Shown here in pieces: positions 1-64,000 of a DNA stretch of 64,000 nucleotides. A program made the position numbers and the translations under genes. The DNA lies in NCBI GenBank assembly GCA_964016885.1, contig OZ024753.1:17484001-17548000 (forward strand). Reading direction: 5' to 3'. Numbering within the stretch: the stretch's first letter is position 1; the number at the start of each line of letters is the position of its first letter. The notes beneath the pieces were generated by a model. The model saw only the letters and a list, made by a program, of their open reading frames with translations, had not been told where the DNA came from and made no database searches. The stretch is from Eledone cirrhosa (taxonomy: Eukaryota).

Positions 1-149
1 TACATATATATATATATATATAAAAAAACCCATACACACACATATATACATATACACACACATACACACAAACACACACACACATATATATACATATACA
101 TATATATATATACATTCATATATATAACCATATACAGATATACATATAT

Positions 150-181
<32 letters not shown>

Positions 182-208
182 ACATAAAACAAATATATAC
201 ACATACAA

Positions 209-291
<83 letters not shown>

Positions 292-426
292 CACATACAC
301 ACACATACACATATATAAGGAAAAAGCACCATACATACATATATATATATACATATATACATATATATATATACATATATACATATATATATACACATAT
401 ATATATATATATATACACACACAAAC

Positions 427-467
<41 letters not shown>

Positions 468-532
468 TATATACACACATATATACACACACCCACATAT
501 ATACATATATATATACACACATACATACACAC

Positions 533-589
<57 letters not shown>

Positions 590-650
590 AATATATACAT
601 ATATATAAAAATATACACACACATATACATACATACACACACACATATAT

Positions 651-737
<87 letters not shown>

Positions 738-904
738 CAAACACACATACAAACATACATATACACATACATACATATAAACATATATATACACATATAT
801 ACACGCATGTATATACAATAAATATATATATATATACAATTAAGTTCGTAAATATATATATATATACAATTAAGTTCATTTAATTTCGTTTCGTTATTTG
901 TTTT

Positions 905-940
<36 letters not shown>

Positions 941-1029
941 CATATATACATATATATATATATAAAAATATACACACACATATACATATTATATATACAC
1001 ATATACACACACACATATATACACATACA
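1..1029. repeat. Compound (TA)n/(CA)n microsatellite
   Basis: Nearly pure TA/CA dinucleotide sequence. Confidence 0.95.
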
Positions 1030-1224
1030 CTGTTTATAGAATTCTGTCTGCCCTTGTTACTCTAAAAACATAAATAAATAAAAATAAAAATAAACTAAAG
1101 CTTTGTAGAATTAGCTTTTAATGAATTCCCTTTTCTATCAACCAATGACCTGCACCCATCCCACTCCCCACCCTCTCCTACCACTTGTAGAGACCTATAA
1201 ATACCATTTTTATTTCTGATTCCC

Positions 1225-1275
1225 AGATTCCTGATGATTTCTAATGAATGAAACAGTTCTAGTCCTGTAGAATCT
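1225..1275 (+). ncRNA. Type I hammerhead ribozyme (family D)
   Basis: agattc-CTGATGA-tttc taat gaat-GAAA-cag[ttctagtc]ctg-TA-gaatct. Stem I agattc/gaatct, GUA cleavage triplet. Part of a ~260-bp element (1030-1292) that recurs inverted at ~39785-40020. Confidence 0.75.
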
Positions 1276-1289
1276 CATCTATATTAAAA

Positions 1290-1722
<433 letters not shown>

Positions 1723-2689
1723 TTCTTTTTTTTTTTTTATATATACACATATATATATATTCACAAAATTCCATGTGAAAGATCCCATCATACGATGTAA
1801 ATACTGTTGAACTTCGTACATTACAACACTTTCCCCTTATGTCAGCGAATTACATCGCAATCTCTTTCCAGCTATTTATTAATCATTACCTATAGATCTA
1901 TCAAAGAATGACCGAGTCTCTTGCCTCACCGTTCATTAACACATATCCAAAGCGTCCCTCGGGGGAAACACCTTCTCCATCTGTCCGCCGGGGCTGAGGG
2001 CAGACAAGCCGATTATATTACGAATGTGTAGTCACCTACTTTTATATAATTGTCATAGTTGTTGTCAGAGTAAACCTTTCTATTGAATCAGTGGTTGTAC
2101 ATTCTACTAAATCTAAAGCTTAGTATAACCACCAAAAACAATCTTCAACAAAATCACCCATGAGGATCCCTGTCAATGCTCTCCATCTAACAGTTGCTTC
2201 ATATATCTGACCACAGATGTTAGAAATGCCGAAAGTCTCAGATCAGTCAGTAATCTCTTACAGATTCACTCTTGTATATTTTCCTCTTCTATACTTATCT
2301 TCTTTCCCTCATTATTAGCGCCTCTCCCTTGCCGTCCTCCGGGGAAACGCCTTCTCCATCCTGTCTGCCGGGGCTGTGTGTGTGTGTGTGTGTGTGTGGG
2401 GGGGGGGGGTGACCCATCGCGTATCATACCATATTTAAGTGTGTGCACTATCATAAAAAAGAATGTAGAAAACATACAATACATATAGCGACAACCATCT
2501 TCTAATGTAGGTGGCTTTAGTAGAGCAAATATAATATTCTCCATTCTTACAGTAATCACAATACTAAGAGACTTAAAGTGGTCAACAGCACAACCACTTC
2601 TTGTTTTAACACTCACATGCAATTCCCCTCCACCTTTTCCTCTTCCCATCCTTCTCCCCCCATCTCTCTCTCTATATATGTCTATATGA

Positions 2690-2702
2690 ATGTGTGTGTA
2701 TC

Positions 2703-2764
<62 letters not shown>

Positions 2765-3788
2765 CAATAATATATACATAAATGGCTATGTATGCATGTA
2801 TATGTATGCATGTATATGTATGCATGTATATGTATGCATGTATATATATGTGTACATGTGTGTATATATTTGTGTATATGTGTGTGTATATATGTGTGTG
2901 TATATATGTGTGTATATATATATGTATGTATATATATATGTGTGTATATATGTGTGTGTATATATATGTATATGTGTATATATATGTATATGTGTATATA
3001 TATGTATATGTATATATATATATGTATATGTATATGTATATATATATATGTATATATATATGTGTATATATGTATATATATATATGTGTATATATGTATA
3101 TATATATATGTGTATATATGTATATATATATATGTGTATATATATGTATATATATATGTGTATATATATGTATATATATGTGTGTGTTTATATATGTATA
3201 TATGTGTGTGTGTTTATATATGTATATATGTGTGTGTGTTTATATATGTATATATGTGTGTGTGTTTATATATGTATATATGTGTGTGTGTGTATATGTG
3301 TGTGTATATGTGTGTGTATATGTGTATATGTGTGTGTATATGTGTATATGTGTGTGTATATGTGTATATGTGTGTGTATATATGTATATGCGTGTGTATA
3401 TATGTATATGTGTGTGTATATATGTTTGTGTGTGTATATATGTATATGTGTGTGTGTATATATATATATATGTGTGTATATATATATGTGTGTATATATA
3501 TATATATGTGTGTATATATATATGTGCATATATGTGTGTGTATATATATATATGTGAATATATGTGTGTATATATATATATGTATATATGTGTGTATATA
3601 TATGTGTATATATGTATATATGTATATATATGTGTATGCATATATATATGTATATATATATCTGTATGTATGTGTATGTATATATATATATGTGTATGTA
3701 TGTGTATGTATATATATATATGTATATATATGTGTATGCATGTATATATGTGTGTATGTGTATATATATATGTATATATATGTGTATG

Positions 3789-3843
<55 letters not shown>

Positions 3844-3949
3844 GTCTATGTGTATATATGTATGGGTATATATATATATGTGTGTATGTGTATATATGTA
3901 TGTGTATATATATATATATGAATGTATATATATGTGTGAGTGTATGTAT

Positions 3950-3989
<40 letters not shown>

Positions 3990-4062
3990 CGCACACACGC
4001 ACACACACGCAACAACGCACACACACACATACACATATATTAAATAACTCATACATATATAT
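2690..4062. repeat. Compound (TA)n/(TG)n/(CA)n microsatellite
   Basis: Direct inspection. Confidence 0.95.
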
Positions 4063-4441
4063 CCGTTAGAATACTTAGATATCTTCACAATTACAATTAC
4101 ACATCTCCATTTAGATTTCTGGGAGAAGAATAAAATAAAGAATAAAACTCTTCGTAACGACATGAAACTAATGATTTCATGTCACGTCCGGCAGAATGAA
4201 ATTCAATTGATCATTCTGTCGAAATAACCATCAATGTCACAAATTCCAAGCAATCTTTTAACTGGGAGGTTATCTAAAAATAGACACCGTAGCTATCAAA
4301 CCCATATAGCCAGGATTTAGGAAAGCGAATTGAATATAAACGATATCAGCCAAAGAATTAATGGATTTTGATTCGGCACCTGACTTTAGGATATGTAATG
4401 TTGGGTCTGCAGATTTGCTTGTTTAGTCAGGTATCATGACC

Positions 4442-4507
4442 CTGTCTCTCTTGCTCTCTCTCTTTCTCTCTCTCTCTTGATCTCTCTCTCTCTCTTTCTC
4501 TCGTCTT

Positions 4508-4559
<52 letters not shown>

Positions 4560-4663
4560 TCTCTTCTCTCTTTCTCTCTCCTTCTCTCTCTCTCTTCTTT
4601 CTCTCTCTCTTTCTCTCTCTTTCTCTCTCTTTCTCTCTCTCTTTCTCTCTCTTTCTCTCTCTT

Positions 4664-4707
<44 letters not shown>

Positions 4708-4709
4708 TC

Positions 4710-4768
<59 letters not shown>

Positions 4769-4772
4769 TCTT

Positions 4773-4827
<55 letters not shown>

Positions 4828-5142
4828 TTCTCTTTCTCTCTCTTTCTCTCTCTTTCTCTCTCTTCTTCTCTCTCTTTCTCTCTCTTTCTCTTCTCTCTCT
4901 TCTCTCTCTCTCTCTTCTCCTCTTCTCTCTCTCCTCTCTCCTCTCTTTCTCTCTCTTCTCTCTCTTTCTCTCCTTTCTCTCTCTCTTTCTCTCTCTTTCT
5001 CTCTCTTTCGCTCTCTCTCTCTATCTCTTTCTATCTCTACCTCTTTCTCTCTCCCTATCTATCTACCTCTTTCTCTCTCCCTATCTACCTACCTCTTTCT
5101 CTCTCTATCTATCTATCTACCTACCTCTATCTCTCTCTCTCT
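4442..5142. repeat. (CT)n/(CTTT)n polypyrimidine tract
   Basis: ~700 bp of near-pure C/T. Confidence 0.95.
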
Positions 5143-5337
5143 ATATATATATATATGATGTGTATATATACGTACACACATCATAATGCATAAACGAATA
5201 CGCGCTAAAATATACATATATGTGTGTCATTAAGTTACATGGCCTGAGCCAACACTGGCGGTAGCCTATAGAAGTTTTATATATATAATATTTATATATA
5301 TAATATATATATATATCTATATATATATATATATATC

Positions 5338-5368
<31 letters not shown>

Positions 5369-6136
5369 GCAATTACTCGATATCCTAAACTCATTTGCAT
5401 AAATTGCCCTATAACCTATTCTTTTTCTGTTGAACATTTGCATGTAATTTTCTCATCAATTCCAATTTATTTACTCGCTTCTCACTTTATCTCCTAATCA
5501 GGTGCCATAATTCACATCATAAAAGCACAAACACATGAATATATGAATCTTTGAACATAGGCAGCAATGTATATAGTGTCATGTGACAAAAAAAAAAAAA
5601 AAACGAACAAGAAAAGACGAAAGAAAACACTTATTAAGCTATTCTAAATTCTGATGCAGAATCAATCTAGCCTTGCTACTGTTACTACGAAATTAGCTTA
5701 ATGAAGGTTTCAGTCCATTATAAACTTTAGAGAGAGATATATTTAGATGGTTCTAACCTCTAAAACACAAGAGTTACAACATGGTAACTACAGGTGTGGG
5801 GAATAAATCAAACGAAAATAGTTGGACCAAAAATGATGAGAAATTTCACTTAGTTTTCCGAGAGCGCATCACAACTATTTTCATATAAATGCAGGGTTAT
5901 TAAACCCCAAGGTAAGTTAGTTTATTGCATGAGACCTTGACAAAGCTGGCATCTCTGTTGGGTTTGTAGATGCGAGAGTGGTCGCAGCAAAGTGAGCTGA
6001 CCAACACAGGGAAGTATATCTATGCATGTGAAATTCGACGTACATACGCCCACGTGTGTGTGCGTGTGTGCGTGTGCTATATACCCTGGTCACACACACA
6101 CACACACACCACACATACACACATACGCACATACAC

Positions 6137-6223
<87 letters not shown>

Positions 6224-7044
6224 TGTGTGTATATATCTGGTAAAAAGCCGGCAGAATGCGGTAGAACAATACGAAGGGCGAATGATAAACAAAGTAATGT
6301 TTTAGCCAGTCTAGTTTTCTCCTATGTATGTATGTAAGTGTACTATTGATACTTTTATATGTATAAAATTGCTGCTTTCACAGCCATTTTAAGCTCAAGT
6401 ATTATTGTAATAATTCGATAATGTTGAAAGACTACAGAGAATCCACGGTTAGAAATCCACTGGCAAATATGGCTGACTATTTTTTAAAACGAAATTATGG
6501 AGAGTGACTATATAGCTTATTCTTATTTCGATTACCAATGTAATTAACAATATCAATATTAGAATTGAGTGCATATAGGATCAATAATGGATCCTGATAT
6601 GACACAAACCTATATGATATAACACAATCGTCTCTATAGAGATCTGTTTCAAAATGGCGAAATTCTATTAACTCGTAAACCTTTGTCATATGTTTTGCTA
6701 TTCATAACAATATATAAAATTCATCGCCATTTATCTCGATCAAAAACAAATATTATAGAAATATATTAGCAAAGCCAACCGACAGGAAACTCTGGGGTAA
6801 GATTGTTGGATAACATCCATGAGGTTGGGTGGGCTCGCCTGGGGCTCCAGCCAGATCAGCTGAAGTTGGTTGCTTCTGACAGGACCCTCTGGGAAGAGTG
6901 TTTGAGGACTCTACTCCCACGACCCTCTCAGGAATAAGTGGGCGAAGAAGAGTATTTATTATAACATTAATAATATCAGCATCTAAAATTGTTGGCCTTG
7001 TGCCTAAACCAGTAACCAATATTTCTACATAGTTCAAATCACAC

Positions 7045-7612
7045 AAAGGTTAGCTTTGCCTTTTATCTTTACGGGGTCGATAAACTAAACTATCAGTAAC
7101 GTTCTGGGGTCGATTTAAGCAACTTTCTCCTCTCCCCCTCTACAATTGTTGGTCTGGTACCTAATCAGATACCTTGCCTTTCATCCTTAAGGGGTCGATA
7201 AAATAAAGTACCAGTAATACGCTGGGATAATTGCTGGCCTTGTGCCAAAAGTAGAAACAATTATTTAATAATATATATCGGACGCCATGCTTTCCAGCAT
7301 AGTTACGTCCCTTTATGATCTGAGTTCAAATCCCGCTGAGGTTGACTTTGCCTTTCATCCTTACGGGGTCGATAAAATAAAGTACCAGTAATGCACTGGG
7401 TAATTGCTGGCCTTGTGCCTAAAAGAAGAAACAATTATTTAATAATATATATCGGACGCCATGCTTTCCAGCATAGTTACGTCCCTTTATGATCTGAGTT
7501 CAAATCCCGCCGAGGTTGACTTTGCCTTTCATCCTTAAGGGGTCAATAAAATAAAGTACCAGTAATGCACTGGATATTTGCTGGCCTTGTGCCTAAAGTA
7601 GAAACAATCATT
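7045..7612 (+). mobile_element. Tandem cluster of ~4 partial copies of the common ~190-bp SINE
   Basis: Repeated GCCTTTCATCCTTACGGGGTCGATAAAATAAAGTACCAGT...GGCCTTGTGCC..AGTAGAAACAATTAT; B-box-like GAGTTCAAATCCC. Confidence 0.85.
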
Positions 7613-8013
7613 TAATAATATATAAACAAATCACCGTTTCACTATTATGAGAGATCATATGTTGTTAATTAAATAGTGTATATATATGATATATGATAGA
7701 GGATTAAGGCAGTCATAAATAGCCTCAAACTGACATACATAATTTATAGTAATTATGACATAACCTTTGCTACTAAATACTTAAGCGTTTAGTATATCTC
7801 TGATACTGATGTTAATGGAGGCTTGCTATACACACATGCATACACATACGCACACATTCATGTATGTATGTATGTAAATATAATCTTTTATCTATATTTA
7901 CCTACCTAACCACATACTAACCTATATGTGTACCGAACTCCTTGAATAGATAGCTGTCTATAAAATGTCATCTACCTTCAAACAACATACGTTTATATAT
8001 AATTCAGATTATA

Positions 8014-8097
<84 letters not shown>

Positions 8098-8192
8098 GAG
8101 AGAAAAAAAACATATATCGTTAGAGAAACAGTATTTAGTACTTACATATTTCATATGTTATGAACTTATATATATATATATATATATATATA

Positions 8193-8385
8193 ATAATTGT
8201 TTCTACTTCTGGCTCAAGGCCAGCAATTATCCAAGTGTATTACTGGTACTTTATTTAATCGACTCCGTAAGGATGAAAGGCAAAGTTAACCTCGGCGGGA
8301 TTTGAACTCAGATCATAAAGGGCCGCAACTCTATGCTGCAAAGCATGGCGTCAACCCTCTACCGATACTGACAATCCACCGCCCT
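8193..8385 (-). mobile_element. Common ~190-bp tRNA-derived SINE
   Basis: Reverse complement of the 11108-11298 copy. Confidence 0.85.
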
Positions 8386-8690
8386 GTAATAATAATAATA
8401 ACAATACAAGGACGAATAGTGAAGCCTTCATTACGTTTATTGGTTGGTGGCGCGCGTTTCGCTATTGATCAGCTCAAGGTTCGATCTGTATCGATCTGGC
8501 CTGACTCTGGAATCAAAAGCTCGTCGGACATCTGTTGTAATGACAGAATAAATATACATGGCATATAAAAACTTTAACGTTCATATGTGGGTCAGCTTCT
8601 GTTGTTTTGAATGGTGGGTTAATTGTGAGTGTATATATATATATATATATATATATACTCTGTGATAGTATATATATATATATATATATA

Positions 8691-9205
8691 CTCTCCAGAA
8701 ATAGCCGTCGAAACGGCTTGAGCTCTGCCGTCGGGGTCATACTTTTTCCTACTCTGTGAGAGTATATATATATATACTCTCCAGAAATAGCCGTTGAAAC
8801 GGCTTGAGCTCTGCCGTCGGGGTCATACTTTTTCCTACTCTGTGAGAGTATATATATATATATACTCTCCAGAAATAGCCGTCGAAACGGCTTGAGCTCT
8901 GCCGTCGGGGTCATACTTTTTCCTACTCTGTGAGAGTATATATATATATATATATTCTCCAGAAATAGCCGTCGAAACGGCTTGAGCTCTGCCGTCGGGG
9001 TCATACTTTTTCCTACTCTGTGAGAGTGTATATATATATATATATACTCTCCAGAAATAGCCGTCGAAACGGCTTGAGCTCTGCCGTCGGGGTCATACTT
9101 TTTCCTACTCTGTGAGAGTATATATATATATATTCTCCAGAAATAGCCGTCGAAACGGCTTGAGCTCTGCCGTCGGGTCATACTTTTTCCTACTCTGTGA
9201 GAGTA
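8691..9205 (+). repeat. Six tandem ~88-bp units carrying the 3' half of a family A hammerhead, separated by (TA)n
   Basis: Unit ctctccagaaatagccgtcGAAAcggcttgagctctgccgTCggggtcatactttttcctactctgtgagag(ta)n starts at ~8691, 8777, 8865, 8955, 9046 and 9132. Confidence 0.9.
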
Positions 9206-9457
9206 TATATATATATATATATATATATATACTCTCATACACACATACATATATAAAAACATACATAGACACATGACGATTGCTTTATATTGTCTGATTA
9301 TAGCCGTTAAAAAGATCGTCTGAATCCTTCCACCAAGTTTACATCCTCCCATGAGGGTGATCTTTTAATCTAGCAACATATTTACAATGTCTTTGGCACA
9401 AATAACACATATATATCAATACACGCATACATACGTAAATAAATACTTACATACACA

Positions 9458-9652
9458 CGAGCGTCGGCTGAAATGTTTATAGGCTGACGAAGATGCTCTC
9501 AAGGAATGAGCAAATGAGGTTTATTTTTCAACATAGTCCCTGGAAAGAAACAATGTATCTATTAATAAGAACAGTTAAAATTAATGCTTGCAAGATTTAA
9601 CAGCCCTCGCAACGCTCTAAAGTCAGCCTATAAACATCTTAGCTGACATTCG
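9458..9652. mobile_element. Tc1/mariner-type MITE
   Basis: Imperfect TIRs cgagcgtcggctgaaatgtttataggctgac / gtcagcctataaacatcttagctgacattcg; related copies at 24706-25010 and 42565-42898. Confidence 0.7.
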
Positions 9653-9732
9653 CACGTACATAGAAACGCATATACATAGGCATACATACACATATTACAT
9701 GCATATATTCATGGATGCGTGCATGCATATAT

Positions 9733-10283
9733 GTTGGCTGCAAACTCTTTTAAGAGTATTGCAATCGCTTGTCAGATTATAGTGTTTGGTGTACTTATAT
9801 GCTACGGCCAGCCACACGAACCTGTAACAGATCCTGAACAAGCAATGTCTGTACTTTGAATGTTTTTTTAAGTGGGGAAAGGCCTTGCACTCGACCAATC
9901 CCACTCTCTGAGCATCGAAAACACTACCTGAAAAGGAGAACTGGTCCACATTATTGGATGCTTCCGAACCGCAGGTTTTTCTTTTACAGAGTTTCCCTCT
10001 CTCAGAAAGGTGTTGAGACAAAAATTGTGGGCCTTTCACTCCCAGGTGAACCCCCCCACCACAAAAAAAACAAAACAAAAAAACTACTATTTGGATGGCC
10101 GTTGACTCTGCTGAGTTCCTCCACCTTTTGACGGGTGTTGTATTTCATCCTGCAGGGTGTCCAAATATCACTCTCCTCACAAAACTAGCTTCGTGGGGTT
10201 GCCGGTTTAGTGGCCGAAGCACTGACCATGAGACAGGTTGTATTGGGTTACATGTTACCAGTAGCACTCGTGAGCGATCTGAC
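9733..10283 (-). mobile_element. Non-autonomous RTE-derived element, subfamily B
   Basis: 5' end shared with the 18194/44561/46271 copies; 3' end matches the RTE LINE fragment terminus at 38122-38170. Confidence 0.75.
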
Positions 10284-10671
10284 ATACATAAATACATACT
10301 AATGAAACGTTCAAGTGAGATAAGATGTTCAACATTTGGTTGAAGGATCGAGTGCTTGTATTTGATATAAGAGTGTCTTTATGTTTGAACACTGGATACT
10401 TCATTGTATATCCCTTCAGTTGAAGTAGGTCATTCACTGATCAAAATACACCTCTTGGTATAAAAGGAAGTGTCAAATCCAGCCATCTTGTGTCTCAGCG
10501 AACTCACACGAAAACGCATGTACACTTGCACGCTGCCAGTTCCACACACACACACACGCACACGCACACGCACACGCACACACGATTCGAAGTTCTTCTT
10601 TACTATTCAAACAGTACTCAAAACGCTAAGTTCTAGTTTTGAATATGTCACTATATGTAAAACAACTTTTG

Positions 10672-10735
10672 TATTTTATCTGAAGAGAGCGTACCAAAAG
10701 GCTTGGTACCCTTGAAATATATATATAATAAAATA
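10672..10735 (+). ncRNA. Type I hammerhead ribozyme (family B)
   Basis: tattttat-CTGAAGA-gagcgtacca..tggtaccctt-GAAA-tatatata-TA-ataaaata. Confidence 0.7.
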
Positions 10736-10969
10736 AATATGGTTTTATAAATATAGTTTCCATTTATTAATATTATTGATATATATATATATATATGTAG
10801 AAGTTATATTTAATTTGTTGGGATACAAGCAAATATTTTTATAACTGATATAAAGCACTCAACAATTTATTTGAGTAAAAATACAATATATTAACAAATG
10901 GAAACTATATTTATAAAACTATATTTATTTCATTATACATATTTCAAGGACACCTTGAAATATATATTA

Positions 10970-11034
10970 TATTTTATCTGATGAAAGCGCACCATAATTT
11001 GCTTTGGTGTCCTTGAAATATGTATAATGAAATA
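10970..11034 (+). ncRNA. Type I hammerhead ribozyme (family B)
   Basis: tattttat-CTGATGA-aagcgcacca..tggtgtcctt-GAAA-tatgta-TA-atgaaata; preceded by an inverted partial copy at 10798-10954. Confidence 0.75.
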
Positions 11035-11107
11035 AATATGGTTTTATAAATATAGTTTCCATTTGTTAATATATTGTATATATATATGTATATCATTATC
11101 ATCTTTT

Positions 11108-11298
11108 AGGGCGGTGGATTGGCAGTATCGGTAGAGGGTCGGACGCCATGCTTTCCAGCATAGTTACGTCCCTTTACGATCTGAGTTCAAATCCCGCCGA
11201 GGTTGACTTTGCCTTTCATCCTTACGGGGTCGATAAAATAAAGTACCAGTAATGCACTGGATAATTGCTGGCCTTGTGCCTAAGGTAGAAACAATTAT
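11108..11298 (+). mobile_element. Common ~190-bp tRNA-derived SINE (reference copy)
   Basis: A-box-like TGGCAGTATCGG, B-box GAGTTCAAATC, conserved body and tail; more than 15 full or partial copies in the window. Confidence 0.85.
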
Positions 11299-11786
11299 CA
11301 TCTTTTACCGTCCATCTTCCATGCTGTTTAGACACACAGACACACATATATAAATTAAACACACACAACACTTACACACCATACCATACACACATATATA
11401 CACGTTCTGTTGTTTTGTCGTTTTACAGGTTTCGGTCATTAGATAACTGTCATGAAGTGTGTTCTTCTTGAAGGGATTTTGATGCTCCCCTTCTCACTTT
11501 CTTTTCTTTTCCCGCCCAACATCTGTTGCTCTCCATCTATTACTTGACTTCACTTCCTCACCTAGTAATAAACACATATATGAGAGCTGTATCTGGATTT
11601 CAGGAACTGACATTACATGATCACTTTCTGTCACGTGTTTAACAAGGATTTACATTCCTGCATATGACGTAGTGTAAAAAATAAAAGCCATATTTGTATA
11701 CGGCTATCATAACACTCATGCAACACATGTGAAATATGTTTAGATGAAGTGATGCCTGTGCTTGAAACTTTTTTAAATGAAGAAAG

Positions 11787-12118
11787 GCCTTACACTGGAC
11801 CAAACCCACTCTCCCAACAATGGTGACAAGAAAGGTCTTACACTGGACCAATCCCACTATCCCAACAATGGTGACAAGAAAGGTCTTACACTGGACCAAT
11901 CCCACTATCCCAACAATGGTGACAAGAAAGGTCTTACACTGGACCAATCCCACTATCCCAACAATGGTGACAAGAAAGGTCTTACATTGGACCAATCCCA
12001 CTCTCCCAACAATCGTGACAAGAAAGGTCTTACACTGGACCAATCCCACTCTCCCAACAATGGTGACAAGAAAGGTCTTACACTGGACCAATACCACTCC
12101 CAGAACAATGGTGACAGG
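11787..12118. repeat. 48-bp minisatellite (~7 copies) inside a diverged RTE-derived element
   Basis: Unit ggtcttacactggaccaatcccactatcccaacaatggtgacaagaaa; homologous to 9878-9910. Confidence 0.9.
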
Positions 12119-12520
12119 TATCAACAAACAATACACCCCTACCATTGAGTCGTTTACAGCTAAGTTTTCCTTCTGGAATGATGTCCTCACTCACATACAC
12201 GCACAGACAAGCACATCTCTGCGCGCACTCACTCACGCGCACGCGCACACTCAAGCGCACGCGCGCACACACACACATACACACATGTATGTATATACAC
12301 ACACATGTATATATACATACACACATACATACACATGTACACACACATATATATATATACATTCACATATGTATACACACATACTTCTACATTCACATAT
12401 GTATACACACATACCTCTACATTCACATATACATACACGTACATATAGAGTATTTATGTTCCGGTTACCAAACCATGCTGTAATAGTAAGAAAAGAACTC
12501 GATTTCCAGTCCGGCCTCCT

Positions 12521-12551
<31 letters not shown>

Positions 12552-12556
<5 letters not shown>

Positions 12557-12762
12557 AGGGTATGGAAAGGAACCGGGATGACCATAACGCACTAGAGTAC
12601 TCGATATTTGGGGTAGTAGAGTGGGTAATAGGAAAAGAGTCAAGGACCCCGACGTCTGAGCTCCGGCTCTTTCGACAGCTACATCCGAACTAAGCCAGCA
12701 ATTCGGATCTAGCTGTCGAAACGGCCGGAGCTCAGCCGTCGGGGTCCTGACTCTTTTCCTAT
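12552..12762 (-). mobile_element. Family A Penelope-terminus mini-element (fold-back hairpin plus tail)
   Basis: Palindrome 12628-12762 built from the hammerhead 3' half; tail homologous to 57097-57147 and 37906-37985; flanked by (TA)n. Confidence 0.75.
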
Positions 12763-14230
12763 ATATATATATATATATATATATGCACAGCACCGCGTGT
12801 ATTAGAAGCTCCAAGACAAGTTTAATATAGATATAACTACGGTTTTTTAATAAGTCACAGCGTGAAAATAAAACAAATGGAACTAGACGCTTCAGTATTC
12901 CCTGTATGAACAAAAGAAACATAATTGCTTCTATGCATTTCTTAGAACTTTCTCTGTTCATCAGTTGGCAATAATCTTTATGATGCCGCCTACATAGGGA
13001 ACGTACACCAGGCACTTTATGTCAAATACAATTGAAGATATTAGATGAATTGTTGCGCCGGCCAATGTACATGGCATGTATTTATTTGAAACCAGAATTA
13101 ATTATATAATAACTATTTATATGCATCACAGCAAACATAAAAACGTCTAAGATAAATTAAATATCGAAAGACAAAAAACTATTGCCTTTAGGCGATCGCT
13201 TCATAAACGTATTGTTATCTACTCATCAAGTGCTAAATACTCATATCTAAAGAAGGAACTTATATCAGTTATTGTTTATATCAAATCCTATGTAGAACTC
13301 CTCTGAAATGGACAGGTTAATTTACGCGAGGGAAAAAAATCGTCATATTTGGATATATACAAATATCTTGTTGAATAGAATCTGCCATTTTAGGCACGAG
13401 AGAGAAAAAATATATGACGCGACTTCGTCAAGCTATTTGTTTAAAAAGAGTTGAGGGCAGATAATGGAAATTATGGCATATCTACTCGTAGCACTCGGAG
13501 TTAAAATAGTACTAAAGACCTATATGTCTAAAATACAGAAAGTACTGGGCTACGTCTTACGTGTCTATATGAAATTAGTTGATTTGCTACGTTCGTGTGT
13601 GTATTGAGTGTGTTGTGATGTGGCGTCATAAAGTGTCATGGCGCCATAAAGTGTCATGGGGGCGCCATATTGACATACAGCGTTTCTAGGGCTCTTTTTA
13701 AGCCTGGCGGAGCCCATCCCCTCCCCCAGTCTGATTACAATCGATTTCTTCTAGAGAAGGATGGAGATTGAGAGAATGGAAGTGAGAAAGACATTTTTAT
13801 CGACCTTCAATGGATGAAAGGCAAAGTTGACCTGGACGGGATTTGAACTCATTAATCGGAGAGCTGAAACAAATAACACAAAACATTCTCTTCGACGCAC
13901 TCCATGACTCTGTCAATTCGCCACCTTTGTAGCAGTGGAAACATTGACAAATGACAGCTGTCTGTGAGGGTCTTCTTGTTTTGTTGTCTTTTGCTAATAT
14001 TCAGTGTTGTTACTGTGTAAATGTTTATGATGAAGTGTATTAAATCTAATTAGTTACAATAGCAATTTTTTTAGGGTTTTACAGACTTAATTGAAAAGAC
14101 AGGACATAATTAATGGAAATGTATTTGTAGAGAGAACCAATTCTCTGCCTCATTGAGCAGCAATGTAATTACTCCAATAGATTTACATTGACAAAATAAC
14201 ACCAACATCAATCATTTGTACAATAATATC

Positions 14231-14267
<37 letters not shown>

Positions 14268-14284
14268 TTATATACATATGTATA

Positions 14285-14323
<39 letters not shown>

Positions 14324-14324
14324 A

Positions 14325-14441
<117 letters not shown>

Positions 14442-14539
14442 ATATATATATAATATATATATTTATATACATAGATCAGTCTCATATATATATATATATA
14501 TATATATACATAGATCACTCTCATATATGTGTGTATATC

Positions 14540-14570
<31 letters not shown>

Positions 14571-14618
14571 GTGTGTTTGTATATATATTCACACATAGAT
14601 CACTCTCATATATATATA

Positions 14619-14746
<128 letters not shown>

Positions 14747-14779
14747 ACTCTCATATATATATGTGTGTGTATGTATATA

Positions 14780-14810
<31 letters not shown>

Positions 14811-14867
14811 GTTGATTTAACACTTCACTGCTCGAAAGTGTTTTTTAAGCTTCATATCATATCTCCT

Positions 14868-14938
14868 TATTTTATCTGATGAGAACGCAAATATCATCCC
14901 ATGATGATATTTGTTTTTGAAATACGCATAATAAAATA
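14868..14938 (+). ncRNA. Type I hammerhead ribozyme (family C)
   Basis: tattttat-CTGATGA-gaacgcaaatatcatc ccat gatgatatttgttttt-GAAA-tacgca-TA-ataaaata; element 14810-15060 lies between (TA)n runs. Confidence 0.8.
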
Positions 14939-15057
14939 CATGGAACACTTTTAGCTATCTTTTGATTTTATATTATTTATACTCCAGTCCTATAAACTGT
15001 TGAGTGCTTCTTATCCGATATTTGCACTGCTTTATTGTGCTACAGTAAAACTCACCT

Positions 15058-15106
<49 letters not shown>

Positions 15107-15109
15107 TCA

Positions 15110-15202
<93 letters not shown>

Positions 15203-16091
15203 TCACTCTCATATATGTATATATATATATGCAGGAAAATGTATTATTATTGACGAATGACGCTTATCAGTTTGGTTTCATTTCACTATTGTTTAAAAAC
15301 TTTAATTGATCAATTTAGATATATTAGATTAAAGAGATTTATTATATGGTACGATAAGGAATATAATTTGCTATATTTTGTCGAAATTCAAAGAACAACC
15401 TATTATGAGTGATATTTTTTTTTTTGTGAATATAGACGGTAAAGTGAAGCCAGTTTCTAATTAACCTTGAAATATTACATGAAAGTATTGTTTATTATTG
15501 GTTATGATTTATTGTATTGTTCCTTCTATAAATTCCATTTAAGTCAAATTACCGTATTTGCTAACCTATTGGACGCTTCTCGTATAAGACATGAACTTTG
15601 ACAAAAATATAATTTTAGTACATTTCGTCATAAACGTATTAAATATTATTCATTGTTTTTTTCGACATTATTTTGCTTATAAAAATTGTATTTTACTACC
15701 CTACTGGTAATACTGATAGTAATACAAACTAAATATTTCAAACCATAATTGTCTTCACCCTACCTTCGACCTCCCACCGGTCATACGGACGTATTGGACG
15801 CAGGCAAGATTTTTTTAATATGGTTAAAGTAGTCCAATACGCGGCCATATAGAGTATAATCGATATGGAGCGCGTAACTTTATTCAAAATTCCAAAGTTT
15901 TGGTACTTCTTAAATTATCTGTTATCCCACAATTGCAAGACAAACATACACTACCTTATGTCATTTTAAACATACACTACCTTATGTCATTTAAAACATA
16001 CACTACCTTATGTCATTTAAGCAATTACCATTATCCCACAAATATTATTTCTCGCACAAACAGTGAATCCTTCTCTTTTTCGATTTTAATT

Positions 16092-16948
16092 ATTCCTAAG
16101 TAAATATCATATACATCACATTTCGGCTTTAATTTAGAGCTGTAAGCTCCAATGCACATATTTGTTTCACTATGGAAAATACTTTCAGTAATTGGACAAA
16201 AAATGTTGACAGAGTCCGATGTGTCCGAAGTTAATTTTTAATATATATACAAGACTCAACAATGCAGATGGCTAAATCTCCGGGAAACAAAATGAGGTGG
16301 TAGTGAAAGAGAGCGCAAGAAAGGGGTAGAAAGAGACGTAGAGAGCGCAAGAAAGGGGTAGAAAGACAACAAGAGTTAGTTATCTTGGAATCGATTTATT
16401 AGTCCCTATATTACGGATTTCACATCCATCAACAGGTTTTCTAAGGGGAAAGAGTTGTGTCGTGGAAAGGACAACGCGTGGCCTTTATTGTTTACCATGT
16501 GTGTACAATTGAATTATATATAGTAATTCAATTGTACACACACGGTAAACAATAAAGGCCACGCGTTGTCCTTTCCCGAACAACTCTTTCCCCTCAGAAA
16601 ACCTGTTGATGGATGTGAAATCCGAAATATAGGGACTAATAAATCGATTCCAAGATGACTAACTCTTGTTGTCTTTCTACCCCTTTCTTGCGCTCTCTAC
16701 GCCTCTTTCTACGTTTCTTCCTACCTCTCTCATTCACTACCATCTCATTTTGTTTCCCGGAGATTTAGCCATCTGCATTGTTGGGTATTGTATATATATT
16801 AACAATTAACTTCGGACACATCGGACTCTGTCAACATTTTTTGTCCAATTACTGAAAGTATTTTCCATAGTGAAACAAATATGTGCATTGGAGCTTACAG
16901 CTCTAAATTAAAGCCGAAATGTGATGTATATGATATTTACTTAGGAAT
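16092..16948. repeat. Near-perfect ~860-bp palindrome (arms ~425 bp, centre ~16520)
   Basis: attcctaagtaaatatcat... mirrors ...atgatatttacttaggaat; centre gaatta-tatatag-taattc. Confidence 0.92.
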
Positions 16949-17775
16949 TAAAAATTAAATTCTACTTTTGGCACAAGGCCACCAATTACCCAGTGCATTA
17001 CTGGTACTTTATTTTATCGAACCCGTGTATATATATATAGATGTATATATATATATATATATATATGTGTACATGAAGGCATACACGAAATGATTAAATC
17101 AACACATAAATCATGACAGAGTTCTAAGCCATGATCATGTCATAGCTATCTCAGTGGTTAAGTGAGAACACTGAAGACAAGTGTTTCAGGATGTTTTATC
17201 TGCCATCAGTGATGTTTACTCACTTCATTCTGAGATTAAGACAAGCTATAGCTTACATATTTTTTTGCATACAAGAGATCTCTCCTGGAGAAGTCCGATA
17301 GTATATATAGGGTGTTTGACTTGGATGGTATTAATTGACAGTAAATCTAATAGTTTGATTCCTTAAAGAGGTGCATATGAAAGCAGATCCGATATATTTA
17401 CGTATAACAAGCTTCTCCATTTCTCGAACGAATGACATAGGAACCCGCGATATGGTAATTTGCAAAGAAGCACAGAACTGCCCAGTGTATGATATTAAAC
17501 TAAATTTATGGAACGTTTATATGATTTAAAATAATTGGAACTCAGGATTCGTATGTTGTAAAAATAAACAAACATTTTCACAGTCTATACTTTACAAATA
17601 TGAATAATTTTTGGGGACATATTTTAAAGAAAATAATTGCCAGTTTTCTAAAAACCTATTATATGCTAAAGTAAAAGTAATTTCTAACAAAGGATCCAAA
17701 ATATAGGAAATATTAAACATTAAGTTACAAAATTAATATCATGAAGATTAATGTAAATAGCCTGAAAGTAAGAAG

Positions 17776-17822
<47 letters not shown>

Positions 17823-17825
<3 letters not shown>

Positions 17826-17990
17826 CAATGTTTGACCCCGACAGCAGAGCGCAAGCTGTTTCGAAACGTCGAAACGGCTTGAGCTCTGCCGTCGGGGTTA
17901 AACATTTTCCTATTACCCACTCTACTACCCCAAGTATTGGGTACTCTGGTGAGTAATGTTCTAGCCAGTTTCAAAGTGAATCCATCCGTG
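17823..17990 (+). mobile_element. Family A mini-element (fold-back hairpin plus tail)
   Basis: Arms 17827-17863 and 17869-17906; tail cctattacccactctactaccccaagtattgggtact matches 57092-57128. Confidence 0.75.
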
Positions 17991-18002
17991 TATGTATGTA
18001 TG

Positions 18003-18034
<32 letters not shown>

Positions 18035-18074
18035 GATATATGTACGTATGGATGTATATATGGATGTATATATG

Positions 18075-18122
<48 letters not shown>

Positions 18123-18193
18123 TACATGCATACGTACATATATGTATATATATATATACATACATATACGGATGGATTCACATGGATACCTAT

Positions 18194-18785
18194 GTCAAGT
18201 CACCAGTTGGTGCTACTGGTAACATGTATCCCAGTACAACCTGTCTCATGGTCGGGTGGTTGGCGACTAAACTGGCAACCCCACCAAGGTGTCTTGGTGA
18301 GCAGGGTGACTTTGGACATCCTGCAGGACTAAAAACAAAACATGTCAAAGGGCAAAGGAGCTCGTAAGGCATATCGAATTTTACCGGGAGAGATGACCCC
18401 TTAGCCTTTGTCTAGGAGAAGGAAAACTCTGATATAACACCTGCAACCCTGATGGTATCCAATGATGTTGATTTGTTCTTCTTTTTGGTAAATATCATCT
18501 TGGTTAAGAGAGTGGGACTGGCTTTGGGCAGTGCCTTTGCTCACTATAAAAGCTTGACGGCACAGGCATTGCTTTATATCTGGAGATCTCTCTACCCTTG
18601 TCGTCACATGGTACCATGGGCCCAGCACTATGTGTCAATAATTGTCACAAGTGTAGTGTTTGTACCAGAGTTTTCAAATCGCTGGCTGGACTAAAACGTC
18701 ACACTCGTTCAGCGCATCGGTAGGGGTTCTCCTACATGGATATAAAGTAGTGGCCGTACTCGAAAACGAGTTGGCAGCCACCATG
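18194..18785 (+). mobile_element. Non-autonomous RTE-derived element, subfamily A
   Basis: RTE-like 5'UTR motif TAGGAGAAGGAAAACTCTG; 3' part encodes a C2H2 remnant CHKCSVCTRVF..LAGLK.HTRSAH; (ATGT)n tail. Confidence 0.75.
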
Positions 18786-18901
18786 TATATATGTATGTAT
18801 ATATATATATATGTATGTATATGTGTGTGTGTGTGTGTGTATGCATGTATGTATGTATGTATGTATGTACATATGTATGTACATATGTATATATACATAT
18901 G

Positions 18902-20701
18902 TAACTTTGAATAACTTCGAAATGTTTTGGCCAGTATTGGCCCAGGCCATGTCTAACTTAATAGCACCACCTGGCGAAGTCTTTCAATTCAGGATTTGGG
19001 CACCATGGCCCATTCGAGAAGAGAATTACTGTTTGCGGAGACATATCCGGGTGTGGGTGGTTTGTCCGGGATTACTTGGAGGAATTTGTCCAAAGACTTC
19101 TTGAATTTTGTGTGGTCAGTTTCTGTTTTGACGTGTCCTGGTGTGATGTTGAAGAGAGCAGGGCCGATTGAGGTGAAATAATTGTGCCGTATTGTTGTTA
19201 TGAGTTGCGATTTAGATTTTTGAATGGGACGGATAGAACGGGGCCCAAGCCTTGGGTGTATCTTGAAGGCGATGCCAACATCATTTGGGCAGTGATGATG
19301 GAACATTTTCCACATCATGCAGATAATATAACGCTCACGGCGACGTTGGAGTGAGTAAAGTTTCAGGTTTTCTAATCGACCCCAGTAGTTAAGGTCTGAC
19401 ATGCCATCTATCTTTTTCGTGATTGCCCTTTGAGGAGCTTCAAGTTTCATGATACTTTGTTTCGTGTGGGGAGACCACAGTGGACAACGGTATTCAAGGT
19501 GTGGTCGGGCAAAAGTAGAGAAGAGAAGGATAATGGTGTGGGAATCTCTCGACTGGAAGGTTCTGAGGATTCAGGAACACATTCTGCGGGCCATGTCAAC
19601 TTTGCTGCTTATATGCGTGGTCCAGCTTATGTTGCTGTCCACGGTTACTCCCAAGTCTCTGATGTTGTTAGATGCCACGAGAGTTTCCCCGGAGGGAAGG
19701 GAGTACGGGAGTTTTAGAGCATCCTCTTTTCCAAAGTGGATCAGTTCGAATTTGTCTTCGTTCAGTAACATGTTGTTCTTTTCTGCCCATTGGGTAACAG
19801 CCAGTAGGTCTGACTGAAGGCTTATCCGGTCATCCACGCCATTGATGACCTTTTGGAGCTTGGAATCATCAGCGAAAATTTTAATGTTGCTGTGTTTGAT
19901 GATGTCAGTGATGTCATTAATATAGATGATGAAGAGAAGTGGGCCCAACACAGTGCCTTGTGGGACCCCACTACTGACTTTGGCTGGGCTTGATTTGACT
20001 CCCTCAACTACAACATGTTGGGTTCTGTTTGACAGGAAGCTCTTGATCCACTGCAGCAGCTTTCCAGTGACACCAATATTGGACAGCTTTCTCAGTAGAA
20101 TGTTATGATCAACCCTGTCAAAGGCCTTGCTGAAATCAAGGTAGATAACATCAGTGTTGGAACCCTCTCCCAAGGCTCTCAAAATGTCATCAAAGTGATG
20201 CAGTAGCTGCGTCAGGCAATCCCTTCCATTACGGAATCCATGCTGGTTGGAGTTCAGCATATTGTTACTCTCAAGGAAGTGGCTCATTCGCGATCTCACC
20301 ACTCTCTCAAATACCTTAATGATATGAGAGGTGAGTGAGATTGGACGGTAATTCACGGCAAGGGATTTGTTTCCCTTTTTGAAAACTGGGACAACAGACT
20401 GGGATAGAAGGTTTTCTGGCACATATCCAGCATCCAGTGAGTTCCGCCACAGATTGGCAAGAGGAGATGCAAGTTGGTGTTGACACGCCTTCAAGACACA
20501 AGCAGGGAACCTATCGGGACCTACTGCTGAATTATGCTTGATTTCCTTTATTGCCGCCAAGACATCAGGGGCGCCAAACGTTATGTCCGATAAGGTGTAA
20601 TGGGGAGTAACATCGCCGATACAGCCCAGATCGGCCATATCAGGATTGCTGAAAACAGAGCAGTATTGTTTCTGCAGTATCTCACCCATGGTTTTAGCAT
20701 T
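18902..20701 (-). pseudogene. 5'-truncated CR1/L2-type LINE ORF2 (reverse transcriptase plus C-terminus) with one premature stop
   Basis: Motifs [48 protein letters not shown]. In-frame TGA at 19571-19573 is TGG in the 52.6-53.3 kb copy. Both ends abut TA-rich microsatellite. Confidence 0.93.
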
Positions 20702-21563
20702 TATACATATATATGTATGTATATATATATATACATATATATGTATGTATATATATATATATACATATATATGTATGTATATATATATATACATATATAT
20801 GTATGTATGTATATATATATATACATATATATGTATGTATATATATATATACATATATATGTATGTATGTATATATATATATACATATATATGTATGTAT
20901 GTATATATATATATACATATATATGTATGTATATATACATATATATTTCCGTGGAAAAGATAAAGGAAAGAAAAGTGCTTTGTGTATAGTACAGAGCTAT
21001 TTAATTAAATATATAAATATATATAAATGTGTGTGTGTGGGTATATATATATGAACGAACACACACCACACATGTATATATATAATTACACGCGCCCAGT
21101 TAAACATTAATTTTGAATCTTTTAATTCAACGCTTTATTTTGCTCATAATTATAATTAAAATATTTTTATATAATAAACAGTAAATGTAAATCATGTCTA
21201 CGTTGTCCATTTAATTATTTCTAAAAGTTGTAAATATCATTTAGTAGAAGCAAACTAACATTAGTGATATCTTGGCAGATAACGTTTATAAATGAAATTT
21301 TGAAAAAACTAGCCTGAATGAAGCAACGTTTATGAGTGGTTGGTAAATACTGTTGTCACAGATGGCAACATACAAATATTACAACAAAACATTAACTTTT
21401 AAATAATGAATTAAATCTACTGTAAGCGTACTAAAGAGAACAACAGACTCTTTCAAACATAAATATTTATGTATATATACATATATATAGGAAACAGTAT
21501 GACCCCGACAGCAGAGCTCAAGCCGTTTCAACGACTATTTCTGGTTATATGTTTTATGTGTTT

Positions 21564-21634
<71 letters not shown>

Positions 21635-22095
21635 GGAGGTGAGTTTTATTGTAGCACAATAAAGCAATGCAAATATCCGGTAAGTAGCACTCTACAGTTT
21701 GTACTCTACAGACCTTAACTTGATATTATTCTTAACCCCTTAATTTAATATTATTCTTAACCCCTTTTTCTCGTTAACTTTTAATTTCAAATTCTTTTAA
21801 ATTATCTATTATCTTCCAACGGCTTTTTATTTTCTCTCTGTGAGACAATATATATTTTTCTCAGTTGTAAAGGCTATCTCTCTCTCTCTATCACCCATCT
21901 CTCCTCCTCTCTCATCCTTCCTTCTTATACTCCTCCCCACCATTCTTTACTCTCATCTACTCCTCTTCCTTACTCTTTCCAACCCCCCCTCCTCACTTTT
22001 CCCAATGTCACACATCAATCTTAAATTATTTTTCATATGTTGATTTAAAACTTCACTATTCACAAGTGTTTTTTAACCTTCATATCTTGTATCCC

Positions 22096-22166
22096 TATTT
22101 TATCTGATGAAAACGCAGATATCATCTCATGATGATATTTGTTTTTGAAATGCGCATAATAAAATA
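22096..22166 (+). ncRNA. Type I hammerhead ribozyme (family C)
   Basis: tattttat-CTGATGA-long stem II-GAAA-tgcgca-TA-ataaaata; stem III region ATGCGCAT is self-complementary; inverted tail copy at 21633-21700. Confidence 0.82.
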
Positions 22167-23672
22167 CTTGGAACTCTTTTAACCATCTTTTGATCTTATA
22201 TTATATGTATATATATATATATACATATAGTTATTCGCTTAAACACAACACACGTGAATCGGGTGCCTATAATTGTCCCGGACTCGAGTTTCTGCCGCAC
22301 TAATGCAGCAGTAAGGTGCACAGCACCATCCGTCTGTATATATTATGCAACAATGCACAATCGGCTTATGCGGCTTCATCAGCGGGTATCGCCTAATCAA
22401 TAACCAATCGATCGACAGAATCAAAACACCAGCCGATGCCGGTCATGACTGTTTGTGACGACTGACACGGTAAAGCGATTAGCAACTGGCAGCCGATAAG
22501 ATTCTATCTCTCGACTAGCCACCAATTTACAAATTTTACGTGGTGGCGGGAGACTAAGAGAATCAATCTTCTCGTTCCTGTCAGAAGCACTGAGCCAACG
22601 TGTCTCACACACAAATTATTAAGAGGTGAAAAGATGGCCATTAGAAATAGCAGTCCAGATCGATGTATAATAGAATGGTAGCATTCGGTTCATGTCTCCA
22701 AGTCCCATGGCTAGAGGTAAGCGATGGTAACAATGGTAGTGCCAAGAACCTTTAACGGACTTTAAATGCGATTATCCATTATAGAGCAATATAGTAGCGA
22801 GCTGAAATGTGTCAGCCGCGTGCGTAGAGAACCAGTCTATTTCACAACTTAAAAGAGTGAGAGACAAAATTAATAGCAGGAAAAATAGAGTGCATATCAA
22901 AACAAAAACAATAAAAAAGTGAAAAATTGTTTAACTTACTGTCAATAGTCCGCTAGTTGGCATAGTATATATATAAGTCAATTGCATAAACTCATAATCC
23001 TTTATTTACTGCTATATATATTTCGATGATAGCCATTGAATGGCTATGACCTCAGTCAGTTCTTAGATATGCCAGCTCTGTGTTTATAGTGTTGATGGTA
23101 TCAGAGCCTTGGGACATATGAGCTTGTTAGGAATAATTTAATGTTGTATATTAGAAAAGGGAAGTAAGGTTCTATACAAAACAGTGGATATAGAGAAAAG
23201 GTGAAGTTGGAAATAGCACGGAAAATGTATTTAAGGGTCTGTTTTTCTTTTTTTATCCTTTCTTTGATTCGTCAAAGTGACATTATTGAAAAGATGACAT
23301 TATTAAAAAAATGCGAGGGACAACTCCTTTATAAAAAAGTTTTATAAAGTATATAAAATATTACCGGTTTCGATGTATTATTAAAATTCATCTTATCAAA
23401 TGTTGAGTATTGAAATAAAAAATTAAAAAGTATTAATAGGAGTTAAAAACTAAACATTAAAGATTTAATGTTAGAGTAAGTTCTTTTTCCATCTTTCTTG
23501 CTCAAAATTCGGCGTGTGTGTGTGTGAGAGAGAGAGAGGTAAAACCTGACACCGGCGCCAACGGTTTCGGTTTGTATTGGTATTTTACCTATCTCTATAA
23601 CCAACTCTACATGTCCCTATTATTGAGTGCTCCGATGATTAGTGGTCTTGCCGGTCCCAACCCTGCAAACAC

Positions 23673-23713
<41 letters not shown>

Positions 23714-24705
23714 AGTAAGTATGTTTTGAAACAGTGAGCAGGTTTGAAATTAGAAAATATATAGCTTTCACCGTATTTTTGACTAAAGGAATTTTAGCCT
23801 GATATTGGGGTTTAGAACCCTCAGATAAATGGAAAAAAGATGAGTATTGACGTACATGGGAGTCGACCCCACTTCTTTGGTTATCGCGATATATATATAT
23901 ATATATATATATATTATTATTAAGGCCAGTTATTTCAACGGAGCCATACCAGGAACGTACAATTCATTGATCTGAGGACCAACCTTGTCAACCTTTGCTG
24001 GTGAAAGTAACCGAAAAATGGCTTCCGGAGGAACATCTTATTTAACATGTGTCGGTCAAGTGAACCAACTGTCTAAGGTCGAGCCAATAACCTTGTTAGA
24101 ACTCTATTCAGTCGTCAATAAATGATCCCAACTAAATAGTGCTACAAGAGCTTTAGTTTTTGTAGTAGGATTTAATTCCATAAGGTTCCATCAAAGATTC
24201 GGATCGTGCTACAGTCATAAATACATATATGTGTTTTGAACAATGAAAATAAAACAAACGGCGAAGATTCTTAATTAGTTCATTGTTTTACGGTCGTTTC
24301 CAAGGGTTTGATCATGATGCATCGATATATTGACTAATAGAGTTTGGTTCTACAACCACCTATTACTAGTCTCGATACAGAAACAAAATTAGACTTGTGC
24401 CTTAATCAGAAATGGCGTGTGGTAAAGATACAAGTGTTTTGTCTGTTTATATATTCAGTGATAAACTGCGATATATTCTAAATTATATATATAGTTCCTT
24501 CTTAGTTGTTAGTGTTTGGCTCACGATTATAAATTCTGAGTAAGATTCCTAGAGCAGTGTGTCTTTGATAAAGACATATTTCACGTTGCTCCAGGTGACT
24601 CAACGAATTGTACCTGAACATCTTGTCACACCTATAGCAACCTGAATGACACAGAAATCTACGTCAAATCTACACGTGTCTGGAATGATCAGTCAGCTGT
24701 AAGTT

Positions 24706-25010
24706 ACGAGGGTTGGCAGAAATGTTCATAGGCTAACCAAGATACTCTCATGGAATGATCAAAAGCTGTTTATTTTCCAACATAGATCGTAGAAGGAAAC
24801 AATGCAGTTATTTATAAGAGTTGAAATTAATGCATGCATGATTTCACAGCTCTAGCATCACTCCTTCATAGGCTGAAATGTTCATAGGCTCATCAATATA
24901 CTCTCAAGTAATGACTAAAGGATGTTTATTTTTCAACATAGTCTTAAGAAAGAAACAATGCAGTTATTTATTTCATAGCGCTAGCATTACTCCTTCAGCC
25001 GGCCCTTGTA
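24706..25010. mobile_element. Tc1/mariner-type MITE with internal duplication
   Basis: Begins TAcgagggttggcagaaatgttcataggct, ends ttcagccggcccttgTA; homologous to 9458-9652. Confidence 0.65.
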
Positions 25011-25489
25011 TTTTGAGGAGCTGGCTGTTTCAGTTGATCGAATCAACTGGAACACTCTTCGCTGGAATCGACGGAGGTACCACAACATATTTAATTCTTT
25101 ATAGGAAACGCAATCAGTAGATTCTAAACAAAAACTAATCAATATTTATAATACGTGTTGTTGGTTATACTAAACAACATTAGCTCTATTTGGAATGAAA
25201 CAGTAAACTGCATCTGTAATGACATGATTGTTAAATTGTGTTACTCTAATTTATGGCGCATAATTATTGCAAATATACAAATGAGAAATCTCTTTTATTT
25301 AATATGTTAATTTAATAAATATTCTTTATTTTGAAAATTACCATTAATTTCATTATTTTGAATAAACTGTATGAAATCTGAAAATGGTAATTATTGTTGC
25401 TACATAAAAGTCTGGTATTACACAGAGGTAAATCTACAGTTGAGAACATTACCTGTTATATGTCAGGGGACACGTAAATTAATAATGTA

Positions 25490-25685
25490 ATAATTGTTTT
25501 TACTATTGGCACAAAGCCAGCAAATTATCCCAGTGCGTTACTGGTACTTTATTTTATCGACCTCGTAAGGATGAAAAGCAAAGTTAACCTCGGCGGGATT
25601 TGAACTCAGACCATAAAGGGGCGTAACTCTATGCTGGAATGCATGGCGTCCGACCCTGTACCAATACAGCCAATCCACCGCCCTT
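25490..25685 (-). mobile_element. Common ~190-bp SINE
   Basis: Reverse complement match to 11108-11298. Confidence 0.85.
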
Positions 25686-26184
25686 TGCCAAATGGACTGC
25701 TGAATAAAGACTAGAAAGTGATGGACACACACAGACACACACACACACAGGCTCAAACACCAGCACAGAGACACATATACACACATAGGCACGCACACAG
25801 GGACATACACACAGGCACACACATACAGAAACACACAATTTATGGCTTAATGGGAGGAGAAAGGGAACCTAGCTACGACCATATTGAAGGCCCCAGAATA
25901 TGATTGTGGGATAAACTAGTAGACTCTTTTATCTTTTAAAACCTTCCTAGGTATCATCACCATCATCAGAATAAAATGGTAATAGTCTTTCCACTCTTTC
26001 TGACAGTCAGCAATGGGTCATAGGGATAATGGTTAGTAATATAGTCGTTGCTAGATTTAGAATTGCTCAACAATTAAATTGCATTGGTTATTTCCCTTGT
26101 ATATGTTTGCTGATATTTGCTTTGTCTTTTATTATTATGGAAGCTTCTAGAATTTTACCTTTTCATGGTATATTAGATTTTATA

Positions 26185-26375
26185 TAATTGTTTCTACTTT
26201 TGGCACAAGACCAGAAATTATTCCAGTGTATTACTGGTACTTTATTTTATCGATCCCGTGAGGATGAAAGGCAAAGTTAACCTCAGCGGGATTTGAAATC
26301 AGACTTAAAAGGCCATAACTTTATACTGCAAAGCATCGCGTCCGACCCTTTAACGATACTGCCAATCCAATGCCA
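26185..26375 (-). mobile_element. Common ~190-bp SINE
   Basis: Reverse complement match to 11108-11298. Confidence 0.85.
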
Positions 26376-27632
26376 TTGAATTTTATATAATATTAGCAAC
26401 TAATATTTTTTTTGTGTCTAATGTTTTATGTCGCAATGGATTTTTGTAAATGCATAGTAAAATGTCGGAAAAGTGTCGTAGTTGTATTCGATGTAACATG
26501 TTAATATATAAAGATAATAACCCTCATATTTACACTAATGTTTAGATATAACTTTCGTTATATGAAATATGTTCTCCAACTTGAATGTTTGAGGTTTCAT
26601 TTTTATGGCAAGGTTTTTAACTTTCGTGTATTTTATATTTATTCTAAGTGTTGGTTTATAGTTATGTGTGAAAGATGTAAGTTTCTCTATATACCACTTA
26701 TACCACTTAAAACAGTGGTATATTTTATGGGGAACGTCATATATATTCAGTGACATAGAATGTTGTAAATGTGTTAACGGAAATTATAAAAGAGGTTATT
26801 AAATAATCAAGAAGTAAGAAACATTTAATATATATCTTCTCAGCTATTGATAATATATAGCTTTGCTCTCACATTGAATAAGGAAATATAGAAATATAGT
26901 GATAACGTGAGAGTAATGGTGTTATACAAGACGAAAACAAGAAAAAACCGAATGATTTTATCAGGCTCTGGAGATTGTGAGAAGTATAATTATGATTAGA
27001 ATCGATTGATGACAGTTATGGAGGTGTGAAGGAAATAAACACACATAACCAAAGATGAAAATACAAACCTTAAATTAAATCTGTAGGACTTGTAAACTAT
27101 TGATAATAATTTGAAATATGGAAAAGCAATAGGCAGGTCTTCGTTATTTTAAAGAAAACCGAAACAATACGTTACAAAACATAAGTAATATATTACTCGA
27201 TGAGAGAACATTCATCTAAGTTATGAAAACATCATCACTAAGTTAAATAGTAATAACTCTTGTAATCATGTTTAAACATGATTTATTCCTTTCTAATCTA
27301 CAGAATGAAAATTTAGCTTGGTATATATGTTTAATCAGCTCTTAAATATTACTGGAATTCTATAAGAATTTAGTTTCTATAACCCTCGACAGAAGCGAAG
27401 GAGTGAGTGGTCTTGATAAACGCAAATGAGGGAGAAACAAGACTATCGATCATTCTCTATTGCTTTTGCCGAGAATAGGTAAGTGACATAGTCACTACTT
27501 TAAAACTTATAGCGAATGTCTTCAAAATCTTTTTAACTAAACATACAGTATAGTGCTAAATATACTATACGTACATTTATATATATATATATAGGTTTAG
27601 GAATAACTAAAGAGTGCTTAGAAATACATTGT

Positions 27633-27692
27633 TTTATTAGCTAACAGTGTTTCATCCGTACCCTAAGGCAGGAATCATCAGAGCCTATAAAC
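27633..27692 (-). ncRNA. Type I hammerhead ribozyme (family G)
   Basis: Minus strand: ttataggct-CTGATGA-ttcctgccttagggtacggat-GAAA-cactg-TT-agctaataa; in a ~250-bp insert between (TA)n runs. Confidence 0.6.
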
Positions 27693-27846
27693 AAGAGTAT
27701 ATCAATAGTTGCATGTTCCATCAAGCTGCGTCACCAGAACAAGGGCCAGCTGGGGGGTCACTCTGGGTACATCGAGCTAAAACCACACTGTCATACCAAG
27801 CGCAATATATCTGCGTGTCTGGGCACATTGATATATTTGTCAACGA

Positions 27847-27897
<51 letters not shown>

Positions 27898-28084
27898 ATG
27901 GAAGTTTAGTAAAATCGAAGCTTCGGCTGTAGCCAAGCCAACGAGATACAATGAGTAATTGTGTTGCCAAGCACTCGATGAGGAATCTCAGAGTAATAAC
28001 ATTCGTTAGACGGCATGACAAATTGAAAACTGTGGCAGGCAAGCCCAGCCACGACACCGAAGCAAGGAGAAAACCAACAGGTTA

Positions 28085-28151
<67 letters not shown>

Positions 28152-28605
28152 TGTGTGTGTGTGTGTACGGTTTCATTATTTTAAATTTACATCTTGGAAT
28201 TATTTCCCACTGTTATAACGCGTGTTTCGTCAACAAGTGTTTTAGCACGCTTTACTGTAAACCGTATCTTATAAAGACGTATAAACGCCTGAAGACAAGG
28301 TCACAATTTTGAACCCTCTTACATTCTACAGGTATGGTCGATATTGGGCCTTGGGTACCACTTTTGTTATGAATGAACATAAATAATATATATATATATA
28401 TATATGTACACGTACATACATATATGTATACATCACGTACAGTAGTATGTATATATATATACATACATGCACACATATATATATGTACGTATGGATTCAC
28501 CGAACATTTATTATAATGCTCGGTGTGTTTGTAAACAAACATCCCGTATTAAGCCGTAGTATCTAGCAACCATCGTTGCTCGTTTGTTCAACACTGACAA
28601 AGGAA

Positions 28606-28646
28606 CGCTGTACTAGTTTCAAGCTTATTAGCTATCGTCAGCAACG
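28606..28646 (-). ncRNA. Minimal type I hammerhead ribozyme (family E)
   Basis: cgttg-CTGACGA-tagct aata agctt-GAAA-ctag-TA-cagcg. Confidence 0.85.
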
Positions 28647-29005
28647 TATACCTTCCTGCCCGATTGTTGAACGTATATACTTACCTTATGCATATTAGCG
28701 GCTGAGTAGCCCAATTTGCATATCGAGTGGGTTAATCGGCAGGGTGCACCGAAAACGATAAACGGCAAAAATGAAACGAAATTTCATTTCCCACTCTTAG
28801 TACGGCTGTTACTTAAATATAAGTATGTACACGTACATACATATATGTATACAGACGTACAGTAGTATGTATATATATATACATACATGCACACATATAT
28901 ATATGCACCCGGCCGATTAACCCACTCGATATGCAAATAGGGCTACTCAGCCGTTAATATGCATAAGGTAAGTATATACGTTCAACAATCTGGCAGGAAG
29001 GTATA

Positions 29006-29046
29006 CGTTGCTGACGATAGCTAATAAGCTTGAAACTAGTACAGCG
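29006..29046 (+). ncRNA. Minimal type I hammerhead ribozyme (family E)
   Basis: cgttg-CTGACGA-tagct aata agctt-GAAA-ctag-TA-cagcg; palindromic ACTAGT stem III. Confidence 0.85.
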
Positions 29047-29305
29047 TTCCTTTCTCAGTGTTGAACAAACGAGCAACGATGGTTGCTGAACACTACGGGA
29101 TGTTTGTTTACAAACACACCGAGCATTATAATAAATGTTCGGTGAATCCATACGTACATATATATATGTGTGCATGTATGTATATATATATATACATACT
29201 ACTGTACGTCTGTATACATATATGTATGTACGTGTACATACTTATATTTAAGTAACAGCCGTACTAAGAGTGAGAAATGAAATTTCGTTTCATTTTTTCC
29301 GTTTT

Positions 29306-29346
<41 letters not shown>

Positions 29347-29477
29347 AGAGAGAGAGAGAGAGTTATTCAAAATCCCGACCACGGTGCCAAGTGGTTTCGG
29401 ATTGTGCGTACAGCATGCTTTGAGTACTCCCATAATTAGTGGTCTCAGCCGTCTCTGCCGATTCTCTCTCTCTCTCT

Positions 29478-29660
29478 AATTATTTCTTCTTTTTTGCACA
29501 AGGCCAGGAATGATCACAGTACATTACTGGTACTTTATTTTATTGACCCCGTAAGGATGAAAGGCAAAATTTACCTCGGCGGGATTTGAACTCATACCAT
29601 AAAGGGACGTAGCTCTATGCTGCAAACCATGGCATCCGAAGTCTACTGGTACCGCCAAAC
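29478..29660 (-). mobile_element. Common ~190-bp SINE
   Basis: Reverse complement match to 11108-11298. Confidence 0.8.
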
Positions 29661-30394
29661 CGTATGAACACAGTTCCGACGACGAGTGTTTCAGTTGATG
29701 GAACAATGAAACAGCCGTCTCGTGCAATTAACAGGTAAGTGACTGAGGATTACAGAGACACGAAGACTCTTAATATAATTCTGGGAGAGATTTAGCGTGA
29801 TGTAGGGAATGACATGGCTGGAGCTTTCAATTAGAGGTACAATTCATATTTGCAAGCTGAGTGAACTAGTGTAAGGTGAAATAAAGCGTCTTGCTCAAGG
29901 ACAAAGCGTACTACTGGGAGTCGACCACCGTAACCTTTAAGCCACAACAATATAAAGACTCACAAAATATCTCTTAAATCAATACACCAACTCATGGAGT
30001 CTTCATACAAGTAGATATTTGTGGAAGAAGAATATTTATTACTTCTTCTTCTTCTTGTCGTTTTCACAAGAGTGTCAGTTACAAAACTTGGCTAGATGTG
30101 GTTCCGTTACAGCTGAATACATTGCTGTCATTTCTCATTAGATTCTGCAAAGTCCAATACTGTGCAGGGGTGTTCCAGCAGGGAGCATATCATTTATTAG
30201 TTATATCTTATAACAAACAGGAAGGGAGAAAATAATTGTTTCTACTTTAGGCACAAGGCCAGCAATTAATCAGTGCATTACTGGTACTTTATTTTATAGA
30301 CAAGGAAGGGAGAAAATAATGGGAAACAGAAAGAAGCGGAACGGTGGGGCATCATTTGCACTTCTGGCTAGGTGAAACATCTCAGTTATATCTG

Positions 30395-32510
30395 ATGGAT
30401 GGCTAGGTGATACAGCTGTTATATGCCATGGATGGCTAGGTGATACAGCTGTTATATCCCATGGATGGCTAGGTGATGCAGCTGTTATATCCCATGGATG
30501 GCTAGGTGATACAGCTGTTATATCTCATGGATGGCTAGGTGATACAGCTGTTATATGCCATGGATGGCTAGGTGATACAGCTGTTATATGCCATGGATGG
30601 CTAGGTGATACAGCTGTTATATCTCATGGATGGCTAGGTGATACAGCTGTTATATCTCATGGATGGCTAGGTGATACAGCTGTTATATCCCATGGATGGC
30701 TAGGTGATACAGCTGTTATATCTCATGGATGGCTAGGTGATACAGCTGTTATATGCCATGGATGGCTAGGTGATACAGCTGTTATATGCCATGGATGGCT
30801 AGGTGATACAGCTGTTATATCTAATTGATGGCTAGGTGATACAGCTCTTATATCCCATGGATGGCTAGGTAATAGAGCTGTTATATCCCATGGATGGCTA
30901 GGTGATACAGCTGTTATATCTCATGGATGGCTAGGTGATACAGCTGTTATATCCCATGGATGGCTAGGTGATACAGCTGTTATATCTCATGGATGGCTAG
31001 GTGATACAGCTGTTATATGCCATGGATGGCTAGGTGATACAGCTGTTATATGCCATGGATGGCTAGGTGATACAGCTGTTATATGCCATGGATGGCTAGG
31101 TGATACAGCTGTTATATCTCATGGATGGCTAGGTGATACAGCTGTTATATCTAATTGATGGCTAGGTGATACAGCTGTTATATCTCATGGATGGCTAGGT
31201 GATACAGCTGTTATATCTCATGGATGGCTAGGTGATACAGCTGTTATATGCCATGGATGGCTAGGTGATACAGCTGTTATATGCCATGGATGGCTAGGTG
31301 ATACAGCTGTTATATGCCATGGATGGCTAGGTGATACAGCTGTTATATCTCATGGATGGCTAGGTGATACAGCTGTTATATCTAATTGATGGCTAGGTGA
31401 TACAGCTGTTATATCTCATGGATGGCTAGGTGATACAGCTGTTATATCTCATGGATGGCTAGGTGATACAGCTGTTATATCCCATGGATGGCTAGGTGAT
31501 ACAGCTGTTATATCTAATTGATGGCTAGGTGATACAGCTGTTATATCCCATGGATGGCTAGGTGATACAGCTGTTATATCTAATTGATGGCTAGGTGATA
31601 CAGCTGTTATATCCCATGGATGGCTAGGTAATAGAGCTGTTATATCTCATGGATGGCTAGGTGATACAGCTGTTATATCCCATGGATGGCTAGGTGATAC
31701 AGCTATTATATCTCATTGATGGCTAGGTGATACAGCTGTTACATCTCATGGATGGCTAGGTGATACAGCTGTTATATCTCATGGATGGCTAGGTGATACA
31801 GCTGTTATATCTCATGGATGGCTAGGTGATACAGCTGTTATATCCCATGGATGGCTAGGTAATAGAGCTGTTATATCCCATGGATGGCTAGGCGATACAG
31901 CTGTTATATCTCATGGATGGCTAGGTAATAGAGCTGTTATATCCCATGGATGGCTAGGTGATACAGCTGTTATATCTCATGGATGGCTAGGTGATACAGC
32001 TGTTATATCCCATGGATGGCTAGGTGATACAGCTGGTATATCTCATGGATGGCTAGGTAATAGAGCTGTTATATCCCATGGATGGCTAGGTGATACAGCT
32101 GTTATATCTAATTGATGGCTAGGTGATACAGCTGTTATATCCCATGGATGGCTAGGTGATACAGCTGTTATATCTCATGGATGGCTAGGTAATAGAGCTG
32201 TTATATCTCATGGATGGCTAGGTGATACAGCTGTTATATCTCATGGATGGCTAGGTGATACAGCTGTTATATCTAATTGATGGCTAGGTGATACAGCTGT
32301 TATATCCCATGGATGGCTAGGTAATAGAGCTGTTATATCCCATGGATGGCTAGGTGATACAGCTGTTATATCCCATGGATGGCTAGGTGATACAGCTATT
32401 ATATCTCATGGATGGCTAGGTGATACAGCTGTTATATCCCATGGATGGCTAGGTGATACAGCTGTTATATCTCATTGATGGCTAGGTGATACAGCTGTTA
32501 TATCTCATGG
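30395..32510. repeat. 33-bp minisatellite, ~64 copies
   Basis: Unit atggatggctaggtgatacagctgttatat(ct/cc/gc)c. Confidence 0.97.
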
Positions 32511-34019
32511 ACAACTTGACTAAAACATTGCCGTGGAGAGCAGCCAGTGACACTCGCTACTTCAGCCACGTCCCTCTCGATATGTGATAGACGGAGGATA
32601 CAGGAGGTGGTAATGGCGGCCGGCCGGTTCGGAAGTGGCCGTATTAATCCCGCTATTTAGTTAACTATATATCATTCTGATGTTTTATAGGAAACTAGAT
32701 ATGTCGGCCACATTTCCACCGTGAATGCAAAAGTCTTTTTACCAAAACTTTTGTAATGTACTTTGGACAAGATGTATACAAATCCTAGAATAAAGAGGAA
32801 GAATATAGTTAGAAACAACCTTAGAAGGTTGGCCTGCTTAACAATGATTTTTTATTAGGGAACCAATGCAATCATGAGGACGGTTTGACTATGAGTCCTG
32901 CACATGGGTCCACATTCGCTACTTTCCGTATGAGTAGCGAGAGAAATAAGATTATTCCTAGACATAAACACATCATATATACTTGGTGTATTGATGGCGT
33001 ATCTACCGGGATTGAGGCCGACTGTCAGGCAGTTGGATTGCAAAGAACTCGAAAGTACTTCCTGCTTTAAAGTACCCGCAAAGTTTAGACATAAGTTTAA
33101 ACCAAAACATAACCCTAATGTGATTAAAGAATTGGCTGTATGTCTATATCTGTCTCTCTGTCTGTCTATAGAACGCACACATACACACGTACACACACAC
33201 ACACACGCACTCACACATGCATGTACACACACTCACACTCTAACACGTGCATGCGTACCACGCACACACTTACGCACTCACACATGCATGCAAACACACA
33301 CAAACATACACGTGTGTGTGTGTGTGTGTGTGTGAATCTGTGTCTTTCCATAGGAAACTGATTGAATACAATTGTGGTACTGTTTAACATTTTTTATTAT
33401 ATGGTATTTTATTATAGGACCTGATATTTAGCTTGGAAAAATATCTTTTCTAAATCTATTTATATTCTGTAAATCGAAGTTCTAAATCAAACATCATTGT
33501 AGTCTTTAGCTATGTTCTATATAATGTAATCTAACATTATGTAAGCCTACGAAGATTTCAGGCGACTGATATTGATAAATAGAAATGGAATATATCTAAA
33601 ACTATCGAATCCTATTGTAACTCAAACATAATTGTAGGAATCTTGTGCCAAGAATACATGTATTATTCATTTGCAAATCTGGTAATATTTTATTTTTGAA
33701 TTCTTCATATATAATATATTGGAAAATAATAATGATATATCATCGTGATGGTAACGAAACATTTTTGGCACAAAAGTAAATTTATTTCTGGAAGATATAT
33801 TCGAATTATGAATTTCATTGTGGACTTGCTCTTCCACATACACTTGGTTAGCTCGTAATAGTGTTCTTTATTTTAGTAAATCAATTCTATTATCAAATAA
33901 AGTTGCATTACTGCATGGCTGTTAGATAGAATCACTTGCAGAATACAATGGTTTATTCCTATAAACATCTGGATAATATTGTGGTGTGCGTTTATATAAC
34001 AATATATGTGGTGAGAACT

Positions 34020-35280
34020 ATTAAACTATATACAATAAGAGGTCTATATAACTATATATATAGTGAGAGATCTATATAACAATATATATAGTGAGAGGTC
34101 TATATAACTATATAGTGAGAGGTCTATATAACTACATATATATAGTGAGAGGTCTATAAAACTACATATATGTAGTGAGAGGTCTATATAACTACATATA
34201 TATAGTGAGAGGTCTATATAACTATATATATTGTGAGAGGTCCATATAACTATATAGTGAGAGGTCTATATAACTATATATATAGTGAGAGGTTTATATA
34301 ACTATATAGTGAGAGGTCTATATAACTATATAGTGAGAGGTCTATATAACTATATAGTGAGAGGTCTATATAACTATATATAGTGAGAGGTCTATATAAC
34401 TATATAGTGAGAGGTCTATATAACTATATAGTGAGAGGTCTATATAACTATATATAGTGAGAGGTCTATATAACTATATAGTGAGAGGTCTATATAACTA
34501 TATAGTGAGAGGTCTATATAACTATATAGTGAGAAGTCTATATAACTATATAGTGAGAGGTCTATATAAATATGTAGTGAGAGTTCTATATAACTATATA
34601 TATATAGTGAGAGGTCTATATAACTATATATATAGTGAGAGGTCTATCTAAGTATATATTGAGAGGTCTATATAAGTATATATTGAGAGGTCTATATAAC
34701 TATATAATGAAAGGTCTATATAACTATATAGTGCGAGGTCTATATAACTATATAGTACGAGGTCTATATAACTATGTAGTGAGAGGTCTATATTACTATA
34801 TAGTGTGAGGTCTATATAACTATATAGTGTGAGGTCTATATAACTATATATATTGTGAGAGGTCTATATAACTATATAGTGAGAGGTCTATCTAAGTATA
34901 TATTGAGAGGTCTATATAACTATATAATGAAAGGTCTATATAACTATATAGTGCGAGGTCTATATAACTATATAGTGCGAGGTCTATATAACTATATAGT
35001 ACGAGGTCTATATAACTATATAGTGAGAGGTCTATATAACTATGTAGTGAGAGGTCTATATAACTATATAGTGTGAGGTCTATATAACTATATATATAGT
35101 GAGAGGTCTATATAACTATATATATTGTGAGAGGTCTATATAACTATATAGTGAGAGGTTTATATAACTATATTGTGAGAGGTCTATATAACTATATATT
35201 GTGAGAGGTCTATATAACTATATAGTGAGAGGTCTATATAACTATATAGTGAGAGGTCTATATAACTATATATTGAGAGG

Positions 35281-35282
<2 letters not shown>
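34020..35282. repeat. ~24-bp minisatellite, ~50 copies
   Basis: Unit gtgagaggtctatataactatata with variable TA number. Confidence 0.97.
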
Positions 35283-35314
<32 letters not shown>

Positions 35315-35682
35315 GTTTGTGTGTGTATCTAATGTGTATTTTTGATATGCTTAAGTGTGTGTATTAGTTTCTGTTTTATGTCCATGTGTTTATGCTAATG
35401 TATAACTACGTGTGGATGGGTGTACGTATATGTATTTATGTATGTGTCTGTGTGGATGAGTGTATGTGTGTGTACGTGTATTTATTTATGCGTATGTGTT
35501 TGGGTGGGTGTGCGAATATTTGTTTGATTGTACGTGTGTGTGTACGTGTATTCATGTTTGTTTGAATATGTGTGTTAGTGCACGTGTATCTATGTGTGTG
35601 TGCGTGTGGATGTATGTCCAATTAATTGTGAGTGCGCGTATATTTATATTTGTATGTCTGTGTGTGTATGTGTGTGTGTACG

Positions 35683-35741
<59 letters not shown>

Positions 35742-36304
35742 GTCTGTGTGTATGCATGTGAGAGCATCTGTGGTGTGTGCGGGCATATATATTTGTGTGT
35801 ATGTGCGTATTACTTTTTGTTTATATATCTATGTGTTTATGCTAATATTTGCCTATGTGTTGGTATATTTTTGTGAGTATAATCTGTGTGTACGGGTATA
35901 TATATATATATATATATATATATTCGTCTGTGTGTGTGCATGTGAGAGCATGTGTGTGCGGGTATATATATTTGTGTGTATGTGTGTATTACTTTTTGTT
36001 TATATATCTGTGTTACGCTAATATTTGCCTATGTGTTGGTATATTTTTGTGAGTATAATCTTGTGTGTCTGTTATAACATTTTAAAGTAAATTTAAGGAG
36101 GAAATAAACTGGATAATGTGAATTTTATATTTGTCTGGGACAATCTCCAAATTTGGTTGAATCACAACAAATTGTGTTGTTGTTGTCTCCTCTTTCTGAT
36201 ATCTACAACAATATTTTCATCAGTTTAAAATAAATAATCATTTAACTTAGTCTTTGATCGAAACTAACTTAATTATCAATTCATTACCCTTTTAACACAC
36301 ATAG

Positions 36305-36957
36305 GCATACATGGACATACATACATACATACATACATACATACATACGTATGATCATATATACGTACATAGATACATACATACGTACGTATGATCATAT
36401 ATACGTAAATACGTATTTACATTTATACGTACATACATACACGCATACGTATGTAAATATGTACGTATATATGTACATACGTATGCATGTATGTATGTAC
36501 GTATAAATGTTAATACGTATTTACGTATATATGATATATACGTACATACGTATGTATACACGTACATACGTATGTATACACGTACATACGTACATACATA
36601 CATGCATACGTATGTACATATATACATACATACATATGTACATATATACGTACATACATATGTACATATATACGTACATACGTATGTATATACGTACATA
36701 CGTACGTATATACATACGTACATACATACATACGTACGAACGTATATACGTACGTACATACGTACATACGTACGTACATACGTACGTACATACGTACGTA
36801 CATACATAAGTACGTACGTAAGTACATACAAATGTACGTACATACATATGTACGTACATACATACATAAGTACACCCGTACGTACATACAAACTTACATA
36901 CGTACATGTGTACATACATACATCCGTTCACACAGACGTACATATATACGCATATTC

Positions 36958-37000
<43 letters not shown>

Positions 37001-37010
37001 CACACACACT
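36305..37010. repeat. (TACA)n/(TACG)n/(CA)n compound microsatellite
   Basis: Direct inspection. Confidence 0.9.
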
Positions 37011-37263
37011 TCTTCCGCTGTATAAATTTAGGATTTATAAAATAGCATAGGTTTTACTGTTATAGATGTCCATAAATTGTAAACACGTAAATTAGGAACA
37101 TTTAATAGCCATCGATGTACATAAATCGAAGTTTCCTTTGATAGATTTCTAAAGTTAAATACATAAATTAAATTAGATAACACAGATAACATAAACCTAA
37201 TTGTCTTCTGAACAATAAACATCAACATACATTCTATCTCCTACAGTGTTAAGTATATATATT

Positions 37264-37294
<31 letters not shown>

Positions 37295-37490
37295 GTGTAT
37301 ATATATATAAGTAGTCCAAATAACAGTTAATTCACAATTTCCGAGAACAATTTGCTTCTCCTAAGATGCCTCATCAGCTCGGTTATTAACTGTTGTGGAA
37401 CTACTTCTACCAAACTCGTCCTATGGACTGAGTGCTCTACTACTACGGATATTACCCATCAGTGTTCTTATATATATATATATATATATA

Positions 37491-37872
37491 TAGGAGGAGG
37501 TTATAGTTCACTTGAAGCATTCTGTAATGAGGTATAAACGTTTGAATATGTATAATAAAGCCAAAACAATGCAGGTATGGACATAGAAAAAAGAATGCAA
37601 TTGCAAAAGATATTGTTGACAAATCGTCTTTTACCTTAGATTTATTTAAATGTCCTTAATTTTCGAAATAATATCTCTTCTTCAGAGGGAAATAAAGGTC
37701 TCAAACCAGCCTTCTAAATATTTTGCCAAGCCATGAGATATTATCTCGAAAATTAAGGACATTTAAATAAATCTAAGGTAAAAGACGATTTGTCAACAAT
37801 ATCTTTTGCAATTGCATTCTTTTTTCTATGTCCATACCTGCATTGTTTTGTCTTTATTATACATATTCAAAC

Positions 37873-37880
<8 letters not shown>
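37491..37880. mobile_element. Inverted-repeat mini-element with hammerhead (family I)
   Basis: Arms 37532-37677 and 37735-37880. Minus-strand hammerhead at 37653-37690: ccct-CTGAAGA-agagat att atttc-GAAA-at-TA-agg. ~40-nt extension on one arm; flanked by (TA)n. Confidence 0.7.
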
Positions 37881-37905
<25 letters not shown>

Positions 37906-37908
<3 letters not shown>

Positions 37909-38100
37909 CGAAGGAAATGTGGTAAGGAACCAGGTGGACCATAACGCACCAAAGTACTCAATACTTAGGGTAGTAGAGTGGGTAATAGGAACAAGTAAGA
38001 CCCCGACGGCTGAGCTCAAGCCGTTTCGACGGCTAATTCTGTACTGAATTAGCCGTCGAAACGACTTGAGCTCAGCCGTCGGGGTCTTACTTGTTCCTAT
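37906..38100 (-). mobile_element. Family A mini-element (fold-back hairpin plus tail)
   Basis: 55-bp arms 37985-38039 and 38046-38100; tail homologous to 57097-57147; flanked by (TA)n. Confidence 0.8.
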
Positions 38101-38121
38101 ATATATATATATATATATATG

Positions 38122-38715
38122 TGATGGCTGCAAACTCTGCTAAGAGTATTGCAATCGCTCGTCAAATTTAGATGTGTGATGCTAGGATATGACTTTTCAT
38201 GCCTGTTAGAGACTTACATTCGTTCGCAGATTGACGACAACTATGTATCTCCCTGGCCTGAGGTTCTGCATTAGGTTGTCTGTGAACCTTCACAATACTG
38301 TGGAGATCATAGTTCACTGGTTCTCTTTGAACATGGCTGCGACTATGGCTCCTGAGACCAGATTTTCTCAAGCAAATCTTTCCACACTCATGGCACTTCA
38401 ATTCAATGGCGACACCGATCGTTTTGAGAGATACACCAGGGCATTGATTACGCACATCCCGTTTGACCTTCTCGTGCTCTATGAGTCTGTGCTCAAAATT
38501 ATGGACTCCATCATTCGCCATTACACACCAAGTTTCTATCTCCCACTCAGCCACCATCAAACCAGTTTTCTTCAATGAGTCCTTTACACAATCCTTGAAT
38601 CGGAGCCTTGGGTTGTGGGTTGGTCTCTTACACTTACAAAGCTCCCCATACAAAAGTTGTTTTGGGATTCGATCATCCTCCATTCTGCAGAGGTGTCCGG
38701 TTCATTGCAAGCGCC

Positions 38716-38716
<1 letters not shown>
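38122..38716 (-). pseudogene. RTE-clade LINE 3' fragment (ORF C-terminus with zinc finger)
   Basis: RMEDDRIPKQLLYGEL..KR..PRLRFKD and CHECGKICLRKSGLRSHSRSH, typical of RTE/BovB C-termini. Confidence 0.85.
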
Positions 38717-38767
<51 letters not shown>

Positions 38768-39302
38768 ACATCGTTTACGACGCTTGAATAATGTCGACGC
38801 TTGCATATTGTTGAAGTTTACATACTGTCAACGCTTGTGGATGCCTGCATATTGTTGACACTTGCCATATTGTTGACACTTGCATACTGTCGAAGCTTGC
38901 CGAAATACTGTTGAATTCCAAAGTACTACAAAAATCAGTAACGAAATATCATCATGATTCCTCATACATTCTTTAAGCCGAGCCAATGTAGCGGAAGTCT
39001 ACATGCAATAAATCGTCGTGATAAAAACATCAGCAACGCTTGCTTTACGTTACATAATGCGAAGGAAATATTTGGTAATATATGTCTAGATAACATTAAA
39101 AGACTGAATGGTGAGGATTAGGATTCCTCTGATAATATATTCAGTTCTGACTTACAGCTAGACAATAAGAATGATTTAATAGTATATTTTACAACGAACA
39201 AAACATTTGTGAAATCACTTTTTGTACTTTCCAATCTATCTTACTGTACTATGGTTTCTCCTAATTTTCTACAATCTTTCTCTCTCTCTCCCTCTCTCTC
39301 TC

Positions 39303-39361
<59 letters not shown>

Positions 39362-39364
39362 TAT

Positions 39365-39408
<44 letters not shown>

Positions 39409-39627
39409 TATATATATATACTCATATATATATATATATATATACATACATACATGTGTATACACACACATATATATATATATGCATACATACACATACA
39501 TACAAATATATGCATACATACACATACATACAAATATATGCATACATACAAATACATACAAATACATACATACATATACATACTTACAAATATACACATA
39601 CATATACATACTTAAAATACACACACT

Positions 39628-39667
<40 letters not shown>

Positions 39668-39800
39668 TACATACACATACATACAAATACATACATACAA
39701 ATATATACATACATATACATACATACAAATATACACATACATATACATACTTACAAATGCACACACTCATACACACATATATATATTTTTAATATAGAAA

Positions 39801-39853
39801 AGGCTTCTACAGGACTAGAACTGTTTCATTCGCGAGCAATCATCAGGAAGCCT
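39801..39853 (-). ncRNA. Type I hammerhead ribozyme (family D)
   Basis: Minus strand: aggcttc-CTGATGA-ttgctcgcgaat-GAAA-cag[ttctagtc]ctg-TA-gaagcct; stem I covaries with the 1225 copy. Confidence 0.8.
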
Positions 39854-40458
39854 ACTGTCCAAGTAATATGGTGGTATTTATATATTTTCCGGTGGTAGGA
39901 GAGGGTGGTGATTGGGATGGGTGGAGGTCATTGGTTGATGGGTTTAAAGAAAAGGGAATTCTTTAAAAACTATATTCAGAGTAACAAAGGCAGAAAGAAT
40001 TCTATAGACAAGTTCACACTTGGGGTGCCCCTCGTGATTTTTAAGGTTCACCTAAGCTAACAATGGCTATGGTCAGGTGTCTACAAGCACATTCACACAC
40101 ACACACACACATATATAAGACCTCACTCCCACACACTCGCAAAAACACACACTCATATACTTATATATATATATATAACCCCCCCCAAAAAAAAACACAC
40201 ACACTCTCAAGCGTGAAACTAAAAACCATATCATTTGTACTGCCTCTCTGTTTTTTGTTCTCTGTTTATTTTTTAAACTATATATATATATATATATTAA
40301 AATAACAGATTAAAGTTTAAGCAAAGAGTCGCTGCTTTCACCCTTAACGGGATCTTCTGAAACTAAAGAATCAATCTGTGAACGCAGAAATAAATATTTC
40401 GAAAGACGTTGCAACACAAGGAAAACAGGAAGATGATACTTTGGTTCATATACATATG

Positions 40459-40514
<56 letters not shown>

Positions 40515-40740
40515 CATACAAACTACCTACATACACACATACATATATATATATATATAGAAGTTATATTTAATTTGTTGGGATACAACAAGCAAATATT
40601 TTTATAACTCATATAAAGCACTCAACAAATTATTGGAGTAAAAATACAATATATTAATTAACTATCCGGGAGCTTCCAACAGAAATGGTCGCATTCTTTA
40701 AGGGTATGTCAATATTTATTCATAAAACTGATCTATATTA

Positions 40741-40805
40741 TATTTTATCTGATGAAAGTGCACCATAATATGCCTTGGTATCCTTGAAATATGTATAATG
40801 AAATA
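40741..40805 (+). ncRNA. Type I hammerhead ribozyme (family B)
   Basis: tattttat-CTGATGA-aagtgcacca..tggtatcctt-GAAA-tatgta-TA-atgaaata; inverted tail at 40558-40660. Confidence 0.7.
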
Positions 40806-40849
40806 AATATGGTTTTATAAATATAGTTTCCATTTGTTAATATATTGTG

Positions 40850-40966
<117 letters not shown>

Positions 40967-41619
40967 GTATATATATTTAAATATATGGAGAATAGGATGG
41001 CTGTGTAGTTTCTAGTAAAGTTATGCTTAAAAATGGTACGAGAATCCATTTTTAAGCTTAACTTTATTATAAACTACACAGTCATTCTATTCTCCATATA
41101 CTTTACCATGTTTCACTGTGACCCATCTTCTCTCTCCCTCTACCTACCTATTTCGTTACTATCTGCTCTTCCCTCTCTTTCTTCTTCTCCCTTTCTACAT
41201 CTCACTTTCACACACCCTCTCTCTCCTTGCCACCTCATTGTCTCCATCGCCTGACCCTCTAGCAGTCTTTTTCTCACATACACTCGCTGGGGCCAGTCGC
41301 GTCTTTTTTCGTTCGATCACATGCTCTTGAACTTATGTTCTGTTGCCGCTGTGGTCTTGGATTCTCTGCCTTCAGTTGCTGCACGTTCTTCGGTTTGTTG
41401 TTGTTTTCGCTATTTCCCCTTTTCCTTTCTATTTTCCTTCCCTCCCTCCTCCGTTTTCCCAATAACTTACCCAGTTATTGAACGCTCTGGATGGTAGATA
41501 TATTGTCTTGAAAGCATTGAAATATCCGAGACCCCGGTAGACAACTGATGAGGAAAACTCCCCCCCCCCCGTTCTTGCTTTCTTATTCTCATTCCATTTT
41601 TAAGCTTATATATATATAC

Positions 41620-41662
<43 letters not shown>

Positions 41663-41673
41663 AATAAACACAC

Positions 41674-41730
<57 letters not shown>

Positions 41731-41770
41731 GATATTAAATAAATGGAAACTATATTTATAAAACCATATT

Positions 41771-41836
41771 TATTTCATTATATATATTTCAGGGATATCA
41801 TATTAAAAATATGGTATGCCTTCATCAGACAAAATA
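41771..41836 (-). ncRNA. Type I hammerhead ribozyme (family B)
   Basis: Minus strand: tattttgt-CTGATGA-aggcataccatatt..aatatgatatccct-GAAA-tatata-TA-atgaaata; inverted element 41730-42035. Confidence 0.75.
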
Positions 41837-42239
41837 CAATATAAACAGTCTTATAAATAGATAGATTTGACATACCTTACAACTTCAACTTCCATTTAAA
41901 AAGTTGATTTGGTTTTATAAATATAGTTTCCATTTATTTAATATCGTAAATATACTCCAAATACTTGTTGAGTGCTTTTATATCAGTTATAAATATTTAC
42001 TCGTTGTAACCCAACAATTTAAATAAAACTTTGCATATATATATATATATATATTTACACATACATACCACATATATTATAAAGAATCAGGACCCGACGC
42101 CTGGGCTCTTGCCGCTTCAACAATATATACATGCGCGTCTGAGGAAGGCCGTTACCAGTTATTAAAAGGTTCGTATTTTTGAGAGTGGCCTTTTAAATCT
42201 ACCCCGAATATTACATAACGTTTACCAGAAGTAACAAAT

Positions 42240-42417
42240 AATTGTTTCTACTTTTGGCACAAGGCCAACAATTACCCAGTGCGTTACTGGTACTTTATTT
42301 TATCGACCCCGTAAGGATGAAAGGCAAAGTTAACATCGGCGGGATTTGAATTCAGAATGGCAAGGGCTGTAACTCTATGCGTCAAAGCATGGCTTCCGAC
42401 CCTCTACCGATACTGCC
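42240..42417 (-). mobile_element. Common ~190-bp SINE
   Basis: Reverse complement match to 11108-11298. Confidence 0.85.
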
Positions 42418-42564
42418 TGTGGCAACAAATAATATACAGAAGTAGAGTCTAACCCACCAAAATATGTTCAAACCTCTCCACATGTACTGCACGTTACAGA
42501 AACGATTCTGGCTATATGAGTGTGATGGTGAGTAGGAGATAAGGCTTCGACAAGACTTCAACAT

Positions 42565-42898
42565 ACGAACGTCGGCTACAAGGGTCATAGGCTGACCAAG
42601 ATACTCTCATGGAATGACCAAATGAGATTTATATTTCAACATTGCCCCCGGAAGAAACAATGCAGTTATTAGTAAGAAGAGTTGAAATTAATGAAAGCAA
42701 GATTTCACAGCTCTAGCATCACTCCTTCATAGGTTGACCAAGATACTCTCATGGAATGACCAAATGAGGTATATTTTTCAACATTGTCCCCGGAAGAAAC
42801 AATGCAGTTATTAATAAGAAGAGTTGAAATGCAAGATTTTACAGCACTAGCAACACTCCTTCGTTGTCAGTCCATGAACTTTTCAGACCACCGTTGTA
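42565..42898. mobile_element. Tc1/mariner-type MITE with ~140-bp internal duplication
   Basis: Same family as 9458-9652; TA at both ends. Confidence 0.65.
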
Positions 42899-44203
42899 TG
42901 ACAATAAATCTCAGAAAAAGTTTAGTCCATCAACTTCACTAATTATTGTCATGTTGGGCCCCTCCATACAATCCTTTAGCCATTGTCTTCATCCCTACCT
43001 GTAATAAGCACTGTCTTCCAAATTAACTTAACGTATTTCCAAACATTTCACGAATGATCTTAAATAGGTTTAAACCACACCCCATGCATACTTATTTCAA
43101 AGATTCACCTAAACAATTTATCTAAAAAGCAACACACTCTATATCTAAAAACAATTGCCTATACAGGCATTCTTACAATATGGGTTTGATTTGGTTTTGT
43201 TTTGTTTTCGACGGACGACTATAATCCAACAACATAAAGCCAAACATGTTCTCCTCAGACAAAATATATAGAAAATGTATATATTTTTCCTGGTATGCTA
43301 GTAGACAGACGAACTGGACAGATCGGTGACCAGGCATATGACTAGAAAAACCTCAGAACATAGGGGGTCACGTGATTGATGGAAAAGCATTACAGTTTAC
43401 AAACTGTAATTAATAAATTTAGTATTCTGAAATGTTAATGTTAGAATGCATTTGATTTGAAAATAAAAATGGTGGCCTGATTGTATTCGCCGAGATCTTT
43501 TACGTATGAACGAATATCTCTCCGAAATATATCGGGATAAATAAATATCACCTAGGTAACATCAAGATCTCTTAATTTCCGCACCCGCCCCCCTTCTACA
43601 AACATCCTTACGTCTCAAAGTTTTTCCTGTTACATCCCCATATGCCTTGTAGCAGCTTCAAAAACCTAGCCAGTTTTCATATTTCACACAAACCAAAACA
43701 CTCACTCATAATATAAATAAACGTTATTTGTGGTTTGTGTAGTTTTTATAGAAGTGTTTGATGTATTTGTTACGGTTTATGTCTTTCGATTTTGTTCTCT
43801 TGCTTCGTCTACGAGTTTATTACAGCTCTTCTAGATTAGAAACTAATTTATTCTCTAGATATATTTTTATCTATTGCTTTGTTCTTAGGGGAGAATTTAA
43901 GTGTTCTTCCAGGTACGAATTTAGCAACTGATATATTGTTTATGTGTTAATATTTGCTGTCTGCAGTTATTTCTGTTTTGGTGCAACAGTATTTGTTTAC
44001 GTCTCGGGATAATTTATTTGTACTGTTATATATGTTAGAGCTTGGTTGAGTGTTGTTTTCTAGATCTTGTGTTTTGTTCATTATATCATCAACAAAAATG
44101 GTGTATATACTGGTTCTCACACAGTAACAATTTCTCTTGTAGCCAGGTAGAACTTCCCGAATGTGTGCCGACTTCTAGTCACTAGAAAATTACACACCAC
44201 CTC

Positions 44204-44267
<64 letters not shown>

Positions 44268-44560
44268 GGGCGATGGGGGTATGTATTAAAAATATCGTCG
44301 GATGTGGAAACGGAAAATACCATGCACAAGTATAGATCTTTTTACAAAACGTTTTCTTTTTCCATTTCAGGTTGACGCGCTCCATCATCCTCTTTTCTAA
44401 AAAATAAATCATACACAAAACGCCACCATCAACAGTTTTCCAAGAGGTGTCAATATGAATGGACCTTTTATTTTTATCTAAAGACATTTTTTCCAATTCC
44501 ATCTCACCCGTCCCCTCAATCTGTCTTATTCACACCACACACCACACACATACATACATA

Positions 44561-45329
<769 letters not shown>

Positions 45330-45637
45330 TATAAAGATATATATGCCGAACAATTTCACCACTGGATGGACGTGAATGGTCACCGGCATATCCCAATGGT
45401 TGCATAACTGCACCAATGATTGCGTGAGCAACTGACGAATTCACATGAATGTAACAGAAATATATATAATGCAATAAACAATTATAGTGATTTGGGCCGA
45501 GGTTAACTTTGCCTTTCGTCCTTACGGGGTCGATAAAATAAAGTACCAGTAATATACTGGGTAATTGCTGGCCTTGTGCCAAAAGTAGAAACAATCATTT
45601 GATGTATACATACATACATACATACATACATACATAC

Positions 45638-46255
45638 ATGATGATGGCTGCCCTCTCGTTATCGAGTATGGCCATTGCACGATATACCACTATTAATAAT
45701 TATTAATTAATTCCATCGTGCAATGCCTCTGCGTGAAGATATTTTTTAAAGTGAGGAAAGACTGTGCACTGAGCCAATCCCACTCTCTGAGCGACAGTAG
45801 CTATAACCCGAAAAGAAGAAAAGATCAGCATCATCGGTAACTACTGAGCCGCAGGTTTTATGTCGAAGTTATCCCAGTTTCCTGAGTTGCCTTCTCCTAG
45901 AAGAATACCCTGACAAAGGCTAGGGCTCCTTCACTCCCAGTGGTTTAACCGCGCGATCGGGCGTCCAGCCCGACTATTTCTATATCCCCGCGCATATACA
46001 TACACATGCACCCATGTATATACACATATACATATGTACATGTGTATATACATATTTACACATTTTTGGATGGCCGTTGACTCTTATGAGTTCTTCCGCC
46101 CTTTGTCAGGTTTTGTTTTTTGTCCTGCAGGGTGTCCAAAATCAGCTTCCTCACCAAGTAAACTTGTTGTGGTTGCCGGTTTAGTCACCGACGACCCGAC
46201 CATGTGACAGGTTGTACTGGGTTACATGTTACCAGTAGCACTCAAGCGACCCGAC
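45638..46255 (-). mobile_element. Non-autonomous RTE-derived element, diverged subfamily
   Basis: Same 5' end, related 3' end, internal microsatellite. Confidence 0.7.
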
Positions 46256-46270
46256 ATACATACATACATA

Positions 46271-46891
46271 CATGGTGGCTGCCAACTCGTTTTCGAGTAC
46301 GGCCACTACTTTATATCCATGTAGGAGAACCCCTACCGATGCGCTGAACGAGTGTGACTTTTTAGTCCAGCCACCGACTTGAAAACTCTAGCACAAACAC
46401 CCCACTTGTGACCATTATTGACATATAGTGCTGGGCCCATGGTACATGTGATGACAAGTGCAGAGATATCTCCAGATATAAAGCAATGCCTGTGCCGTGA
46501 AGCTTTTATAGTGAGCAAAGGCACTGCACAAAGCCAGTCCCACTCTCTTAACCAAGATGATATTTACCAAAAAGAAGAACAAGTCAACATCATTGGATAC
46601 CATCAGGGTTGCAGGTGTTATATCAGAGTTTTCCTTCTCCTAGAATTCTGCCTTGACAAAGGCTAAGGGGTCATCTCTCCCTGTGATTTTGGATGGCCAT
46701 TGACTCTTAAGAGCTCCTTTGCCCTTTGACAGGTCTTGTTTTTAGTCCTGCAGGATGTCCAAAGTCACCCTCCTCACCAAGAAACCTTGGTGGGGTTGCC
46801 AGTTTAGTCGCCAACGACCCGACCATGAGACAGGTTGTACTGGGATACATGTTACCAGTAGCACCAACTGGTGACCAACTGGTGACCTGAC
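46271..46891 (-). mobile_element. Non-autonomous RTE-derived element, subfamily A
   Basis: Near-identical to 44561-45172. Confidence 0.8.
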
Positions 46892-47021
46892 ATATATATA
46901 TATACATATATATACATATATACACACACATATATATATACATATATATATACACACACATATATATATATATATACATATATATACACACACATATATA
47001 TATATATATATACACATATAG

Positions 47022-47062
<41 letters not shown>

Positions 47063-47137
47063 TATATACACACATATAAATATACATATATACACACATA
47101 TATATACATATATACACACATATATATATACATATAT

Positions 47138-47188
<51 letters not shown>

Positions 47189-47794
47189 TATATATATATA
47201 TACATATATACACACATACACATACACACATATATACATATATACACACATATATATATATATATACACATATACATATATATATATACACACATACACA
47301 TATATATATACATATATACACATATATATATACATATATACACATATATATATACATATATACACATATATATATACATATATACACATATATATATACA
47401 TATATACACATATATATATACATATATACACATATATATATACACATATACACATATATATATACATATATACACATATATATACATATATAGACGCACA
47501 CATATAAATATATATATATATATACATATACACACATATATATATATATACACATATATACACACACACATATATATATATATACACATATATATATATA
47601 GACATATATACATACATATATATATACATATATACACACATATATATATATATACATATATACACACATATATATATATGTACATATATATACACATATA
47701 TATATATATGTACATATATACACATATATATATACATATATACACACATATATATACATACATACATACATACATACATACATACATACATACA

Positions 47795-47826
<32 letters not shown>

Positions 47827-48592
47827 ATTGTTCCTACTTTTTTCACAAGGACAGCAATTATCCCAGTGTATTACAGGTACTTTATTTTATCGACGCCGTA
47901 AGGATGAAAAGCAAAGTTAACCTCGGCGGGATTTGAACTCAATCCGTATATATATATAATAAAGGACGATTGGTTACTCCTTCATTACATCGATTGGGTG
48001 ATGACGTGCGTTTCGCAACTGATCAGATCAAGGTTCGATCTGACTCGACTCTGGAATCCGCGGCACATCAGACCCCAAGACAAAACCAATAAACGTAATG
48101 AAGGAGTAACGAATCGTCCTTGTTATTTCAGTTCACCATAATACACTGTGTCTAGCTCTACACCTCGACACTGAAGTGAACCTAAACATCGAGTGCTCAC
48201 GCGGGAGAACCTACAGTAACTCCAAGTTACACTCCCTGTATGCATGTGTATATATATATATGCACTACTTTCCTATATCGCTTCATCGACGGGAAAGTCT
48301 TTCCGAAGTGTGAGAAAGCTCTTGTGTCTAAACCACGTGTGTCACAGTTAAGAATAATTATTATACACAAATACTTGACAGTCAACAACAGAGGATGTTG
48401 TGCGAAGACAGGGCCTACGCTGCTAGGGGACGTGTCTTGGTGGGAATTCCAAAAAGAATTTTGCATTCCTTACCATGAAGATGTCAGCCAGCGCACACGT
48501 AAATAAAACATAATTGCTATGAAAAAAATACGGAATTGTTTATTAACATGTCTTTTACAAACATTCCGTATATATATATATAGTATATATAT

Positions 48593-48630
<38 letters not shown>

Positions 48631-48691
48631 CACCACACCACACCACACCACACCACACCACACCACACCACACCACACACACACGTGTGTG

Positions 48692-49218
48692 TGTGATGGC
48701 TGCAAACTCAGCTAAGAGTATTGCAATCGCTTGTCAGATTATAGAGTTCGGTGCACTTATAGGCTATGGCCAGCCACACGAACCTGTAACATATCCTGAA
48801 CAAGTAATGCCTGTGCTTTGACGGTCTTTTAAGTGGGGAAAAGCCTTGCACTCGACATTTCCCACTCTCTGAGCATCATAAACACTACCCGAAAAGGAGA
48901 ACTCGTCAACATCTTCGGAGACTTCCGAAGCCGCAGATTTCTTTTCAGAGTTTCCCTTTCTCAGAAAGGTGTTGTGACAACAACTGGGAGCCATTCTCTC
49001 CCAGGTGAAAAAAACAACAAAAAAAGCTACTATTTGGATCGCCGTTGACTCTACTAACCTCCTCCACCCTTTGCCGGGTGTTATATTTAATCTCGCAGGG
49101 TGTCCAAATATCACCCTCCTCACCAAGCTACCCTCGTGGGGTTGCCAGTTTAGTCGCCGACGACACAACCATGAGACTGGGTTACATGTTACCAGTAGCA
49201 CTTTAGAGCGTCCTGACA
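48692..49218 (-). mobile_element. Non-autonomous RTE-derived element, subfamily B
   Basis: Homologous to 9733-10283; 3' end matches 38122-38170. Confidence 0.75.
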
Positions 49219-49290
49219 TATATATACATATATATATATATGTATACACATATATATATATGTATACATACACATATATGTATACTTACA

Positions 49291-49661
49291 CATGGAGGCT
49301 GCCAACTCGTTTTCGAGTACGGCCACTACTTTATATCCATGTAGGAGAACCCTTACCGATGCGCTGAGCGAGTGACTTTTTAGTCCAGCCAGCGACTTGA
49401 AAACTCTGGTACAAACACTACACTTGTGACAATTATTGACACTTAGTGCTGGTACCATGGGACGACAAGTGTAGAGAGATCTCCAGATATAAAGCAATGC
49501 CTGTGTCGTGAAGCTTTTATAGTGAGCAAAGGCACTGCACAAAGCCAGTCCCAATCTCTTAAGCAAGATGATATTTACCAAAAAGAAGAACAAGTCAACG
49601 TCATGGGATACCATCAGGGTTGCAGGTGTTATATCAGAGTTTTCCTTCTCCTAGAATTCTA
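49291..49661 (-). mobile_element. 5'-truncated RTE-derived element, subfamily A
   Basis: Homologous to 44561-44940. Confidence 0.75.
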
Positions 49662-50080
49662 CCATACATACATACATAGATACATTCATGCATACATATA
49701 TATATATGATATCAAATATTAATTTGCTTCTAGAAAATACGACGATCATTGAATCAAGACTGTATTTATTTTTATAAAATCTTTCTATTGAATATCGTGT
49801 GATTATAGTGAATGACCCGGTCAAGTGTCAAATCATTCAAACTTAAATATCATATCCATTGTTTTACTGTCTCAACGATTTTCATTATACTAGCGATCAA
49901 TATATTCAGTTTAGGCTCGCTAATTCCTGACAGACTTTCGACGGGGATATGCTGAAAAGCTGACATCTCATTTCAACAGATTCTTTTATAGTTTTTCATG
50001 GCACGTCTCACAGATACACACACACATATATGTATGTATATGTATATATATATATGTAATTCTTAAACAATATATTTTAT

Positions 50081-50250
50081 ATATAGATGAGATTCTAAAA
50101 GACTAGAACTGTTTCATTCTTTCTAAAGAATGAAACAGTTCTAGTCCTGTAGATTCTCATCTATATTAAAACTTTTATACTCTGCAATGTATTGAGTACC
50201 TTACTTACTGTGGTTACCTCCGATTCAACCCGGAATAACATATTTTACAT
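50081..50250 (+). mobile_element. Family D mini-element (stem II fold-back hairpin plus tail)
   Basis: Arms 50081-50121 and 50125-50166 made of GAAAcagttctagtcctgTAga; tail contains TTGAGTACC. Confidence 0.75.
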
Positions 50251-50529
50251 ATGATAATAATGGAGCTGCGGCGCTGCAAATGGGTTACATATGAAAAAGT
50301 TTGTCCTCATCAGTGGCCATCCAACCGTCGTAGGCATTTCGTCGCATTAAAGGCCATATACCTCAGGTTGGTGCGAGCAACGGCTAAAAAAAAGGTTGTT
50401 GGGACACGTAAATAAAGGGGACGCTAGGGTAAACAAACAAAATGGTTTAAGCAGCAGAAAGTGAGGAAGAAGGAAACAAGTCCCAGATTTCTATGAATAT
50501 AAATTCGGTGGAAACGTGAATGAGAGAAT

Positions 50530-51595
<1,066 letters not shown>

Positions 51596-52134
51596 TTAAT
51601 ACAATAACTGAGAAAGCTTTACGCTAAACTCCGACTGGTAACCATCTCACTCAACGAACATCAGGTTATCCGTTAGTATAAACCCAATTTAGTGTCTGGG
51701 GTGCTAACTATATGTATTTTGTGGAAAGCCAGTTGTATTATTTTATATGAGATATAATTAAAGTTAAAATATATCTCTCTTTCCAAACAATTGTTTCATT
51801 ATAAGTTTTCTACAAGTTGGGAGAATATTTCCAGTTTATGTAGATATATATATATTTTATATATATATATTTTATATATATATATATTTTATATATATAT
51901 ATATTTTATTTATATATATATATATTTTATATATATATATATATATTTTATTTATACATATATATATTTTTTATTTATATATATATATATATATATATTA
52001 TTTATATATATATATATATATATTATTTATATATATATATATATATTATTTATATATATATATATATATATTTTTTATATATATATATATTATATAAATC
52101 AACAAATAAGCCTTTAATACATTAAAATCCTTTA

Positions 52135-52180
52135 TTCACTGACAATGTTTCGTCCCAGTAATTAGAACTCTTCAGAGCAA
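52135..52180 (-). ncRNA. Type I hammerhead ribozyme (family J)
   Basis: Minus strand: ttgct-CTGAAGA-gttct aattact gggac-GAAA-cattg-TC-agtga. The inverted partner at 52296-52341 has a mutated core CTCAAGA. Arms ~52094-52198 and 52277-52385. Confidence 0.75.
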
Positions 52181-52613
52181 GGAAAAGACAAAAAATATCA
52201 ACGGCTAGAACAAGCCAAAATTCAGAAGAATAGAGAAATAGAAAAATAGAAATTTAAATGTTACATTATAAGATATAATATTTTTTGTCTTTTCCTTGCT
52301 CTCAAGAGTCCTATTTACTGGGACGAAATATTGTCAGCGAATAAAGATTTGTGATGTATTAAAGGCTACTTTGTTGATTTATATAATTTATTCGGCTCTG
52401 TTTAATAACATTGAGCTATCTGTTGTACTGTCATTTCTCTAATGCGACGAGTGTGTTTGAATCTAATGCACTCAAGTGTTTTTATCTTATTTTATATATA
52501 TATATATTTTATATATATATATATATTTTATATATATATATATATTTTATATATATATATATTTTATATATATATATATTTTATATATATATATATTTTA
52601 TATATATATATTT

Positions 52614-53320
52614 TAACTTTGAATAACTTTGAAATGTTTCGGCCAGTATTGGCCCAGGCCATGTCTAACTTAATAGCACCACCTGGCGAAGTCTTTCAAT
52701 TCAGGATTTGGGCACCATGGCCCATTCGAGAAGAGAATTACTGTTTGCGGAGACATATCCGGGTGTGGGTGGTTTGTCCGGGATTACTTGGAGGAATTTG
52801 TCCAAAGACTTCTTGAATTTTGTGTGGTCAGTTTCTGTTTTGACGTGTCCTGGTGTGATGTTGAAGAGAGCAGGGCCGATTGAGGTGAAATAATTGTGCC
52901 GTATTGTTGTTATGAGTTGCGATTTAGATTTTTGAATGGGACGGATAGCACGGGGCCCAAGCCTTGGGTGTACCTTGAAGGCGATGCCAACATCATTTGG
53001 GTAGTGATGATGGAACATTTTCCACATCATGCAGATAATATAACGCTCACGGCGACGTTGGAGTGAGTAAAGTTTCAGCTTTTCTAGTCGACCCCAGTAG
53101 TCAAGGTCTGACATGCCATCTATCTTTTTCGTGATTGCCCTTTGAGGAGCTTCAAGTTTCATGATACTTTGTTTCGTGTGGGGAGACCACAGTGGACAAC
53201 AGTATTCAAGGTGTGGTCAGGCAAAAGTAGAGAAGAGAAGGATAATGGTGTGGGAATCTCTCGACTGGAAGGTTCTGAGGATCCAGGAACACATTCTGCG
53301 GGCCATGTCAACTTTGCTGC
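52614..53320 (-). pseudogene. 5'-truncated CR1/L2-type LINE 3' fragment
   Basis: Near-identical to 18902-19608; embedded in (TA)n. Confidence 0.92.
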
Positions 53321-53361
<41 letters not shown>

Positions 53362-54264
53362 ATACATATATATATTCTATATATATATATTTTATATATA
53401 TTATTTCTGAAGACGGCATATATGTGTGTTTGGTATGTATATTTAATCTTGATAGTTTGTATAATTTTGTATAATTTTGTACATAGATCTGTTGAATATG
53501 CATGCCAATTCTAACACATATATATCCTAGAAACGATCGTTAAATAATGAACTTTTTTTGTTTAATATAAGGAACTGTTTCATTGTTTTATTCATTATTT
53601 TTTTAATATTTTATCTTGACTCTGTATTCCGTTTATCTTTCACCGAAAGTGATTTTTCATTGCATCTCTTCTTTCCATGATATCCGGACTACATTGAGTT
53701 CTTCATACGGATTGGACACTACCGTAAACTCTTGGTAGATTTATCTACATATATTTTATATATATATATTTTATATATATATATATTTTATATATATATA
53801 TTTTATATATATATATATATTTTATATATATATATATTTTATGTATATATTTTATATATATATATATTTTATATATATATATATTATATATATATTATAT
53901 ATATATATTATATATATATATTTTAAATATATATATATTTTAAATTTATATATTTTAAATATATATATTTAAAATATATATATATATATATATTTTAAAT
54001 ATATATACATATATTTTAAATATATATATATATATATTTTAAATATATATATATATATATTTTAAATATATATATATATATATATTTTAAATATATATAT
54101 ATATATATTATAAATATATATATATATTTTAAATATATATATATATATTTTAAATATATATATATATATTTTAAATATATATATATATATATATTTTATA
54201 TATATATATATATATTATATATATATATATATTTTTTATATATATATATTTTATATATATATAT

Positions 54265-54292
<28 letters not shown>

Positions 54293-54295
<3 letters not shown>

Positions 54296-57147
54296 GGAAT
54301 GATTAGTACCCCGACGGCTGAGCTCAAGCCGTTTCGACGGCTAATTCTGGACTAAATGAACATGTTTATCCTGGTATATGAATAGCTGAGCTTCTCAGGG
54401 GGTAAAAGTGATTGTCACAAGGATTGGTCAAAAGTTTGTTTTTGAGACACATAATTCTATCATGGCAATTTGTGGAAGGAAGGGGTAGCTGAACCTGCCA
54501 GTAGAAGAAAGAGGGAGAGGGAGTGGAGGAAACCCAGTCGTGCGTTGATAGTGCTAACTACAGCAGGGCAGGAGGTCAAGCAAGTATACTAGGGAGGGGG
54601 AGGATGTCGAAACAATAAGTAAATCAATATGGAGTAAATATATAGAAGAATACCAAGAATGTTAAAAATATAAAAAAACAATTTCTGGTTACTATTCCCT
54701 AACCAGAGTCATCAAGTCTCTCACTGGTACTGCTAAACTATAGAAAAGTTTACTAGGTGGGACGGAAAATTCATCCAGTTTGACATAGAGAGTTACTATG
54801 CTTCAATTACCTTACCGCTACTTACGGCTGCCTTGGACTTTGCCGAGACACTTTCGCCCATCGCCGACCAGGAAAGAAACATCATCCTCCACGCCAGGAA
54901 GACAATCCTACTTTTCGACAACTCTAAATGGATAAAGAGCGTTCCCGACTCACCCTTCGACGTCAGCATGGGCGAGACGGATTCGGCTGAGGTCACAGAT
55001 TTTATAGGATTATTTTTACTAGATAAACTCACCGATGTTTTCTGCATTCGGCGGTGGATTGTACCGTGATGATGGGCTCCTTACCCTTAAAGGGTACAAC
55101 CCCAGTAGTACAGACCGGGTCCGTAAACAATTAATCAGCTTCTTTTGCGACTGGAGATTTAAAATAACCCTACAAACGTCCCTGACCCGAGTAAACTTCC
55201 TGGACGTTACCCTTGACCTCGATAATGGTCTGTACTACCCATACAGGAAACCCAACGACAACCTGCACTACATCCACCGCCGGTCAAACCATCCTAGGAA
55301 CATCACCAATAACCTGGTTAAAAACATCTCCCTCCGCATATCTCGTTTGTTCGCTAATGAGCAGATATTCGAGGAACATGCGCCTTATTACAACCAGTCC
55401 CTCAAGCGGAGTGGCTTCCAGGAGGAAATATCCTACTGTCCAGCTTCCATTAGCGGAACCAGCAGGCATCCTCCCGTGTAAGAGTTGGCTCTGGACAGTA
55501 AGCTCCAAGTGAGATCATAGGTAATATTGTTATCTTTGAGGTCCCAGATATGACCCGAAAGTGTGGTGGCGTGACGCCGGACCGGGTTTCGGAAAGTATG
55601 TCTGTGTTGGTATAGCCGGGTCTTGAAGTCACATGCGGTTAATCCTATATAAGCTTTGTTGGAGCTTACTGTCCAGAGCCAACTCTTACACGGGAGGACG
55701 CCGTCCGTGCAATTTATGCTCGGAGGAAACTTTAAAAATGCTGTTTTCGACGGACCAACTCCTAAACAAGATAGACGAACTGGTAACTGCATGCAAACAC
55801 AGATTGCGTAGGACTTACCTCGCCCTCAAACCCCATAATGACCCGGGGGGGGGGGGGGGTAGACAATGGCTGTAACGCCCCACTTGCCGACTTTGTAATG
55901 GGTAACCCCTGCTTGCAAAGGTAGACGTAAGAACTTCTTTTATATCTTTTTATCGTATCCTCTATATTTCCTTCTTCCCCCATCCCTTCCTAGTCCTTCC
56001 ACCCCAGTCCTCCTTCTTTGTCGTCGTCCTTTTCACTTTCTCGCCCACCCGAGGCAGCCCCTAGGTCCTTTGTAGCCTCAGTACCCCCATCCCTATTCTA
56101 TGATAGAATTGGCCGACTCCGCTATTTATAGCAGATGTGATAGACCCCAGATACTTGCTTTCTTATCCGATGGCTGCCCCATTTCCGTGCTTTCTACATT
56201 TCTTAGTGGTATCTCTGCTTTAATTTCTCGTATATCAGTATTTTTTTTTTTGGGGGGGGGGGTTCTGAATTAATTTTCCGTATCAAATTTTTCGTATACT
56301 TCGTGCGAGCATTTATGTAGTTTGCACTATAATTTTCGTATCGTAGCGGCACCCTTAGAGATAGTATTAGTATTCATTTTCGGGATTCTGAATTATTATT
56401 TCGTATTAGTTTATTTTTTGCACTGGGTGGTTGCTGGTCTTGTGCCTAGGGTAGAAACATTTATTTCGTATTAGTTTCGGACTCTGAATTATTATTTCGT
56501 GGTAGTTTCTTTAGTATTTTGGCCCCCCACTTGTTGACCTGTCACCGTAAGATATACTCGGTTGATTACTACTAACTCTTAAAATTGTCTCACTACAATT
56601 CCGTCCCACCTAATAAACTTTTCTATAGTTTAACAGTACCAGTGAGAGACTTGATGACTGTGGTTAGGGAATAGTAACCAGAAATTGTTTTTTTTAAATA
56701 TTTTTAACATTCTTGGTATTCTTCTATATATTTACTCCATATTGATTTACTTATTGTTTCGACTTCCTCTCCCTCCCCCTCCCTAGTATACTTGTTTGAC
56801 CTCCTGTCCTGCTGTAGTTGGCACTATCAACGCACGACTGGGTTTCCCCCACTCCCTCTCCCTCTTTCTTCTACTAGCAGGTTCAGCTACCCCTTCCTTC
56901 CACAAATTGCCATGGTAGAATTATGTGTCTCAACAACAAACTTTTGACCAATCCTTGTGATGATCACTTTTACCGTATATGGAATTACCTCCTGAGAAGC
57001 TCGGCTATTCATATACCAGGATAAAAATGTTCATTTAGTCCAGAATTAGCCGTCGAAACGGTTTGAGCTCAGCCGCGGGGTCCTACTCGTTCCTATTACC
57101 CACTCTAGTACCCTAAGTATTGAGTACTTACCACCTTTCCTTCGTTA
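54293..57147 (+). mobile_element. Penelope-like element (5'-truncated, rearranged) with ~480-bp inverted termini
   Basis: Arms 54293-54767 and 56599-57096 plus a ~50-nt 3' extension; encloses RT and GIY-YIG coding remnants; hammerhead-like motif in each arm; flanked by (TA)n. Confidence 0.88.
54797..55875 (+). pseudogene. Penelope-like RT plus GIY-YIG endonuclease, frameshifted and internally inverted
   Basis: FDVSMGETDSAEV, GLYRDDGL, VNFLDVTLDL, YRKP, SNHP. EN segment YIGLT..FKTRLYQH..F..ATTLS.HIW is on the minus strand (55470-55660); CNLC.EE..LLNK..EL..CKH is on the plus strand. Confidence 0.88.
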
Positions 57148-57158
57148 TTTTATATATA

Positions 57159-57236
<78 letters not shown>

Positions 57237-57274
57237 ATATATATATATATTTTATATATATATTATATATATAT

Positions 57275-57905
57275 ACGGCTTAAACGGGATGTTTGTTTAC
57301 AAACACACCGAGCATTATAATAAATGTTCGGTGAATCCATACGTACATATATATATATGTGTGCATGTATGTATATATATATACATACTACTGTACGTCT
57401 GTATACATATATGTATGTACGTGTACATACTTATATTTAAGTAACAGCCGTACTAAGAGTGGGAAATGAAATTTCGTTTCATTTTTGCCGTTTATCGTTT
57501 TCGGTGCACCTGGCCGATTAACCCACTCGATATGCAAATTGGGCTTCTCAGCTGTTAATATGCATAAGGTAAGTATATACGTTCAACAATCTGGCAGGAA
57601 GGTATACGTTGCTGACGATAGCTAATAAGCTTGAAACTAGTACAGCGATACTTTGTCAGTGTTGAACAAACGATCAGCGATGGTTGCTGTACACTACGGC
57701 TTAATACGGGATATTTGTTTACAAACACACCGAGCATTATAATAAATGTTCGGTGAATCCATACGTACATATATATGTGTGCATGTATGTATATATATAC
57801 ATACTACTGTACGTCTGTATACATGTAAGTATGTACGTGTACATACTTATATTTAAGTAACAGCCGTACTAAGAGTGGGAAATGAAATTTCGTTTCATTT
57901 TTTCC
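57275..57905 (+). mobile_element. Family E retrozyme-like element, ~1.5 tandem monomers of ~420 bp
   Basis: Direct repeat 57277 vs 57698; flanked by (TA)n. Confidence 0.82.
57607..57647 (+). ncRNA. Minimal type I hammerhead ribozyme (family E)
   Basis: cgttg-CTGACGA-tagct aata agctt-GAAA-ctag-TA-cagcg. Confidence 0.85.
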
Positions 57906-58776
57906 ATATATATAAAATATATATATATAATTTATATATATATATTTTATATATATATTTTATATATATATATACTATATATATATTTTATATATATATA
58001 TATTTTATATATATATATATTTCATATGTATATATATTTTATATATATATTATATATATATATATTTTATATATATATTATATATATATATATTTTATAT
58101 ATATATTTTATATATATATTTTATATATATATTTTATATATATATATTATATATATATATATATATTTTATATATATATATATATTTTATATATATATAT
58201 ATATTTTATATATATATATATATTTTATATATATATATTTTATATATATATATTTTATATATATATTTTATATATATATATTTTATATATATATTTTATA
58301 TATATATATATATTTTATATATATATTTTATATATATATATATATATTTTATATATATATTTTATACATATATATATATTTTATACATATATATATATTT
58401 TATATATATATATATATTTTTTATATATATATATATTTTATATATATATATATATATATTTTATATATATATATATATTTTATATATATATATATATTTC
58501 ATATATATATATATTTTTTATATATGTATATATTTTATATATATATACATATATATATTTTATATATATATATTTTATATATATATATATATTTTATATA
58601 TATATATATATTTTTTATATATATATATATATATTTTATATACATGTAAAGTTATATTTAAAATTGTTGGGTTACAACTAGTAAATATTTATAACTGATA
58701 TAAAAGCACTCGACAAATATTTGGAGTATATTTACAATATTAAATAAATGGAAAACTATATTTATAAAACCATATT

Positions 58777-58842
58777 TATTTCATTATATATATTTCGGGG
58801 ATATCATATTAACAATATGCTATGCCTTCATCAGACAAAATA
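58777..58842 (-). ncRNA. Type I hammerhead ribozyme (family B)
   Basis: Mirror image of 61479-61544. Confidence 0.75.
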
Positions 58843-61082
58843 CAATATAAACAGTTTTATAGATAAATATATTCGACATACCGTAATAAACATCAACTTC
58901 ATTTGAAGAGGTTTACGCTAGCAGTGAAAATACAGAGAGAAAGAAAGAGAGAAAGAAAAGAGGGAAAAAAAGAAAGAAAGAAAGACAAAACGAAGAAAAG
59001 GAAGAAAAAGAAGAAAAAGAAAAAGAAGAAATGCATGGGACAAAATAGAGAGATGGAAAAATAGATAAAGCGAAGAGCTTCATGTAAAGAGACAGAAAGA
59101 GATATATATATAGAGAGAGAGAGGAAATAGAGATAGATACATATATATAGAAAATTAGGTAGTGGGAGGTCATTTTGAGTAAGTGTATCAATGATACATT
59201 TATTTATTTATTTATTTATTTATTTAGCTCAAGTATTAATGTAAGGGATATATAGAGAGATATAGAGAGAGAAAAAAAATTTAAAAATAGCCAGACATAT
59301 TCGAGGCGTAGAAAACCCTATGTTTTAATGTATTAGTATTTATAAAACTTACACTATATTGTAAATATCAGTATTCCTGAATGAAACAAGTATTCACAAT
59401 GTGTGAAAATTCATTATCTTATGTTTAGTTTTAAAAAATTCATATGTTTATGTGACAGCTACAAACATCAATGTGAATCCAACTGATTCACTCCGCAAAC
59501 TCTAGGTTACCGGAAAACATTCTCAATGTGGTATAAAAATTTGAGCGTATTATTATTCTTGCGATTACTCTACAAGATTATCTATCAAGCAGAAATAGAG
59601 AGCAGATTTCAATATACTAATCGAAAATATATATTATATTATAAACAAAGATAACAATAATAATAATAATAAGTAAAAATATATAAAAATATAGAATAGA
59701 AAACTAAAAAAATATTACGAAAGAATATTACATAAAAATATTGCATATTAAAAATACTACGTATTAAAAAATATTACGTATTAAAAATTTACATATAAAA
59801 ATATTAAAAATAATTAAAAATAAAATAAAAAATAAAAATATTATAGAATACTACAATACTAAAAGAATAAAAATAAAAATAAAAATAAAAATAAAAATAA
59901 AAATAAAAATAAAAATAAATCTAAAAATTCCCTTAACCTACGGACAAATTTATTCAGTTGTTGCAAACATAGATTAAACTCAACGTTTAAATATAAATTT
60001 AAATTTAAAATGTAGTATATTTAGTTTGATTTATATTTATATGAGAACTAGCCGATAAATCTTTTGATTCCTAAATCTTTGATTCCCTCTTTTTACTCTT
60101 TTTATTGTTTATTTTATTTTATTTATTTTTATTTTTATCTAAACATTCCTCATGAAAAATTAAGCTACCCTAAAAGCCGATGCTCCAAATTTTTTGAATT
60201 AACCTTACACTAGATAAACTTCTATATTAAATATAGGAACATATGTAGACATTATTGGACATCATAATCTTTTTGCGATATTCTTTGCTAGATGTGATTT
60301 GATAGATAATTTTTGGCTTTGTCTTGTAATGAACTTGGCAATATATTGTCAATTAACTTTGAAGGGTTGTTCTTTGTGGTTTATTTTTATTTTCATTTTT
60401 ATTTTTATTTTTATTTTTATTTTTATTTTTATTCTTTTAGTATTGTAGTATTCTATAATATTTTTATTTTTTATTTTATTTTTAATTATTTTTAATATTT
60501 TTATATGTAAATTTTTAATACGTAATATTTTTTAATACGTAGTATTTTTAATATGCAATATTTTTATGTAATATTCTTTCGTAATATTTTTTTAGTTTTC
60601 TATTCTATATTTTTATATATTTTTACTTATTATTATTATTATTGTTATCTTTGTTTATAATATAATATATATTTTCGATTAGTATATTGAAATCTGCTCT
60701 CTATTTCTGCTTGATAGATAATCTTGTAGAGTAATCGCAAGAATAATAATACGCTCAAATTTTTATACCACATTGAGAATGTTTTCCGGTAACCTAGAGT
60801 TTGCGGAGTGAATCAGTTGGATTCACATTGATGTTTGTAGCTGTCACATAAACATATGAATTTTTTAAAACTAAACATAAGATAATGAATTTTCACACAT
60901 TGTGAATACTTGTTTCATTCAGGAATACTGATATTTACAATATAGTGTAAGTTTTATAAATACTAATACATTAAAACATAGGGTTTTCTACGCCTCGAAT
61001 ATGTCTGGCTATTTTTAAATTTTTTTTCTCTCTCTATATCTCTCTATATCTCTCTATATATCCCTTACATTAATACTTGAGC

Positions 61083-61113
<31 letters not shown>

Positions 61114-61478
61114 ATGTATCATTGATACACTTACTCAAAATGACCTCCCACTACCTAATTTTCTATATATATATATGTATCTATCTCTATTTCCTCTCTC
61201 TCTCTCTATATATATATATATCTTTCTGTCTCTTTATATGAAGCTCTTCGCTTTATCTATTTTTCCATCTCTCTATTTTGTCCCATGCATTTCTTCTTTT
61301 TCTTTTTCTTCTTTTTCTTCCTTTTCTTCGTTTTGTCTTTCTTTCTTTCTTTTTTTCCCTCTTTTCTTTCTCTCTTTCTTTCTCTCTGTATTTTCACTGC
61401 TAGCGTAAACCTCTTCAAATGAAGTTGATGTTTATTACGGTATGTCGAATATATTTATCTATAAAACTGTTTATATTG

Positions 61479-61544
61479 TATTTTGTCTGATGAAGGCATA
61501 GCATATTGTTAATATGATATCCCCGAAATATATATAATGAAATA
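61479..61544 (+). ncRNA. Type I hammerhead ribozyme (family B)
   Basis: tattttgt-CTGATGA-aggcatagcatatt gtt aatatgatatcccc-GAAA-tatata-TA-atgaaata. Confidence 0.75.
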
Positions 61545-61927
61545 AATATGGTTTTATAAATATAGTTTTCCATTTATTTAATATTGTATATTTTATATAT
61601 ATATATTTTATATATATATATATATTTTATATATATATATTTTATACATATATATATATTTTATATATATATTTTATATATATATTTATATTTTATATAT
61701 CGGCATGTTACATTTCAAATTGTGGGCTGTTTCTTTACATTTCTTTCTTTTTGTAATTGTAGGATTTCTATTCCTGTATCTGTGTTTAATGAATATAAAG
61801 TGATTTCCCTGGGAAGTGAATGGATTAGATATGCGCGAGCGTGCTTTTAATCACTGAATACTATATACATACCTTAAAGAGCAAGTGCTGCTGTTGATAA
61901 TCTATTAAATAACAAAGCCCTTGCCAT

Positions 61928-63382
61928 TCTGAGTTCAAATCCCGCCGAGGTTAAATTTGCCTTTCATCCTTACGGGGTCGATAAATGTAATGCACTGGGT
62001 AATTTCTAGCCTTGTGCCAAAAGTAGAAACAATTAAATAACAAAACCATACATTCTGATAAATTAAAATGAAAATAAAAGGGCACGTGTCATCGTCACCA
62101 AATTTAAAATATATTACAGCACCCACAGAGGCCCAAAAACCTTATAACAACTGACGTTTCACCCGAGTATAAATAAAAGACTCCTTTAAAGAACTCACAT
62201 TTATAAATAGATTCTCAACAATGACACATTCTAGCATCTATTAATAATCGTTTCTACTTTTTGGCACAAGCCAGCAATTATCCCAGTGTATTACTGGTAC
62301 TTTATTTTATCGACCCCGTAAGGATGAAAGGCAAAGTTAACCTCGGCGGGATTCGAACTATTAATAATGATTTCTAGTAATTTGGAGGGAGGGGAAGAGT
62401 CAATTAAATCGACCCCAGTACGTTACTGGTGCTTCATTTTATCGATCCCCGTAAGGATGAAAGACAAAGTTAACCTTGGCAGGATTTGAAATCAGACCAC
62501 AAAGGACCGTAACTCTATGCTGCAAGGCATGGCGTCCAACTCCACCGATACTGCCAATCCATCACTCTCTAGCATCTATTAATACTGAGAAAATGAAGAA
62601 TAATCCCCTCTACAGAATTCCACCAAGAAAACCAAGAAATACAACTGACATTCTTAAAAGTTGTACCCATTAATTAGCAACTGCCAAAACCTCGTATATA
62701 CGTAGTCAGTATCCCATCTATTTTTAAGAGTAACATTAATTATATAGGACTGATCGGTTCTGAATTTAATAGCCGATTCTATTAACATAATTACACATGA
62801 CAATAATGCCAAGAAGATTGCATCACTTATTTCGTTTTTGAGAAATAACAATATACCCTTTACATAACGGATACAAAACAGCAGGTGTTTGAAAGTCATC
62901 TACTTCCTGTAGACATTTAAAACTAGAAAAGCTATCGATCACGAAATTCGAAGATACTCATACAGAATTAACTCTTGATGTCTTCACATGGAAATATATT
63001 TCGTTAGATAATCTAATGTCATTCTAATAGTTATAACATGGGATATAACATAATACATCATTTACTTTTTCGTATCTTTTCTTATTTTCCCCTCTCCAAA
63101 TAATGATTTCTAGTATAGGCACAAGGTCAGTAATTTGAGGGGAGGGGAAAGTCGATTAAATCGACCCCAGTATATTACTGGTGCTTTATTTTATTTTAGA
63201 CACATTTTATTTTAGACACAAGGCCAGCAATTATTCAGTACATTACTGGTACTTTATTTTATCGACCCCGTAAGGATGAAAGGCAAAGTTAACCTCGGCG
63301 GGATTTGAACACAGACCGTAAATGGCCATAACTCTATGCTGCAAAGCATGGTGTCCGGTTCTCTACCGGTACTGCCAATCTC
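61928..63382. mobile_element. Cluster of common SINE copies
   Basis: Copies at 61928-62033 (+), 62245-62560 (-) and 63103-63382 (-). Confidence 0.8.
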
Positions 63383-63487
63383 CAAATAATGTATGGTAAC
63401 TAAACTTGCAAGAAAACCAGAGAAATTTCCACTGTACAGAAAACCTATTGCATGAACAAAGAAGCCACCAAATATTATTTCTCAAAC

Positions 63488-63850
63488 TTGTGGATTGTTT
63501 CTGTGTTGACCACTGGTCACTGTTCTCTGTCCTCTGAGGTATTATATTTCATATGCCTGTCACCCACCTTGTGGATTGTTTCTGTGCTGACCACTGGTCA
63601 CTGGTCTCTGAGATATTATATTTCATCTGCCTGTCACCCACCTTGTGGATTGTTTCTGTGTTGACCACTGGCCGCTGGTCTCTGTCCTCTGAGGTATTAT
63701 ATTTCATCTGCCTATCACCCACCTTGTGGATTGTTTCTGTGTTGACCACTGGTCACTGTTCTCTGTCCTCTGAGGTATTATATTTCATCTGCCTGTCACC
63801 CACCTTGGGGATTGTTTCTGTGCTGACCACTGGCCGCTGGTCTCTGCCCA
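63488..63850. repeat. 81-bp minisatellite, ~4.5 copies
   Basis: Unit starting ttgtggattgtttctgtg at 63488, 63569, 63643, 63724 and ~63805. Confidence 0.92.
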
Positions 63851-64000
63851 TCGCTGACTTTGACAGTATTTGGCTGTTTTAACGGTTTTTCTAGCGATGA
63901 GTTTTCTCATTTTCATAGGTATTCAAATACAGTCTTGCTTCGTCTCGATCAGAGACATTGATTTTTCAGTTGATATAGAAACAGGTTTCTACTTGCTGCT

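What the first reader, a model, noticed from the sequence alone, without database searches (positions are those of the whole stretch)
57275..57905. ~420-nt retrozyme-like monomer (family E) in partial tandem with an intact hammerhead
Seen: about 1.5 head-to-tail monomers with no coding capacity and one canonical minimal hammerhead (CUGACGA...GAAACUAGUA). The same monomer, with a different start point but the same internal junctions, occurs at 28.4-29.3 kb. Inference: circularly permuted partial tandems are what reverse transcription of a circular or concatemeric RNA would produce, as in retrozymes. A non-autonomous Penelope derivative with pseudo-LTRs is the alternative explanation.
Basis: partly seen in the sequence, partly recalled or inferred. 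Interest (0 to 1): 0.85.

Follow-up and report, generated by a model that had tools for sequence, protein, structure and literature searches.

The report
Hammerhead retrozyme with Penelope-type ends
This is one of many thousand copies of a 422-base non-coding repeat with a predicted self-cutting RNA motif, whose copies end at two fixed sites inside TA repeats, the mark of likely copying by a Penelope-type jumping-gene enzyme, possibly from an RNA circle, a route proposed for such elements but not yet shown.

Summary
Real: 1.5 units (period 421) with one type I hammerhead, non-coding; 9,756 exact ribozyme-core matches genome-wide. But copies are not free permutations. 133 of 158 arms end 3' at one of two sites about 59 nt apart, mostly in (TA)n; 5' ends scatter. 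In inverted two-armed insertions (28.4-29.3 kb is one) the two ends are one of each site in 34 of 35. That is the Penelope-like (PLE) 'tail on one end' footprint, also shown by autonomous PLEs of this genome. No copy adjoins a PLE ORF and no homologous PLE terminus was found, so it is a non-autonomous non-LTR retrozyme likely moved in trans; partner unknown. 101 of 104 arms copy through the cleavage site, and units of one insertion usually share variants: the template was a circle or an uncleaved multimer, not a cut linear monomer. Mixed-subfamily arrays argue against always one circle. No RNA data; cleavage untested. The scan noted this same family on other DNA (e1-8665316). New member of a known kind; useful because it gives a short substrate for testing PLE and retrozyme copying.

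The parts
57274..57905 (+). Single-armed insertion, 1.51 units; 5' end is a truncation point (unit position 53 counted from the cleavage site), 3' end at the long (tail) site B
57276..57696 (+). One full 421-nt unit (family consensus 422 nt)
57607..57647 (+). Type I hammerhead: helix I 57607-57611 with 57643-57647, core 57612-57618 and 57633-57636, helix II 57619-57632 (U-U plus 3 bp), palindromic helix III 57636-57641; predicted cleavage after 57642
   Evidence: sequence; pair counts in 134 copies, helix I pair 3 U-G 113, A-U 9, G-U 6; helix III forms a 6-bp intermolecular duplex
57436..57495 (+). Tail: stretch between the two fixed 3' end sites A (57436) and B (57495) as placed on the first unit; likely the two RT start sites
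   Evidence: contigs of run X1 run off into (TA)n at these two places (41 and 36 contigs)
57340..57425 (+). AT-rich long hairpin just 5' of site A in the predicted fold
   Evidence: consensus positions 119-204
57532..57539 (+). Octamer-like motif, possible part of an internal promoter (label recalled, untested)
   Evidence: sequence, position in consensus
57151..57273 (.). (TA)n target tract, 5' side
57906..58642 (.). (TA)n target tract, 3' side
28393..28904 (-). Second locus, left arm, 1.21 units, 3' end at site A, hammerhead at 28641
28905..29304 (+). Second locus, right arm, 0.95 units, 3' end at site B, hammerhead at 29011

Best explanation
This is a copy of an abundant non-coding 422-nt hammerhead repeat whose insertions end at two fixed sites inside (TA)n, and which is likely reverse-transcribed into the genome in trans by a Penelope-like RT/GIY-YIG enzyme, probably from a circular unit-length RNA that its predicted ribozyme would help make. 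Steps: (1, inferred) tandem loci are transcribed; (2, predicted) two hammerheads pair through the palindromic helix III, cut after the GUA, and the monomer is ligated; (3, strongly inferred from ends) a PLE enzyme cuts both strands of a (TA)n tract and primes cDNA at internal sites A and B, one per DNA end, using a 3-nt TAT match; (4, shown in the copies) synthesis runs through the ribozyme junction and stops at scattered points; (5, inferred) the two cDNAs join by microhomology to give a two-armed inverted insertion, or one is lost, leaving a single arm like 57274-57905. This locus has one hammerhead and cannot release a monomer alone.
For: Fixed 3' ends: 79 of 98 arms and 54 of 60 in two windows covering 19 of 422 positions; 67 of 79 followed by (TA)n. 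One A plus one B end in 34 of 35 two-armed insertions with both ends at these sites, p 2e-9 against a coin. Same footprint in an autonomous PLE family of this genome: 6 long and 3 short ends among 9 printed, tail about 63 nt, L096 two-armed with one of each. Craig 2021 (10.1101/2021.04.23.441226, passages) describes partial tandems, inverted 5' copies, a tail on one end only and (TA)n bias for PLEs; Frangieh 2024 (PMC11167929, passages) shows two internal RT start sites bounding the tail and extension of both strands. Read-through of the cleavage site: 60 of 62, 41 of 42; no depth step there. One template per event as a rule: 13 subfamily sites agree between arms 199 of 217, between insertions 61%; in L219 a variant seen in 1 of 33 loci is in all 9 units of both arms. 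Inversion joints: mean microhomology 2.6 nt in 25 of 31 joints without inserted bases, null 0.77. Circular consensus folds at z -7.5, -5.0 without the AT block.
Against: Circularity is not shown: an uncleaved multimer from a homogeneous array gives the same ends, and PLE protein used unprocessed RNA in vitro, ribozyme mutants included (PMC11167929). Some insertions mix subfamilies between units or arms (L145, L146, L165, L166, L174; L236) and L142 has a two-unit period, so arrays also arise by template switching, in-register addition or later duplication. Ribozyme activity is uncertain: U-U where G-C is usual (PMC4209133, passages), no Rfam match, core no better conserved than background among copies (12 of 964 against 375 of 23,810 non-CpG), and only 1 of 9 predicted Xenopus dimers cleaved in 10.64898/2026.07.22.740005. 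No partner PLE with homologous ends among 80 PLE loci. 25 of 158 arms end elsewhere.
Confidence: 0.58

Rival explanations
1. Same PLE-driven insertion from sites A and B, but the template is an uncleaved linear multimer transcribed from tandem loci; the hammerhead is weak or dispensable and arrays are rebuilt by template jumps, in-register addition to older copies or unequal exchange.
For: Autonomous PLEs make partial tandems this way (PMC11167929; three tandem PLE copies in L212). Mixed arrays; two-unit period in L142. Slight excess of 5' ends at unit positions 387-398, just 5' of the core, could mark a transcript start: 6 against 2.6 expected in set B (window chosen after the fact), 4 against 1.6 in set C, p 0.08.
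Against: 5' truncation alone would shorten arrays every generation, yet young insertions carry near-identical 4.7+4.8 and 3.7+5.0 units (L235, L219); a private variant fills all 9 units of L219; most 5' ends are scattered, not at one start; helix I shows a compensatory change between subfamilies.
Confidence: 0.32
2. The unit is only the pseudo-LTR of an autonomous PLE not yet found; the copies are its 5'-truncated stubs.
For: Ends, inversion and target are those of PLEs; one PLE family of this genome has a hammerhead of the same layout (U-U, 3-bp helix II, 6-nt palindromic helix III; L094, L095, L097, L106).
Against: Upstream of a unit lies another unit, up to 7.5 times, not an ORF end. None of 33 plus 19 free 5' flanks runs into a shared element body or a PLE ORF in sense. 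No homology to termini of 80 PLE loci. Only contig C1 was sampled in depth and only the best-scoring PLE loci were seen.
Confidence: 0.07
3. One reading: a free circular RNA is primed at random points, giving circularly permuted copies, with no PLE-specific step.
For: 5' ends are scattered and arms cross the junction.
Against: 133 of 158 3' ends at two sites; A/B complementarity 34 of 35.
Confidence: 0.03

Closest known systems
Metazoan non-LTR retrozymes (Cervera and de la Pena 2020, PMC7229834, passages read; Li, Clavereau and Pollet 2026, 10.64898/2026.07.22.740005, parts 1-3 of 5 read)
   Same: Non-coding 150-450 nt tandem unit, low GC (37%), one type I hammerhead per unit, predicted highly paired circle, thousands of copies, PLEs in the same genome; both papers name PLEs as the likely mobiliser.
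   Different: Most insertions here are 0.4-2 units; ends are fixed at two sites and arms are inverted pairs, which the passages read do not describe for retrozymes; no homologous PLE terminus found here (the preprint found some in Xenopus); expression, cleavage and circles untested.
Endonuclease-positive Penelope-like elements, insertion units with pLTR, inverted 5' copy and tail (Craig et al. 2021, 10.1101/2021.04.23.441226; Frangieh et al. 2024, PMC11167929; passages read)
   Same: Partial tandems, 5' truncation, inverted arm, tail on one end only, AT-rich/(TA)n target, hammerhead in the repeat.
   Different: No ORF; tail about 59 nt rather than 30-40; both start sites match the target over 3 nt (TAT), whereas the anole enzyme started at sites not homologous to the cut DNA.
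Short-helix-III type I hammerheads that act as dimers (Cervera and de la Pena 2014, PMC4209133, passages read)
   Same: Helix III of 2 bp with a palindromic 2-nt loop; intact core.
   Different: U-U instead of the usual G10.1-C11.1; helix II shorter than in the minimal PLE hammerheads described there.

Membership tests
Non-LTR retrozyme | Short non-coding unit in head-to-tail copies | tested here: met
   422 nt, up to 7.5 units per arm, longest Met frame 51 aa
Non-LTR retrozyme | Type I hammerhead motif in each unit | tested here: met
   core and helices in 134 copies, one compensatory pair; Rfam silent
Non-LTR retrozyme | At least two consecutive hammerheads at some loci | tested here: met
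   spacings of about 422 nt; not at this locus, which has one
Non-LTR retrozyme | Self-cleavage of the RNA | not testable with these tools
   needs in vitro transcription
Non-LTR retrozyme | Expression as linear and circular monomer RNA | not testable with these tools
   no run on record as RNA was offered
PLE-mobilised element | Two fixed 3' ends bounding a tail, tail on one end of two-armed insertions | tested here: met
   133 of 158 arms; 34 of 35 pairs
PLE-mobilised element | 5' truncation and inverted 5' arm | tested here: met
   31 and 19 inverted joints in 59 and 33 loci
PLE-mobilised element | AT-rich or (TA)n target | tested here: met
   67 of 79 canonical ends
PLE-mobilised element | Terminal sequence shared with an autonomous partner | tested here: inconclusive
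   none among 80 PLE loci, a small part of 10,594 and 37,248 candidates
Autonomous PLE | RT plus GIY-YIG ORF inside the repeat unit | tested here: not met
Plant LTR retrozyme | Type III hammerhead in LTRs, 4-bp target duplication | tested here: not met
   hammerhead is type I, ends lie in (TA)n, no LTR pair

The most novel reading that the evidence does not exclude
These insertions are a genomic record of twin-primed rolling-circle reverse transcription: a PLE enzyme pair binds a ribozyme-made 422-nt RNA circle, starts one cDNA at site A and one at site B from the two ends of a break in (TA)n, and runs round the circle, which would explain both how animal retrozymes spread and why PLE insertions carry an inverted arm with a tail on one end only.
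Probability: 0.4. Interest if true: 0.75.

Novelty: new member of a known kind. Interest (0 to 1): 0.5.

Why it matters
That PLEs move animal retrozymes, and that a circle is the template, are proposals in the papers read (PMC7229834; 10.64898/2026.07.22.740005), the latter stating that the mechanism remains to be worked out. Here the ends give direct footprint evidence for the first, with a strict one-A-one-B rule, and name the two start sites on a 422-nt RNA. With the in vitro PLE assay of PMC11167929 this is a compact substrate to test circle against linear template and coupled two-end priming. Searches for retrozyme with octopus or cephalopod listed only a PLE paper and an LTR-element paper; retrozymes with Penelope, target-primed, circular RNA and insertion, from 2021, listed none. 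The library lacks most subscription papers, and Repbase or Dfam entries were not searchable.

Tried and rejected
Rfam over the whole window listed only microsatellite-driven miRNA matches among the 150 of 376 shown; over 57440-57760 no hammerhead. Linear folding of the 65-nt ribozyme region is not better than shuffles (z -0.96). Sequencing-run search: no RNA holder listed. Runs of organisms B and C hold relatives (one 533-nt contig with 17 differences over 364 nt), kind of run unknown. Partner search by homology: 30 GIY-YIG loci, 20 long-ORF PLE loci, 30 loci of the family upstream in the window: only separately inserted copies of the unit. The PLE-like element at 54296-57150 is a neighbour, not the body: it ends in its own terminus and a TA tract, best match to the unit 18 nt at E 0.63. 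Three loci join the unit's 5' end directly to an inverted end of another element (L137, L155, L228); L155 fits short-plus-long, L137 is ambiguous, L228 is long-plus-long, two different families are involved, so they do not name a partner; a genome-wide count of such joints was not obtained. A>G excess on the ribozyme strand (private changes 22 against 11 T>C; all 89 against 29, inflated by subfamily sites) is too weak to claim RNA editing. Concordance figures used mis-numbered sites and were replaced. Pfam and PDB gave nothing for the 788-aa ORF of L209, so its PLE label rests on recalled RT and GIY-YIG motifs. Target-site duplications cannot be read in (TA)n. Supplements of the bioRxiv preprint (species and family tables) were not seen and could list related elements.

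Full report
Observation. The window holds a 421-nt unit repeated 1.51 times from 57274 to about 57905 between two (TA)n tracts. It has one hammerhead core at 57612-57642 and no coding frame. The second locus at 28.4-29.3 kb is two opposed arms, 28393-28904 on the minus strand and 28905-29304 on the plus strand, with a hammerhead in each. The window lies in a 3.0-Gb genome, G000; earlier scan notes call it a cephalopod, which I did not test. The 32-nt core has 9,756 exact matches, control 0; 48 of 85 ribozyme copies in my sample match it exactly, so about 17,000 units is a rough estimate. A young subfamily has 2,048 exact matches of its own 31-mer.

The ribozyme. Type I: helix I of 5-6 bp, a 3-bp helix II behind a U-U pair, and a 2-bp helix III whose sequence is a palindrome able to form a 6-bp duplex with a second copy. 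That is the dimer-type layout described in PMC4209133 (passages), except for U-U where G-C is usual. In 134 copies helix I pair 3 is U-G 113, A-U 9, G-U 6 times, a two-sided change between subfamilies. Against: no Rfam match, no excess conservation of the core among inserted copies, and predicted retrozymes often fail to cleave (1 of 9 in the preprint). Activity is predicted, not shown.

Ends of the copies. Positions are counted from the predicted cleavage site. Set B: all 58 insertions behind the first 100 places of a 33-mer that lies outside the ribozyme, plus the two window loci; one duplicate locus and four locally duplicated arms were dropped. Set C: 33 loci of the young subfamily further along contig C1 (one place at 10.9 Mb and four of five places of one long array not fetched). 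3' ends fall at site A (214-223) or site B (268-276) in 79 of 98 arms in B and 54 of 60 in C; 67 of 79 are followed by (TA)n. Contigs of run X1 run off into (TA)n at 57436 and 57495, the same two sites (X1 may be the assembly's own sample). 5' ends scatter. Of 50 inverted joints, 35 have both outer ends at canonical sites: 34 are one A and one B, 1 is A-A (L152, where the arm resumes after an expanded AT tract and ends at B), none B-B; 15 have one irregular end. The joints show more microhomology than random junctions (mean 2.6 against 0.77 nt; 25 of 31 joints of set B without inserted bases). The 30 best hits and 25 ribozyme-selected loci show the same pattern and are not counted.

What makes such ends. 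Craig et al. (passages) list partial tandems, 5' truncation, an inverted 5' copy, a tail on one end only and (TA)n bias as PLE features. Frangieh et al. (passages) show that a PLE protein cuts and extends both strands and starts reverse transcription at two internal sites that bound the tail. This genome has many PLEs. One family with GIY-YIG and RT motifs has short and long ends about 63 nt apart in (TA)n, and its copy L096 is two-armed with one of each; two other families have tails of about 50 and 80 nt (lengths read by eye). The unit therefore behaves as a PLE substrate. It is not a PLE terminus as far as tested: no homology to 80 PLE loci and none of 52 free 5' flanks continues into a shared body or a sense ORF. 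The partner is unidentified.

The template. A cut linear monomer would stop synthesis at the cleavage site. It does not: 60 of 62 and 41 of 42 arms that reach it cross it, and depth shows steps at A and B but none there. Units within an insertion differ by 1.8% (same arm) and 2.5% (two arms) against 5.0% between insertions (one large array weighs heavily). Subfamily sites agree in 199 of 217 arm comparisons against 61% between insertions. Young insertions such as L219 and L235 have 9-10 near-identical units over two arms, and L219 carries a variant of its own in all 9. A circle explains this most simply, and explains why arrays do not shrink despite truncation. But a homogeneous source array would look the same, six insertions mix subfamilies, L142 shows a two-unit period, and the anole protein used uncut RNA in vitro. 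A weak excess of 5' ends just before the core (6 against 2.6; 4 against 1.6) could be a transcript start or an RT pause. I put circle at a little under two to one over linear multimer.

Comparison and verdict. By anatomy it is a non-LTR retrozyme (PMC7229834, passages; preprint, parts 1-3 of 5); cleavage and circular RNA, two defining features, could not be tested. Both papers propose PLE mobilisation; the end rule here is footprint evidence for it. I formed this reading before consulting scan notes; one search then showed that the scan had reported the same 422-nt family on other DNA (e1-8665316) with ends 59 nt apart, which my own counts confirm; its 'probably circular' remains untested here too. 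New member of a known kind, interest 0.5: not surprising as a class, but it makes the copying step directly testable.

Noticed in passing
window 10680, 10978, 14876, 22104, 40749, 61487 (+); 58834, 41828 (-): Further hammerhead-like motifs of at least two other repeat families, with AT-rich helix I and palindromic helix III.
   Followed up: no
window 1231 (+), 39846 (-), 27681 (-): More hammerhead-like cores of other sequence.
   Followed up: no
window 54296-57150: Rearranged, broken PLE-like copy with inverted terminal repeats, a short left and long right end in (TA)n; its family has 37,248 candidates and many open frames of about 785 aa, no Pfam or PDB match, no hammerhead by my scan.
   Followed up: partly
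window 8675-9219: Six copies of an 86-nt unit resembling the 3' end of that PLE-like family, each with a TA run.
   Followed up: no
L137, L155, L228: The unit's 5' end is joined directly to an inverted 3' end of another PLE-type element; co-insertion of two RNAs or insertion with deletion.
   Followed up: partly
L094, L095, L097, L106: A young PLE family whose terminal hammerhead has the same layout as this one (U-U, 3-bp helix II, 6-nt palindromic helix III) but no sequence homology; a candidate partner.
   Followed up: partly
L165, L146, L236: Subfamily switches inside one arm fall between unit positions 253 and 47, with the subfamily that looks older at the 5' side in two cases; possible in-register addition of a new copy to an old one.
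   Followed up: partly
window 57648 and 57650: Two changes private to this copy lengthen helix I of the hammerhead.
   Followed up: no
L221 (G000:C1 near 53.36 Mb): Long, degenerate array of the same unit that runs past both locus ends; satellite-like expansion.
   Followed up: no
window 18992-21004 (-) and 52704-53510 (-): Broken LINE-like RT frames (motifs recalled, not scanned).
   Followed up: no
window 30365-32511, 11780-12116, 34038-35282, 7174-7624: Minisatellites of 33, 48, 24 and 174 nt.
   Followed up: no
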